Origin: an uncultured Bacteroidales bacterium
GTDB lineage: Bacteria; Bacteroidota; Bacteroidia; Bacteroidales; VadinHA17
Reading direction: 5' to 3'
Assembly (NCBI GenBank): GCA_963698535.1
Contig: CAVORD010000001.1
Location: 1,895,823-1,959,822, forward strand
Length of the DNA stretch: 64,000 nucleotides
Each line of letters opens with the position of its first letter. Position 1 is the stretch's first letter. Made by a program: the position numbers and the translations under genes. Under the pieces are notes generated by a model, which did no database searches, was not told where the DNA came from, and saw nothing but the letters and a program-made list of their open reading frames with translations. This document shows positions 1 to 64,000 of this stretch, in pieces.

Positions 1-1023
1 TAACTGAAGGATTTCAGAACCTCTTGCCCTCAGATGCCATACCTGTCTATTTCATATTCCTGGAAACCGATCCGGCCACCATTGATGTAAATATACACCC
101 CACCAAAACAGAGATTAAGTTTGAAGAAGAGAGGGCGATATGGCAGATAGTACTGGCATCGGTAAGGGAGGCACTTGGTAAATTCAGCATTGTACCGCCA
201 ATGGATTTCGATGTGGAGGGATATCTTGATTTCCCGGTCAGGTCAGGCACATCGGTTCCCCCTCCTCCTGCCATTGAGATCAATACCTCCTTTAACCCAT
301 TTGGAAACGATTCAGTATATAACAGGTCATCGATCAGGTTTGACCAGAACGGCAGGTCAAAGAATGAGGGATGGGAAAACATATATCCCCCTTCCAGGGC
401 GAACAGGTAGTGGCGATGATGATGCAAAGGGACTGGATATTCCCAACAATGATATCGTCCGCCGATTTATGCAACTAAGGAACAAGTACATCCTATGCCC
501 GGTTAAATCGGGGCTCATGGTAATAGACCAGAAGAGAGCACATCAGCGTGTCCTTTACGAAAAATTTGCAGGTATACTTACGGAGAAAGGCAAATCATCG
601 CAGACAACCCTGTTCCCGGTTACAATAGACCTTAGTGCAGGTGATATGCTGGTTGTAGAAGAGATAAGCGACGCACTGGTTTCGCTGGGATTTGAGATAA
701 GACAACTTGGCAAAAACGAAATATCAGTAACAGGTATACCTGCCGATTCATGGAACCCCGACCCGGCAGAAATGGTAAAGATCCTGATAGAGGAATACAG
801 AGCATCCGACGGCAACAACGAAATGGGAACATTGGAAAGAGCTGCTGCATCTCTGGCAATGGCTTCATCGATCAATCATGGAACAGAACTCTCCCTTGAG
901 GAGATGTCAACGCTCTTTGACTCTCTTTTTGCCTGCAGCAACCCTAATTATTCGCCTTCAGGAAAACCAATAATTAATATTATTAGTACTGCTGAGTTGG
1001 AAAAGAGACTGGATAACCCGTGA
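1..1023 (+). pseudogene. mutL: DNA mismatch repair protein MutL, 3' portion (5' end outside window), interrupted by one frameshift
   Basis: Frame 3 from nt 3 reads ...ATIDVNIHPTKTEIKFEEE... (MutL transducer domain) and stops at TAG 408-410. Frame 1 then reads ...MQLRNKYILCPVKSGLMVIDQKRAHQRVLYE...CSNPNYSPSGKP (MutL C-terminal dimerisation domain) to TGA 1021-1023. The switch must lie between about 385 and 408, where there is a C5 run (387-391). Confidence 0.75.
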
Positions 1024-1103
1024 CAATTTGGCGGAATTACGATATTAAACGAACAGTGGTCCGCAAATTGTTGTTATAAGCAATAGCATAAAATTCATAA
1101 ACT

Positions 1104-1847
1104 ATGAACTATTATACCAGGGGCTTCACATCCCTCCCTCCGGTAGTAAAAAACCTGATTTTAATTAATCTGCTTGTTCTTCTGGCATATTATGTAGCCA
1201 GATTTGCATTGGACATAGACCTGAACACCATTTTGGGTATCTATTTCCCAAAATCGGAGATGTTCCAGCCCTTTCAGATCGTAACTCACATGTTTGCACA
1301 TGGCGGGGTGTGGCATCTTTTCTTTAACATGTTCGCCCTTTTTATGTTCGGGAGAGTACTGGAGACAGTCTGGGGACCGAAACGGTTCCTGATCTACTAT
1401 TTAGTGACCGGACTGGGAGCTGCACTGGTTCACGAAACAGTAATGGCCATTCAGTATACCAATGTAATGGCTCAGATCTCACCGGAACAGCTTCAGCATG
1501 TACTGGATTCAGGAGCACTTGCCATTTCACAGAACAGCAATTTCGTTGATCCTGTAATGGCAAAACTGAACCATTTACTTAATGTTCCTACAGTTGGAGC
1601 CTCAGGTGCAGTCTTTGGGATTCTGCTTGCCTTTGGCGTACTCTTCCCAAATACCCAGCTTATGCTGCTTCTTCCTCCAATACCTATAAAGGCTAAATAC
1701 TTTGTGATCATCTACGGAGCAATAGAGCTTTACCTTGCTGTTACCCAGCCTGGCAGCAATATCGCTCATGCGGCACACCTGGGGGGAATGCTCTTTGGTT
1801 ACATCCTGATAAGGATATGGAGAAAAACAACTAAAACACTTTACTAA
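1104..1847 (+). CDS. rhomboid family intramembrane serine protease
   Basis: Multi-TM ORF with rhomboid motifs HMFAHGGVWHLFFNM, GASGAVFG (catalytic Ser) and AHLGGMLFG (catalytic His). Confidence 0.9.
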   Translation: MNYYTRGFTSLPPVVKNLILINLLVLLAYYVARFALDIDLNTILGIYFPKSEMFQPFQIVTHMFAHGGVWHLFFNMFALFMFGRVLETVWGPKRFLIYYLVTGLGAALVHETVMAIQYTNVMAQISPEQLQHVLDSGALAISQNSNFVDPVMAKLNHLLNVPTVGASGAVFGILLAFGVLFPNTQLMLLLPPIPIKAKYFVIIYGAIELYLAVTQPGSNIAHAAHLGGMLFGYILIRIWRKTTKTLY

Positions 1848-2728
1848 TGAGCCTCTGGCAAGAGATAAAAAAAGGCTTTACATCAGGAACGACCCTTAAC
1901 AGGCTTATATATATCAATGCGGCCGTTTTCCTGGTTATCAAGGTGGTGGAGATGGTATCGGTGCTCCTCTCCAATGATGCTCTGGCTGCAGGTGCTCTAA
2001 GGATTCTTGCACTGCCTGCAGATCCCGGCTCCTTTATATCGAGGCCATGGACTATTATTACCTATATGTTCCTCCACCAGGGATTCTTCCATATTATCTT
2101 CAATATGCTCTGGCTTTATTGGTTTGGAAAGATATTTCTTGATTATCTGGACCCCAAAAAACTGGTTTCTGTATATATTCTTGGAGGACTGACCGGCGGA
2201 CTATTATATATGCTGTCCTACAATATATTCCCTGCATTTGCAGGCGTTACGGCTGAGTCTATTGCTATTGGCGCCTCAGCCTCTGTTATGGCTATTGTAA
2301 TAGCAACAGCAGCATATGTCCCCGAATACACCGTATATCTCTTCCTCTTCGGAAAGGTAAAGATCAAGTATCTGGCAATAATTATATTTGTCCTTACATC
2401 AGTCGTCGATTTCTCTGTAAACACAGGTGGGAAGATTGCTCATATCGGAGGAGCACTGTGGGGCTTCCTTTACATTCTTAACCTAAGGAAAGGAAGAGAT
2501 CTGGGACGAGGCCTGAATAAAGTGCTTGATGCTATCTTTACCCTCTTCAAGCCTGCTAAAAAGTTAAAGGTAACATACAGGAAACCGACCGATGACTATG
2601 AGTACAATAAGGTAAAAAAAGAGAAACAGGTTGAAGTGAACAGAATACTTGAAAAGATATCCAAAGGTGGATACGATAGCCTGACAAGGGATGAGAAGGA
2701 TTTTCTTTTCAATGAGAGCCAGAAATAA
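1847..2728 (+). CDS. rhomboid family intramembrane serine protease (second paralogue, basic C-terminal tail)
   Basis: Motifs FLHQGFFHIIFNM, GASASVMA, AHIGGALWG. The start overlaps the upstream stop in TAATG (1845-1849). Confidence 0.9.
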   Translation: MSLWQEIKKGFTSGTTLNRLIYINAAVFLVIKVVEMVSVLLSNDALAAGALRILALPADPGSFISRPWTIITYMFLHQGFFHIIFNMLWLYWFGKIFLDYLDPKKLVSVYILGGLTGGLLYMLSYNIFPAFAGVTAESIAIGASASVMAIVIATAAYVPEYTVYLFLFGKVKIKYLAIIIFVLTSVVDFSVNTGGKIAHIGGALWGFLYILNLRKGRDLGRGLNKVLDAIFTLFKPAKKLKVTYRKPTDDYEYNKVKKEKQVEVNRILEKISKGGYDSLTRDEKDFLFNESQK

Positions 2729-2820
2729 CCTGATTATAATAAGACACTCTCACAAGATAAAATTGTTTCAAAATCACTACCTTATAAATTACAACCGGTT
2801 GTTCGGAAGAAAAGAGAGAA

Positions 2821-3909
2821 GTGCGGAAATTTATTAAGAAAATAGTACTACTGTTTAATCTAGCTTTTGCTATTGCACTGCTAATATCCTACCTCTCGGT
2901 AAGGATCAGTCCTGCCATATTTGTTTTCCCTGCTTATTTCGGACTTGCCTACCCATACCTTTTGATTATTAATGTTCTTTTCGGACTTCTATGGCTCTTC
3001 AGACTGAATCCGGAATTCCTTATCTCAGCCATAGCCATCTTCATCGGAGTTACACACCTTCAGAATAGCATCAAGGTTCACCGGCACAAAAGCCGATAGC
3101 TCAGAAAACTCATATAGTGTCGTAAGCTACAATCTCAGGCTTTTCAACCTTCTTGAAGGGTTCCTCTGCTGACTCCTCAGAGAAAGGGGTGCTCGATTTT
3201 CTGAAGGCTGAAAATGCCTCTGTTATTTCGCTGCAGGAATATTTCGTACAGGGGAGTACCGACTCTTAAGATTGCCGGTCTTAAAAAACACTTTGGCAGG
3301 GGAACATATACACATCAGAAATTCATCAAGGGACGTGACGGGAGGAATTATGGCAATATTATGATCTCCAGATTCCCGTCGTAAAAGAGGGGAAATAAAT
3401 TTCCCCGGATCATCATCAATTGCAATATATGCCGATCTTAAGATAAACGGTGATACAATACGGTTCTACAATATACACTTGCAATCATTCAGACTGAGGC
3501 GTATTGAAAACTCTTTCCTTGAGGAGATGACACTCGTTGAGCAGGATCAGTTTTACAGTGAGATCACTGACCTCTATGCAACACTTAAAAGAGGATTTGT
3601 AAAACGAGCAGAACAGTCACGAGATTCTGATGACACACATAGCCGGCTCTCCTTACCCTGTTATTGTTGCCGGCGACTTTAACGATACGCCGGTTTCATA
3701 CACATATCATAATCTCCGGCACAACCTCAATGATACTTTTGTGGATAACGGCCGTGGTCATTGGTTATACCTACAAAGGGAAATATCCGCCAAACAGAAT
3801 AGACTATATACTATATTCAGGCAAGCTTAAAAATACTGGCTTTACGATCCTCCGTGAGAAGTTCTCAGATCACTTGCCCATAAAGGCATCATTTAGTCGT
3901 GCTGACTAA
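2821..3909 (+). pseudogene. endonuclease/exonuclease/phosphatase (EEP) family protein with N-terminal TM segments, degraded by about 6 frameshifts
   Basis: EEP-like pieces occur in successive frames 1>2>0>1>2>0>1. They are a TM N-terminus (2821-3099), SYNLRLFN, ISLQEYF, NIMISRFP, IRFYNIHLQS, PVIVAGDFNDTP and NRIDYILYS...SDHLP. Each piece ends in a stop. Confidence 0.8.
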
Positions 3910-4849
3910 AGGGAAGTCTTCTGAAATCGATATTACCACCGGATATTATTATCCCTATTCTTTTACCCTTAAAGCGATCTTTGTTCTCCATTACCGATGC
4001 AAGAGCGACTGCCGACGATGGTTCAATTATTATCTTCATCCTTTCCCAAACCAGTAACATGCAATCTATTATCGACTGCTCCCCTACAGTAATAATATCA
4101 CTTACATTTTCCTTGATTATGCTGTAGGTCAATGGACTCAGGGATGTTCTCAATCCATCGGCTATTGTATCCGGACTTATTACCGGCTCCAGAATACCTG
4201 ATTTAAATGATCTGTATGCGTCATCGGCCTTTTGCGGCTCCGCAGCTATCACCTCAATTGTTGGCTTCAGGGCCATTGCGGCAATGGAAGTACCGCTAAT
4301 AAGACCTCCGCCGCCAACAGGGGCAATTATAACATCCAGGTCGCTAACATCCTCCAAAAGTTCAATGGCGGCTGTGCCCTGACCGGAGATGACCATGAAA
4401 TTATCATATGGATGGATGAATGTAGCTCCGGTTTTGTTAACTACATTAGCAAGAGTCTCCTCTCTTGCCTTAAGTGTTGACTCACAAAATGTTATCTCCG
4501 CTCCATAACCGAGTACCGCAGCCTTTTTAACCGAGGGTGAGTTGTCGGGCATTACAATATATGACCGTGAATTGTTCATGGCTGCAGCAAGAGCAAGGGC
4601 TGCAGCATGATTGCCAGATGAGTGTGTGGCAACGCCCCTTTCCAGCTCCTCCAGGGTTAACGACCTTACGGCGTTGGTTGCACCCCGGAATTTAAATGCC
4701 CCCACTTTCTGGAAGTTCTCACATTTAAAGTAAAGCTCGCATCCAGCCATTTTGTTTATCTGAGAGGAACTCATGACCGGTGTGCGATGTACTACATCCT
4801 TTATCCTTTCGTGAGCTTGCCTGATATCGGAAATGGTTGGTCTATTCAT
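3893..4849 (-). CDS. PLP-dependent threonine/serine dehydratase family enzyme
   Basis: 318 aa. Carries the PLP-lysine motif FKCENFQKVGAFKFRGA, SSGNHAAA, and the glycine loop PVGGGGLISG. Confidence 0.85.
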   Translation of the reverse strand: MNRPTISDIRQAHERIKDVVHRTPVMSSSQINKMAGCELYFKCENFQKVGAFKFRGATNAVRSLTLEELERGVATHSSGNHAAALALAAAMNNSRSYIVMPDNSPSVKKAAVLGYGAEITFCESTLKAREETLANVVNKTGATFIHPYDNFMVISGQGTAAIELLEDVSDLDVIIAPVGGGGLISGTSIAAMALKPTIEVIAAEPQKADDAYRSFKSGILEPVISPDTIADGLRTSLSPLTYSIIKENVSDIITVGEQSIIDCMLLVWERMKIIIEPSSAVALASVMENKDRFKGKRIGIIISGGNIDFRRLPFSQHD

Positions 4850-4969
4850 AACTTATATCATTAAATATTTATAAAGATAATAAAGATGTAACTTTAAATT
4901 TGTGCCTTGTATATCTATGATTAATTAATCAGGGTACAACTAACTTTAATCAATAATTATTATCAGGAA

Positions 4970-5581
4970 ATGTGGTCAGAAAAGAATAAAACAGTATTAA
5001 GTAAACTTAATTCACCATTCCTTATTCAGGAATTTCTCGATTCAATAGCCTACAATCCTGCTCCTGAGTGTAATTCCCCGGAAAAGGTCATTTCAAAAAG
5101 GAAGGCACATTGTTTCGAGGGTGCGCTATTTGCGGCTGCCTGCCTTCGCTTCAATGGAGAAGAGCCCCTTATTGTAGATCTAAGGGCTGAGAACGATGAT
5201 GATCACGTTATTGCAGTTTATCGCAGAGGCAATTACTGGGGAGCCATAGCTAAGTCGAACTTCACAACTCTGCGGTATCGTGAGCCTGTATACCGCTCAC
5301 TGAGAGAGTTGGCAATGTCCTATTTCGACTTTTACTTCAACACCAATGGCGATAAATCGCTGAGAAGCTATACCAGAGCTCTCAACTTAAAGATGTATGA
5401 CCCCAGGAACTGGGAGTTTACCGATGATGATCTGGAGTTTATCGGTGATAAACTGAATGAGATGCATCATTATGAACTTCTCGAACAGGGTGCAAAAGAG
5501 AAACTAAAAAGGGTGCCCGGTTATATGCTTCAGGCAGGCATGCTTGGAAGCAATCCGGATGGACTTTTTAAACCGAAATAA
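4970..5581 (+). CDS. hypothetical protein, possible transglutaminase-like Cys/His fold
   Basis: Clean 203-aa ORF. Candidate catalytic pattern KAHCFEGALF ... DDDHVIAVY. Family not recognised with certainty. Confidence 0.45.
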   Translation: MWSEKNKTVLSKLNSPFLIQEFLDSIAYNPAPECNSPEKVISKRKAHCFEGALFAAACLRFNGEEPLIVDLRAENDDDHVIAVYRRGNYWGAIAKSNFTTLRYREPVYRSLRELAMSYFDFYFNTNGDKSLRSYTRALNLKMYDPRNWEFTDDDLEFIGDKLNEMHHYELLEQGAKEKLKRVPGYMLQAGMLGSNPDGLFKPK

Positions 5582-5597
5582 CCTGAAATAGAAAGAA

Positions 5598-5631
5598 GGG
5601 GCATAGTTTAATGACTATGCCCCTTTTTTTT
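5598..5631. terminator. bidirectional Rho-independent terminator between convergent genes
   Basis: Stem GGGGCATAGT (5598-5607), loop TTAATG, stem ACTATGCCCC (5614-5623), then T8 (5624-5631). The opposite strand is also T-rich after the stem. Confidence 0.8.
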
Positions 5632-5651
5632 ACGACTGCTATTAGTTAACT

Positions 5652-7940
5652 CTAAAACAGACTGTATGTTATGGTAAGGCCTGCCATTACAACAGAAACC
5701 ATTGTCATAAGCTTGATAAGGATATTAAGTGATGGTCCCGAAGTATCCTTGAATGGGTCACCAACGGTGTCTCCTACTACACTGGCTTTATGAGCCTGAC
5801 TTCCTTTTCCGCCATAGTTTCCTTTTTCAATATACTTCTTGGCATTATCCCATGCTCCGCCGGAGTTGTTTAGCATACTGGCCAGTGTGAAACCGGTTGT
5901 AAGGCCTCCAACAAGAAGACCAATAACACCGGGAACACCAAAAATAAGTCCGGTTGCAACCGGGACGGCTATAGCAAGAAGTGATGGAAGAAGCATCTCT
6001 CTTTGTGCTCCTTTGGTAGATATCTCAACGCACCTTGCATAGTCTGGTTTGCCCTCGCCTGTCATAATTCCCTTAATTTCACGGAATTGGCGACGAACCT
6101 CATCAACCATTGCTCCTGCAGCACGTCCCACAGCTTTCATTGTCATTGCAACAAAGACAAATGCCATCATTGCTCCGAGGAAAATACCTGCCAGAAGCAG
6201 TGGGTTGAATACTGAAAGGTCGTATGCCTGCGAAAAGTCTCTTATTGTTGCTGTGGCAAGATTGATGGCTTCCTGACCTTCCTGAACAGCGGGTTCAACA
6301 CCTTTATAGAAAAGGACTTCACCTACCTGTTTAAAGCCATCAACACTCTTATCAGCGACCTTGCCTAACCATAGTCTGACCTCTTCCATATAAGCAGCAA
6401 GAAGAGCCAAAGCAGTAAGGGCAGCAGAGCCGATAGCAAATCCTTTTCCTGTTGCAGCGGTAGTGTTACCAAGCATATCAAGTGCATCGGTTCTCTCTCT
6501 TACTTCATGAGGTAGTTTTGCCATCTCGGCATTTCCTCCAGCATTGTCAGCGATTGGTCCGAAAGCATCTGTTGCAAGGGTTATACCCAATGTTGAAAGC
6601 ATACCTACTGCTGCAAAACCGATACCGTAAACACCCATTGAGAAATTAGTGAATCCACCTGCCGAACCATAAGCGGCAATAATTCCAATTACAATTGTAA
6701 CAACAGGGATCCATGTTGAATACATGCCTACCGCAATACCGTCAATAATGGTTGTTGCAGGACCCTGCAATGCCTGTTTGGCAATACCTCTGGTTGGTGA
6801 ATACTCATCAGAGGTAAAGTATTCTGTACCCTGGCCAATAATAACACCTGCTGCCAAACCGGCAACAACTGAGCCAAAGACACCCCATGTTATCCATCCC
6901 AATGCTGCCAGACCGGCAATTGCGATAAGTATTAAAACCGAACTTCCACCTGTTCCTATGAGAAGGGCGTTAAGAAGATTTTTCTGAGTTGCAGACTCTT
7001 TTGTCCTCACCATGTAAACCCCCACAATTGACAATAGTATTCCAATTGCGGCAACGATCATTGGTGCAATTATCGCTCTTATCTGCAGATCGCCGGTTAA
7101 CCCGGGGATTGCTGCACCAAGTGCGGCCGTTGCAAGAATTGATCCTGCGTACGACTCATAAAGGTCAGCTCCCATACCGGCCACATCACCAACGTTGTCA
7201 CCAACGTTATCGGCTATTGTTGCAGGGTTACGCGGATCATCTTCAGGAATGTCAGCCTCTACCTTGCCAACAAGGTCAGCACCAACGTCAGCTGCTTTGG
7301 TGTATATACCACCGCCAACACGTGCAAAAAGAGCCTGTGTTGAAGCACCCATACCGAATGTAAGCATGGTAGCTGTTATTTCAATGAATTTAGTGTGATC
7401 GTTTGTTCCTGCATGAACAAATGTAAGACCGAGGAAGTGCATACCGGCTTCCATGTGCTCAGGAGTGAAAATAACGTTATTAAGAAGAACGAACCAAAGA
7501 GCTATATCGAGCAACCCAAATCCAACAACGACCATCCCCATAACTGCACCACTTCGGAACGCCACCTTTAATCCGCGATTAAGCGAATGAGAAGCGCCAT
7601 AAGCCGTACGGGCAGATGCATATGTTGCTGTTTTCATACCCAGGTAACCACAAAGTCCCGAGAAGAAACCTCCTGTCAGGAATGCAATAGGTACAAACGG
7701 GTTCTGTACGCCCAGATACGCCAGAAAAGCCAGCAGAATTACAAGTACTACAAATACCATCGCTACAACTTTGTACTGACGGGTGATGTAAGCCATCGCT
7801 CCCTCCCTTACATATTGCGCAATCTCTTTCATCTTGTCGTTTCCTTCCGACTCTTTCATCATGCCCTTAAAGAAGATCCAGGCAAAAATAAGTGCCGTGA
7901 CCGCCGCGAAAGGAACAATCCAGAATAAGCTGTTAATCAT
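5652..7940 (-). CDS. hppA: membrane-bound ion-translocating pyrophosphatase
   Basis: 762 aa, polytopic. Signature motifs GGIYTKAADVGADLVGKVE, DNVGDNVGD, GDTVGDPFKDTSGPSLN. Confidence 0.95.
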   Translation of the reverse strand: MINSLFWIVPFAAVTALIFAWIFFKGMMKESEGNDKMKEIAQYVREGAMAYITRQYKVVAMVFVVLVILLAFLAYLGVQNPFVPIAFLTGGFFSGLCGYLGMKTATYASARTAYGASHSLNRGLKVAFRSGAVMGMVVVGFGLLDIALWFVLLNNVIFTPEHMEAGMHFLGLTFVHAGTNDHTKFIEITATMLTFGMGASTQALFARVGGGIYTKAADVGADLVGKVEADIPEDDPRNPATIADNVGDNVGDVAGMGADLYESYAGSILATAALGAAIPGLTGDLQIRAIIAPMIVAAIGILLSIVGVYMVRTKESATQKNLLNALLIGTGGSSVLILIAIAGLAALGWITWGVFGSVVAGLAAGVIIGQGTEYFTSDEYSPTRGIAKQALQGPATTIIDGIAVGMYSTWIPVVTIVIGIIAAYGSAGGFTNFSMGVYGIGFAAVGMLSTLGITLATDAFGPIADNAGGNAEMAKLPHEVRERTDALDMLGNTTAATGKGFAIGSAALTALALLAAYMEEVRLWLGKVADKSVDGFKQVGEVLFYKGVEPAVQEGQEAINLATATIRDFSQAYDLSVFNPLLLAGIFLGAMMAFVFVAMTMKAVGRAAGAMVDEVRRQFREIKGIMTGEGKPDYARCVEISTKGAQREMLLPSLLAIAVPVATGLIFGVPGVIGLLVGGLTTGFTLASMLNNSGGAWDNAKKYIEKGNYGGKGSQAHKASVVGDTVGDPFKDTSGPSLNILIKLMTMVSVVMAGLTITYSLF

Positions 7941-8000
7941 AAAATTTAGGATTTAGGTTATACAATTTTGACTATTTTTTCTTTCAGAAAGTAATGGATG

Positions 8001-8008
8001 CAAAACTA
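8001..8008 (-). promoter_or_regulatory. candidate Bacteroidetes -7 promoter box for hppA
   Basis: The minus strand reads TAGTTTTG (matches TAnnTTTG) 61 nt upstream of the hppA ATG, with a TTTG 22 nt further upstream. Confidence 0.3.
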
Positions 8009-8065
8009 ATTTAGTTTTCCTTTTGTGCAACAAAAATAGCATAAAAATGACTTTTGACATGTTTT

Positions 8066-8093
8066 CAAATAAAAAGAGCGGCAAATGCCGCTC
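8066..8093 (-). terminator. Rho-independent terminator downstream of the S9 peptidase gene
   Basis: Stem GAGCGGC/GCCGCTC (8076-8093) with loop AAAT, followed on the minus strand by TTTTTATTTG. Confidence 0.7.
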
Positions 8094-8117
8094 CTTTTCT
8101 AATCGTTTAAAAACAGA

Positions 8118-10547
8118 CTATTTCTTATTTTTTACATACTTATCCAGCCATTGGACAAACTCCCAATGCATGTGCAGTGCTGACTCTCTGGCTGCATATC
8201 CGTGGCTTTCGTAAGGGAGCATCACAAGCCTTGTTGTTGCTCCAAATCCCTTAAGGGCAGCAAAGTAGCGCTCACTCTGAATAGGGAATGTTCCGCTGTT
8301 ATTGTCGGCCATTCCGTGAATAAGCATCAACGGATCTTTTACTTTGTCAGCATTCATGAAAGGACTCATGGTGTTATAAATATCAGGGGCTTCCCAGTAG
8401 CTTCTTCTCTCATTCTGGAAACCGAATGGTGTCAATGTCCTGTTATATGCACCACTTCGGGCGATACCGGCAGCAAATAATCTGGTGTGTGAAAGGAGGT
8501 TGGCTGTCATAAAAGCACCGTATGAGTGACCACTTACAGCTACCCTGTTCCTGTCGGTTACACCCATCTCTACAGCCTTGTCGATCGCGGCCTCAGCATT
8601 GGCAACCAGTTGTTCCACGAATGTATCATTGGACTCCTGTCCATCAGCACCCACAATCGGGAATGCTGCATCGTTAAGGACTGCATATCCTTCTGTTACA
8701 TATACAAGTACCGATAAAATTGAAACGCGGGTGAAGGTATAGGGAGATCCGCTAACCTGACCTGCTGCATCGGCATCATTGAACTCCCGTGGATAAGCCC
8801 ATAGGATAGTAGGAAGCGGACCGTCTTTCTCCTTGTTGTATCCTGCAGGCAGGTACAGTGTGAAAGAGAGGTCTATGCCATCCTTGCGCTTGTAAGTTAC
8901 CAGCTCCTTGGTTACACCAGCCATCCCCGGATAGGGGTTTGTAAAATCAGTAACCATGGTCAGTTTACCGCTCTTGAGATCACGAATAAAATAGTTGGGA
9001 GGATCGTTTACCGACTGTCTGTTCGTAAGGATCAAACCTTTTTCTATGTTAAGTATCTCATCAACATTCTCAAAGTAGGGAGCTTCCGATCTCCACATTC
9101 TGGTGATCTTACCATCAGCAACCCTGTATTTATCGAGGAAGGGACGGTCGCCTTCAGACGAAGCACCCTGACCTGTCAGGAAAAGAGATTTTCCTTTGTC
9201 GGCAAAGAAGAGAACATTTCTGCCATAATTATTTCTTTCCATAATGAACCTTCCGGGGTTGTTGTACCGGTCGTCCATTTTGTTTTCAAATATCTTCTTA
9301 ACGGTCCCCTCAGGTTTTGAAGGGTTAAAAGAGCTTACAACTCCAACTCTTGTCTTCTGCAAACCTTCATTGATCAATGCAAAATCCTCTTTGCCCCATG
9401 TAATACCCTGGTATCTCATTGTGGTAGCAATAAACTTTGCAGGTGTTCCTGTGAATGGTGCATCGAGGGTATAAACCTGATCGTGATATTCCATCTCCTT
9501 GCTGTAATCACCGCCATCAAGAGCCTCAACCCAGTAAAGGGTGGATGGCCTGTCTGGTCGCCATGAATATGATCTTGGACCCGGATAAACCATGTCGTAA
9601 CCTCTGGGGAGATTCTCCCTTAGCGGCTCTGTTAAAAGGGTCTTAACCTTTTCTCCTGTTACATTCCATATTTCAGTGGTTCCTCCAAAGTAGCTATAGG
9701 GAACAATATATGAGAAGGGACGGGTCTTCTTTTCAACAACAAGGTACTTACCGTCGGGTGATATATTAATATCGGTATACATGGCAGGAGTACCAAGCTT
9801 TATTACACTGGTACCGTTCCATATAGATACCTCGCTTGTTCCAAAATACTCAAAAAGAGCCTCATCGGTAGGATCCTGAAGCATATCCTGGAAAGTTCTG
9901 GACTGACCGAGCTTGCCCATATTTTCCTGAACAACCGGACCTTTCGGAACCAGGCTGCGAACGGGCCGGGGCCCCCTGTTTGCAGGTATTGAAAGAAATA
10001 TTAAACTCTTATTGTCGGGAAGCCATGTTGCACCTCCTCTGAATCTTGAACCGAACAGGGTATTTAACCCTTTGGCTATAAGGTCAACCTTAAGAGATGC
10101 CACATCTCCTGTATAGAGGTCGATCGACTCTGCCCCAATAACAGTTACTGCTATCTTCTTGCTGTCGTCCGAGAAGCTAACCGACCCGATCTTGACATCG
10201 GCAGGGAACCCGGTAATATTACCTATCTCCTCACCGGTAATTTTTCTAACAATAATACCGGTACCATATGATTGCCTGCTTGGTCCGTTTATTGAAGGAT
10301 CAATTCTTAAACCGGCGAGCCTTAACTCATCAATTGCCAGGTCAGCGATTGTTGGTATACCCGGACGTGTCATTAGGAGCATCATCTGTTTGTCGGGGCT
10401 GATTATCACCATCGGAGTCAGTGGAGCATCGACAATATCAATTATTGCTTTTGAGGGCAATTTATAATTCAATGCACCCTGGCCATACGCTGAAGGTATG
10501 AGCAATGGAAGGCAAAGAATCAGGGTAAGTAGTGACCTTGTTTTCAT
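8118..10547 (-). CDS. S9 (prolyl oligopeptidase family) serine peptidase with N-terminal beta-propeller, secreted
   Basis: Carries the GHSYGAFMT nucleophile elbow and the C-terminal alpha/beta hydrolase His region (YESHGY). Signal peptide MKTRSLLTLILCLPLL from ATG 10547; the listed ORF start at 10583 is TTG. Confidence 0.85.
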   Translation of the reverse strand: MKTRSLLTLILCLPLLIPSAYGQGALNYKLPSKAIIDIVDAPLTPMVIISPDKQMMLLMTRPGIPTIADLAIDELRLAGLRIDPSINGPSRQSYGTGIIVRKITGEEIGNITGFPADVKIGSVSFSDDSKKIAVTVIGAESIDLYTGDVASLKVDLIAKGLNTLFGSRFRGGATWLPDNKSLIFLSIPANRGPRPVRSLVPKGPVVQENMGKLGQSRTFQDMLQDPTDEALFEYFGTSEVSIWNGTSVIKLGTPAMYTDINISPDGKYLVVEKKTRPFSYIVPYSYFGGTTEIWNVTGEKVKTLLTEPLRENLPRGYDMVYPGPRSYSWRPDRPSTLYWVEALDGGDYSKEMEYHDQVYTLDAPFTGTPAKFIATTMRYQGITWGKEDFALINEGLQKTRVGVVSSFNPSKPEGTVKKIFENKMDDRYNNPGRFIMERNNYGRNVLFFADKGKSLFLTGQGASSEGDRPFLDKYRVADGKITRMWRSEAPYFENVDEILNIEKGLILTNRQSVNDPPNYFIRDLKSGKLTMVTDFTNPYPGMAGVTKELVTYKRKDGIDLSFTLYLPAGYNKEKDGPLPTILWAYPREFNDADAAGQVSGSPYTFTRVSILSVLVYVTEGYAVLNDAAFPIVGADGQESNDTFVEQLVANAEAAIDKAVEMGVTDRNRVAVSGHSYGAFMTANLLSHTRLFAAGIARSGAYNRTLTPFGFQNERRSYWEAPDIYNTMSPFMNADKVKDPLMLIHGMADNNSGTFPIQSERYFAALKGFGATTRLVMLPYESHGYAARESALHMHWEFVQWLDKYVKNKK

Positions 10548-10683
10548 AATATTCCCTTTTTTTGATTTAATGTTATACTTCAAAGATATTGTATCTGATG
10601 AATTTCAATTATAAATCAGGCATTTGTAACATTTTTTAACATAACCGATTATTGTTTACTTTGTCTCAGGAAATTATAATGAT

Positions 10684-11502
10684 ATGGATCAGGATCTTTC
10701 AAAAATCGTAAATGAGGCGTGGGAAAACAGAGAACTCCTAAAGGACTCAGCTGTTCGTCGTGTTATACGGGATGTAATTGAGTTACTGGATAAGGGCACT
10801 GTAAGAGTTGCTGAACCTGACGGTGATGGGTGGAAGGTAAACCAATGGGTAAAGAAAGCCGTTATTCTCTATTTCCCTATCCAGAAAATGGAAGTAATTG
10901 AATCCGGGGCCTTTGAATTCCATGATAAGATACCTGTAAAAAAGGATTTCGGATCTCTGGGAGTAAGAGTGGTACCACAGGCAATTGCACGGTTTGGCTC
11001 ATACCTTGCCCCCGGTGTGATCCTTATGCCTTCGTATGTAAATATTGGTGCATGGGTGGATGAGGGAACCATGGTTGATACATGGGCAACCGTCGGATCA
11101 TGCGCACAGGTGGGTAAGTATGTCCATCTAAGCGGTGGTGTTGGAATAGGAGGCGTTCTGGAACCGGTCCAGGCGGCACCGGTGGTTATAGAGGATAACT
11201 GTTTTATCGGATCACGAAGCATTGTTGTTGAAGGGGCCAGGATCTGTTCAGAAGCCGTCCTTGGAGCAAATACCGTTATTACCGGCTCAACAAGGATCAT
11301 TGATGTCTCTTCGTCCGTTCCTGTAGAGTATAAAGGATTTGTTCCTCCCAGATCAGTTGTAATACCTGGTACCGTCGCAAAAAAATTCCCGGCAGGAGAA
11401 TATGGTGTTCAATGTGCACTCATCATTGGGAAAAGAAAAGAATCAACAGATAAGAAAACATCACTTAATGACGCCCTGAGGGAGTATGATGTTCAGGCCT
11501 GA
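10684..11502 (+). CDS. dapD: 2,3,4,5-tetrahydropyridine-2,6-dicarboxylate N-succinyltransferase
   Basis: 272 aa. Left-handed beta-helix hexapeptide repeats and a typical DapD N-terminus (NEAWENRELL...). Confidence 0.85.
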   Translation: MDQDLSKIVNEAWENRELLKDSAVRRVIRDVIELLDKGTVRVAEPDGDGWKVNQWVKKAVILYFPIQKMEVIESGAFEFHDKIPVKKDFGSLGVRVVPQAIARFGSYLAPGVILMPSYVNIGAWVDEGTMVDTWATVGSCAQVGKYVHLSGGVGIGGVLEPVQAAPVVIEDNCFIGSRSIVVEGARICSEAVLGANTVITGSTRIIDVSSSVPVEYKGFVPPRSVVIPGTVAKKFPAGEYGVQCALIIGKRKESTDKKTSLNDALREYDVQA

Positions 11503-11509
11503 AACAGTC

Positions 11510-12127
11510 TCAGCCTACTATAGTCCGCTCCGATACTGAACAATCCCACTCTTTTACCGGTTCGTTCCAGTTGCCATATTTAGCACGAAGATATGCCTTA
11601 TGGTCGGCAGGAACACTATACAGCCTTCCACGATATTCAACCAGGTCGAATCCCAAATAGTGTTTTTCGGGAACACGCATTAGCTTGCCCTTTGCCATCC
11701 AATATGCGTATCCTCCATGATAATATTTTATAAATATGTCGGCTGTGAGTAGCGACCCTTTAAGAAATGGCAGAATTTTGGAGGCAAGAGAGTAAAAAAG
11801 TGGCTTTATCCTAATAACTCTCATTTCTACAGGAGAAGCAGGTTCTGGCTTTGTACTATAGTTCAGTACCCTGGTTCGATATCCGTATGAACGGAGTGCC
11901 TTGAGTACACCGGGTATCTTGTCGGCGTCGTCAGACATGATCGAAAGATCAATATCATGGTCCCATTCAAGAAACTCCCGGTCGCGAACAAATCCCAGCA
12001 GAGTTCCTCCTTCAAGGTGATATCTGATCTTATTCTCATCAAGCAAACCAACAATGATCGTTAGTAAGCTTCTGGCTTTTTCAAGCTTTCTGTCGCTGGT
12101 AAATTGCTTTGCTGCCATAATATTCAA
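11510..12127 (-). CDS. LicD family phosphotransferase (phosphocholine/phospho-alditol transfer)
   Basis: Carries the LicD signature LEGGTLLGFVRDREFLEWDHDIDLSI. Confidence 0.75.
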   Translation of the reverse strand: MNIMAAKQFTSDRKLEKARSLLTIIVGLLDENKIRYHLEGGTLLGFVRDREFLEWDHDIDLSIMSDDADKIPGVLKALRSYGYRTRVLNYSTKPEPASPVEMRVIRIKPLFYSLASKILPFLKGSLLTADIFIKYYHGGYAYWMAKGKLMRVPEKHYLGFDLVEYRGRLYSVPADHKAYLRAKYGNWNEPVKEWDCSVSERTIVG

Positions 12128-12294
12128 TTGTGCGAAAATATCACCTTTTTACTTAAAAATATAAGGAAGGTTGAATTTATCATCTCAAACCTGTCTAATG
12201 AAGCACCCAAACTTTCATCATCCTGCAACCTGAAAGTTGATCGAATCACTATCTTTGCAACTCATACAGATGTTTCATTAAATATTTTTTACCG

Positions 12295-12984
12295 GTGAAA
12301 ATAGTAATTCTTGCAGCAGGCATTGGTTCCAGACTAGGAAACCCGTTTCCCAAACCTCTTACACCACTTAAAAACGGCAAGTCTATTATGGCCCGCCAGA
12401 TATCCAATATCTCCGGGTTTTTTAACCCCTCCGATATTGCTGTCGTTGTAGGCTTTAAAAAGGACCTTATTATGGAGTCCTTCCCGGATCTTCTCTATAT
12501 TTATAACCCGCAATTCGACCAGACCAATACATCAAAAAGCCTCTTGCGAGCATTGAAAAAATTCAAAAATGAACCTGTATTATGGCTTAACGGTGATGTC
12601 GTATTCGACAGTGAGATCCTTGGCAAACTGACTCCCCTTGTTGATAAAAACCAGTCGTTTGTTGCCGTAAACAACAGCGAAGTGGCCGAGGAAGAGGTTA
12701 AGTATTCTATCGATAAAAATGGTTTCATTAAAGATATCAGCAAGAAGGTGAAACCTGCCCTGGGAGAAGCTGTTGGTATCAATTTTATATCCTCATCAGA
12801 CATAGAGCTGTTTATCAGGCATCTTGAGAAATGCGGAGACAATGACTATTTCGAGAGAGGACTTGAGACAGCTATAGCGGAAGACGGGCTAAGGATCCTC
12901 CCTGTTGACATTTCCGAAATGAGGTGTATTGAGGTTGACTTTGAAGAAGATCTGAATAATGCCAATAATTTATTTAGCGAATAG
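12295..12984 (+). CDS. sugar/alcohol-phosphate nucleotidyltransferase (LicC/TarI-like cytidylyltransferase)
   Basis: GTG start. N-terminal NTP-transferase loop KIVILAAGIGSRLG...PKPLTPL. 229 aa. Confidence 0.75.
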   Translation: MKIVILAAGIGSRLGNPFPKPLTPLKNGKSIMARQISNISGFFNPSDIAVVVGFKKDLIMESFPDLLYIYNPQFDQTNTSKSLLRALKKFKNEPVLWLNGDVVFDSEILGKLTPLVDKNQSFVAVNNSEVAEEEVKYSIDKNGFIKDISKKVKPALGEAVGINFISSSDIELFIRHLEKCGDNDYFERGLETAIAEDGLRILPVDISEMRCIEVDFEEDLNNANNLFSE

Positions 12985-12992
12985 GTCATTAA

Positions 12993-14039
12993 ATGAAGTA
13001 TCTCCTCTTTGTACAGCATCCTTATGCGCTGGGAATATTAAAACCCATCGCTATTGAGCTTGAGAAGTTGAAAGAGGAGTATATGTGGTTCATTCCCGAA
13101 GGCTTAGCCTCAGGTTTTGGAAATAACCACCCTGGTTCATTCTCCTCAGACCTGGAAATTATATACAGATGGTCGCCTTCAATAATATTTTGTCCGGGCA
13201 ATGAAGTCCCCTACTGGATGCCCGGACTTAAGGTTCAGATATTTCACGGACTGGCAGGGGAGAAGAAAGGTCACTTCAGAATAAGGCACTATTTCGACCT
13301 CTATCTCACACCCGGACCATGGTTCACTTCCCGGTTCAACGATCTTGCCCTGAAACATGGCAACTTTGCGGTTAAAGAGACCGGATGGAGCAAACTCGAC
13401 GTCCTCTTCAGTGATTTAAAAGATGATGCCGGCATAAGATCATTAAAGGATAAAGGAGATGGATACAGCGGTATAATACTCTATGCTCCTACCTTCTCCC
13501 CTTCCCTCACTTCTGCTCCTGCTCTCAGGGAGGAGATTTTCAATGTGGCTTCCCGACTAAACTTATTCCTTATCATTAAGTTCCACGATCTTACCGATAA
13601 GAGTATCGTCAGTGAATACAAAGAAAAGATAGAAAGGCGTAGTAATTGTGTGCTTTATGAAGGTAAGAATATTTTACCTGCCATGCATGCATCCGATATT
13701 ATGGTTAGTGATACCTCTTCTGTTATTTACGAATTTATGCTTCTTGACAAACCGGTAGTTACCCTAAACACGCGTAGTGGGAATCCTCTTTGGTATGATC
13801 TTAATGATCCTGCTGAACTTCCTGGTGCAGTTGAGAAGAGTATTACAGATGATCCCTTCAAGCCGGGTCGGAAATGGTACCTTGATAATTACCACCCTTA
13901 CACCGATGGCAAGTCGTCGGAGCGAATAATAAAAGCAGCGAGGGAACATGCCGAAAAGTCCGGTGTCCCCCCTGAAAGAGATCTAAGCTGGTTCAGACGC
14001 ATTAAGATAAACAGGATGTTTGGCCGAAAACCAGATTAA
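12993..14039 (+). CDS. CDP-glycerol/ribitol glycerophosphotransferase (TagB/TagF) family protein
   Basis: TagF-type motifs ILYAPTFSP, KFHDL and MVSDTSSVIYEFMLLDKPVV. Confidence 0.75.
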   Translation: MKYLLFVQHPYALGILKPIAIELEKLKEEYMWFIPEGLASGFGNNHPGSFSSDLEIIYRWSPSIIFCPGNEVPYWMPGLKVQIFHGLAGEKKGHFRIRHYFDLYLTPGPWFTSRFNDLALKHGNFAVKETGWSKLDVLFSDLKDDAGIRSLKDKGDGYSGIILYAPTFSPSLTSAPALREEIFNVASRLNLFLIIKFHDLTDKSIVSEYKEKIERRSNCVLYEGKNILPAMHASDIMVSDTSSVIYEFMLLDKPVVTLNTRSGNPLWYDLNDPAELPGAVEKSITDDPFKPGRKWYLDNYHPYTDGKSSERIIKAAREHAEKSGVPPERDLSWFRRIKINRMFGRKPD

Positions 14040-14058
14040 AATATCGTATAGGATCCTT

Positions 14059-14754
14059 TTATTTCGATCTGACCCTTCCCGAGCCGCTTACAGTGGCATC
14101 GATACGTGGTTCGCCATCGTAAATTATGCTCCCGCTACCGGATACCCTGGCTGTTAGTTTTTCAGAAACATTACATCTGCTGCTTCCGCTGCCCGAAATA
14201 ACAAAGGCCGATGTCATTGTCTGCACATTTTCAGCATAGTAACCACCCGAACCGCTTATTTTTACTTCAGCGCTGGCAACGCTTCCCGGTCCCTCAACTT
14301 TTATATTTCCTGAGCCTGAAATTATACTCTCCATACTCTCATATTTTACCTGAGCAAGGATTATATTTCCACTCCCGCTTATCACCAGAGATAGATCACT
14401 CCCTTTCATATCCGATTTTGAATATATGTTCCCCGATCCGGAAACAGCGAGTCCCTTAACCTCCGGCATAGTAATTTTAACTACCAGTTTTCCTGTCATC
14501 CGTCTGTTCCATGAGGTGCTGGAGATCATAAGTTTTTCTCCCTTTACTACTGTAGTAATCTCTTTGATAAGATCTTTGTTCCCTTCGAGGACTACGCTGT
14601 ATTTGTCTCCAATGGTAACATATACATCCCCCGAAACGCCGAAAGCAACATAATTGAAACCACTGACATCTCTCTTTTCGCTAAAACTGTCTTGCGCAAT
14701 GGCAAAGCCGCTTAGCATGAATAGTGCCAGCGTAAATGATAATACTCTTTTCAT
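14059..14754 (-). CDS. DUF2807 / head-GIN (putative adhesin head) domain protein, secreted
   Basis: Signal peptide plus about 7 iterations of the (V/I)SGSG(N/S)I beta-helix motif. Confidence 0.75.
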   Translation of the reverse strand: MKRVLSFTLALFMLSGFAIAQDSFSEKRDVSGFNYVAFGVSGDVYVTIGDKYSVVLEGNKDLIKEITTVVKGEKLMISSTSWNRRMTGKLVVKITMPEVKGLAVSGSGNIYSKSDMKGSDLSLVISGSGNIILAQVKYESMESIISGSGNIKVEGPGSVASAEVKISGSGGYYAENVQTMTSAFVISGSGSSRCNVSEKLTARVSGSGSIIYDGEPRIDATVSGSGRVRSK

Positions 14755-14818
14755 GATTTGGTTTAAATTGATACAGGTTAAAGACGAGGCTTTATATTCA
14801 CCGCTGCATCAATTCCGG

Positions 14819-15337
14819 TCAGTTATTGATGTCGACCAGCCCCTCCGGGATCCTTAAAACTATCTCTCTCTTCTCCTCATCGAAATTAACAACCAGATCC
14901 TCATGAAAGGGAATAAGTATTTCCCTGCCATTAAATTCTGCCTGAAGTATGAGCTGAAACCCGGTATCGATGAATCCGGTTATTACCGACTTGACCATGC
15001 CGTCATCTGACAAGAGCATAAACCCCTTAAGAATTTCGGGTGAGAGATGTTTCTCCTTCGATCTGTCTGATGTTACCTGGCAGAGGATTTTACAACCTAC
15101 AAACTCCGTCATCGATCCGGTTGAATCGTAGCCATCGAATTTAATGATGAGTGTTGCTCCTGCACCATCGACCCATTCCGGAAAAAAAGGAACCGGCTTC
15201 CCCTCAACTTCAAGGAATACCGGTTCATCTTCTATAATCTTATCTGCCAACCAACTCTCTGCCTTTACAACTACTGCTCCCTCAAACCCATGGGTTTTAA
15301 GGATAGTACCTCCGGAAATCAGGTTTTCAGATTTCAT
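14819..15337 (-). CDS. rimM: 16S rRNA processing protein RimM
   Basis: 172 aa. N-terminal GTILKTHGFEGAV motif, located directly downstream of rpsP. Confidence 0.85.
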   Translation of the reverse strand: MKSENLISGGTILKTHGFEGAVVVKAESWLADKIIEDEPVFLEVEGKPVPFFPEWVDGAGATLIIKFDGYDSTGSMTEFVGCKILCQVTSDRSKEKHLSPEILKGFMLLSDDGMVKSVITGFIDTGFQLILQAEFNGREILIPFHEDLVVNFDEEKREIVLRIPEGLVDINN

Positions 15338-15357
15338 TTCAACTTTTGAAGAGAGAG

Positions 15358-16032
15358 CTACTCTTTGGGAGCCTCTTCAGTTGTCTCTTCCGCGGTTGTT
15401 TCTTCAGCAGGTGTCTCAGCAACAGGCTCTTCAGCTACTACTTCTGTAACTGCCTCTTCAGCAACTGCCTCAACTACTGATTCTTCAGCAACCTCTGCTG
15501 CCACTTCTTCTGCCTCATCTTCGGTATCAGGAGTAATTGCTTCAACTGCTGCTGCTGCTTCAGCTGCAACAAGTGCTGATCTTTTCCTGGCGATCTCGGC
15601 AATACGTTTTTCGTTTATTGACTTTTCAGCCTCAATGCGCTTCTTCTTGTCATCTTCGCTCTCCTTCTCAAGACCTGATTTTTTGGATTCGATCTTGTTC
15701 TCTTTCTCCTTCATCCAGTCGTTGAAACGTTTTTCAGCTTCTTCTTCATTGAAAGCGCCTTTTTTAACACCATCGAGGAGGTGTTTCTTCATCATAACGC
15801 CTTTGTATGAAAGGATCGCCCTGCAAGTATCTGTAGGTTGCGCCCCTTTCATCAGCCAATCCAACGCCTTATCGAAATTGAGGTCGATAGTAGCCGGATT
15901 GGTAAGAGGGTTGTAAACACCGATCTTCTCGATGTACCTGCCATCGCGTGGCGCCCTGCTGTCTGCTACCACCACGTGGTAGATGACTTTCTTCTTACGG
16001 CCTTTTCTGGCCAGTCTGATTTTAGTTGCCAT
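15358..16032 (-). CDS. rpsP: 30S ribosomal protein S16 with long Glu/Ala/Lys-rich C-terminal extension
   Basis: N-terminus [42 protein letters not shown], followed by about 140 aa of low-complexity tail. Confidence 0.95.
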
Positions 16033-16143
16033 TTAGTTGTAAATCTTTAACTATTAGTTTATAAAAATGTGGCTGCAAAGATATATTATTATTGTTTAAG
16101 AGACAAGAAGAAAACTTAAAATGGAATTTAATTAGAGTGAAGC

Positions 16144-16746
16144 CTAAAGGGTTAACCCAATGTAAACTGCGAAGCACCTGTTTTTTAAAGTCTCTCTTGT
16201 GCTGGATGAGATATTATTCAGTCCATTGCTATAATTAATGCCAAACTTTATAACATCCACTTCAAATGCGAACCCCAGATTAAATCCATAATCTAAAAGT
16301 TTAAGTTCTCCTTCATCATTTCCAAAATTGATTTTTGTAGTACTATCGTCTGATTTTGATTTCGCCGAAACTCCTATCCCGAAGTAAGGTCCGGCCTCAA
16401 AGGTCATCCAGAAGTCCTCCAGATCAAATTTATACCGGAGATTCGCAGGAAGACTCAGATAGTTGACTCTCAAAGTGAAGTCACTCAGATTTACAGTATC
16501 TGCCTTTATAAGGAATCCTTTATTGATGAAGTCTGACCCTATGCTAAGATAAAAATTTTCAGCCAGTTCAAATTCGCTATCGAGCCCGATCAGAAACCCG
16601 GCTTTCTTATTTGGTTCAATGCTTACAGTATCAATAAAAAACTGCACATTGGATACTGATAATCCGCTGTGAAGCGTAAATTTCTGTCCATACATCGAAG
16701 TGAATGATGCAATCATAAATGCATATACCAAGAATAATTTTTTCAT
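16144..16746 (-). CDS. small outer-membrane beta-barrel (porin family) protein
   Basis: Signal peptide, alternating beta-strand pattern, C-terminal aromatic-rich strand. Visibly lower GC than its neighbours. Confidence 0.65.
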   Translation of the reverse strand: MKKLFLVYAFMIASFTSMYGQKFTLHSGLSVSNVQFFIDTVSIEPNKKAGFLIGLDSEFELAENFYLSIGSDFINKGFLIKADTVNLSDFTLRVNYLSLPANLRYKFDLEDFWMTFEAGPYFGIGVSAKSKSDDSTTKINFGNDEGELKLLDYGFNLGFAFEVDVIKFGINYSNGLNNISSSTRETLKNRCFAVYIGLTL

Positions 16747-16830
16747 ATAAACAAAAAGGATATTCTGATTAAATAGTATATAAAACTAACTTGAAAAAGC
16801 TTAAAAGCATAATTATATCTTCAAAAACAA

Positions 16831-16866
16831 ATAAAATAAAAGGAGGCTGATTCCCTCAGCCTCCTT
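16831..16866 (-). terminator. Rho-independent terminator after the SusD-like gene
   Basis: Stem AGGAGGCTGA/TCAGCCTCCT (16841-16865) with loop TTCCC. The minus strand continues TTTATTTTAT. Confidence 0.75.
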
Positions 16867-16887
16867 TTATTGAATCAAATAGAAATA

Positions 16888-18369
16888 CTAGTAACCTGTG
16901 TTTTGCACCAAATTAGGATTAACATCTATTTCCCTTTGAGGTATAGGATAGACCATTCTCGGGTCATCCCATGGAATGGATTCACCTGCATAAGATGATC
17001 CTGATGGAGCCACAACACTTCCACCCCATCTTTTTAGATCGTGCAGTGCATGGCCTTCGAAGCATAGTTCCTTATATCGGTCCATTTTAATAAGGTCGAT
17101 AGTAATATCTCCGGCTCCCGCAATAAGTGAAGCCTTAGCTCTGGCCCTGATCAGGTTCAAGTCGTTAAGCGGAGTATCTCCTATTGGTGCACCAACGTTC
17201 ATGAAGTTAGCTTCCGCCCTTGTAAGGTACATCTCGGCCAGTCTGATTACGTTAATATAGGCATCATATCGTCCCCACTTAGTGGTCCTTCTGCGGCCCG
17301 CCCTGGTACCGTAACCCCAATAGTACATCTTTGAGATTTCATTTATGACCTTGGCTTCCGGGTTATCCTCAAGGCCTCCCCTCAGATCACCAGCCTCAAA
17401 AAGTGCGATCTGAGCAGACTGAATCCTGACATCGCCCCGGCCATAACCTGGCATACTTGCAAAAAAGGTACCTATACCATTATTTGAAGATCCTGCATTG
17501 CTATACAAATTCTGGCGTATCATGAAGACATCCTCAGAAGTATACCCAGGGTTGTTAAAGCAGGCTCTCGGTGTTACATTAAGAGCCTCGGGTCCAAATT
17601 CATTAATTACTATTGTTGCTTCGGTAGCAGTGTTTACCCAGTCCTTCATAGAGAAATATACTCTTGCAAGGAAAGCACTTGCATTTGTAGAGGTTGCAAG
17701 GCCTCTGCTCGAGCCAGCTTTACCGGGAGAAAGCAAAGCCTTAGCATCCCCCAGATCATTCAGAATTTGAGTATACACAGCTCCAACGTTAGCTCTTGAT
17801 GGTTCCGTAACATCATCAAAAACCATAACTGGAGTCAAAACAATAGGGACACCAAGATGGGTGTTACCAGGTGTATATCCATATGGTTGAGCAAAGAACC
17901 TGACCAGTTCAAAGTAGAGGATTCCGCGAATAAACTTAGCTTCGCCCTCCACCCTGTCTCTTTCCGAAGCTGAACTAATAATTGAGAGGTTTGCAAGTAC
18001 ATTATTGCAAACATTTATTGCCTCGTAAGCATCGTTCCACTTTGCAGCAATTGTTCCTTCATTTGGATTAAGCATCTTCCTGTACATGTTTCTCCAACCC
18101 ACAAATGTTCCATCCCAAACAAGGTAAGTAGAACTATTGGCTGCGAGAAGATCGGATTGAAATATGCTTGTCCCTGCATACAAATTAGCCCCTCCAAGGT
18201 TATTATATGCTCCGTCCAGCGCGAGTTTAACGCCTTCTTCAGTAGTATAAACCTGATCGTAATCGATACCTAACTCAGGATCAAGGTCAAGATATTTTTC
18301 GCAGGCTGTAAGCAAGGTTATTATCCCAACAGCCCCAAGTAATATGAAATATTTTATTGTTCTCATCAT
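16888..18369 (-). CDS. RagB/SusD family nutrient-uptake outer-membrane lipoprotein
   Basis: 493 aa. Lipobox LLTAC, SusD-like TPR-rich fold, immediately downstream of the SusC gene. Confidence 0.9.
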   Translation of the reverse strand: MMRTIKYFILLGAVGIITLLTACEKYLDLDPELGIDYDQVYTTEEGVKLALDGAYNNLGGANLYAGTSIFQSDLLAANSSTYLVWDGTFVGWRNMYRKMLNPNEGTIAAKWNDAYEAINVCNNVLANLSIISSASERDRVEGEAKFIRGILYFELVRFFAQPYGYTPGNTHLGVPIVLTPVMVFDDVTEPSRANVGAVYTQILNDLGDAKALLSPGKAGSSRGLATSTNASAFLARVYFSMKDWVNTATEATIVINEFGPEALNVTPRACFNNPGYTSEDVFMIRQNLYSNAGSSNNGIGTFFASMPGYGRGDVRIQSAQIALFEAGDLRGGLEDNPEAKVINEISKMYYWGYGTRAGRRRTTKWGRYDAYINVIRLAEMYLTRAEANFMNVGAPIGDTPLNDLNLIRARAKASLIAGAGDITIDLIKMDRYKELCFEGHALHDLKRWGGSVVAPSGSSYAGESIPWDDPRMVYPIPQREIDVNPNLVQNTGY

Positions 18370-18402
18370 CTTTAGAGTTTTTTAATTAATAGTTCCTCTA
18401 GA

Positions 18403-21400
18403 TTAGAATCCAAGCTGAACTCCGCCAGTGATCGTTCTTGGTTGAGGAGTGGTGTAGAAATCATATCCTTGCCTTAAATTGGAAGTTTGAGCTGATGGTC
18501 CGGTTCCAACAAAGTTGGCTTCAGGATCCCATCCGGGATAATTTGTAAAAGTAAGTACATTCAATGCCTTTACAAAAACTCGCACACTGTTTAGTCCATA
18601 ATTTGCAAGTTTATTCGACTTTAGCGTATAACCAAGAGTCATGTCTTTCAGCCTGATGTATGATCCATCAAATACTAGCATAGACGAAACACCATATCCA
18701 TTTCCTTCAAGGAATCGAGGTTGGGGATATTTAGAGTTATCACCAGGTTCCTTCCAGTAGTTTTCATAGAATTCTACAGTCTGGTTGTCAAACCATGAAA
18801 GGCCATCAGCCTGCCATTGACGACCACCATTGAAGATTTCATTTCCATAGACAAACTGGAACGTAAATCCAAAATCAATTCCCTTAAAACCAAAATTATT
18901 GGAGAGTCCTCCAACAAAGTCTGGATTAGGATCACCTGCAATCTGAAAATCGGCAGCACCAATATTCCATGTAGTAGTTGTTTTGGTATCATCTTCATAA
19001 AAAAGAGCATCGCCATTAGCCGGGTCAACTCCGGCATAGACTGGCATCCAGAATACACCAAGAGGTTGTCCTTCCATGGCTCTCCAGTTACCAACTTGAA
19101 TAACCTGACCATTAAGATTTGTTACCTTGTTTTTATTGAATGAGATATTGAAACTGGTATTCCATGTAAAATCTCCTGTGAAATTAGCAGTGTTTAGCAT
19201 AAACTCCCATCCCTTGTTTTCAAGGTCTCCAATATTCTGTACCAGGCTTCTGAATCCTGATGTAGAAGGAATATTAACAGACAGAAGCAGATCTGTAGTA
19301 TTCTTTACATAGTAGTCAACTTCCCCGGTTATACGATTATCGAAGAACCCGAAATCAAGACCCACGTTTAATTGGGTAGTAGTTTCCCATTTGAGTCCAT
19401 CCCACGGAAGACTAACAGGGACGAGGCCTGAATAACCTGCATAGTTACTGGCAGAATATAGCCCTCGTGAAGCAAAGTTCCCTATTTCCGCGTTACCTGT
19501 AACACCCCAGCTAACTCTGGGTTTCAGAAAACTAAGGAAGGTTAAGCCCTTCATGAATTCTTCATTAGTCATAATCCATGCAGCTGAACCGGCCGGGAAG
19601 AAACCAAATTGATTATCCTGTCCGAATCTTGAGGAGCCATCATAACGTCCGCTTAAGGAGAAAAGGTACTTGTCGGCCACCTTAAAGTTGCCACGGAGAA
19701 AATAGGATAGGAAACTATAGCCTGTACCAGAACCTGTTGCCCCGCTTGGTTCAGAGGCGCTGGAAATTCTCTTAAAATAATCACTCGGGAAATTCTCGGC
19801 TCCATTAAACTGAGTATCAATATATGAATCCTCATATATCATACCCCCAACCATATTCATATCAAGTCTGCCAAGTGATTTGTCAAAGGTGAAGTAGTTG
19901 TTAACGGTATAATTCAGAAGGGTCACTGTTCTTTCTTCCGCACTTCCGTACGGCCCTCCGTCATTGGTCAACCTGCCCCAATAGCCCTTCTCCTTCTGGT
20001 TCGTCTGGTCAAAACCAAATTCTGACCTGAAAAACAAACCTTTCATCAGATTAAACTGAGCAAAAAGGCTGCCAATATTTCTGAATGTCTCTGTATTGAA
20101 ACTGTTGTATTTAGCAGGGCTCAAGCCGTTTTCATATTGTGTCAGTGTATTTATCTCGTTGGTTCCCGGAACATATGCCGGATCGAGTGGTGAAAGCGCA
20201 ACCATTTGGAGCGGCGTTGAGAATCCATTATCATTAGCAACCCGGAAACTCCGCGATCTTATGGGGTTTATGGTCATGCCAAAGGACACAAAGTCGCTGG
20301 CTTTATGATCAAGAGTAATTCTTGCACTTAACCTGTCAAAATTATTCTTTATCAGAACAGCTTCCTGACTGGCCCATCCCAACGATGCGAAGAATCTGGT
20401 TTTTTCAGTTCCGCCTGATGCAGAAAGGTCATATTGTTGTGTAGATCCTGTTCTGAAAGCATTATCCTCCCAGTTCTCGTCTGGACCTTTGGTTAAGTCA
20501 TTTGGATCATCTGGATCTCTCCAATAAGGGAAAGCGTCATCTAAAATAGTCTCCCATGTGTCACCAGGTCCGAGGCCCCACCATCCATATGCGTCTTGAA
20601 CGGTTCCATAAATATCCACAACATTGTTGAATCCTTCCTCCACAAGAGCAAGATATTGCTGCCTGTTAAGGAATCCCACTTTATTAGCAGGTACACTTAT
20701 ACCACTCTGTGCTGTAAAGTTAAATTTGGTTTGACCTTCTTTCCCTCTCTTAGTGGTGATGATAACAACTCCATTTGCCGCACGAGCTCCATAAATAGCA
20801 GCAGCTGAGGCATCCTTAAGGATCTGGATTGTCTCTATATCGGCAGGATTAAGGTCAGCCATCGGATTCATAGGCTCGTTACCTGCTGTCCCAATATTAT
20901 TGGTATTCACTGGAATTCCATCAATAACGTACAGCGGCTGGTTGTCAGCGGAGATAGATGAAGAACCACGAACCCTGACTTTTATTGCCTGTCCGAGTTT
21001 TCCGCTACCACCCTGAACATATACACCGGATGCCTTACCTTGAAGGGCCGATTCAAAACTCGGCTGAGTAGTGTTGAGGATATCGGCCGAACGAATCTGC
21101 GAAATAGAACCTGTAAGTTCCGATTTTAATCGGGTTCCATATCCAACAACAACAACTTCATCAAGTTTGAGAAGATCTGGATCAAGAGTTACGTCAATAA
21201 TAGAGGAAGTCCCAACTGGTATTTCCTTTGTTGTGTAACCCACAAAGCGGAAAACAAGAATCGCGCCTTCTTCGACCGCGATACTGTATTTCCCATCCAT
21301 ATCAGTAGCAACACCCACTGATGTTCCTTTGATTTGAACTGTAGCCCCGATCACAGGCAGACCATCATCAGAGGCTTTAATAACCCCAGAGACAGTTCTT

Positions 21401-21465
21401 TGCTGAGCCGTAGCCGCAATAACAAAACCAAAGAAGACTAAACTAATCACTAGTAGTTTTCTCAT
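18403..21465 (-). CDS. SusC/RagA family TonB-linked outer-membrane transporter
   Basis: 1020 aa. N-terminal CarboxypepD_reg-like domain (VSGVIKASDDGLPVIGATVQIKGT), plug region (IQILKDASAAAIYGARAANGVVIITTKRG), C-terminal barrel ending in F. Confidence 0.95.
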   Translation of the reverse strand: MRKLLVISLVFFGFVIAATAQQRTVSGVIKASDDGLPVIGATVQIKGTSVGVATDMDGKYSIAVEEGAILVFRFVGYTTKEIPVGTSSIIDVTLDPDLLKLDEVVVVGYGTRLKSELTGSISQIRSADILNTTQPSFESALQGKASGVYVQGGSGKLGQAIKVRVRGSSSISADNQPLYVIDGIPVNTNNIGTAGNEPMNPMADLNPADIETIQILKDASAAAIYGARAANGVVIITTKRGKEGQTKFNFTAQSGISVPANKVGFLNRQQYLALVEEGFNNVVDIYGTVQDAYGWWGLGPGDTWETILDDAFPYWRDPDDPNDLTKGPDENWEDNAFRTGSTQQYDLSASGGTEKTRFFASLGWASQEAVLIKNNFDRLSARITLDHKASDFVSFGMTINPIRSRSFRVANDNGFSTPLQMVALSPLDPAYVPGTNEINTLTQYENGLSPAKYNSFNTETFRNIGSLFAQFNLMKGLFFRSEFGFDQTNQKEKGYWGRLTNDGGPYGSAEERTVTLLNYTVNNYFTFDKSLGRLDMNMVGGMIYEDSYIDTQFNGAENFPSDYFKRISSASEPSGATGSGTGYSFLSYFLRGNFKVADKYLFSLSGRYDGSSRFGQDNQFGFFPAGSAAWIMTNEEFMKGLTFLSFLKPRVSWGVTGNAEIGNFASRGLYSASNYAGYSGLVPVSLPWDGLKWETTTQLNVGLDFGFFDNRITGEVDYYVKNTTDLLLSVNIPSTSGFRSLVQNIGDLENKGWEFMLNTANFTGDFTWNTSFNISFNKNKVTNLNGQVIQVGNWRAMEGQPLGVFWMPVYAGVDPANGDALFYEDDTKTTTTWNIGAADFQIAGDPNPDFVGGLSNNFGFKGIDFGFTFQFVYGNEIFNGGRQWQADGLSWFDNQTVEFYENYWKEPGDNSKYPQPRFLEGNGYGVSSMLVFDGSYIRLKDMTLGYTLKSNKLANYGLNSVRVFVKALNVLTFTNYPGWDPEANFVGTGPSAQTSNLRQGYDFYTTPQPRTITGGVQLGF

Positions 21466-21665
21466 AGTTAAATTAGATTTAGGTTAAAGAATAGCGAGAT
21501 GTTAATCTCGATTTTACTGTCATAATTCTTTTTTAAAATGTCATGGCTATAACAAATTTAAACAAAGCCTTTCTCTTTATACAATAAAATGTAGAACATT
21601 TTCTGCCCCTTAGAGGAGTATAATTTGTATTTTTGTCTCTTCTCAATCACTTTTATCTTATTCTT

Positions 21666-24600
21666 ATGTCCAAGTTTGTACATCTGCATGTTCATAGCCA
21701 GTATTCGATACTGGATGGCGCATCCAATATTAAAGCACTGGTTAACAAGGTTAAAGAACTGGGCATGGATTCTATAGCTCTCACCGACCACGGAAATATG
21801 TTCGGTGCAAAGGAGTTCCATAACGCTGCCACTGCCGTTGGAATAAAGCCTATAATCGGTTGTGAGGTATATGTTGCAAAAAGAGGCATGAGCGAGTCGA
21901 CTGAAAAAGAGGATCGCTCAGGAGATCATCTTATACTCCTTGCACGCGACCTCAGGGGCTATCATAATCTTATTAAACTTATCTCCTCGGCATGGACAAA
22001 AGGATTCTATTACAAACCACGCATAGACAAGACACTTCTGGCAGAATACAGTGAGGGAATAACGGCAACATCAGCATGCATTGCCGGAGAAATAGCATCA
22101 AATGTTCTCAATGGAAATATTGAGGCAGCCGAAGAGACACTTCTTCAGTATAAGGAGATCTTTGGCGACAACTTCTACCTGGAGGTACAACGACATAAGA
22201 CAACAGACCCGCTGGCAGACAGGGAACTATTGCCCCTCCAACAGAAAGTAATTGAAGCATACAAAAAACTGTCGGTAAAGCATGATGTCAAAATTATCGC
22301 CAGCAACGATGTCCATTTCGTCAACGAGGAAGATGCCGAAGCACACGACCGACTTATATGCCTTAATACAGGGAAGGATTTTGATGATCCCGACAGGTTA
22401 AGATATTCAAAACAAGAGTATCTGAAGAGCATACCAGAGATGGAGGCTCTGTTTGCCGACAACCCTGAGTTCCTTGAGAACAGTGTAGAGCTGGCATCAA
22501 ATGTGGAGCATTATTCTCTTAACAGAGAGCCTGTTATGCCCGACTTTACCATTCCGGAGGGGTATACCGACAAGGATGACTACCTGAAATTTCTAACATA
22601 TAAAGGTGCCGAATCGAGATGGCCCGACATGAGTCCTGAAATTAGGGAGAGAATAGATTTTGAACTGGAGACCATAAGGAAAATGGGCTTCCCCGATTAC
22701 TTCCTCATCGTTCAGGACTTTCTCAATGCTGCACGCGATATGGATGTGGCCGTTGGTCCCGGAAGAGGATCTGCCGCCGGATCGGCTGTGGCATACTGCC
22801 TGAGGATCACTGATATCGACCCGATAAAATATGGTTTGCTGTTTGAGCGTTTCCTGAATCCCGACAGGATATCACTTCCGGATATCGATATCGACTTCGA
22901 TGAGGACGGCAGAGAGGATGTCCTTAACTATGTTGTTAAGAAGTATGGACAGGAAAGAGTTGCTCATATCATTACATTCGGTACCATGGCGGCCAAGATG
23001 GCAATACGGGATGTTGCACGTGTACAAAAACTGCCCCTTCCCGATGCCGACAGGCTGGCAAAAATGATCCCTGAACGACCCGACATTACAATTGCGGCTG
23101 CCTATAATGAGGTGCCGGAATTCCTTAAGGAGAAAAACTCCGACAACCCACTGATAGCGCAGACACTTAAGTATGCAGAGGTCCTTGAGGGATCAATACG
23201 CCAGACAGGTGTACATGCCTGCGGGATCATCATTGGAAAGGAGAATCTCGATGAGTATATCCCCCTGTGTACTGCCAAGGATACGACACTCAATGTTACC
23301 CAGTTCGATGGCGGTTATGTTGAGGAGGTGGGACTACTGAAGATGGACTTCCTGGGACTGAAGACCCTTTCAATAATCAAGGATGCGATAAAGAATATAA
23401 AGAAATCCAAAGGGGTGGAGATCGTCATCGACGATATTCCGTTTGATGATGAGAAGACTTACGATCTTTTCAGCAATGGTGAGACTACCGGTCTGTTTCA
23501 GTTTGAATCAGCGGGAATGAAAAGGTATCTCCGGGAACTTAAACCAAACAGGTTTGAGGACCTGATTGCTATGAATGCCCTATACCGTCCGGGTCCAATG
23601 GAGTACATCCCGACTTTCATCAACAGGAAGCATGGAAGAGAACCGATAGAATATGCCATTCCTGAGATGAGCTTTTATCTGCAGGATACATACGGCATTA
23701 CTGTTTACCAGGAGCAGGTGATGCTTCTCTCACAGGTACTTGCAGGCTTTACCAAGGGCCAGGCCGACTCCCTTCGGAAGGCAATGGGTAAGAAGAAGAA
23801 GGATATAATGGATGAGATGAAGGCCAAATTCGTTGAAGGATGCACACAAAACGGTTACGAGGCCCGCAAAGTGGAGAAGATCTGGACCGATTGGGAGGCC
23901 TTTGCACAGTATGCCTTCAATAAATCGCACTCTACCTGCTATGCACATATAGCTTATCAGACAGGCTATCTCAAGGCAAACTATCCGGCCGAGTATATGG
24001 CCGCCGTACTGAGCCGCAATATAAATGACATAAAGAAGATAACCCTCTTCATGGATGAGACCAGAAGAATGGGTATTCAGGTACTTGGTCCCGATGTTAA
24101 TGAGAGTGAAGTAAAGTTCACCGTCAACAAGGATGGTAATATACGCTTCGGACTGGGAGCCATCAAAGGCGTTGGGGAAGGAGCAGTTATACAGATCATC
24201 GAAGAGAGAGAGGCTAATGGACCATTCTCATCAATAAATGATTTTTTCGAACGGGTAAATATGGGTTCCCTAAACAGGAAAACCCTCGAATCCATGATAT
24301 ACGGAGGCAGCTTCGACAGCTTCGAAGGTGTTACCAGGGCGAAATTCTTTGCACTCGACAGCAAAGGTGTGAGCTTCATTGAAAATCTTATACGATATGG
24401 AGTAAACGCCCGTACTCTCAGGGATTCAACACAGGCATCCCTTTTCGGTGGCGACAGTGGCTTCGATATTGTTAAACCAACACCTCCTAACTGCCCGGAG
24501 TGGCCTAAGCTGGAGAAACTTCAGAAAGAGAAGGAGCATATAGGTATTTATCTCTCCTCACATCCACTCGATGATTTCCTTCTGGAGATCGACACTTTCT

Positions 24601-25151
24601 GCACTGCTACAATGGCCGACCTGCAAAATCTGGCTGATTATAAGAACAGAGATGTGGTGGTTGCAGGAATGGTCATTGAATCGCGGGATGCCATAAGCAA
24701 AAACGGGAAACCTTACGGCAGGATGACTGTTCAGGACTACTCCGACTCATATACTTTCATGCAATTCGATAAGGAGTTTGTTGAGAACAGAAAATATTAT
24801 AACCCCGGATACTTCCTGCTTATCAAAGGAAAAGTTCAGGAGAGAAAATACCGGGAGAACGAACTGGAATTTAAGATCAACAAGATCCACCTGCTTACAA
24901 GTGTAAAAGAGGAACTGATGAAATCTCTGACCCTCAAGATCAGATCATCGGAGGTTAACCAGGAGATGATAAAGGAACTGCTTGAGATAACCAGGGAGAA
25001 TCCGGGTGATAAAGAGCTGCGGTTCATGATACTGGAACCGGAGGAGAAGATAGCTGTACCTCTCTTCTCAAGGGCAATGAGGGTAGGTATCACAAAGAAT
25101 CTGATTTCCTTCATAGAGGACCATCCGGCAATTGACTTTAAAGTTAATTAA
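21666..25151 (+). CDS. dnaE: DNA polymerase III alpha subunit
   Basis: PHP domain start MSKFVHLHVHSQYSILDGA, followed by polymerase core and OB-fold regions. ATG at 21666 is preferred over the TTG-extended ORF start at 21633. Confidence 0.95.
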   Translation: MSKFVHLHVHSQYSILDGASNIKALVNKVKELGMDSIALTDHGNMFGAKEFHNAATAVGIKPIIGCEVYVAKRGMSESTEKEDRSGDHLILLARDLRGYHNLIKLISSAWTKGFYYKPRIDKTLLAEYSEGITATSACIAGEIASNVLNGNIEAAEETLLQYKEIFGDNFYLEVQRHKTTDPLADRELLPLQQKVIEAYKKLSVKHDVKIIASNDVHFVNEEDAEAHDRLICLNTGKDFDDPDRLRYSKQEYLKSIPEMEALFADNPEFLENSVELASNVEHYSLNREPVMPDFTIPEGYTDKDDYLKFLTYKGAESRWPDMSPEIRERIDFELETIRKMGFPDYFLIVQDFLNAARDMDVAVGPGRGSAAGSAVAYCLRITDIDPIKYGLLFERFLNPDRISLPDIDIDFDEDGREDVLNYVVKKYGQERVAHIITFGTMAAKMAIRDVARVQKLPLPDADRLAKMIPERPDITIAAAYNEVPEFLKEKNSDNPLIAQTLKYAEVLEGSIRQTGVHACGIIIGKENLDEYIPLCTAKDTTLNVTQFDGGYVEEVGLLKMDFLGLKTLSIIKDAIKNIKKSKGVEIVIDDIPFDDEKTYDLFSNGETTGLFQFESAGMKRYLRELKPNRFEDLIAMNALYRPGPMEYIPTFINRKHGREPIEYAIPEMSFYLQDTYGITVYQEQVMLLSQVLAGFTKGQADSLRKAMGKKKKDIMDEMKAKFVEGCTQNGYEARKVEKIWTDWEAFAQYAFNKSHSTCYAHIAYQTGYLKANYPAEYMAAVLSRNINDIKKITLFMDETRRMGIQVLGPDVNESEVKFTVNKDGNIRFGLGAIKGVGEGAVIQIIEEREANGPFSSINDFFERVNMGSLNRKTLESMIYGGSFDSFEGVTRAKFFALDSKGVSFIENLIRYGVNARTLRDSTQASLFGGDSGFDIVKPTPPNCPEWPKLEKLQKEKEHIGIYLSSHPLDDFLLEIDTFCTATMADLQNLADYKNRDVVVAGMVIESRDAISKNGKPYGRMTVQDYSDSYTFMQFDKEFVENRKYYNPGYFLLIKGKVQERKYRENELEFKINKIHLLTSVKEELMKSLTLKIRSSEVNQEMIKELLEITRENPGDKELRFMILEPEEKIAVPLFSRAMRVGITKNLISFIEDHPAIDFKVN

Positions 25152-25198
25152 GTATATTTGGCAGAATTTTCTTGGTACACAATACAAAACAAAAAGTT

Positions 25199-25516
25199 AT
25201 GGCAATTCACGTTGATGATGCAAATTTCGAAGAGAAGGTAGAAAAAGCCGCTCTTCCTGTTATGGTTGATTTTTGGGCAGAATGGTGCGGACCATGCCGA
25301 ATGATCGCTCCTATTGTTGAAGAACTTTCGGGTGAATACGAGGGTAAGGCTATCATTGCAAAATGCGATGTTGACAGCAGTAGTGCGGTGGCCCGTAAAT
25401 TCGGAATCAGGAATATTCCAACAATCCTTTTCTTTAAAGGTGGTACTGTTGTCGACAAACAGGTAGGCGCAGTTCCCAAGAATGTTCTTGCAGCCAAGCT
25501 TGACGCAATTCTTTAG
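25199..25516 (+). CDS. trxA: thioredoxin
   Basis: 105 aa from ATG 25199. Active site WAEWCGPC. Confidence 0.95.
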   Translation: MAIHVDDANFEEKVEKAALPVMVDFWAEWCGPCRMIAPIVEELSGEYEGKAIIAKCDVDSSSAVARKFGIRNIPTILFFKGGTVVDKQVGAVPKNVLAAKLDAIL

Positions 25517-25537
25517 TAAAAACAGATACTATTCAAA

Positions 25538-25564
25538 GGCCGATTATAATCTGATCGGCCTTTT
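25538..25564 (+). terminator. Rho-independent terminator after trxA
   Basis: Stem GGCCGAT/ATCGGCC followed by TTTT. Confidence 0.65.
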
Positions 25565-25581
25565 GCTTAATTAACAACATT

Positions 25582-26157
25582 ATGAATATTTGTATTTTTG
25601 CGGGGTCAAGCAGCAAATCTGATGACTCCTTCAGCAAGGAAGCTGCTGCTCTCGGTGTAGAGGTGGCCAGAGGGGGACATACACTTTTATACGGTGCCGG
25701 CGGAATAGGATTGATGGGTGCCGCAGCTGACGCAGCCCTAAATGCAGGAGGGAAGGTAACAGGTGTGATCCCTGAGTTCATGGTAAAAGAAGGCTGGGCT
25801 CATCCTGGCATTACCAAGACTTATGTTACAAAGGATATGGGAGGTCGCAAGGCCAAATTATTTGAACTTGCCGATGCTATTATTTCCCTGCCCGGTGGTA
25901 TTGGCACCCTGGAGGAACTAACTGAAGCAATGACACTTAAACAACTGGGACAGTTTAATGGAGCTATAATTATACTTAACTATAACGGGTTCTACAATAA
26001 GTTCCTCGAACTGCTGGATCACATGGCTCAAAACAGATTCTTCCGTAAAGAGCATATGAACATGTTCCGTGTGGCAACCACCGCAGCAGAGGCTGTCGAA
26101 ATGGCCACTGAAAATATAGGATGGATAGAGAATCCTATAAGTAAAGCACGTATATAG
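25582..26157 (+). CDS. LOG family (TIGR00730) nucleotide 5'-monophosphate nucleosidase
   Basis: 191 aa. Motifs GAGGIGLMG and PGGIGTLEEL. Confidence 0.85.
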   Translation: MNICIFAGSSSKSDDSFSKEAAALGVEVARGGHTLLYGAGGIGLMGAAADAALNAGGKVTGVIPEFMVKEGWAHPGITKTYVTKDMGGRKAKLFELADAIISLPGGIGTLEELTEAMTLKQLGQFNGAIIILNYNGFYNKFLELLDHMAQNRFFRKEHMNMFRVATTAAEAVEMATENIGWIENPISKARI

Positions 26158-26159
26158 TG

Positions 26160-29100
26160 CTAAACTACACGATGACCAATAAAGAGTATGTCATCGATCT
26201 GTTTATTTTCACCCTTCCACTCCATAAGCTCTTCGGCCAGGATCTTTTTCTGCTCCTCAATTGGTTTTGACCATATCCTGAGAACAATATTCTTAATAGC
26301 CACGGTCTTCATCTTCTTCAGGTCAGGACCACCAAACTGGTCAGCATAACCGTCAGAGAAGAGATATACCATATCACCTTTCCTTAGCTGGAAATCCTGA
26401 CTGGTGAAATTGGTTCTGTTTTCCATCGATGCCATACCAATCGGGAATCTGTCGGCCTTAAGAACAGTAAGTTCACCTTCCCTCACTATAAATGCCGGGT
26501 TGTAAGCACCGGCGTAACTCATCATCAGACTCTTCTTGTCTATTACACTGAGTGATAGATCCATACCATCATTTACAACATTTTCATGCTGCTGAAGCAA
26601 TGACTTAACAACCTCCTCATGGAGGCGATCCAGTATTTTTCCGGATATATTCACCTTCTCCTCTTTTACAATACGGTTCAGTGAGTTATAGCCGATAATC
26701 GACATAAATGCACCAGGCACACCATGACCGGTACAGTCGACAGCAGAGATAAAAATCTTCTGGGTTGTTTCATGCAGCCAGTAGAAGTCACCACTTACTA
26801 TATCCTTCGGCATAAAGAGTATGAAAGTATCCTTAAAGCTATCTTCCGGCGGAAGCATCGCTCTCTGTATCCTTTCGGCATAACGGATGGAGGCGGTAAT
26901 ATCCCTGTTCTTTTCCTCGATCTCATGGCTCTTTAAAACAACTTCCGCTGTTCGTTCTTCCACCTTCTCTTCCAGTATCTTCTTCTCCACAACCAGTTTG
27001 TATTCCCTCATCCGTATATACAATATCACTGCCAATATTAAGAGTATCGCAACTGACGTTATGAACCAGGGGGTGAGATAGAATGGCGGACGAATAGTAA
27101 AAGAGTAGGTAACCGGCTCCTCGTTCCAGTAACCGGTACTGTTGGAAGCCTTTACCATGAAAGTATATTTCCCGGGAGTAAGGGCGGAATATATAGCCCT
27201 GGTCTGAGCTGTAACCGGACGCCATGTTGATTCTGCTCCCTCCAGCATTACCATATAACGTACCGATTTAGGATTATCGAGACATACACTGTAATAGTCA
27301 AAAGCTATGGCTCTCTCTTTATAGTTCAGCTTCATACCATCGGTCATATGACGAGGCTGGTAATTGATCAGCATCCTCCTGATATGAGTTGCCGGACTCG
27401 TTCTAACCGGGGGAAACAGTTCTGTATCCAACCTGGTCACTCCGTTGGCAGTACCAAACCATAGCCTGCCCCTGGAGTCAATAAATGAGGCATGATTCCT
27501 TGCTTCAATGCCGGTAAATCCGTTCTCCTCAGTAAAGGTAGAGATCACCTCTGTTCCTGCCTCAAGCCTGTTAAGACCCTGGTTAGATCCGATATACAAA
27601 TTCCCGGAAGGATCGGAAATGAGTGAGGTTATATTATTTGATAACAGTCCATTTTCAGCAGTGTAATGACCTGCGATTGTATCTTTGTCAAGGACCTTAA
27701 GACCGCTTGTTGACCCTACCCAGATCCTTCCGTCAGGTGTTTCGGTAATTATTTTGGGAATATGTCCCTCTCCGATATCAACAATAACAAACTTGTCTTT
27801 AGCATTATCATAGCGGGTGATCCCAACAGCTCTTTCCGTTCCGATCCAGGTATCGCCATTGCTGTCACAGAACAGGGAGATAACGCCATTTCCCGAAAGG
27901 CCGTCGCCCTGTGTATATCTTCTTCCGGCTCCTTCTTTAATGCTCCATCGAACAACTCCGTCATTTGTCCCAACCCAAAGGATACCATTCTTGTCAATAT
28001 CAAGGGCTTTGATAACTCCATCGGAATATAGAAGAGAGTTCAAATGAGTATCATATATGAATTTACCTGTTCCCGGCGTAAACATGAATAGCCCGTCGCC
28101 GTCTGTCCCAAGCCATATTTCGCCATTCAAACCCTTTTTGAGAAACCTCACTTTATTGCCAATAATATATTTGGGTTCATTGAAGAATTTAGGTGTAATC
28201 ATCTCAGCATCGGGATTAAAAAAGGACAAGCCCTTATTTGTCCCGAACCAGAATCCCCCGTTATTATCTTCTTCAATAGCCCAAACATTGTTGTCAGGCA
28301 GAACCGATTCACCCGTATAGGTTTTAAAATGATCTCCCTTGTATATTCTTAATCCGACATAGTTATCGGTAATGAGTATGTTGTTTTCATGATCCTGCAA
28401 TATACTCTGCACAAAAAGAGCATCAAGCCCGTTGGAAAGACCAAAAGAGTGTATCTCCTTACCACGGATAACGGATACTCCTCCACCCCATGTTCCAACC
28501 CATATATCTCCTCGATAATCTTCTGTAATACAGGTAACCCAGTTTTTAGCCAGTCCGTCCCTCTTGTCAAAGACATTATACAGTTCACCTTGAGGCGATA
28601 GCTTATACAAACCTCCGTTGTAGGTGCCGAACCAAAAGTTATTGTTACTGTCCTCAAACATCGATATTACAGCAAAATATTTTGTAAGTCCCGCTGGCAG
28701 ATATGTCTCAAATCTGTCTGATAATTCGACATATTTTCTTATTCCCAGATCGGCAAGGCAATAGAGGTTGCCCTGGCTGTCAACAAATGAATTATGCACC
28801 TGATCGCTGAGTCCTTCTGCTCCGGCATATTGATTTCCAACCAGCAGATTATCTTCCATTCCGGGATTGCCAAATCTGAAGACCCCGTTACCGGAGGTAG
28901 TAACCCAAATATAACTTCCTGCTTGTCGAATAGAGGTAATGTCTCCTGTTAGTTTGAAATTATCAACTTCCATCCTGTGGAAGAGATCACCGTCGAATAG
29001 CGAAATACCACCATTGAGGTGCCCAAACCAAACTCTTCCCTCATCATCCAGAGACATGCATTTTACTCCCCCGACGGAAATCCCGTCTTCAAAGGAATAA

Positions 29101-29333
29101 TTCTCGAAATTTATCCCGTCAAACCTCGACACACCGCTCTCTGTACCAAGCCAAATGTTATCTCTTTGGTCCTGAAGGGAACAATAGACCTTAGAAGAAC
29201 CAAGCCCTTCTTCTGCCCCGTATTTGCTGAAATGGGTTGTCTGGGCATGGAGTAATAAGCCCGTAAAACAAAAGGCAAGGCATAACATTAAGTATGCCCG
29301 GCCTCCTTTTTTCAATCTTAATATGATTCCCAT
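26160..29333 (-). CDS. transmembrane sensor: periplasmic two-component-regulator propeller repeats + Y_Y_Y domain + TM + coiled coil + PP2C/SpoIIE phosphatase
   Basis: Repeated W(F/V)GT..G(L/V) propeller blades. Y_Y_Y block VRYMVMLEGAESTWRP...YTFMVKASN, then a TM helix. SpoIIE motifs SGDFYW, DCTGHGVPGAFMS, DGMD, FSDGYADQFGG. The probable ATG at 29333 follows the upstream stop by 2 nt. Confidence 0.85.
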   Translation of the reverse strand: MGIILRLKKGGRAYLMLCLAFCFTGLLLHAQTTHFSKYGAEEGLGSSKVYCSLQDQRDNIWLGTESGVSRFDGINFENYSFEDGISVGGVKCMSLDDEGRVWFGHLNGGISLFDGDLFHRMEVDNFKLTGDITSIRQAGSYIWVTTSGNGVFRFGNPGMEDNLLVGNQYAGAEGLSDQVHNSFVDSQGNLYCLADLGIRKYVELSDRFETYLPAGLTKYFAVISMFEDSNNNFWFGTYNGGLYKLSPQGELYNVFDKRDGLAKNWVTCITEDYRGDIWVGTWGGGVSVIRGKEIHSFGLSNGLDALFVQSILQDHENNILITDNYVGLRIYKGDHFKTYTGESVLPDNNVWAIEEDNNGGFWFGTNKGLSFFNPDAEMITPKFFNEPKYIIGNKVRFLKKGLNGEIWLGTDGDGLFMFTPGTGKFIYDTHLNSLLYSDGVIKALDIDKNGILWVGTNDGVVRWSIKEGAGRRYTQGDGLSGNGVISLFCDSNGDTWIGTERAVGITRYDNAKDKFVIVDIGEGHIPKIITETPDGRIWVGSTSGLKVLDKDTIAGHYTAENGLLSNNITSLISDPSGNLYIGSNQGLNRLEAGTEVISTFTEENGFTGIEARNHASFIDSRGRLWFGTANGVTRLDTELFPPVRTSPATHIRRMLINYQPRHMTDGMKLNYKERAIAFDYYSVCLDNPKSVRYMVMLEGAESTWRPVTAQTRAIYSALTPGKYTFMVKASNSTGYWNEEPVTYSFTIRPPFYLTPWFITSVAILLILAVILYIRMREYKLVVEKKILEEKVEERTAEVVLKSHEIEEKNRDITASIRYAERIQRAMLPPEDSFKDTFILFMPKDIVSGDFYWLHETTQKIFISAVDCTGHGVPGAFMSIIGYNSLNRIVKEEKVNISGKILDRLHEEVVKSLLQQHENVVNDGMDLSLSVIDKKSLMMSYAGAYNPAFIVREGELTVLKADRFPIGMASMENRTNFTSQDFQLRKGDMVYLFSDGYADQFGGPDLKKMKTVAIKNIVLRIWSKPIEEQKKILAEELMEWKGENKQIDDILFIGHRVV

Positions 29334-29337
29334 AATT

Positions 29338-31681
29338 CTACTTCTTAAGGATAAAGAAGAACGTTCCATCTTCATCCTTAAGCCCGGTAATCTTGCCGAA
29401 TTTTGGTTTCTGCAGATTATTCCCGCCAACAGCACCTGAAACTTTGGTAACTATCTCCTCAATTGGGATACATGCATTTGGATTATTTGCGAGCGAATTG
29501 GCAAAGGTCCTCGTAAACTGGCTGTCGTCCAGCGCAAGTTCGTAGCCGGCTGATGAAAAGACCTGCGACGACTTGAACTGTGTTGATTGCCAGTCGTCAC
29601 AACTACGCTGCTTTATCTCCGATCTCATTGCCTGGTAAAAACTTGGCCCCGACTCGCAGGCATCTGTAACTACCAGGGTATGTGTCAGATAGTTCACATA
29701 AGGTTCCATCGAGGCCCGTAAACCTCCAATATTGTAATATGTAAATTCATCGTCCCTTTTCGCATCGACAGGGATCCAGTAACCAACATCATTGATAAAT
29801 TTTCCATGGCCTGCATACCATATCAGCAGTGACTTAACCTGATTTGCTTTAATAAGGTCGCGAAGCTCTATCGAGAAGAACTTCTCCATCTCATCCTTCT
29901 TCATATCCTTCTTGTGGATGATATTATGGATCTCATAATTAGTCAGGGCTCTCTTCATCAGGTTAATATCTTTAATCGGACCGTCGAGACTGGCAAAGGT
30001 CGAGTAGTTGGAATTTTCAATAAAGACAACCCATGTCTTACCCATTGGGTTGCTTTCTGAAAGGACTGCACCCTCCCTGTTTAATGTGAACTCGGTACTT
30101 TTCTTGTTACCGTAAATATCCTCTGCAATAACCGCAATTTTATTTTTATTCATTACATCGATGGTTGCCGTAAACCCCGGATTGAGATCATTCATCGAAT
30201 AGCTTGCTGTAACTCCTTCAATGAAAATTGTCTTAATCCGGCTCTCATCCGACACTTTACCTTCAATAAAGATATTGGGGTTGTTGTTGTTCAGATATAT
30301 CTGACCGTCGTCGGAAGCATAAGGAGTGAGTATGGTAACCTTTGGCGGATTGACCTCAGTACGGTTCATCCCCAACTTAATGACCTTCTCATTCTTATAT
30401 ACATCACGGGCGATAATGTTAACAGAATTTGTACCCTCGGTTGATACTGTAGCAAGAAATTCATATTCATCACCTTTCCGTCTCAAAATGAACATCCTTG
30501 TCGTTTATCCTGAAAGATTCCAGATCACTTTTCTCCCTTATTTTTCCGGCAATCAGAAAATCCTTTGCATCACCGCGAACTTCAATTACATTTTCTGAAG
30601 GAATCGGAGAGGACAGAATTATTTCGGGTGGTACACTTTCTCTGTTTATCTCGAAAAGTCGCTTCCTTGCCTCAGCCAGGTTCTTTCTTGCCTTCATATC
30701 GAATTCCGACAGCTCCGTTATCTTTTCATAATCGGCCGCAGCAAGGGCAAAGTTCATCGTCTCTTCATTCGATTTTGCTCTGGCAAAATATGCGTCAGGA
30801 TCATTGGGCCTCAGCTGGATCACCTTATTGAAATCGTTAATAGCATTGCCATGCTGATTGAACCTCTGATAATAAGTGCCTCTCAGGAAATAGTGGGCAG
30901 GATTATCAGGCTCAATAAGAATGTTTTTTGAAACATCATTTATGGCATTCGGGAAATCCATACTGTTGACATAGATACGGCTTCGGGTGGAATATGCGGC
31001 GACATTCTTGTCGTTAGCCTCTAAAACTGTATTGCAATGACCAAGAGCCTCGCCCAGTTTACCCTCCCTGATAAGTATTTCGGCAAGTTCCAGTCTGGCA
31101 CTGTGCATTGTTTTCTCCTTAGAGAGAGCCTTCTCGAACTCTTTCTTCCCCATGATATCATTATTCAGGAGTACGTATACTCTCCCTTTCATGAAGAGGT
31201 TTTCAGCCGACTCCTTGAATAATATTGCAGTATCTGCAGTGCGCAATGCCTGGTCGTACTTCTGAAGTCCGATCATGGCAATTACCTTCTCCGGGTATAC
31301 TGCACCATTTCTTTTGTCAACCGACGATGCTGTGTTAAGCCTTAGAAGAGCCTCGTCGAATTTACCCAGCTTATTGCATACCCTTCCCAGTCCGAGCATT
31401 ATGTCTGACTCATTAGGATCAAAAACCAGGGCTTTTTCAAAATCGGCATATGCGAGCTCCATCTGACCTCCATTCTCATAGGCAATAGCCCTTGACACAT
31501 AACCTTCGGATTTGGTAGGCTCCATCTCAATGGCCTTTGAGTATTCTGCAGCGGCCTCATTGTATTTCTCACTCTTGAGAAGCGCATCACCCGCCTTAAG
31601 AAACTTTTTGGCACTTTGTCCCTCAGCAATGAGTGATACCGATGTTACAAACAGAAGGAAAAATATTAATCGCTTTTTCAT
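29338..31681 (-). pseudogene. secreted TPR-repeat / tandem Ig-like repeat / caspase-like (peptidase C14) protein, split by one +1 frameshift near 30470-30495
   Basis: ORF 30470-31681 has a signal peptide plus about 8 TPR repeats. ORF 29338-30495 has the caspase His/Cys dyads LIWYAGHG and VVTDACESG. A roughly 90-aa repeat (PPEIILSS... / PPKVTILT...) straddles the ORF junction, so both ORFs derive from one reading frame. Confidence 0.7.
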
Positions 31682-31790
31682 AGTATTGTATTTTTATCCT
31701 TATAGAAAGATTCCTTACTAAAATCCCTGTCCCCCGGACAGTATAAAATCAAATTTACGAATATTTGTTTCTTATTCAAATAATAAGTCC

Positions 31791-32843
31791 CTAACGAAAT
31801 GGGAGGAATAGAGATAATGTGCTCTTTTCAAATTCTCTCCGTTCAACGAGGTTCGCATTTATAGATGGCGCGGGCACACCTGCACCGAATCTTTTCTTTC
31901 CGGCAAAAACCCTGGCTTCATCCCATATTCCAGCCTGTAGGAACTGATTGATTATTGAAGAACCTCCTTCAATCAATATTGATGATATACCTCTGCATGA
32001 AGCTCCGAACATACTGGCTTTACATAGGTGTTCACCAGGTTCGAGCCCTGCATAATCAATATTATCACACTCCTCTCCCCGGCTGTTTGTGAATAGGATA
32101 ACTCTCTCACCTGAGGTAAAAACCGAAGAAGCCATATCCAGTTCACCCCTTCCGGAAACGATAACCTTAACCGGATCTTTTCCGTCCCAATACCTTACAT
32201 TGAGCGACGGGTTATCCTTTCTTATTGTTTCGGCCCCGACAAGTATTGCATCTTCCTGTGAGCGCCACTTATGAACCAGCACCCTCTCCTCGTCACCCGT
32301 TATCCACCATGGTTCCCTCGGGTGACCGGGAGGCCGGATAATATCAATATACCCATCAGCGCTGGCTGCCCACTTAAGAATAATATACGGCCGTTGTTTC
32401 TCATGAAAAGTGAAAAATCTCCTGTTTATCCATCTCGACTCCTCCTCAAGAACCCCGGTTATAACTTCAACACCGTTACTGCGTAATCTTTCAATCCCTC
32501 TTCCTGCAACCTTGGCACTGGTGTCTGTTGCCCCGATAACAACCTTTGGAATCCCTTTCTCCAGAATAAGATCGGCACATGGTGGTGTTTTGCCATGGTG
32601 TGAGCAAGGCTCAAGATTTACATAGAGTGTCGAGTCACCTAATAACCGATGATCTTTTACGGATTCAATGGCGTTTACTTCGGCGTGGGGCATCCCTGCA
32701 GAATGATGATACCCTTCACCAATTATTTTGCCATCGTAAACAATTACTGAACCAACCATCGGATTTGGGCTGGTATATCCTTCGGCCTTGGCAGCAAGAA
32801 CCAGGCATCGCTTGATATATCTTTTATGGTCTGAATTATTCAA
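31791..32843 (-). CDS. ribD: bifunctional riboflavin biosynthesis deaminase/reductase
   Basis: Deaminase zinc motifs HAEVNAI and PCSHHGKTPPC, plus a C-terminal reductase domain. Confidence 0.9.
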   Translation of the reverse strand: MNNSDHKRYIKRCLVLAAKAEGYTSPNPMVGSVIVYDGKIIGEGYHHSAGMPHAEVNAIESVKDHRLLGDSTLYVNLEPCSHHGKTPPCADLILEKGIPKVVIGATDTSAKVAGRGIERLRSNGVEVITGVLEEESRWINRRFFTFHEKQRPYIILKWAASADGYIDIIRPPGHPREPWWITGDEERVLVHKWRSQEDAILVGAETIRKDNPSLNVRYWDGKDPVKVIVSGRGELDMASSVFTSGERVILFTNSRGEECDNIDYAGLEPGEHLCKASMFGASCRGISSILIEGGSSIINQFLQAGIWDEARVFAGKKRFGAGVPAPSINANLVERREFEKSTLSLFLPFR

Positions 32844-32869
32844 TGCCTTTAAATTACTAATTTTGATTT

Positions 32870-33736
32870 ATGAAGTGGCACTCAAACAATATCAAAGATA
32901 TCAGGAATTATTTTACAAGTAATCTTGTAAGACTTTATGATAAGAGAGAGGCTAATTCAATTGCCGGCCTTGTTATAAGGCATCTTGCTGAGAAAGAGAA
33001 TGCTTCAGAATTTGAATTAAGGAGTATTGAAATACCCTCCGCGAAGATTACCGAAGCAGAAGAGATCCTGAAGAAACTTACCGGAGGTATGCCTGTTCAG
33101 TATGCCCTGGGCTATACCTGGTTCTATGGTTTAAGATTCATGCTGAACGAGGCAACTCTTATCCCAAGGGGAGAGACCGAAGAACTTGTTCAAATGATAA
33201 TAAAGGATAACGGGGAGAGAAGCGGCGAAATACTTGATATAGGAACAGGCAGCGGTTCAATAGCAATATCACTGGCAGCCAATCTGCCTTTGATGAATCT
33301 ATTTGGATGGGATATTTCAGCCCCAGCACTTGAGATAGCTGCAAAAAACAGTCAGGCAAACGACCAGCATGTTAAATTTGAAATGGTTGATATCCTTTCA
33401 GATGAAATACCGGAAAGTGCCAAATTTGATATCATAGTCAGTAATCCTCCCTACATAACGGAAAGTGAGAAGCTGATAATGCTGCCGAATGTTGTTGACT
33501 ATGAGCCCCATCTTGCCCTTTTCGTTCCCGACAATGATCCCCTGTTGTTTTATCGCAATATTCTGGAGAAATCGCAAAAAATACTCAAGGGTAATGGGTT
33601 GATCTATTTTGAGATCAATGAAGAAATGGGTAGCGAAATGAGATCCCTCTCCCTCAGTCATGGATTCAAAAACCTATCATTAATTAAGGATATAAACGGA
33701 CGTGAAAGGTTTCTAAAACTCAGTAAGGATGAGTAA
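32870..33736 (+). CDS. prmC: release-factor glutamine N5-methyltransferase
   Basis: SAM motif ILDIGTGSG and catalytic IVSNPPYI. Confidence 0.9.
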   Translation: MKWHSNNIKDIRNYFTSNLVRLYDKREANSIAGLVIRHLAEKENASEFELRSIEIPSAKITEAEEILKKLTGGMPVQYALGYTWFYGLRFMLNEATLIPRGETEELVQMIIKDNGERSGEILDIGTGSGSIAISLAANLPLMNLFGWDISAPALEIAAKNSQANDQHVKFEMVDILSDEIPESAKFDIIVSNPPYITESEKLIMLPNVVDYEPHLALFVPDNDPLLFYRNILEKSQKILKGNGLIYFEINEEMGSEMRSLSLSHGFKNLSLIKDINGRERFLKLSKDE

Positions 33737-34208
33737 GGAAATATTATTTAAAGATGCTGTTTCAAGGCTTTCAAGAATAGCAGGACAAAGAGAAATATGC
33801 ATCTCTGAAGGCGAGGCAAGGCTAAGATCGTGGGGAATAGATGATGAAAAAATGATCACAGATGTGATTAAAAACCTGACAGACAATGGTTTTATAAACC
33901 ATCAAAGATATGCCAGAGCGTTTGTAAATGATAAATTCAAATATAATGGCTGGGGAAGGATAAAGATAACGGTGCAGTTACGATTTAAGAAGATCGAAGA
34001 CAATATCATTTCAGAAGCAATCGCTGATCTTGATGAAGATGAGTACCGTGAAAAGGTAAGGAAGATCGCATTTTCATTTTTGAAATCGGCAAAAGCAAAA
34101 AATCGTTACGAACTTAAATCAAAACTGGTAAGGCATATCAGTTCGAAGGGATTCGAGTCGGATTATGCCTTCTCTGCCTTCAGTGAATATTTCAATTCAG
34201 AAAAGTGA
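33729..34208 (+). CDS. recX: recombination regulator RecX
   Basis: 159 aa with three-helix repeats; carries YARAFVNDKFKYNGWGRIKI. Overlaps the prmC stop by 8 nt. Confidence 0.75.
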   Translation: MSKEILFKDAVSRLSRIAGQREICISEGEARLRSWGIDDEKMITDVIKNLTDNGFINHQRYARAFVNDKFKYNGWGRIKITVQLRFKKIEDNIISEAIADLDEDEYREKVRKIAFSFLKSAKAKNRYELKSKLVRHISSKGFESDYAFSAFSEYFNSEK

Positions 34209-34635
34209 TACAAAGAGATATCGGAAATAAGGGTAAAATGTAAGGAGGAACATTATTGAGGAGATTGTGATGTCGGCGATCACCAATCTTTTTCGATCGT
34301 CGACAGGCGATGCCCAGCCAGTAAACGGTAAGGACGATACGTAACAACAAAGCTCCGGCGAAAAAAACAAATAACCTCAGAGAGTAACCATTCCATAGTA
34401 GTGCCGATTCAAGATCGCCCCGAATTAAATAGCTGAAACTGTGTGACATTCCGCACGAGGGGCACTCCATCCCTGTAGTCAGTTCATAAGTACACTGTAC
34501 CGGGTAGTTGTTTTTGTCGGGATTATAAAAGCCGGAGTAAATGAAAATGATCATTACTACTCCGGCAAGAACAAGATTGATCGTTACATAGGGAGCTTTA
34601 AGTGAATCAGAAAACCCCTTTTGCAATAATCTCAT
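34192..34635 (-). CDS. DUF2752 family membrane protein
   Basis: CPSCGMSHSF motif plus TM helices. Its 3' end overlaps the recX 3' end by 17 nt (convergent). Confidence 0.7.
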   Translation of the reverse strand: MRLLQKGFSDSLKAPYVTINLVLAGVVMIIFIYSGFYNPDKNNYPVQCTYELTTGMECPSCGMSHSFSYLIRGDLESALLWNGYSLRLFVFFAGALLLRIVLTVYWLGIACRRSKKIGDRRHHNLLNNVPPYILPLFPISLCITFLN

Positions 34636-35126
34636 TTTTTTATCTCTACCTTAATGGTATCCTCTTCCACCACTCCCTCAAGTATTTCCAGCTTTTTTTC
34701 GAGGTCTTTCCTGTTGGCAGAGGTGTTTATCTCAACAACATCATCACCACTCTGTATCTTAATCGATACATCGGCATTATCAAGTTCCTTGAAGATATCT
34801 TTCCTGGCTTCCTCGATAGCTTTCTCCAGATCTCCTTTCCATCCATTGTTTTCTGTAGCAATCTTTGCTGCAACAATATATTGTGATATGGAGATCATGG
34901 ATGCTACCACACCAATTATAAGGGCCGCCACCATCATCCCCCTGGGTGCATTTACCCTGTTAGCCTGTGAGATAGCTACTGCTGCAAGAACAATAGCAAT
35001 GATCCCGGGTATAATGGCAATCATTCCAACACAGGGGATAATGGCCATTACTATAGTTATGATTGCTGTAATGAGTGCTGCCACTCCCAGTCCGTGACCT
35101 GCATTCCTGTTTTCAATATTTTCCAT
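34632..35126 (-). CDS. small membrane protein (DUF4190-like N-terminus, charged C-terminal domain)
   Basis: Two Gly/Ala/Ile-rich TM helices. ATGA overlap with the downstream DUF2752 gene. Confidence 0.5.
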   Translation of the reverse strand: MENIENRNAGHGLGVAALITAIITIVMAIIPCVGMIAIIPGIIAIVLAAVAISQANRVNAPRGMMVAALIIGVVASMISISQYIVAAKIATENNGWKGDLEKAIEEARKDIFKELDNADVSIKIQSGDDVVEINTSANRKDLEKKLEILEGVVEEDTIKVEIKK

Positions 35127-35130
35127 GGTG

Positions 35131-35658
35131 TTATTCTTTATCGTTATTTACATCTCTGGTAAGGATTATAACCAAATCCCGTTCTAAAGACGTTTCAGGA
35201 TACTCAATGATGCGTCCAACTTCATTTTTGTTTCTAAAAATAATGAATGTGGGCACCTTAAGGATACCAAGTTCCTCGTAGTTACCCAGGGGTGCCTTTT
35301 TCTGACTGTCGACACCAACAAATCTGATCTTTTCCTGAGGAAATCCCCATGCAGCCATTAGTTTCATAAAACGTGGTACTTCTCTCCTGCTATCAGGACA
35401 CCACGTCCCCATAACAATTGTAATAGTAATATCCTCCTTGCTTAGTGATAGAAGTGCCCCAAGGTCTGACTGGGAGGGAGAATATTCATCAAATCCCTGG
35501 TTGAACCACTGCATATGAGGCTCTTTGATTAACATATCCATCGATATTTCTCCCAGCAGCCATGTTGAAGGGTCGTGATAATTGGTCTGGGCATTTGCGG
35601 GCATAGCTGCAAGAAGCAGGACCACCATGACAATAGTTTGAACAACAGATCGTATCAT
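35131..35658 (-). CDS. thioredoxin-like fold protein, secreted
   Basis: Signal peptide and a thioredoxin-like region with a single Cys (GTWCPDSRREVP). Confidence 0.6.
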   Translation of the reverse strand: MIRSVVQTIVMVVLLLAAMPANAQTNYHDPSTWLLGEISMDMLIKEPHMQWFNQGFDEYSPSQSDLGALLSLSKEDITITIVMGTWCPDSRREVPRFMKLMAAWGFPQEKIRFVGVDSQKKAPLGNYEELGILKVPTFIIFRNKNEVGRIIEYPETSLERDLVIILTRDVNNDKE

Positions 35659-35743
35659 ATGCTGTGATATAGAATTATAAACTCACCACAAAATAATACA
35701 ATTTATCCGAATAGAATATGGTCTGCCCCTCAGAAATAAAAAT

Positions 35744-37885
35744 CTATTCCAGTGTCTGTAACAATATCTGCAGTATCTGTTTGCCGGCTCTGGCCACTGA
35801 TGTTCCGGGCCCAAATATTGCGACAACGCCTGCTTTATAGAGAAAGTCATAATCCTGGGCAGGGATAACACCGCCTGCAATAACAAGTATATCCTCCCTG
35901 CCAAGCTTTTTCAGTTCAGCTATTACCTGAGGCACCAGAGTCTTGTGTCCTGCGGCAAGGCTCGAAACACCCAGTATGTGAACATCATTCTCCACTGCCT
36001 GTTTGGCTGCCTCAGCCGGTGTTTGAAATAGTGGCCCTATATCGACATCAAATCCGATATCGGCATAGCCTGTTGAGACAACCTTTGCGCCGCGGTCATG
36101 ACCATCCTGTCCCATTTTAGCTATCATTATCCTTGGCTGTCGTCCCTCTTTTTCGGCGAACTGAGTTGCAAGAAGCTGAGCCTCTTCGAACTCCTTATCG
36201 GACTTATATTCCGATGAGTATACTCCTGAAATTGATCTTATCACGGCTTTGTACCTCCCGACTATAGTTTCACATGCATATGATATCTCTCCAAGTGTTG
36301 CCCTTTTACTGGCTGCATCTACTGCTAGTTCCAGCAGGTTACCCTCACCTGTTTTAACACATCTCGTAATGGCTGCCAGAGATTTCTGACACTCCTCTTC
36401 GTTGCGCTCGGCCCTTAATTTGGCCAGCCTCTTCAACTGCGACTCCCTAACGGTAGTATTGTCAACTTCAAGTATCTCCAGCGGATCTTCTATCGCCAGC
36501 CTGAAGCGGTTTGTCCCAACTATCACCTGTTGTCCGCTATCGATACGAGCCTGAGTTCTTGCCGCAGCCTCCTCTATTCTCATCTTGGGCACTCCCGACT
36601 CGATAGCCTTTGCCATACCACCAAGGCTCTCAACCTCTTCAATCAGCTTCCATGCCTTTTCGGCTATCTCCTTCGTAAGCGATTCAACATAATACGACCC
36701 CGCCCATGGATCTATCGACCTGCATATATTGGTCTCTTCCTGCAGATAGATCTGTGTATTCCGTGCTATCCTTGCCGAAAATTCGGTAGGTAATGCAATT
36801 GCTTCGTCGAGTGCATTGGTATGGAGACTCTGTGTATGTCCTAATGCCGCACCCATAGCCTCTATACATGTCCTTCCAACATTATTGAACGGATCCTGTT
36901 CTGTTAGACTCCAGCCCGACGTCTGTGAATGGGTCCTCAACGCAAGCGACTTGGGATTCTTAGGGTTGAACTGACTAACAAGTTTTGCCCAGAGCATTCT
37001 TGCAGCCCTCATCTTGGCAATCTCCATGAAGTGATTCATCCCTATTGCCCAGAAAAATGATAAGCGAGGGGCGAATGCATCAACATCGAGACCTGCCCTG
37101 ATGCCTGTCCGCAAATATTCCAGTCCGTCGGCCAGAGTATATGCAAGCTCTATATCGCATGTAGCTCCTGCCTCCTGCATATGATATCCCGAAATGCTTA
37201 TTGAATTGAATTTGGGCATATTCTTTGAAGTATAGGCGAATATATCGGCAATAGCCCTCATCGAAAACTCAGGGGGATAGATATAGGTGTTACGGACCAT
37301 GAACTCCTTAAGAATATCATTCTGTATTGTACCTGACAGCTCTTCCAGCTTTGCTCCCTGTTCCAGCGCCGCAACTATATAAAATGCCAGCACCGGAAGT
37401 ACGGCCCCGTTCATGGTCATCGAAACAGACATCTTGTTGAGAGGTATCTGGTCGAAAAGGATATTCATGTCAAGAATGGAGTCCACAGCTACGCCTGCTT
37501 TGCCTACATCACCAACAACCCTTTCGTGGTCGGAATCATATCCCCTGTGTGTCGCCAGGTCAAAGGCTACCGATAATCCTTTCTGTCCGGCAGCCAGATT
37601 TCTCCGATAGAAAGCATTTGACTCCTCCGCTGTCGAGAAACCGGCATATTGCCTCACCGTCCAGGGCATCATAGCGTACATGCCTGAATATGGCCCCCGC
37701 AGATAGGGTGGCAGACCTGCGGCATAATTCAGATGCTCAAGTCCTGCCAGGTCATCGGCAGTATAATATTTCTTTACCGGTATCAGTTCAGAAGTGATCC
37801 ACTCCTCACCCTTAGCTCCTTCAGCACCCTTCTTAACCGTTTGCTTCAGGCTCTTAAGATCGTCATATTTGAATTTTGGTCTCAT
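35744..37885 (-). CDS. methylmalonyl-CoA mutase large (catalytic, B12-binding) subunit
   Basis: 713 aa. Carries [22 protein letters not shown] and the C-terminal B12 motif [11 protein letters not shown]. Confidence 0.95.
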
Positions 37886-37903
37886 CTCTTTCTAATCAAT
37901 ATT

Positions 37904-39736
37904 TTAACCCTTGATAAGGGCGGTAAATGTCCTCATTGTCTCAAGTACGTTCGATCGCATACTTATAAAATACTTTATACCAGCCTCCTGCAACATTGGT
38001 GCCGATGCCGGTGCCCCTGCTATAACAAGATGAGCTTTACCATTCAGCAGTTTATAAGCCTCAGGCCCTGCTGTTTCATACTCATCATCAGAGCTGCATA
38101 AAACCACAAAATCAGCTCCGGCAGCAGCTTTTACTCCCTCCTCAATGGTTGCAAAACCATTAGTGTCGATCACACGGAATCCGGCCGTGTTGAAGAAATT
38201 CTGTGAGAACTGAGCCCTGGCCTTACGCATGGCAAGATTACCATAGGTGAGAAGGAAGACAACAGGCTGTTTGGGAAGGGCTGATACCTCCAAACGTAGT
38301 TTTTCAAACTCCTCAGCACCCCTGAATATTCTCACCGGAGTAACTTTAACGCCTTCTCCTGCGGCTACCGGTTCAGTGGTTGATGGTGCAGCAGCTATTT
38401 TTTCCTTGTCATCGGCATATTGATTGGTCCCAAGCAGTATTTCCCTTTTGAAGGCAATATCCGATACTCTTTTGGAGGATGTTCCGGATACTCTCTTCTG
38501 AACTTCGCCCTCAGTAAGCTGTTTCAGGAAGCCACCCTTGTCCTCCGTTTCAACAAATAGTTTCCATGATTCTGCCGACAGTGATGATGTAAGGTTCTCA
38601 ATGTAGTATGAGCCTGCTGAAGGGTCAATCACCTTATCAAAGTGAGCTTCTTCCTTTAGAAGAAGTTGCTGGTTGCGTGCTATCCTCTCCGAAAACTCGC
38701 CAGGTTTTCTGAATACCTTATCGAAAGGGTCAACAGTAAGTGAATCGGTACCACCCAGAGTGGCCGACATGGCTTCTGTTTGTGTGCGCAGCATGTTAAC
38801 ATAAGGGTCAAAAACAGTTTTGTTCCATTCCGACGTCTCACAGTGAATGTTCATGCAGACATCTGTGCCGTAGCTCCTGGTTACCATTGCCCACAATACC
38901 CTTGCTGCTCTCAGCTTGGCTATCTCCATGAAATAGTTGGAGCCTATTGCAAAGGTGAATCCCATGCCGCGTGCAGCTTCTTCTGCATCGATCCCACGTG
39001 TTGTAAGTGCATGCATATACTCCGAGCCAAGCGATATTGCAAATCCTATCCCGGTCACTATATCGGCACCTGCATTGTTAAAAGCCGTAGCCTGTATCTG
39101 CAGCTTCCTTAAGGATGTGAACTCCTTACCTGCTTTATAAAGATCGGCAACATAGTCGAATGCTTTGTCGGTGGTCGTGCACAGCGATCCGTTGACCATA
39201 AGCTTTGTAAGCGGATCGGCCTCTATTGATCCTCTTACTGAAGCAGGATCTGTTCCTCTTTTTTTAATGATACTCTTTAGTGCTTCAAGCAGCTCGAGCG
39301 CCTTCCCTTTAACGGAAAAATTCAACTCTATGCTCTCGGTTTCGATATCAGTGAGCAGTACTTCAAGGTTTTTTTCTGAAACAGAATCAGGATCGGTAAT
39401 CTCAAAACATAAAGAATCGACACCTCTCATCAGTATATCCAGAGCCTTGGCATTGGCTGCTCTGTAATCAGTTACTTTAATATCCTGCCTTATGAACCAG
39501 CTGTTGTCATCCTTTTTACCGCTCCTTACATATGGCCATTGGCCAGGCAGAGAGTCGGGATGATTAAGCCCTTCAAGGTCCTCGCTCCTGTAAAACGGAT
39601 TAACACTGAATCCCTCATTGGTTTTCCACACAAGCCTCTTTTCGAAGTCGGCACCTTTAAGGTCGGTGGTGATCTTCTCCATCCACTTCTCAGTAGATAT
39701 CGGTGGAAATTTTTCAAACAATCTTTGTCCTGCCAT
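37904..39736 (-). CDS. methylmalonyl-CoA mutase small subunit
   Basis: 610 aa. MCM-like TIM-barrel region without the DxHxxG B12 motif, directly upstream of the large subunit. Confidence 0.85.
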   Translation of the reverse strand: MAGQRLFEKFPPISTEKWMEKITTDLKGADFEKRLVWKTNEGFSVNPFYRSEDLEGLNHPDSLPGQWPYVRSGKKDDNSWFIRQDIKVTDYRAANAKALDILMRGVDSLCFEITDPDSVSEKNLEVLLTDIETESIELNFSVKGKALELLEALKSIIKKRGTDPASVRGSIEADPLTKLMVNGSLCTTTDKAFDYVADLYKAGKEFTSLRKLQIQATAFNNAGADIVTGIGFAISLGSEYMHALTTRGIDAEEAARGMGFTFAIGSNYFMEIAKLRAARVLWAMVTRSYGTDVCMNIHCETSEWNKTVFDPYVNMLRTQTEAMSATLGGTDSLTVDPFDKVFRKPGEFSERIARNQQLLLKEEAHFDKVIDPSAGSYYIENLTSSLSAESWKLFVETEDKGGFLKQLTEGEVQKRVSGTSSKRVSDIAFKREILLGTNQYADDKEKIAAAPSTTEPVAAGEGVKVTPVRIFRGAEEFEKLRLEVSALPKQPVVFLLTYGNLAMRKARAQFSQNFFNTAGFRVIDTNGFATIEEGVKAAAGADFVVLCSSDDEYETAGPEAYKLLNGKAHLVIAGAPASAPMLQEAGIKYFISMRSNVLETMRTFTALIKG

Positions 39737-39856
39737 AATGCTAAATTCTTACGCCCTGCAAATTAAGGCTATATATAAACAGTAATAAATGCGATTTGTC
39801 ATTATTAGATCCAAATAAAAGGATTAGAAACTCAGACAGATATGATTTTTAACGGT

Positions 39857-40946
39857 TTACAAAGCCCCGAATTCCATCAGGAATGCCTTGATAAATCCGT
39901 TAAGCCCCCCGTCAAGTACTGCCTGAACATTACCAGTTTCGTAACCTGTACGCAGATCCTTTATCATCTTGTATGGATGAAGCACGTATGACCGTATCTG
40001 TGAGCCCCACTCGATCTTCTTCTTCGCACCTTCAATTATTGCCTGCTCCTCCATTCTCTTGCGCAATTCAAGCTCATAAAGGTGCGACTTGAGGATACGT
40101 AAAGCATTATCCTTGTTTTTCATCTGAGAACGGGTCTCCTGGTTCTCAATAACAAGCCCCGATGGCTGATGCCGGAGCCTTACCGCCGTCTCCACCTTAT
40201 TAACATTTTGTCCCCCTGCGCCACTCGACCTGAATGTCTCCCATGTAATATCGGCAGGGTTGATCTCTATTTCGATAGCATCATCCACCAGGGGAGATAC
40301 AAATACTGAAGCAAAGGTGGTCTGTCGCTTGCCCTGCGCATTGAAAGGAGAGATCCTTACCAGACGGTGTACGCCATTCTCACTTTTTAGATAGCCATAT
40401 CCCTTTTCCCCATCAAATTCAAGGGTTACCGACTTGATACCCACTTCATCGCCCGGCTGGAAATCCAGCTCCTTCACCTTATAACCGTTCGTCTCTCCCC
40501 ACCGGATATACATACGCATAAGCATGTCGGCCCAATCGTTGCTCTCGGTGCCCCCTGCTCCGGCATTTATCTTCATTATGGCACCCAGCTGATCTTCTTC
40601 CTTCCGGAGCATATTCCTTATCTCCAGATCACCAAGTATCGTCAGGGCTTTTTCATACTGCTCCTCGACCTCCTTTTCTGTTCCCTCGCCTTCCTTCCAG
40701 AACTGGAAGAGAACATTCATATCCTCTGTCGCACTTAGTAACTTATCGTATGATCCCGTCCAGCTCTTAAGTCCTGATATCTCCTTAAGCAACTCCTCAG
40801 CTGCCGGCGGGTCGTTCCAGAAGTCAGGCTCCCGGGTTATTTTCTCCTTCTCACTTATCTCCTTCTCTTTGCCGTCGATGTCAAAGATACCTCCTTAACG
40901 CATCCCGGCGCTCAATAATTTCCCTTATCTGCTCTATTGTAACCAT
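39857..40946 (-). CDS. prfB: peptide chain release factor 2 (programmed +1 frameshift)
   Basis: Frame 0 reads MVTIEQIREIIERRDALRRYL then TGA (40881-40883). The +1 frame continues DIDGKEKEISEKE... through SPF (NAQGKRQTTFASV) and GGQ (SSGAGGQNVNKVETAV) to 39857. Confidence 0.95.
40880..40895 (-). promoter_or_regulatory. RF2 autoregulatory +1 frameshift site
   Basis: The minus strand reads AGGAGG TAT CTT TGA C: an internal SD-like element, a CUU slippery codon and an in-frame UGA. Confidence 0.9.
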
Positions 40947-41038
40947 AGTCGAAGAAATTTCCTGCAAAATTACTCAATATCGTCGGGCTTAACAAGTGGG
41001 CGGGATGAGGACACGATTTTTTATATTAAATTCGTTCT

Positions 41039-41423
41039 ATGATAAACAAACTCTTTAACCTCCTGCTGCGATGCAGGCCGGCGGCAAAGTATTTGCTCGC
41101 CTTATGGATCATTACCATCCTGATCCTCTCATCGCTTCCATCATCAGCATTCCCTCTATTAAGATCGAAAGAATTATCGTCAGGATCGACCACCTGGTCC
41201 ACTTTATTGAGTATAGCATACTTTCATGGCTTACCTTTTATACATTTTGCCAGCATAAGATTAACATATACCTTAAGAAAGCTGATCATAATTTTTTCGG
41301 CCCTGGCTACTCTTTTCGATCGCCGATGAATCTCATCAATTGCTTATCCCCAGCAGGTCATTCAGCTTATACGACCTGTTAGCTGATTTCTAGGGTTATT
41401 GTTGGGATTCATCTTTCGTCTAA
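41039..41423 (+). pseudogene. VanZ family membrane protein, degraded (about 3 frameshifts plus an in-frame TAG)
   Basis: VanZ-like pieces occur in frames 2,1,2,0: YLLALWIITILILSSLP; IDHLVHFIEYSILSWL; LIIIFSALATLF; ADESHQLLIPSRSFSLYDLLADF-TAG(41391-41393)-GYCWD. Confidence 0.65.
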
Positions 41424-41666
41424 TGAACACCGGTTATAGAATTGCTTCCTCCTCTCCTGAAATAATTGTCGTATTAAAAAATTTCCCGTTCTGAAGTCAG
41501 AACATCCCTTCTCCTGTCTAATTACAGGCCGGAAATTTTATCTTATAACATTGTCCTCAGCGTTTAGATTGACGTTACAACAATGTATCATTAATGTAAC
41601 CGATCTGTAACCGGCTTTCGGCAGGAGTTACTTCATCTTTGCCCGGAAACAATTGAAAAATCAAAA

Positions 41667-42191
41667 ATGAAAGCAGTTATAAATTCAATAATCCTGATAA
41701 TAATTTTCTCAACCAATTCTGTAATAGCCCAGACCGGTAAAATTGAAGGAATTGTAATTGATCAGGAAAGTGGTATCACACTTGTGGGCTCAACAGTAAC
41801 TATCGACGGAACTACAATAGGAACAACAACTGATATAGATGGTAGATTCTCTCTAAACAATATTGCCCCGGGTACCTATAAGGTTAAAATCAGCTTTGTT
41901 TCATATTCCCCGGTATTAATCGACAGTGTTATCGTTGAGGCAGGTAATGTGAGTTTGTTACAAACAATCGGACTGGTAGAAAACATGGTTTCCGCCGGTG
42001 ACATTACAGTATCCGCAATCCGGAAGACAAATACCGACATGTCGGTTATAAGTATAATTAGAAGCGCACCCAATGTTGCATCGGGTATCTCCAGTCAGCA
42101 GATTTCGAGGACTCTCGACAAGGATGCATCAGAAGTAATAAGGCGAATACCCGGTATTACCATACAGGATGATGATTTGTCAAAGACCTAA
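41667..42191 (+). pseudogene. TonB-dependent receptor, N-terminal stump only (CarboxypepD_reg domain + start of plug)
   Basis: Signal peptide, GKIEGIVIDQESGITLVGSTVTIDGT...DGRFSL, then IRRIPGITIQDD, where the ORF ends after 174 aa. The next gene starts inside its last codons. Confidence 0.7.
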
Positions 42192-42195
42192 CCAA

Positions 42196-43734
42196 ATGAT
42201 CATGAAAAACAGGAATTCACTTCTAGCTTTGGGAATCATTTTTCTCTCATTCATTCCACTTGCTGCTAATTCACAGGATCCATCATCACAGGTGCTCCTG
42301 GGAAAGGCTGACCAGTATAAGGCAAAGAAAATAGCACTCGACTACCTTTCAGAAGATAAGGCACTCGAATTGTACGGATCTGTCTCCGACAGCATCTGGA
42401 ATTTTGCCGAGCTCGGTATGCAGGAGTTCAGGTCTTCGGCTCTGCTGATATCTCTTCTTGAAGCTGAAGGATTTACAGTCGAAAAGAATATAGCAGGCAT
42501 ACCCACTGCCTTCATAGCCTCATGGGGTAGCGGCAAACCCGTAATAGGTGTTCTGGGAGAGTACGATGCCCTGCCGGGAATATCACAGAAACCCCTTACG
42601 ACGGTTAAAGATCCTATTGTCATCGGCGGACCGGGCCATGGCTGCGGTCATAATATGATGGGAACCGCCGGTGTAGCTGCAGTAATTGCCGTTAAGAAGG
42701 CCATGGAGAAAGAGAAGATCGCGGGAACAATAAGGTTTTATGGCTCACCGGCTGAAGAGACTGTGATAAGCAGACCTTATATGGTTAGAGCGGGGGTGTT
42801 TAAAGATGTCGACGTTGTAATTGACAACCACGCTTCATCCGATTTTGGAACAGGTTACGGAGTAAGTGGCAATGCAGTTATTTCAGTGCTCTTCACATTC
42901 GAAGGAAGAACGGCCCACTCAGCAGGAGCTCCCTGGGCAGGAAGAAGTGCCCTTGATGCCGTTGAAATAATGAATGTCTCTGCCAACTACCTGCGCGAAC
43001 ATCTTCACTATACTCATCGCCTGCACTATGTTATTACCGACGGCGGACAGGCACCCAATGTTGTACCCGACGCAGCTACTGTATGGTATTACGTCAGAAA
43101 CACTGATGACCGTATCGAGGATATGTATGAAAGAGTTGTTAACTGTGCGAAAGGTGCGGCCCTGGCAACAGGAACACAACTGACAGATATAAGGGTACTT
43201 ACAGGTGTCCATCAGAGACACTCTAACCAAACGGTGGCAGAACAACTTCAGCGCAATATTGAACTGATAGGACTGCCCCAATGGACAGAGGAAGAGAACA
43301 ATTTCGCCATAGGATTGCAGTCATCACTGGAAGCCAAGGAGAAGGGCTATCCTGTAAAAGTAAACGGTATCCGCCAGCGTCCGGAGATACAAGTTGGAGG
43401 AGGATCATCTGATGTTGGAGATGTTACCCTTGTAGCACCCACGGCAACCGTCAACTTCCCCGGCGGTGTTCCCGGCGCTATTGGTCACCACTGGTCGGCT
43501 GTAAGCTCATACTATGGTTCAGCTGCCCGCAAAGGAGTGATAGCCGGAGCAAAGGTGATGTCGGCAACGGCCCTGGATTATCTTACCAATAAACCGTTGC
43601 TTGAAAAAACAAGAAAAGAGTTTGAGGAGTACAGCAAAACACATCCGTACAAATCATTTCTCCCTGAGGATGCAATGCCTCCACTCGACCTCAACAGGGA
43701 CATAATGCAGAAGTTCATCAATTCGAATAGGTAA
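42196..43734 (+). CDS. M20 family amidohydrolase/peptidase (AbgB-like), secreted
   Basis: Signal peptide plus metal-binding motifs GGPGHGCGHN and GSPAEE. Confidence 0.8.
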   Translation: MIMKNRNSLLALGIIFLSFIPLAANSQDPSSQVLLGKADQYKAKKIALDYLSEDKALELYGSVSDSIWNFAELGMQEFRSSALLISLLEAEGFTVEKNIAGIPTAFIASWGSGKPVIGVLGEYDALPGISQKPLTTVKDPIVIGGPGHGCGHNMMGTAGVAAVIAVKKAMEKEKIAGTIRFYGSPAEETVISRPYMVRAGVFKDVDVVIDNHASSDFGTGYGVSGNAVISVLFTFEGRTAHSAGAPWAGRSALDAVEIMNVSANYLREHLHYTHRLHYVITDGGQAPNVVPDAATVWYYVRNTDDRIEDMYERVVNCAKGAALATGTQLTDIRVLTGVHQRHSNQTVAEQLQRNIELIGLPQWTEEENNFAIGLQSSLEAKEKGYPVKVNGIRQRPEIQVGGGSSDVGDVTLVAPTATVNFPGGVPGAIGHHWSAVSSYYGSAARKGVIAGAKVMSATALDYLTNKPLLEKTRKEFEEYSKTHPYKSFLPEDAMPPLDLNRDIMQKFINSNR

Positions 43735-43784
43735 TTCTTATATTGGCACTATCTTTGTGCCATAAAAGCCAAATACCTATTCCT

Positions 43785-44237
43785 ATGACAAAGAAAGTTC
43801 TGTTGACCGTTCTTATATCCGGACTTATACTTCTTTCAGCCTGTAAGGGCTTCAAATACCACGTCTATGGGTTCGAGTTTACCAATGAAACCGACCGCGA
43901 TGTGTCTGTATCGTTCCTTGTTAAGACAGGATCACCTTATACTGCCAGTCTTAAACCAGGGGCCGACACAATATTCTATCAGGAGCGTCGTATGGCAAAA
44001 GACTTCGACAATCCTGTATCGATGTTCAGGGAGTATTTCAGGGAGGTAAAGATATTCTTCAGCGGAATAACTCCTTATGTAAAGTTTGAAGAGGGTTACG
44101 ACCCCCTTAACTTCAATCCGGAATATGATATCTTCGAGCTGACAAAAGCATGGGAATTCGCAATCAGGGACATGGACAATCCCGCCGGCAGGATGGGATC
44201 CGGAGCTATATATCTATACCCTGCGCATCAAACCTGA
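43785..44237 (+). CDS. hypothetical lipoprotein
   Basis: ATG 43785 gives MTKKVLLTVLISGLILLSAC (lipobox). No recognisable family. Confidence 0.5.
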   Translation: MTKKVLLTVLISGLILLSACKGFKYHVYGFEFTNETDRDVSVSFLVKTGSPYTASLKPGADTIFYQERRMAKDFDNPVSMFREYFREVKIFFSGITPYVKFEEGYDPLNFNPEYDIFELTKAWEFAIRDMDNPAGRMGSGAIYLYPAHQT

Positions 44238-44341
44238 AAATGTGCTGATCCAGCTTAAATAAAGTCAAACTCATTTCACACATTTTTATCTCTTATTGAC
44301 CAGGCTATTTTACAATTTTAAGAAATTTGTAATTTAGCTGT

Positions 44342-44887
44342 ATGTCTCGCGGCTATAGGATTACTGACCAACATGGCCTGTACTTTCTGACTTTTCAGGT
44401 TGTCGACTGGATAGACCTTTTCAGCCGCAAGAATTATCGTGACATTATAATTGACTCACTGAAGTATTGCATTGATAACAAGGGATTGCAGCTTTTCGCA
44501 TATGTTATTATGACCAACCACATCCATCTGATCGCAAACTGTCCTGAAGGCAATTTAAGCGATGTTATACGGGATTTCAAGAAATTCACTTCTAAAAGTT
44601 TTCTGGACATCGCGATCACAGTCACAGAAAGCCGCCGTAGCTGGATGATCGACAGATTCAGAGCACATGCTGCGTCACATAAACGCAATGAAAATTTTCA
44701 GATCTGGACACACGAAAACCACCCGATAGAACTCTATTCAGGTAAGTTTGTCAGTCAAAAACTTAATTATATTCACAATAATCCTGTAAAGGCAGGCATT
44801 GTTGAAAAACCGGAAGACTATCAATATTCAAGTGCAAGAAACTATGCCGGATTGGATGCAAAAATTGAAGTTACCTTGTTGTTTTAA
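44342..44887 (+). CDS. REP-associated tyrosine transposase (RAYT; IS200/IS605 Y1 HUH family), solitary
   Basis: HUH motif MTNHIHLIA and C-terminal NPVKAGIVEKPEDYQYSSARNY. No TnpB gene and no inverted repeats seen. Confidence 0.8.
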   Translation: MSRGYRITDQHGLYFLTFQVVDWIDLFSRKNYRDIIIDSLKYCIDNKGLQLFAYVIMTNHIHLIANCPEGNLSDVIRDFKKFTSKSFLDIAITVTESRRSWMIDRFRAHAASHKRNENFQIWTHENHPIELYSGKFVSQKLNYIHNNPVKAGIVEKPEDYQYSSARNYAGLDAKIEVTLLF

Positions 44888-45005
44888 TCTGAATAGTTGT
44901 TTTTTAAACAATATGCAATTATTGGATAGATGATGTGTCTTGCCGTACTCTGCAGATGTTCATAATCAATTAACTAAGCTGCTGACTATATTTGATAGCA
45001 AAGCT

Positions 45006-45028
45006 GTTCGTAGTCTGAGACTACGAAC
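45006..45028. repeat. perfect 10-bp-stem palindrome (REP-like hairpin) between convergent genes
   Basis: GTTCGTAGTC-TGA-GACTACGAAC. No U-tract on either strand. Contains a GTAG tetranucleotide. Confidence 0.6.
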
Positions 45029-45063
45029 TACCGCATAATAACTAAACTATCAATATTAGATCT

Positions 45064-46347
45064 CTAATAAACACGGTACCCTGAAAATGAGCCGGTACCT
45101 GATTCAGACGAGGAACCAGTGTTAATCCGAACTGTTACATACTGACCTGCATTAAGCTTAATTGTAATAGAGCGATGCAAAAGCATGCCTTGATTAATAC
45201 CTGTTTGAAGTGTTTCGTATAAAAACCCGTCAACATAGACATACAATTTCCTTACATCGCCGATACCTGTAGCATTAAATCCAATATTAAAGGTGTAAAT
45301 TCCGGCTAAAGGTGCTGTAAATCTTCCAGTATTGGGATCATAAGATAAAGAACTGTCATACTCTTCCCCGTCAGCAATGAAATCATAATCAGTAACAAAA
45401 CTCAACCCGGTTACTGAGACAGTCCTCTTCGCCCTAAACGCCACCATATTGCTACTCAGGTTAACACTTTTCGTAACACCTCCCTCAACGATTTCGAGGT
45501 TTGTTCCGTTTACTCTGACATCTGTAATTGCTTCATTTGTAGGATCAGCATCAGCATCATTTTTCAGCTCCGACAGGTCGATCTTAGCCGTCGAATTACT
45601 TATCCCTATCAGCCTGTTTCCTGCGTCCCAGTTAAGGGTCTGGTTATAAGGATTGAGATTAATTGAGTCCGGAGAAGCCAATTTGGTTACCTTAAGATAA
45701 TGGTTAACGAGTTTCAGGTCCTGTAACTCATTCGTCGGGTCAAAGTCAGCATCATTCTTAAGTGATGTAAGGTCGACCTCATTGATTTTTATTCCGCCAA
45801 TCTTACTTAATATTGATAATATGTTACCATCAAACGACAGTGCCTGATCATCAGTGGCAGGATCTCCCGGATCTCCCTTCGGCCCTGCCGGTCCAGGTGT
45901 TCCCGGTATTCCCTGCGGTCCTGGTTCCAGCGACTTTAAAGCATAGAGAGCATAGGGGACAGCCATGAACTGCATGGTCCCCATCTCCAGGAAATCATTG
46001 GCAAATTTTATCTCAACCTTCAGATAGTGGTTCAGACTGCCCCAGTCGATCTGGCCAAATGTTACCGATCCGCCAGTGGGCGTGCCCTTACCCACTATAA
46101 GGGAGAATACTCCATATTTCGAGGTCTTGACACCGGAATGTAACTCCTCATAGACCACCGTTCCCAGGGGACTGCCGGAGAGGATCGTAAACTTTACCGA
46201 AAGGTCCTTGTCTGCAAGCTCCCTGCCCGTATTATCTCTGGCCACAGCCTGATAGTGTATCCCGGCAGGTACATTTTGTGCTTCCAATATTCCCGGGACT
46301 GCGGAGAACAACAGTACTGCTAATAATATGGAGAATAACCTTTTCAT
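45064..46347 (-). CDS. secreted protein with collagen-like Gly-X-Y stretch and C-terminal C1q/TNF-like jelly-roll domain
   Basis: Signal peptide. GPQGIPGTPGPAGPKGDPGDP (7 G-X-Y triplets). Two NDAD.DPTNE repeats. C-terminus ...GRFTAPLAGIYTFNIGF...YVTVRIN... Confidence 0.65.
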   Translation of the reverse strand: MKRLFSILLAVLLFSAVPGILEAQNVPAGIHYQAVARDNTGRELADKDLSVKFTILSGSPLGTVVYEELHSGVKTSKYGVFSLIVGKGTPTGGSVTFGQIDWGSLNHYLKVEIKFANDFLEMGTMQFMAVPYALYALKSLEPGPQGIPGTPGPAGPKGDPGDPATDDQALSFDGNILSILSKIGGIKINEVDLTSLKNDADFDPTNELQDLKLVNHYLKVTKLASPDSINLNPYNQTLNWDAGNRLIGISNSTAKIDLSELKNDADADPTNEAITDVRVNGTNLEIVEGGVTKSVNLSSNMVAFRAKRTVSVTGLSFVTDYDFIADGEEYDSSLSYDPNTGRFTAPLAGIYTFNIGFNATGIGDVRKLYVYVDGFLYETLQTGINQGMLLHRSITIKLNAGQYVTVRINTGSSSESGTGSFSGYRVY

Positions 46348-46358
46348 AATGACAGGTA

Positions 46359-46865
46359 TTACATTTTTTCAATCTTAAAAACACGGTCGATCCGGCCATC
46401 ATCACCGATAACCCTTACCAGATAAATCCCTTTACTGAAATTCGACATATCCACGATCTCCTCAATAAAATGCTGATCAGAGAATCCGCACTTATCTGAG
46501 TAGACAAGGGTGCCGCTGAAACTATAAATATGTATGACGTACGATGCTGCTGCATCGCCATAAAAAAGAATTTTCAACTCACGTGTAACCGGATTGGGAT
46601 AGGCATTTACTCCCGTTCCTTTCGGTTTGCTGACAAACACATCTTTAACTCTGGGCTGCTGAAAACCTTGAGTAAGTGCAAACGATGATATATCAAAAAG
46701 AACAACCGCTGTCTCACCAACGGTCTGTGAAACGGAATATCCCTGAACTGTAGTCACTGATGCTGCCGGCAAAAATACCTGATGTGAAACCTGCTGCCCT
46801 GAGGTCTGGGCAAGGGACAAAAATAAACTTACTAAAAACAGATATGTTTTACTGCTTTTGGTCAT
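46359..46865 (-). CDS. small T9SS type A sorting (C-terminal) domain protein
   Basis: Signal peptide, LTQGFQQP motif, and a C-terminal domain YPNPVTRELKI...GIYLVRVIGDDG. Confidence 0.7.
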   Translation of the reverse strand: MTKSSKTYLFLVSLFLSLAQTSGQQVSHQVFLPAASVTTVQGYSVSQTVGETAVVLFDISSFALTQGFQQPRVKDVFVSKPKGTGVNAYPNPVTRELKILFYGDAAASYVIHIYSFSGTLVYSDKCGFSDQHFIEEIVDMSNFSKGIYLVRVIGDDGRIDRVFKIEKM

Positions 46866-47012
46866 AAATGAAATTTAACCTCCAAAAATATAAAAAAAAT
46901 TCATCTGACCTAACCATTTAATGCCATAATGGTAATTAAGGATAAGATGAAAAAGCAATTCCATGGAGGTAATTATTAAGGAATTTTTAGAAAAAAGCAG
47001 TAAATATGTATT

Positions 47013-47615
47013 ATGTCACTACTTAATTGTTTTAAAGAGGGAGTTTGTGAGGCCGGCATTGATGAAGCCGGAAGAGGAGCACTGGCAGGTCCTGTGGCTG
47101 CTGCTGCTGTTATACTGCCTCCGGGCTATTCAAACCCATACCTTAACGACAGCAAGAAGCTCAAAGCAACCGACAGATACAAACTCCGTGAAGAGATAAC
47201 GGAGAGTGCCCTGGCATGGGCTGTAGCCTTTATCACAAACAAGGAGATAGACCAGATCAACATTCTGCGTGCCACATTTAAAGCGATGCACCATGCCATT
47301 GATGGACTGGAGAGTGAACCGGAAATGTTACTTGTCGATGGGCACCTCTTTTTACCCTTTAAAAAGATACCGTGGAAAACGATAGTTAAGGGTGACGGAA
47401 TTTATCAGTCCATCGCTGCCGCCTCGGTAATTGCCAAAACATATCGCGACGATATGATGAAGAGCATCGCCCTCGAGTATCCCGGCTATGGTTGGGAGAG
47501 AAACATGGGTTACGGCACCATAGAACATCGCAATGCAATTCTGAGGTCAGGCCATACCCCCTATCATCGTCTCACTTTCAGGTTGACCGATCCACAGATA
47601 AAGCTTCCTTTTTAA
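47013..47615 (+). CDS. rnhB: ribonuclease HII
   Basis: Carries GIDEAGRGALAGPV and DSKKL. Confidence 0.9.
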   Translation: MSLLNCFKEGVCEAGIDEAGRGALAGPVAAAAVILPPGYSNPYLNDSKKLKATDRYKLREEITESALAWAVAFITNKEIDQINILRATFKAMHHAIDGLESEPEMLLVDGHLFLPFKKIPWKTIVKGDGIYQSIAAASVIAKTYRDDMMKSIALEYPGYGWERNMGYGTIEHRNAILRSGHTPYHRLTFRLTDPQIKLPF

Positions 47616-47698
47616 CTTCCTTTCCTTTGGCTCTTTAAAGAGAGAAATCTATCTTTGACTATTCTTGTAATATTCAATTAAAAACTAATACTTCAAAA

Positions 47699-49849
47699 AT
47701 GAGAAGACTATTATCACTGCTTATCATCTTTATGCTAAGCCTTTCCTTTCAGGCCCGTGCCGACGAAGGTATGTGGCTGCTGCCACTGTTAGAGAAGCTC
47801 AACATGGGCAAAATGACCGAGTTGGGACTTAAGCTTAGTGCCGAAGAGATCTACAGTCTTAACCAACCAAGCATCAAAGATGCAATTGTTATTTTCGGTG
47901 GCGGTTGTACAGGGGAGATCGTATCTTCCAAAGGCCTGCTCCTTACCAACCACCATTGCGGTTACGGAGCTATCCAGTCCCATAGTTCAGTGGAACACGA
48001 CTACCTTACAAATGGTTTCTGGGCTAAGGATCAATCAGAAGAATTACCAAACCAGAGGTTGTCGGTTACATTTTTAGTTAGCATAGAGGACGTTACCGGT
48101 AAGGTTCTTGCAGGTGTAACAGACGGCATGAATGAAGAAGAATTCAATAAAGTGACCGGTGCCGCAAGAATGGCAATAGCCTCCGAAGCTACAAAAGACA
48201 ACCATTACAGGGCACAAGTGGCTTCCTTTTATGGCGGAAACAACTTCTACCTTCTTGTTTATGAGATCTACAGCGATGTAAGGCTCGTTGGTACTCCTCC
48301 GAACTCGATCGGTAAATTTGGTCACGACACCGACAACTGGGAATGGCCAAGACATACAGGCGACTTTTCCGTTTTCAGGGTTTATATGAGTCCCGATGGT
48401 AAGCCTGCAGGATATTCAAAGGATAATGTTCCCTTGAAGCCACGTCACTATCTTCCTGTTTCTATTAAAGGTGTAGAAAAGGATGATTTCGCCATGGTAA
48501 TGGGCTATCCCGGTGGTACACAGAGATATATGACCTCTTTCGAGATCGACGAGGTACAGAATATTACACACCCCAACAGGATCAAGATACGTGGTGCCCG
48601 TCAGGAGATACTTATGGCCGATATGATGGCTGACCCTAAAGTCAACATACAGTACGCCAGCAAATATTCAGGTTCATCGAACTACTGGAAATTCTCAATA
48701 GGCCAGAAGGGCGGACTCGAGAGACTAAAAGTAAAAGAAGATAAACTCAATATCGAGAAGAAATTCTCAGAGTGGATGAAAGCCGATCAGTCGAGGGTTG
48801 ATAAGTACGGTACTGCACTGGATCTTATTAAAACATCCGTCGAGGCAAGAGCCGAATACCTGAACGCTCAGCAATACCTGGGTGAATGTCTGCGCACAGG
48901 ATCTGAACTCATCTCCTTTGCAGGGAGATTTAACAGCCTGAAGACAGCTCTCGAAAGTGGTGATGCCAAGAAAATAGAGGATACTGCCAAGAACCTTAAG
49001 GATATGGCCGAAGGATTCTACAAGGACTATAACGCTCCTACCGACCTGAAGTCAAGTAAAGCAATGCTTGCAATGTTCAAAGCTGATGTACCTCAGAAGT
49101 TCCACCCATCTTTCTATCAGGTGGTAGACAAGAAATTCAAGGGTAATGCAGGTGCTTTTGTGGATGACATGTTCGCAAAGTCTGTATTTGCAAGTGAAGC
49201 CAAGTTGAATGCTTTCCTGGCAAACCCAAGCCTCAAGGTATTATTGAAAGACCCTGCCTTCATTGCAGGTTTGTCGGTAGGTGAAAAAAATCAGGAACTG
49301 TTTACAGCATCTGCCAAATTTGATCTCGACCTGCAAAGAGGCCGGAGACTATGGATTGCAGGACTTAAGGAGATGATGCCTGATCAGACCCTTTACCCTG
49401 ACGCCAATTTTACAATGCGTCTCTCCTATGGTACCGTACAGGATTATGAGCCACGCGACGGTGTTATTTATAAATACTATACTACACTTAAGGGTGCTGC
49501 CGATAAATATAAGCCTGGTGATTATGAATTCGACCTGCCTGAAAGGCTCCTCGAACTGGAGAAAGCCAAGAATTACGGCCGGTACGCTTCTAAGAATGGT
49601 GATCTTGTCACATGCTTCATCACCAATAATGATATCACCGGAGGAAACTCAGGAAGCCCCGTTATCAACGGTAACGGCGAACTTATAGGACTCGCCTTTG
49701 ACGGAAACTGGGAAGCAATGAGCGGAGATGTTGCATTCTCACCGGCGCTCCAAAGGACGATCATTGTGGATATAAGATATGTATTGTGGGTTATCGATGT
49801 CTACTCAGGAGCAGGACATCTTGTTGATGAGATGACGATCCGTGAATAA
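47699..49849 (+). CDS. S46 family dipeptidyl-peptidase (DPP7/DPP11-like)
   Basis: Signal peptide followed by DEGMWL, catalytic TNHHCG, and GGNSGSPV. Confidence 0.9.
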   Translation: MRRLLSLLIIFMLSLSFQARADEGMWLLPLLEKLNMGKMTELGLKLSAEEIYSLNQPSIKDAIVIFGGGCTGEIVSSKGLLLTNHHCGYGAIQSHSSVEHDYLTNGFWAKDQSEELPNQRLSVTFLVSIEDVTGKVLAGVTDGMNEEEFNKVTGAARMAIASEATKDNHYRAQVASFYGGNNFYLLVYEIYSDVRLVGTPPNSIGKFGHDTDNWEWPRHTGDFSVFRVYMSPDGKPAGYSKDNVPLKPRHYLPVSIKGVEKDDFAMVMGYPGGTQRYMTSFEIDEVQNITHPNRIKIRGARQEILMADMMADPKVNIQYASKYSGSSNYWKFSIGQKGGLERLKVKEDKLNIEKKFSEWMKADQSRVDKYGTALDLIKTSVEARAEYLNAQQYLGECLRTGSELISFAGRFNSLKTALESGDAKKIEDTAKNLKDMAEGFYKDYNAPTDLKSSKAMLAMFKADVPQKFHPSFYQVVDKKFKGNAGAFVDDMFAKSVFASEAKLNAFLANPSLKVLLKDPAFIAGLSVGEKNQELFTASAKFDLDLQRGRRLWIAGLKEMMPDQTLYPDANFTMRLSYGTVQDYEPRDGVIYKYYTTLKGAADKYKPGDYEFDLPERLLELEKAKNYGRYASKNGDLVTCFITNNDITGGNSGSPVINGNGELIGLAFDGNWEAMSGDVAFSPALQRTIIVDIRYVLWVIDVYSGAGHLVDEMTIRE

Positions 49850-49867
49850 TAAAACTGTTTTAAAGTT

Positions 49868-49896
49868 AAAGGCTGCTCTTCGGGGCAGCCTTTTTT
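49868..49896 (+). terminator. Rho-independent terminator after the S46 peptidase gene
   Basis: 8-bp stem GGCTGCTC/GGGGCAGCC closing a TTCG tetraloop, followed by T6. Confidence 0.8.
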
Positions 49897-49990
49897 ATAT
49901 CTCTGTCTGAACAAATCATTTCTCAAGCACCTATTGACTGCAACCTTTTATCTTCAATCAAATCGCTACCTTTGTACCAAAATCAGTTCG

Positions 49991-50575
49991 ATGAACCTTA
50001 GCCTGAAAGAGATATTTGCAACCTTCATGGTTCTTTTTGCAATAATCGATATTCCCGGATCGATCCCTATTATATTGGATATCAAGTCAAAAACAGGAAA
50101 TATCCAGCCTGCAAAAGCAACACTGGTGGCTCTCGGTATTTTCCTGGCTTTCCTTTTTATAGGCGCCCCACTACTGAGAATCTTTGGTATCGATGTCTCC
50201 TCATTCGCCATTGCCGGCTCATTTATCATTTTTATTCTTGGAACAGAGATGGTGATGGGGATTGAGCTCTTCAAACATGATGCTCCCGGAGGTGGAACAA
50301 TAGTACCTATTGCATTCCCACTGATAGCAGGAGCCGGCTCTATTACAACGATCCTGTCACTCAAAGCCGACTACCAGACAGAGAATATACTTATCGGGCT
50401 TCTTCTCAATATGGGCGTGGTCTACCTTGTCCTCCGTATGACATCCACTTTTGAAAAAATACTGGGAGAAGCCGGACTGCATATTCTGAGAAAATTCTTT
50501 GGTATAATACTGCTTGCCATCGCAATAAAACTGTTCACGTCAAACACTGGCATACAACTGGGCGATGGCAATTGA
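49991..50575 (+). CDS. MarC family (UPF0056) integral membrane protein
   Basis: Six TM helices. ATG 49991 gives [26 protein letters not shown]. Confidence 0.8.
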
Positions 50576-51048
50576 TGTTATACTATATACCGATGGTGCT
50601 GCCAGTGGAAATCCCGGACCGGGTGGTTACGGACTGGTGCTTATTTCGGGCAAGCACAGGCTGGAAAAATCAGGCGGGTTTCGACTTACAACCAACAACA
50701 GAATGGAACTGTTGGCGGTTATTGAAGGACTCGAATCGCTTAAAGTAAAGGGACTGCAATGTGACCGTTTACACCGACTCAAAATATGTTTCCGAAGCGG
50801 TGAACCAGGGCTGGCTCTTTGGTTGGGAGAAAAAGGGCTTTGCCAAAAAGAAAAACCCCGATCTCTGGAAAAGATTCCTGATCTCATACAGGAAGCATAC
50901 TGTTAAGTTTATATGGATAAAAGGCCATTCCAACATCCCTGAGAATGAAAAATGCGACAGGCTTGCAGTAGAAGCATACCATAAAAGTGATCTCCCAGAT
51001 GACGCCGGCTACGACCCTAATACCGATAAAGGTGACCTCTTCGCCTGA
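50565..51048 (+). pseudogene. rnhA: ribonuclease HI interrupted by one +1 frameshift (about 50749-50761)
   Basis: N-terminal half in one frame ([17 protein letters not shown]...[18 protein letters not shown]). C-terminal half in the +1 frame ([10 protein letters not shown]...IWIKGHSNIPENEKCDRLA). No homopolymer at the junction. Confidence 0.75.
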
Positions 51049-51147
51049 ATTTTCATAAAGTAATCCTTCTTTCTCTGGTTACTTTATACATTCTCCGATT
51101 ATCGAATCTCGTCTTTTTTATATATTTACACATTATAAAATTAAATT

Positions 51148-51561
51148 ATGCAACCGTTACATATAGCTCCCTCTGCATATACCCCTGAAATTGATTTTAA
51201 CCCCGAAGGCGGACTGCTTAGCATTAGCGGGCACTCATCTCCTGAAGATGTAAGAAGCCTTTACAATCCTGTCATAGACTGGTTAAGGGGGTTTCATCAA
51301 CAGATCACGGAAAAAGAGTACTGCTTCAATAAAGAGAAACCTCTTATTATGAAGGTCGACCTGAGCTACTTCAACAGTTCATCTGCAAAATTTCTGTTCG
51401 ACATAATTAATGAGATCAAGAAAATACGGGAAACAGGGAACCGTGTTGTTATACAGTGGATCTACGACAGAGAAGATACTGACATGAAAGAGGCCGGCAA
51501 GGATATTGCCTTGCTTGTCAATATGGATTTCGAATACATCCCGAAGAATGAAGTTGAATAA
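51148..51561 (+). CDS. DUF1987 (SiaC-like) regulatory protein
   Basis: 137 aa. Carries TPEIDFNPEGGLLSISGHSSPED and LSYFNSSSAKFLFDI. Confidence 0.75.
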   Translation: MQPLHIAPSAYTPEIDFNPEGGLLSISGHSSPEDVRSLYNPVIDWLRGFHQQITEKEYCFNKEKPLIMKVDLSYFNSSSAKFLFDIINEIKKIRETGNRVVIQWIYDREDTDMKEAGKDIALLVNMDFEYIPKNEVE

Positions 51562-52055
51562 TGAGGGGTCAGCCTGAATTATACAAGCTCCTGGAATCGA
51601 TCGGAATAAAGTTTGAGTATCACGAGCATCCCCCCGTACCAACTATAGAAGAAGCACTGAAATACTGGGTGAACCTTAACTCGGGAAGATGCAAAAACAT
51701 CTTTTTCCGAAACCACAAAGGCAACAGACATTATCTTGTAATACTTGACTACAAAGCCGAGCTTAATATTCATGATCTTGAGAAACGCCTTCAACAGGGC
51801 AAGCTTACCTTTGCTTCAGAAAAACGACTGCTGAAGTATCTTGGACTTACCCCCGGCTCTGTATCTCCGTTCGGACTGATAAACGATAAGGAGAACCATG
51901 TACACCTCTTCATCGATGAGAATCTCAGCCAAGAGGAGAGACTTGCCTTCCATCCTAATATCAACACTGCTTCATTAGTTATATCCCAATCCGATTTCAC
52001 GAAGTTCCTCCGACAATCGGGCAATACCTGGGAATTCCTAAAACTGTACGATTAA
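51561..52055 (+). CDS. YbaK/ProX-type aminoacyl-tRNA editing domain protein
   Basis: 164 aa. Carries KNIFFRNHKG and PGSVSPFGLIND. TAATG overlap with the upstream gene. Confidence 0.75.
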   Translation: MRGQPELYKLLESIGIKFEYHEHPPVPTIEEALKYWVNLNSGRCKNIFFRNHKGNRHYLVILDYKAELNIHDLEKRLQQGKLTFASEKRLLKYLGLTPGSVSPFGLINDKENHVHLFIDENLSQEERLAFHPNINTASLVISQSDFTKFLRQSGNTWEFLKLYD

Positions 52056-52293
52056 CCGGTTCTCTTCTGTTAATGATCCTTAACATTAAAGATTCTGCTA
52101 TTATAAAACAATAACAAGCAGGAATCTGGCATTGTCAAACAGCTCATTTAGTGATATTTAGCAATGGTGTTGAGTGTATAATCTACTACTTACTGCTATT
52201 GTAACACTAAATATTTCAGGGTTTAGAAAGGGTTTAAGTGCAACAAACAGGTCACTTAATCGTCATTAAATCGCAAACTAACTTAACCTGAAG

Positions 52294-54926
52294 ATGAAAA
52301 AGCTAACAGCCCTGCTGATTCTGTTACTAACCATTACATCGTTATGGGGGCAAACAACCAAGAAGAGATACAAAATAGAGCGCACCGATACACCCCCTTC
52401 GATAGATGCTATTCTCGACGACGCAGCATGGGAAAAAGGAAACTGGTCGGGTGACTTCTGGCAATTTGAGCCCTACGATAACCTCCCACCGTCGCAACCA
52501 ACAGAATTCAAACTCCTTTATGATGATTCATTCATCTATTTCGCCGTTAAATGTTATGATTCCTCACCCGACAGTATCATTAACAGGATGACCAGGCGCG
52601 ATAATGTTGAAGGTGACTTTGTTGGTGTAATGTTCGACAGTTATCACGACCTTAGAACCAGTTTTTCATTTTTTGTCAGCTCTTCAGGGGTTAAAATGGA
52701 TATTATCCACTCCAGCAACGGTCAGAGCGAAGATCCCACATGGGATCCTATCTGGATGGTTAAAACTCAGATCTACGACTGGGGATGGGTTGCGGAAGCA
52801 AAGATCCCGTTTACCCAGTTAAGGTTCAACTCAAGTTCACGGGAAGTATGGGGCTTTGAAGTAACCAGAATGATCTACCGCTTCAATGAAATGAGTATTT
52901 GGAACCCTATTCCCAATACAGCGCCGGGATTTGTTCATATGTTCGGAGAACTTGATGGACTTCAGGGTGTTAAGCCAAGGAAGCAACTCGACCTTACACC
53001 GTTTGTAGTTGCCGGATTCGACAAATACGAGAAGGAAGATGGGAACCCATTTGCCACAGGTTTCGACTTCAAACGCAATATAGGACTTGACGGCAAAATA
53101 GGGATAACAAACAACCTAACACTCGACTTTACGATCAGTCCCGACTTTGGGCAGGTGGAGGCCGACCCCTCGGAAGTTAACCTCAGTGCGTTTGAAACAT
53201 TCTACGAGGAGAAGAGACCATTCTTTATTGAAGGGAAAAACATTACCAGCTTCAAGACAGGTATTGGCGATGGTGATATCGGTAACGATAATCTGTTTTA
53301 CTCACGCAGGATCGGGCGCAGACCATGGGGATACCCCGATCTTAATTCCGGGGAGTATGCTGATGTCCCTACCCAAACAAGTATTATTGGTGCAGCCAAA
53401 TTAACCGGGAAAACAGAGAACGGATGGTCGATAGGTGTAATTGAGAGTGTTGCAGCTGAGGAATTCGCCAAAATCGACAATAACGGTACGGTAAGAAAAG
53501 AATCGGTAGAGCCCCTCACAAACTATTTTGTGGCACGACTGCAGAAGGATGCAAACAAAGGAAATACAATTATCGGGGGTATGTACACAAATACCCTGCG
53601 CGATCTCGATACAGTAAGTGTTGATTATCTTCACAAAACGGCACATACCGGAGGAATTGACTTTTCACAGTTCTTCAAGGATAAAAACTATGTCTTCCAG
53701 GCTAATATGGCTGTCAGTAAGGTGTATGGTTCAGAAGAGGCCATCGACAGGACCCAGAAATCATCAAGAAGGTATTTTCAGCGACCCGATAATGATTATG
53801 TCGATTATGATCCTGCCAAGAACCTCACTTTCTGGACATGGCGGAAATATCTCAATTTGGAAAATAGGTGGCAACTGGAACTTTATGATTTTCAACCTTT
53901 GGAAATCACCCGGATTTGAACTAAATGATCTTGGCTACCTAAGAGATGCCGACCAGATACTTAATGTTGTGTGGTCGGGATATAACATTAACCAGCCTTT
54001 CAGTATATTCAGGAATATGCGGTTTAATTTCAACTTGTGGAACGGATGGGATTTCGGAGGGGTATATCATGGTATCGGTGGTAACATTAACATTAATACA
54101 CAGTTCAAGAACTACTGGAGATTAAGTACCGGAATCAACCGCGATGGAGAATCACTCGTTAACGGTTTCCTGAGAGGAGGACCGGCAATGCTGCATCCGG
54201 GAGGTAGCAATTATAATATTTTCCTGGGAACCGACGACAGGAAGAAATTAAACTTCACTATTAATTCCAATTTTAACAAAACCGATGATGATGCCGGTGA
54301 ATCGCTGAGGTTAGGATTAGGAATTACCTACAGGCCTGTCAATACACTCAGGATAAGTCTGAATCCGGCCTATTCCAGATCATCATCTGAACTACAATAT
54401 ATTACAGATCTATCCTTTGGTTCGGATGATAGGTACATCTTCGGGGCTATTGACCAGAAAGTTCTTAGCATGTCGCTCAGGATAAACTATAATCTGACCC
54501 CCGATCTTACAATCCAGTATTGGGGTCAGCCCTTCATTGCAAGCGGGAAATATTCAAGAATAAAGATGATAACAAATACCCCACAGGCTGAAAGTTTCGG
54601 CGACAGATTCTATACTTTTTCCGGTACTGAAATAGGATATGACGCAGGGGCGGGGGAATATCTTATTGACGAAGACAACAATGGCTCTACAGATTACAGA
54701 GTGGAGAATCCAAACTTCAACGTCAGTGAGTTCCTCTCCAACTTTGTGGTCAGATGGGAGTTTGTTCCGGGATCCACTGTTTACCTGGTATGGTCGCAGA
54801 CGCGAGGAGCATAGCAACGATTCAGGCATTATGAAGTTTGGCGACGATATCGACGATCTTTTCTCGGTAAATAAACCTTACAACACCGTCCTGCTGAAAT
54901 TCTCATACCGGTTTGGATTGAGATAA
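52294..54926 (+). pseudogene. DUF5916 / CBM9-like outer-membrane-associated protein, two +1 frameshifts (about 53825 and about 54805)
   Basis: Three consecutive ORFs in frames 1>2>0 continue one protein: ...DYDPAKNLT | LSGHGGNISIWKIGG... and ...VYLVWSQTR | EEHSNDSG.... Confidence 0.7.
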
Positions 54927-55319
54927 GGGGATTTGTAATCAAATATCACCTGGTCCGTCGAGATATCCGTTATGTTCGCAATGAGCTGTTTATCCATTTT
55001 TTATCTTTGCGATCTTTGCCTTAACTTGGCGTACTTTGCGGTTAAAATGAACTTCTGAGGCACCCTCTTACCTTAATTAATTAAGGAAGTCTTCAGCAAA
55101 GATAACGCTCCTCTATGTTTGTAAATATCAGTAGTTTAACCACCCTGAATATAATCCATATGATATGGAACAAATCTCCTATCCCTATTTAGAAGTGTTA
55201 TAAAAATCACATATAATGTGTATTTTCTTCAACAAATCTTATATTTGTTTGGTACAATAATTGCAATCTAAGTTTTAGATGTTATTATAAAAACAGTAAT
55301 TAACCAAAAAAGGATAGAC

Positions 55320-55850
55320 ATGTTTATAAAGAAAACAACCCTGCTGATCGCCCTGATAGTAATGATGGGAGCAACTGTATCAGCACAGACATTTAAGTAC
55401 ATCGGTGCTGACAAGTGTAAAATGTGTCACAACAAACCAGCAACCGGTGAACAGTACAAAAAGTGGACAGAGGAGAGCCATTCAAAGGCTTTAAAATCTC
55501 TCTCCAACCCTGCTTCTCTGGAGTATGCAAAGAAGAACGGTATTGCCGATCCAGCAAAAGAGCAGAAGTGTCTTAAGTGCCACTCCACTTTCCATTCAAT
55601 TGATGCAAAACTTCAGGGAGGAATCCTGCCTTACGAAGGTGTTTCATGCGAATCATGCCATGGACCAGGCAGTGCTTACAAGGCTCCAACAATTATGAAA
55701 GACCAGGCTCTATCAATTAAGAATGGCCTTATAGTACCAACCAAGGAGACTTGCGTTGCATGCCACAATAAAGAGAATCCTTTCTACAAGGAGTTTAACT
55801 ATGAGGCAGCTCTGAAGAAAATCGCTCATCCTAATCCTGCTGCCAAGTAG
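55320..55850 (+). CDS. secreted tetraheme c-type cytochrome
   Basis: Signal peptide and four CxxCH motifs (CKMCH, CLKCH, CESCH, CVACH) in 176 aa. Confidence 0.85.
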   Translation: MFIKKTTLLIALIVMMGATVSAQTFKYIGADKCKMCHNKPATGEQYKKWTEESHSKALKSLSNPASLEYAKKNGIADPAKEQKCLKCHSTFHSIDAKLQGGILPYEGVSCESCHGPGSAYKAPTIMKDQALSIKNGLIVPTKETCVACHNKENPFYKEFNYEAALKKIAHPNPAAK

Positions 55851-55874
55851 TATTAGCTTAAGATATAAGATAAA

Positions 55875-55911
55875 GAACCCCATAACCGAAAGGTTACGGG
55901 GTTCTTTTTTT
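55875..55911 (+). terminator. Rho-independent terminator after the cytochrome gene
   Basis: 13-bp stem (one mismatch) GAACCCCATAACC/GGTTACGGGGTTC with a GAAA loop, followed by T7. Confidence 0.85.
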
Positions 55912-55952
55912 GTGCAAAGAATGGTCTTTACCAGTCCCTGAAAGGTTAATGT

Positions 55953-56132
55953 CTACTTTTTCCAGTCGGCAATTATTATTTTATCACCAACCAGCTTAAC
56001 ATCAAGTTTTTGCTTGGCTCTCCACCCCAATTTTACAATATATTCCCTGGGTATGGTAAGGGCATAGCTGCTCCCGCCGGCTGTTTTCTGCAGACTGCGG
56101 ATGTTTCGCTCTTCAGATTTCCTGTTTGCCAT
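55953..56132 (-). CDS. AbrB/MazE/SpoVT-type DNA-binding domain protein (59 aa; below the ORF-track cutoff)
   Basis: My own translation: MANRKSEERNIRSLQKTAGGSSYALTIPREYIVKLGWRAKQKLDVKLVGDKIIIADWKK*. This is the swapped-hairpin pattern (GGSSYALTIP...LG...L.V...GD.III). Confidence 0.6.
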   Translation of the reverse strand: MANRKSEERNIRSLQKTAGGSSYALTIPREYIVKLGWRAKQKLDVKLVGDKIIIADWKK

Positions 56133-56160
56133 AGTTTAATAATTATGTAATTAATTATAT

Positions 56161-56196
56161 AGTTAACTACTGAGTTAATTACTGAGATAACTACTG
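56161..56196. promoter_or_regulatory. three tandem 12-bp direct repeats (candidate operator)
   Basis: AGTTAACTACTG / AGTTAATTACTG / AGATAACTACTG. Lies 29-64 nt upstream of the AbrB-like ATG and 40 nt downstream of the MerR/B12 gene stop. Confidence 0.5.
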
Positions 56197-56235
56197 CAAT
56201 TTAAGACTTTTATCCTGATAAGAAACAGGGTATTG

Positions 56236-57111
56236 CTACGAAAGAATGGATTTAAGTTCTTCAAAGGAGCCCGATCCGCTTTTCATGTCTGATCCTGACC
56301 CTGAGAAAGATAGTCTCAGGATGCCTCCTGCCAGGATCTTTTTCCCCTTGAATTTTGTTGTCAGCTCTTCTGAGATCCTCTCAGGATCAATCTGCCGGGA
56401 GGGAGATAAAACATATGTAACAACAATATCAGGGTTCCAGGAAGTGCTGGCAGCCACTGCGGATTCAAATGGAGTATTAGCCCCGAGGTAGAGAGTATTA
56501 TGACCCCACTTGCGTATAAAGTAGTTGTAACAGAGCAGAGGAATCTCATGGTATTCATTTTCAGGCAGGAAAAGAAGGACCTTTTTGCTTCCTGCACTCT
56601 TCTCCAGTGGCAAAGAATCGATCGCAGAAATGATCTTCTGCCTGATTATATTAGTTGCAAAATGCTCCGTCGCTATCCCTGCAGAACCTGTCTGCCACAT
56701 TATACCTATCCTCCTTAGGAAGGGGAAAATTAATCCCGATATGGTGAATTCAAAACCCTTTTCCATCACCGATCTTACAAGGATTCTGTTAATCTCCGAC
56801 TCATCATGAGACAATGTGGCAACAACAAGTGCATCGGTCTGGGTATCCTTATTAAAAAGCTCCCTCGAGATGAAAGAGACCTTCTCATCTATCTCATCGC
56901 CGGTGAGGGTCGCTATCCTGGAGATCTTAAACCCGTTACGTTTCAGGATGGCAATGTTTATTATCATCCTTAACTGGTCGTCTCCGTAAAGCCTCCTGTT
57001 TGTCTCTGTCCTTTCGGGATTGATAAAACTGTAACGACGCTCCCATACACGTATTGTATGAGCATTTATTCCCGACAGTATTTCCAGGTCCTTTATTGAG
57101 TACTTCTCCAT
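56236..57111 (-). CDS. MerR family regulator with C-terminal cobalamin-binding-like domain (CarH/LitR-like)
   Basis: N-terminal MerR HTH YSIKDLEILSGINAHTIRVWERRY. C-terminal Rossmann-like region with ENEYHEIPLL (ExHxx, Pro in place of the usual Gly), LGANTP and LAGG. Confidence 0.7.
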   Translation of the reverse strand: MEKYSIKDLEILSGINAHTIRVWERRYSFINPERTETNRRLYGDDQLRMIINIAILKRNGFKISRIATLTGDEIDEKVSFISRELFNKDTQTDALVVATLSHDESEINRILVRSVMEKGFEFTISGLIFPFLRRIGIMWQTGSAGIATEHFATNIIRQKIISAIDSLPLEKSAGSKKVLLFLPENEYHEIPLLCYNYFIRKWGHNTLYLGANTPFESAVAASTSWNPDIVVTYVLSPSRQIDPERISEELTTKFKGKKILAGGILRLSFSGSGSDMKSGSGSFEELKSILS

Positions 57112-57162
57112 CTTTTCTTCTCTATTCTAAATATAATTAATAATAATGAGAGGGGTAAAGTA

Positions 57163-57192
57163 TGTGATAAATAAAAAAAATCTGCAACAATA
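57163..57192 (-). terminator. Rho-independent terminator after the fasciclin gene
   Basis: Stem ATCTGCAA/TTGCAGAT. The minus strand is followed by T8. Confidence 0.75.
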
Positions 57193-57225
57193 ATTGCAGA
57201 TTTTTCTTTCGGTGGGATATGAATA

Positions 57226-58152
57226 TTACTTAGCGGGAGATGCCGGCAAAAGTACCTTGTCTATTGCGTGAACGACACCATTTGTTGCCTGTACATCGGT
57301 TACAATTATGTCAGCATCAATATTTATTGCTGGTGATGGACTTAATGTGACCTCTATCGGACCGTTAAGTGTCTGAACGGTACCTGCTGAGAGCTGTGCA
57401 GCCCTTACATTGCCGCTTACAACGTGATACTGAAGGATCGGAATGAGCTGCTCCTTTGTCAGTTGTGCAATACCTGTTACTCCAAGTTCAGTAAAGAGGG
57501 CTTCAAAAGCTGCATTTGTCGGTGCAAATACCGTGAAAGGTCCGGCTCCTTTGAGTGTTTCAACCAGTTCAGCTTTTACAACAGCCTCCACCAGAATGCT
57601 GAATGAACTGTTGGCAATAGCCTGGTCAACTACTGTTGGCGGGAGAAGAACCTTATCAATTGCGTGTATGACACCATTCTTGACATCCACATCAGCAATA
57701 ACAACAGTTGAGCTGTTGTTGATCTTAACATTCATGCCAACATTGATATTCATACTTATTGCATCGTTATTTCTCTTACTCAGGGAATTGAAATAACCTG
57801 TAGAGAGCATGGCTGCCTTTTTCTCCTCTCCTAATACGTGGTATAAGAGAATAGGTGTAAGGGCCTCAGCTGAAAGATCGGCAACACCCGAAACACCAAG
57901 CTGACTGAATAGAGCTGTGAATGCGTCGTTTGTTGGTGCAAACACAGTAAAGTTTCCCTCTCCGTTGAGAACATCAACCAGATCAGCTTTAGTTAAAGCA
58001 TCAACCAGAATTGAGAAGTTGTTGTTTGAGACTGCGTACTCAGCAATTGTCATATCCATTACTGATTTCTCTTTTTCCTCTTTTTCGCATGATGCAAAAA
58101 TTAGTGTGGAAAAAATCATAAATACCGTAAAAATAGTTCCTAGCTTTTTCAT
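57226..58152 (-). CDS. fasciclin (FAS1) domain lipoprotein, two FAS1 domains
   Basis: Lipobox FASC. Duplicated FTVFAPTN(D/A)AF ... NGV(I/V)HAIDKVLLP. Confidence 0.9.
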   Translation of the reverse strand: MKKLGTIFTVFMIFSTLIFASCEKEEKEKSVMDMTIAEYAVSNNNFSILVDALTKADLVDVLNGEGNFTVFAPTNDAFTALFSQLGVSGVADLSAEALTPILLYHVLGEEKKAAMLSTGYFNSLSKRNNDAISMNINVGMNVKINNSSTVVIADVDVKNGVIHAIDKVLLPPTVVDQAIANSSFSILVEAVVKAELVETLKGAGPFTVFAPTNAAFEALFTELGVTGIAQLTKEQLIPILQYHVVSGNVRAAQLSAGTVQTLNGPIEVTLSPSPAINIDADIIVTDVQATNGVVHAIDKVLLPASPAK

Positions 58153-58500
58153 GAGTTCTGTTTTTTATTTGGTTTATGAAGAAGAAACATCATGAAGATT
58201 ATTTTGTTCATATTTTTGTTCGTTTATTTAGTCATTTATACTGCTAAACAGGTTCTATAGTGGCTTATTCTATACCATATATACTTGATTATTTGTCTAT
58301 TACAGTATGTTAAAAAAATTTATATTATTTTATATTTTTTTCTGTATTTTTATTCATTTGTCATATTGACATCATAAATTCCACCTTGTTTTACAGGGTC
58401 ATTACCCCTCGTAATCTTCTTTATTCTCTTTTTCCCTACGGCTGAAGCCAGTGGAATTTGTATTAAAATATTAAAAGGGCATTAGCCCAATATATAAGTG

Positions 58501-58568
58501 GTGGTGGATTAGCTTCGGTGATCCTGGAGGGGGTGATCAATAAACAATAGCCCGTTAGTGCCTGCGGG
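58501..58568. repeat. diverged copy A of an approximately 66-bp repeat family (GGATTA..CGGTGATCC...GCCCGTTAGTGCCTGCGG)
   Basis: Aligns with 58678-58746. An 18-nt identical core at 58550-58567 matches 58727-58744, offset exactly 177 bp. Confidence 0.6.
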
Positions 58569-58677
58569 GATTTTCTTTCCAGCCGGTCGCAAATTTCTTG
58601 TATAGTCAAATGCCGTTGGCTTAAGCCAATGGCATAAGTGTTGTGATGTTAAGAGGACTTCAGTCCAATAAATATGT

Positions 58678-58746
58678 AACGCGGATTACCTCCGGTGATC
58701 CGGTCTGGGGTGGCCATTCAACAAAAGCCCGTTAGTGCCTGCGGCA
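58678..58746. repeat. copy B of the same approximately 66-bp repeat family
   Basis: See copy A. Its 5' motif GCGGATTACCT recurs at 59344-59354. Confidence 0.6.
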
Positions 58747-58836
58747 CTTCGCGGGTTTGTTTCATTGCCCGCTCATGCAAGCATGGCGGGCATGAAATAA
58801 AAAACCCGCCAGCGAAGCTGAACGGGCTTTTGTTGA
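58718..58836 (-). other. approximately 120-nt rod-like nested hairpin immediately 3' of tRNA-Cys
   Basis: Outer perfect 16-bp stem: 58718-58733 pairs with 58821-58836. Middle stem CTTCGC+GGGTTT pairs with AAACCC+GCGAAG. Inner stem GCCCGC/GCGGGC. Apex CATGC-AA-GCATG. Confidence 0.55.
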
Positions 58837-58906
58837 GGTCGGTGGCGGATTCGAACCGCCGTACCTGGTTTTGCAGACCAATGCCTAGCCACTCGGCCAA
58901 CCGACC
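58836..58906 (-). tRNA. tRNA-Cys (anticodon GCA)
   Basis: Minus-strand 71 nt. Acceptor stem GGTCGGT/ACCGACC, anticodon stem TTGGT/ACCAG, loop CTGCAAA, T-arm GGCGG-TTCGAAT-CCGCC. No encoded CCA. Confidence 0.9.
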
Positions 58907-59263
58907 CTGATTATATAACTCTTGTACATTAAAGAACATCTTCTTCACCCCCTTGGGTGGCGGATTGCTCATCATCTCCTTCAGACATGCTTCGCGAGCT
59001 CTCTCCTTTCAGTCGTTCGGTTCGAACCGCCTTTGCCACTCCTGTCCGCCGAAGCTTTAGCGAAGGCGGGCGGCCAACCGACCCTGATTATATAACTCTT
59101 GTACATTAAAGAACATCTTCTTCACCCCCTTGGGTGGCGGATTGCTCATCATGTCCTTCAGACATGCTTCGTGAGCTCTCTCCTTTCAGTCGTTCGGTTC
59201 GAACCGCCTTTGCCACTCCTGTCCGCCGAAGCTTTAGCGAAGGCGGGCGGCCAACCGACCCTG
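58895..59263 (-). repeat. 177-bp tandem repeat (2 full units + 15-bp partial) derived from the tRNA-Cys gene and its upstream flank
   Basis: Units 58895-59071 and 59072-59248 differ at 2 positions (58976 C/G, 58995 C/T). Each unit carries the tRNA 5' end CGGCCAACCGACCC and both T-arm halves (GGTGGCGGATT ... TTCGAACCGCC), separated by a 53-nt insert. Confidence 0.85.
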
Positions 59264-59471
59264 TGCTCCGTAGCTCAAAGAGCGAAGGAGTACCATATAA
59301 TAGTTATCAAAAACTCAAAAGAACAATTCTGCCTCCCGCCCCGCGGATTACCTTGTCCCGTTTTACCGGGTCCTGGCAAACTTAACGTTCGAGGTGCAAA
59401 AATAACAAAAATCGGATAATAACAAGTCACAATTGATTGTTACAGATAATTACCGGGACAGGACCCTGATC

Positions 59472-59880
59472 CTACTTCTCCACAATGGTTAGACAATAAC
59501 AGGTTTCTCCGGCATACACATCTATCCAGTACTCCTTGCCTCCTTTCTTTAGCGTGAGTGTCGACTGGTTGCCGCCAAACTCATAAACCACTCTGCCTCC
59601 GGCACTCTTTATCATGCTTGCATGACTCTCAAGCACCTTCGAGGGAACAGTCTTTGTCGTCGACTCATAGTAGATGTAGGTCAAGACTACCCTCCACTTT
59701 GCTCGTAACATTGAGGCCGGTTTTAAACGCATGCTCACCGGGATCCTCATTGTAATAGTCGGTTATCGTGTAGCCTTTCATCCGACCAAACAGAACGTGA
59801 TCTTTACTTCCTTCCATGTCCTGTGCCCTGAGCACTAAGGGAAGAAAAATAACCAGCATAAAAATGATTGATCTTTTCAT
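59472..59880 (-). pseudogene. small secreted protein, split by one +1 frameshift (about 59690)
   Basis: ORF 59665-59880 has a signal peptide and ...GLNVTSKVEG. ORF 59472-59750 continues in the +1 frame as ...VVLTYIYYESTTK.... The junction lies at a GGG run. Confidence 0.55.
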
Positions 59881-59987
59881 GACTCAATTATTATGTAACA
59901 AGTAGCGTATACCTGACATAAATTTATGCAAAAAAAAGATGACCAAATGAATCTTTGATCATCTTTTAATGTGATAATATAACTGAC

Positions 59988-60338
59988 TTATCTGGTGATG
60001 GATACAGATACCGATCCTATCTTACCGCCCATGGGTGGGTTCATTTTTCTTATCTTTACTGTCGCCTTGCCTATACCAGGCATCTCACGGTGAAGTGAGT
60101 CAAGAATACGAGATGCAACATGTTCAAGAAGCTTCGAGGTTACTTTCATCTCATTGCTTACTACCCGGTAGGCAATCTGATAATCGGCAGCATCAGATAG
60201 TGCGTCGGAGAGAGCAGCCTTATCAGTGTCGGTCTCAAATTCCAGGTCAACAATGAACTTGTTGCCGGTGAGCTGCTCCTCCGCGAAATGGCCGTGCAGC
60301 GACTGAAACTCCATTCCTTCTATCCTTATTGTTCCCAT
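59988..60338 (-). CDS. folB: dihydroneopterin aldolase
   Basis: ATG 60338 gives MGTIRIEGMEFQSLHGHFAEEQLTGNKF..., about 116 aa. Confidence 0.85.
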   Translation of the reverse strand: MGTIRIEGMEFQSLHGHFAEEQLTGNKFIVDLEFETDTDKAALSDALSDAADYQIAYRVVSNEMKVTSKLLEHVASRILDSLHREMPGIGKATVKIRKMNPPMGGKIGSVSVSITR

Positions 60339-60466
60339 AAGTATTGAAAATAAAAGACTAAAGTACTTAAAGTGAGCCAAAGTTTAAAAAGTAAAAGGCT
60401 CCGTCCTCCGACATTGTCAGACGTAGCTTTAGCAAAATCTGAAGTTTTAACGAAGGAGGATTGCAA

Positions 60467-60539
60467 GTCGGAGATCCTGACCGACTGGAAGGAGTCGAAG
60501 ATCCTGACCGAGCTATGCGAGCGTCAGGGCGTCAGGGTT
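60467..60539 (+). repeat. left copy of a 73-bp perfect direct repeat
   Basis: Identical to 61529-61601. Contains hairpins GTCGG..CCGAC and CCTGAC..GTCAGG, a duplicated GATCCTGACCGA, and tandem GCGTCAGGG x2. Confidence 0.9.
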
Positions 60540-60643
60540 ACAGGTTGTAAGTTTAAAATGAAGGTTAAATAATTAAAATCTTTAAATATTTGGTTTATAT
60601 TATAAAGTAGTTTATATTTGCAAAGTGTTTAATAACTATTTCA

Positions 60644-61228
60644 ATGGAAAAAGATAATCTGACAAACGAAGAGAGCCTTAAGATCATTACAAGCATGATC
60701 AATCAGGCAAAAGTGAATGTAAGAAACAGCAGTTTTCATCTGCTATTCTGGGGATGGCTCATATTCATATGCAGCTTATCCGATTATATCCTCTACCAGT
60801 TTTTTGACTATACCAATTCATATTATGTCTGGCTATTCGTTGTCCCCGGTATCTTTGTATCAATGATATATGGATTCAGGAACGGACGCAAGAGCAGGAT
60901 ATCTACGTATGCCGACGGTTTGTATATGTGGCTATGGATCGCTTTTATGATAACAGCCATAATCCTTTTTGTCCTTATGATAGACCGTCCTCAGGCATTT
61001 GGTCCATTTATGCTTTTGCTTGCCGGCTTTCCAACATTTATGTCGGGCATAATCCTGAAGTTCAAACCACTGGTTATCGGAGGGCTTATTTTTTGGCTGC
61101 TGAGTCTCATTTCCGGCTTCCTTAGTCCGGAGATTGCCCCTCTTGCAATGCCCGTTGCTGTGATCACCGGTTATCTCGTTCCCGGATATCTTCTTAAAAT
61201 AAGAAATGGCCATGGCGACATTCAATGA
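60644..61228 (+). CDS. hypothetical integral membrane protein (about 5 TM)
   Basis: 194-aa hydrophobic ORF. Its 3' end overlaps the downstream wHTH gene by 23 nt. Confidence 0.6.
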   Translation: MEKDNLTNEESLKIITSMINQAKVNVRNSSFHLLFWGWLIFICSLSDYILYQFFDYTNSYYVWLFVVPGIFVSMIYGFRNGRKSRISTYADGLYMWLWIAFMITAIILFVLMIDRPQAFGPFMLLLAGFPTFMSGIILKFKPLVIGGLIFWLLSLISGFLSPEIAPLAMPVAVITGYLVPGYLLKIRNGHGDIQ

Positions 61229-61508
61229 TCTTGATCCCCTCCTCCACTCGCAGCTTAGACTTGCCATTATCTCTATCCTGGCAGGAGCGGAGGTGGCGGA
61301 TTTCACCTACATACAGGATAAAACCTCCGCAACAGCAGGTAATCTGAGCGTACAGATAAGCAAACTGAAGGATGCAGGCTATATTTCCGTGGAGAAGAAA
61401 TTCAGGGGCAACTATCCGGTTACCCTTTGCCACATCACACCTCTTGGGATGCAGAAATTCAGGGAGTATGTAGATGCGCTGAAGGATTATCTGAAGACGG
61501 GAGAGTAA
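61206..61508 (+). CDS. small winged-helix (HTH_34/MarR-like) transcriptional regulator
   Basis: 100 aa. Carries LHSQLRLAIISILA...ADFTYIQDKTSATAGNLSVQISKLKDAGYISVEK. Confidence 0.75.
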   Translation: MAMATFNDLDPLLHSQLRLAIISILAGAEVADFTYIQDKTSATAGNLSVQISKLKDAGYISVEKKFRGNYPVTLCHITPLGMQKFREYVDALKDYLKTGE

Positions 61509-61528
61509 GAGGCATTGTCAAGTTGCAG

Positions 61529-61601
61529 GTCGGAGATCCTGACCGACTGGAAGGAGTCGAAGATCCTGACCGAGCTATGCGAGCGTCAGGGCGTCAGGGT
61601 T
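61529..61601 (+). repeat. right copy of the 73-bp perfect direct repeat
   Basis: Identical to 60467-60539. Flanking similarity (TTGCAR before, ACAGGTTGYARGTT after) extends the element to about 95 bp. Confidence 0.9.
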
Positions 61602-61756
61602 GCAGGTCACAGGTTGCAGGTTATTATGTGAGAAGGTAATGGATTTTGGGGAAATTCTTTAAAAACTTAAGGACGGCAGTTACAATTCCCCTCCGGATCT
61701 GTTACTGCCTGGCCTGAGATTTTCCTGAATAAAATTAAATCAACTAAACACAAAAC

Positions 61757-61789
61757 AACTTGCAACCTGCAACTTGCAACCTGCAACTT
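61757..61789. repeat. AACTTGCAACCTGC tandem micro-repeat, inverted relative to the GCAGGT/CAGGTTGCAGGTT run at 61598-61622
   Basis: AACTTGCAACCTGCAACTTGCAACCTGCAAC. Its reverse complement matches the GTTGCAGGTT motif that ends the right 73-bp repeat. Confidence 0.7.
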
Positions 61790-61837
61790 TCTTTTGTTCC
61801 TTTTTCCTGCTACTTTTGTATTCTTATCAAATAACGT

Positions 61838-63535
61838 ATGAACAACGAATCAACAAAAGAGGGAGCAGGGGCACCGGTCAATTTTATTGAACAGATAATT
61901 ATTGACGATCTTAAGGAGGGAAAGAATGGAGGGACTCTAGTTACCCGATTCCCGCCGGAACCAAACGGATACCTCCATATTGGTCATGCCAAGGCTATAT
62001 GCCTCGATTTCGGAATGGCCCAAAAACACGGTGGTAAATGCAATCTTCGTTTCGATGATACCAATCCGGAAAAAGAAGACGTTGAGTATGTTGACTCAAT
62101 AAAAGAAGATATTAACTGGCTGGGATTCACCTGGGACGATCGTGAGTTTTATGCCTCCGACTACTTCGGGCGACTGTTTGAATTCGCCGTTGAACTTATA
62201 AACAAAGGAGCAGCATATGTCGATGATCAGCCGGCAGAAGAGATCTCCAGACAGAAAGGCACACCGGATAAGCCGGGGATTGAAAGTCCCTACCGCGAAC
62301 GCCCTGCAGGGGAAAGTCTCGATCTATTCATGAGAATGAATGCCGGTGAATTCAAGGAGGGAAGCCGTGTTTTAAGGGCTAAGGTCGATATGAGATCACC
62401 TAACATGCACATGCGTGATCCGATTATTTACCGCATCCTCGACACACCTCATCACCGTACAGGAACGAAATGGAAGGTATACCCCATGTACGATTTTGCC
62501 CACGGGCAGTCCGATTTTTTTGAAGGTGTGACACACTCTCTTTGTACTCTCGAATTCGAAGTTCACCGTCCGCTATACGACTGGTTCGTCGACCATCTTA
62601 AGGATAGTGACTACAGACCACGCCAGATCGAATTCAACAGGCTTAACCTGACATACACTGTTATGAGCAAGAGGAAACTCCTCGAACTTGTAAAAGGGAA
62701 ACTGGTAACCGGATGGGATGATCCGCGCATGCCTACACTGTGCGGATTGAGACGAAGAGGCTTCACCCCTGAGTCGATAAGAAATTTTGTGGACCTTATC
62801 GGTTATACCAAGGTTGAAGCAATTAACGATATCTCTCTGCTTGAATATGCAGTAAGAGAGGACCTTAATAAAAAAGCCCCCAGGGTTTTTGGGGTACTTG
62901 ATCCCGTTAAGCTCATTATAACTAATTATCCTGAAGGCAAAAGCGAGGAGGTTGAGATAATAAATAATCCTGAGGATGAATCGATGGGATCACGTATGGT
63001 TCCGTTCAGCAGGGAGATCTTCATTGAAAGAGATGATTTCATGGTCAGCCCGCCCCCTAAATATTTCAGGCTCTTCCCCGGTGGTGAAGTGAGGTTGAAA
63101 GGAGCATATATAATAAGGTGTACCGATGTTATAACAGACAGTACAAGCGGTGAGGTTTCGGAGATACACTGCACCTACGATCCGGAAACTATCAGCGGCG
63201 GACCCAATTCAGGCAAGAAGGTAAAGGGAACCCTGCACTGGGTTTCGGCACTTCATGCCGTTAATGCTGAAGTGAGGCTGTACGACAGATTGTTTAGTTG
63301 TGAGGACCCGCTGGATGACAGGGATGCCGATTACAAAGATTTTCTCAATCCGGAATCATTGAAGGTGCTGAATAACTGCAAGCTGGAGCCGTCACTGGCT
63401 AATGCCAACCCTCTTTTTGGTTATCAGTTCCAGCGTCTGGGATACTTCTGTGCCGACCCCGATTCAACAGCTGAAAAACCTGTTTTCAACAGAACCGTTT
63501 CTTTGAAGGATACCTGGTCGAAGATGAGCAAGTAA
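61838..63535 (+). CDS. glnS: glutamine--tRNA ligase
   Basis: Class I motifs HIGHAKA and VMSKRKL. 565 aa. Confidence 0.95.
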   Translation: MNNESTKEGAGAPVNFIEQIIIDDLKEGKNGGTLVTRFPPEPNGYLHIGHAKAICLDFGMAQKHGGKCNLRFDDTNPEKEDVEYVDSIKEDINWLGFTWDDREFYASDYFGRLFEFAVELINKGAAYVDDQPAEEISRQKGTPDKPGIESPYRERPAGESLDLFMRMNAGEFKEGSRVLRAKVDMRSPNMHMRDPIIYRILDTPHHRTGTKWKVYPMYDFAHGQSDFFEGVTHSLCTLEFEVHRPLYDWFVDHLKDSDYRPRQIEFNRLNLTYTVMSKRKLLELVKGKLVTGWDDPRMPTLCGLRRRGFTPESIRNFVDLIGYTKVEAINDISLLEYAVREDLNKKAPRVFGVLDPVKLIITNYPEGKSEEVEIINNPEDESMGSRMVPFSREIFIERDDFMVSPPPKYFRLFPGGEVRLKGAYIIRCTDVITDSTSGEVSEIHCTYDPETISGGPNSGKKVKGTLHWVSALHAVNAEVRLYDRLFSCEDPLDDRDADYKDFLNPESLKVLNNCKLEPSLANANPLFGYQFQRLGYFCADPDSTAEKPVFNRTVSLKDTWSKMSK

Positions 63536-63612
63536 CAAAAATTGCATCTGGCACTCTTTTTGTGGCTTTTATCTGTGTCGTTAATTTTTTGTTTAACCTA
63601 AAACCCGGCGAA

Positions 63613-64000
63613 ATGAAACGATCTCTCATTTTCTTCCGAATAATATTGGTTTCCCTTGCCGTTATGGCGATCTCCGCATGTGAGAAAACCGACATTAAAG
63701 ATAATCGCGACGGTGTGGCCGAGTTCTCAATGAACATGCAGGCCGATGCCTCTTCTCTTAAGTCGGCCATGGCTTCCGACAGTACAAAACTTTCATTCCA
63801 GATACTTCTTTCTGTAGAGGATATGCAGGGTAAGCCCGTTCTTACCGATGAGATGATTCCCCTCTATGCGTTCGGATCAGGATTCATAAGTGAAAGCGTC
63901 AAGCTCCTTCCTGGAGAATACAATCTTACCAAATTCATTGTTATAGATCCTTCCGGTGTTGCCGTATTTGCCTCTCCTTTGAAGGATTCTCCTCTTGCCT
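63613..64000 (+). CDS. hypothetical lipoprotein, 5' part (runs off the window)
   Basis: ATG 63613 gives MKRSLIFFRIILVSLAVMAISACEKTD (lipobox). The frame stays open to nt 64000. Not in the ORF track because no stop is reached. Confidence 0.55.
   Translation, partial: MKRSLIFFRIILVSLAVMAISACEKTDIKDNRDGVAEFSMNMQADASSLKSAMASDSTKLSFQILLSVEDMQGKPVLTDEMIPLYAFGSGFISESVKLLPGEYNLTKFIVIDPSGVAVFASPLKDSPLA

Follow-up and report, generated by a model that had tools for sequence, protein, structure and literature searches.

Two identical direct repeats stand on either side of a two-gene operon in the stretch of Bacteroidales DNA that we analysed (64 kb in full; hereafter the window), and they raise the question of what kind of structure they form with the genes between them. 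An earlier note, made from the sequence, had put forward three answers: a MITE- or REP-like element inserted on both sides of the genes, the ends of a small mobile cassette, or paired regulator-binding or terminator modules. We asked which of these accounts best for the repeats themselves, for the genes that they enclose and for the same locus in related genomes.

A perfect repeat pair around two overlapping genes

The genes concerned, their neighbours and the two repeat copies are as follows.

59988-60338, minus strand: folB, encoding dihydroneopterin aldolase (116 aa), the next gene to the left of the operon, from which it diverges
60461-60545, plus strand: repeat copy 1 (perfect part 60467-60539), in the divergent intergenic region between folB and the membrane-protein gene, upstream of a conserved promoter block
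60644-61228, plus strand: gene for a membrane protein of 194 aa with multiple transmembrane segments, no Pfam or NCBIfam match
61206-61508, plus strand: gene for a winged-helix (wHTH) protein of 100 aa, Pfam HTH_34 at 93 bits
61523-61607, plus strand: repeat copy 2 (perfect part 61529-61601), adjoining the left arm of a palindromic element
61838-63535, plus strand: glnS, encoding glutaminyl-tRNA synthetase (565 aa), the next gene to the right

The repeats bracket exactly two overlapping genes, as had been claimed, the membrane-protein gene and the HTH_34 gene sharing 23 nt. Homologues of the membrane protein number more than 1000 and come almost entirely from Bacteroidales metagenomes; its family is without a curated entry. 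Copy 2 starts 14 nt past the wHTH stop codon (61508).

The two tracts 60467-60539 and 61529-61601 agree at 73 of 73 nucleotides, and ungapped extension to 60461-60545 and 61523-61607 retains 83 of 85 (98%), in the same orientation and at a spacing of 1062. With up to three mismatches allowed, the 64-kb window holds no further match to the 73-mer, and in a shuffle control 0 of 100 shuffles matched; the perfect 73-bp direct repeats of the earlier note are therefore exact at both sites and found nowhere else in the window. Its figure of about 95 bp for the looser similarity is generous but fair, in that 85 nt hold at 98% whereas the next ~8 nt show a merely heptamer-like likeness (12 of 17 matches). 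The identity breaks off precisely at flanks of heptamer-like sequence, each with its own local variant (A versus G, both at 60466/61528 and at 60540/61602). The flanks of copy 1, ATTGCAAGTC and GTTACAGGTT, are likewise heptamer-like and match each other at only 6 of 10 positions. Farther out, similarity between the 100-nt flanks beyond the repeats is not significant (423 of 2000 shuffles scored as well on the left, 176 of 2000 on the right), and a larger duplication taking in the 3' end of the wHTH gene was rejected for this lack of significant extended homology.

Internal structure and coding status

Each repeat copy contains GATCCTGACCGA twice, 27 nt apart, together with a tandem of GCGTCAGG (2.1 copies), and it is predicted to fold into a nested three-way junction that holds two inner hairpins; the internal organization described in the earlier note, with its two hairpins, duplicated motif and tandem motif, is thus confirmed. 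The repeat contains a 27-nt hairpin module, CCTGACCGAG-N5-CGAGCGTCAGGG, whose geometry is that of a 7-bp stem with a 14-nt loop.

60503-60529, plus strand: hairpin module in copy 1
61565-61591, plus strand: hairpin module in copy 2

The longest complementary arms in the repeat are an internal 9-nt pair, GATCCTGAC/GTCAGGGTT, two G-T pairs included; internal complementarity was found in CCTGAC/GTCAGG. RNA folding over 96 nt gave -34.1 and -32.3 kcal/mol (z -2.25 and -0.83), and DNA folding of a 67-nt core, delimited below, gave -12.6 kcal/mol on either strand (z about -2). A secondary structure is accordingly predicted to be plausible but statistically not strong, its stability as RNA being only modestly better than that of shuffles (z -0.8 to -2.25). 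The GC content of the repeat, 60%, is set against 27% in the rest of the intergenic spacer. The repeat is non-coding, because the spurious ORFs that cover it lie in different frames in copy 1 and copy 2, as had been noted before, and because the frame tested (frame b, 30 aa) found no homologue, with 0 matches among 1.84 billion protein representatives. A search of Rfam with the repeat gave no match near the gathering score.

The enclosed operon is ancestral

The gene order, with folB pointing left and the membrane-protein gene, the wHTH gene and glnS following to the right, is kept in contig L012 (membrane protein 73% identical) and in contigs L013 and L014 (61%). Contig L041 (folB 77%) likewise has folB divergent from the membrane-protein gene, and L167 (72%) and L168 (70%) have the membrane-protein gene, then the wHTH gene, then a plus-strand gene cut by the contig end. 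None of these contigs carries the repeat at the operon. The two intergenic regions measure 305 and 329 nt in the window against 171-196 and 63-154 nt in the relatives, and the extra DNA in the window consists of the repeat copies and a palindrome of ~190 bp. Judged by gene order, then, the membrane/wHTH operon is ancestral and syntenic, and the genes between the repeats are no recent insertion, since the same order recurs, free of the repeat, in Bacteroidales relatives at 61-77% protein identity.

This contradicts the proposal that the repeats are mobile-cassette ends: relatives as distant as 61% identity have the gene pair beside folB (and glnS) with no repeat there. The empty site predicted to follow from loss of the cassette, with folB directly next to glnS, was not found among the relatives. 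The two do lie side by side in L164-166, but this results solely from an inversion of the entire folB/membrane/wHTH block, whose three genes are still together. In L162 a 71-aa ORF and an MFS transporter gene lie between folB and glnS.

A conserved promoter block and a terminator-like palindrome

Two other elements share the intergenic regions with the repeats.

60588-60631, plus strand: AT-rich block resembling a promoter or operator, with a TAnnTTTG box and 17-nt direct repeats GTTTATATTAYAAAGTA (2.3 copies)
61599-61787, plus strand: palindromic element of ~190 bp with heptamer arrays as its inverted arms (GTTGCAG/GTCACAG ... CAACYTG) and a T-rich run after it

Across the window, L012, L013 and L041 the AT-rich block, TTTGGTTTATAT...TTTATATTT, shows no variation; its TTTGGTTTATAT seed recurs in L014, and L167 carries the block with a single mismatch in that seed. 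The block was not seen upstream of the membrane-protein gene of a further contig, L011, or in the 72 nt covered for L168. From this pattern of conservation we infer that the 17-nt repeat block is a likelier target of the wHTH protein than the 73-mer, and a candidate operator. The repeat itself was rejected as an HTH_34 operator for want of co-conservation, being missing in L011-L014, L041, L167 and L168, all of which keep the regulator. Nor does it qualify as an intrinsic terminator: it has no U-tract, its 3' flank reads GGTTRCAGG, and a consensus scan made no call at either copy. On these same observations, the option of paired regulator-binding or terminator modules is unsupported.

The palindrome is predicted to form an RNA hairpin of -73.2 kcal/mol (z -6.9), and a shorter version in L168 (-47.5 kcal/mol, z -7.7) is followed by T8; against Rfam the palindrome gave only a sub-threshold match to a plant miRNA hairpin. 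The predicted folds point to the palindrome at 61599-61787, separate from the repeat, as the terminator-like hairpin of the operon. Tracts related to (GTTRCAR)n, the kind of heptamer that makes up its arms, occur in at least 120 JGI metagenome contigs.

An insertion polymorphism at copy 2 in a mosaic relative

The closest relative, and the sole close one in the protein collection, comes from Logan sample SRR21856587 and is represented by contigs L011 and L040. L011 has both the membrane-protein and wHTH genes, the membrane protein being 94% identical to that of the window (88.6% at the nucleotide level). It shares the same 13 nt from the wHTH stop codon to GTTGCAGGTC and then passes straight into the palindrome, such that window and relative differ here by a 77-nt indel made up of a 67-nt core and one extra GTTGCAGGTC.

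61522-61531, plus strand: left 10-bp direct repeat GTTGCAGGTC, flanking the core; single-copy in L011
61532-61598, plus strand: 67-nt insertion core, missing from L011
61599-61608, plus strand: right 10-bp direct repeat GTTGCAGGTC, which also supplies the opening heptamer units of the palindrome's left arm

As a sequence signature, this 77-nt difference would fit an insertion with a 10-bp duplication, or the precise loss of one; tandem heptamer tracts, which are present at both copies, can by themselves mimic a target-site duplication. On the other side of the operon, L040, which carries the folB side, stops 2 nt short of copy 1, at window position 60458, and the other end of L040 and the right end of L011 likewise lie in repeats. 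Contig ends placed at the repeats suggest a branch point there in the SRR21856587 population.

Divergence from this relative is uneven along the locus. The operon is 89.1% identical to that of L011 (94 differences in 865 positions, mostly synonymous), whereas the folB side is 96.5% identical (38 in 1071) and the palindrome 99.5% (1 in 188); other proteins common to the window and the SRR21856587 relative are 97-98% identical. Where the window has the conserved promoter block, L011 has a DUF1579-like gene. L011 may come from another strain or a paralogous locus, or may be a chimeric contig. The mosaic would reflect either such a different strain or locus, or replacement of the operon allele by recombination ending near the repeat sites. 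Because the L011 cassette is only 89% identical as against 96.5% on the folB side, the case for an orthologous empty site for copy 2 is weakened.

A related hairpin module at another locus

An nhmmer search of the relatives' loci (153 kb) matched the repeat to positions 100-140 of L012 (E 0.0012). Here positions 111-137 read CCTGACCGAG-TGAAA-CGAGCGTCAGGG, compared with CCTGACCGAG-CTATG-CGAGCGTCAGGG in the window, so that all 22 specified bases agree at the same spacing, and GTCGAAG upstream of the module is common to both. In L012 the module sits among (CTATGTA)n heptamers on the 3' side of an OmpA-like gene, as a single unit where the window repeat is a nested double unit. Because it stands at a different locus, the hairpin sequence exists beyond one duplication event. 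The three known instances are all in or beside tandem heptamers, and none is farther than about 1.5 kb from the same gene neighbourhood; no further instance of the module was present in the ~1.07 Mb of DNA retrieved.

Wider scans returned nothing that we could assign to the same element. The pattern GATCCTGACCGA-N10-20-GATCCTGACCGA had 10 matches in GTDB species-representative genomes, none in Bacteroidota, and these were judged to be chance, all being on high-GC Actinomycetota or Dehalococcoidia contigs. The core 22-mer had 0 matches in JGI metagenomes; viral contigs, searched with a 19-mer, a 17-mer, the palindrome arm and the hairpin module, gave seed-length chance matches or none; and neither PLSDB plasmids nor INPHARED phages matched the repeat. 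At least 120 JGI heptamer-tract loci were also searched for the core or the centre of the palindrome, and neither was found.

Comparison with known repeat families

REPs and REPINs are repetitive extragenic palindromes mobilised by RAYT Y1 transposases. The window repeat resembles them in being a short, GC-rich, imperfect palindrome, intergenic and placed, as they often are, just 3' of a gene; in occurring as monomers and as nested or paired units; in its presence or absence between strains; and in having no terminal inverted repeats (TIRs). The window moreover contains a Y1_Tnp gene, encoding an IS200-like transposase, at 44342-44887. By contrast with REP systems, however, this Y1 gene is not flanked by the repeat, its flanks containing neither the repeat nor the hairpin module, and the 7-bp stem and 14-nt loop seen here differ from the 8-9 bp and 4-5-nt loop of REPs. 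A REP is described as a palindrome of 20-40 bp, one end of which (the foot of the stem) carries GTAG or CGTC as an unpaired tag (PMC3733652), whereas the window repeat is without GTAG and has CGTC only at the loop/stem junction, leaving no unpaired terminal tag. As to dispersal, a property of REPs and MITEs alike, the instances known here are two copies in 64 kb and one related module in L012.

Bacterial MITEs, such as Correia/NEMIS, ERIC, RUP and BOX, offer a second comparison. Like them, the repeat is small (67-85 bp), non-coding, structured as a single strand and intergenic, and it shows an insertion polymorphism against L011 (possibly another strain or locus) with a 10-bp flanking direct repeat at copy 2. 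Unlike them, it lacks TIRs (no inverted pair of at least 14 nt at the repeat ends), its copy 1 flanks agree as poorly as described above, and no parent IS was identified; a blastn-short search found no related ends elsewhere in the window. Integron attC sites and Vibrio-type cassette repeats are also structured repeats of ~60-130 bp that bracket small gene cassettes in the same orientation. Their inverse RYYYAAC...GTTRRRY cores contrast, however, with the direct, non-complementary GTTGCAG...GTTGCAG ends found here, and the genes enclosed here are syntenic in relatives and have their own conserved promoter, with only two repeats in 64 kb. The repeat thus carries no canonical REP, MITE or attC hallmark.

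Tandem heptanucleotide arrays (LSSRs) with the unit TAACTGA have been described in Beggiatoaceae, Cyanobacteria and Bacteroidetes (PMC4679880). The DNA at the insertion site and the palindrome arms are likewise tandem heptamer tracts; the unit sequence is a different one, however, the 67-nt core is no heptamer array, and the arrays here form the inverted arms of a terminator-like hairpin.

Origin of the repeats

The reading that we favour, with a probability of roughly 0.6, is that the repeat is a lineage-specific REP/MITE-like hairpin element recently copied into heptamer tracts on both sides of the ancestral operon. The MITE/REP option of the earlier note fits best among those it raised, on account of the copy 2 empty site, the lack of both copies in distant relatives and the L012 module, although the canonical hallmarks of either class are lacking. 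The 67-nt core would be built on CCTGACCGAG-N5-CGAGCGTCAGGG to which one further left arm and one further right arm are added, yielding the nested three-way junction, and the element would have been copied into GTTRCAR-like heptamer tracts in both of the intergenic regions that border the operon. Copy 2 would be recent, missing as it is in the closest relative and bounded by a perfect 10-bp GTTGCAGGTC duplication; copy 1 is probably older and the source of copy 2, because its flanks match at only 6 of 10 positions. The copying seems to have been transposition-like, possibly by an enzyme acting in trans, and the repeat would have no dedicated role for the operon. Two by-products might follow: an extra RNA hairpin in the 3' UTR of the operon, just before the terminator-like palindrome, and occasional deletion of the operon by homologous recombination across the 73-85 bp of direct homology. 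A bolder version, in which an undescribed family of Bacteroidales hairpin modules inserts specifically into heptamer tracts, is perhaps mobilised by the Y1 transposase encoded 16 kb away and marks hot spots for swapping operon alleles, strikes us as quite unlikely.

A serious competitor, if on balance an unlikely one, is a purely local event, in which the 73-nt tract was copied once over 1 kb by replication template switching or ectopic gene conversion, priming on the heptamer-like microhomologies TTGCARGTC / GGTTRCAGGT, without a mobile family or an enzyme. Such an event would suit two copies 1062 bp apart in one orientation with no other in 64 kb, an identity that stops at heptamer-like flanks with their local variants, the want of any match in the public collections scanned (GTDB, JGI, PLSDB, INPHARED), and the absence of TIRs and of a clean target-site duplication at copy 1. 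It does not, however, account for a related module at another locus in a genome of only about 70% nucleotide identity, and an insertion would be expected to leave just such a clean 10-bp duplication as copy 2 shows; a 67-nt insertion would in addition need two coordinated template switches, a rarer outcome than deletion or duplication of an interval. Mis-assembly, with the 85-bp segment duplicated artificially, is barely credible: although the relative's short-read contigs break at these very positions, the gene order is that of the relatives, the copies differ in their flanks, with two mismatches there, the source contig is 2.15 Mb long (2,148,961 bp), and the independent L011 assembly supports the palindrome at 99.5%.

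The repeats might alternatively serve the operon as functional cis-elements on both sides, whether as wHTH sites, as an insulator or as modules at RNA 3' ends. All three known instances are in the folB/membrane/wHTH neighbourhood, copy 2 and the L012 copy both sit just 3' of an operon, and the 7-bp inverted repeat with its conserved CGAG direct repeats and variable 5-nt centre is reminiscent of a protein-recognition site. That clustering is nevertheless confounded by ascertainment, since the sampling of relatives was confined to this neighbourhood, and the two copies, one upstream of the promoter (copy 1) and the other past the stop codon (copy 2), could not act equivalently. With the repeat missing from L011, L013, L014, L041, L167 and L168 while the regulator is kept, with the AT-rich 17-nt promoter block as the conserved candidate operator instead, and with neither a U-tract nor a terminator call, we consider a controlling role improbable. 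Less probable still is that the repeats are att- or attC-like boundaries of an excisable or exchangeable two-gene cassette. Same-orientation direct repeats around exactly two genes do invite the idea, as do a cassette at 89% identity to the Logan relative between outside DNA at 96.5% and 99.5%, and a folB-glnS interval whose content varies at depth (an MFS transporter instead, in L162). Yet the cassette is syntenic and repeat-free in relatives and is present in L011 without the right-hand repeat, there are no R''/R' attC core sites, and the cassette has its own conserved promoter.

Implications

To our knowledge, few REP/MITE-type elements have been described in Bacteroidales, and a literature search on such repeats found little. 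What is unusual about this locus is confined to its association with heptamer tracts and its mosaic divergence, and current understanding is not overturned. For annotators, the locus is a warning that these direct repeats are no mark of a mobile cassette, and a search for the operator of the wHTH protein is directed to the conserved 17-nt repeat block. The 73-85 bp of homology flags a spot at which a conserved operon could be deleted. If our favoured reading is true, a hairpin element copied into heptamer tracts would add to the Bacteroidales a small structured repeat, tied to tracts that are common in metagenomes.

Divergence of the operon and its borders

Two contigs from a single metagenome sample (Logan SRR21856587), that of the closest relative, diverge from the window as a mosaic. 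The membrane-protein/wHTH operon (60644-61508) is 89.1% identical to the contig on the operon side, L011, and the folB side (59388-60458) is 96.5% identical to the other contig, L040. Diverged sequence gives way to near-identical sequence within ~13 nt of the site where the second copy of the 85-mer hairpin repeat is inserted and where L011 is without 77 nt present in the window. Judged from sequence, the operon's left border varies between strains, since the DNA directly upstream of the membrane gene departs from the usual folB/promoter block in two relatives: L011 carries a DUF1579-like gene (19-564, 181 aa) 23 nt upstream of the membrane gene, and in L168, from a more distant relative, the stretch upstream of that gene (1-72) begins with (GTGACGN)4, a heptamer tract rich in GC.

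Neighbouring features

59472-59880, minus strand: gene downstream of folB, split by a frameshift into ORFs of 71 and 92 aa
58894-59263: tandem duplication, 177-bp unit, 2.1 copies, 98%
58835-58906, minus strand: tRNA-Cys
44342-44887, plus strand: IS200-like Y1 transposase/RAYT-like gene, 181 aa (Pfam Y1_Tnp, 26.7 bits)
45006-45028: perfect palindrome, 11-bp arms, GTAG inside, single-copy within the window

The relative has an unbroken copy of the split gene (135 aa; L040 579-986); the window's version is therefore a pseudogene, unless the frameshift is a sequencing error. The tandem duplication, within which one end of L040 lies, starts among the final 13 nt of the tRNA-Cys interval, and weaker similarity at 177-nt spacing is found upstream of it (58506-58744). 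The Y1 transposase gene has a counterpart of 97% identity in the Logan relative, and its flanks hold no copy of the 85-mer.

A palindrome of inverted heptamers

61599-61787: palindromic element, ~190 bp, with arms of inverted tandem heptamers (GTTGCAG/GTCACAG versus CAACYTG)

This element, 3' of the operon, is 99.5% identical in L011, yet the adjacent genes reach just 89%. Its RNA hairpin has a folding energy of -73 kcal/mol (z -6.9), and it is probably the operon's terminator, because a shorter version in L168 (938-1091) is followed by T8.

Searching JGI metagenome contigs with the heptamer-tract pattern GTTGCARGTYRCARGTTGCARGTT returned matches in at least 120 (L042-L161). Among the matches listed, contig GC ranges from 0.32 to 0.70, arrays reach ~19 units, and convergent inverted arrays resembling the palindrome occur in 10 of 120. 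As far as could be found, the literature holds no published description of this heptamer unit; the closest published analogue of the tracts is the TAACTGA arrays (PMC4679880).
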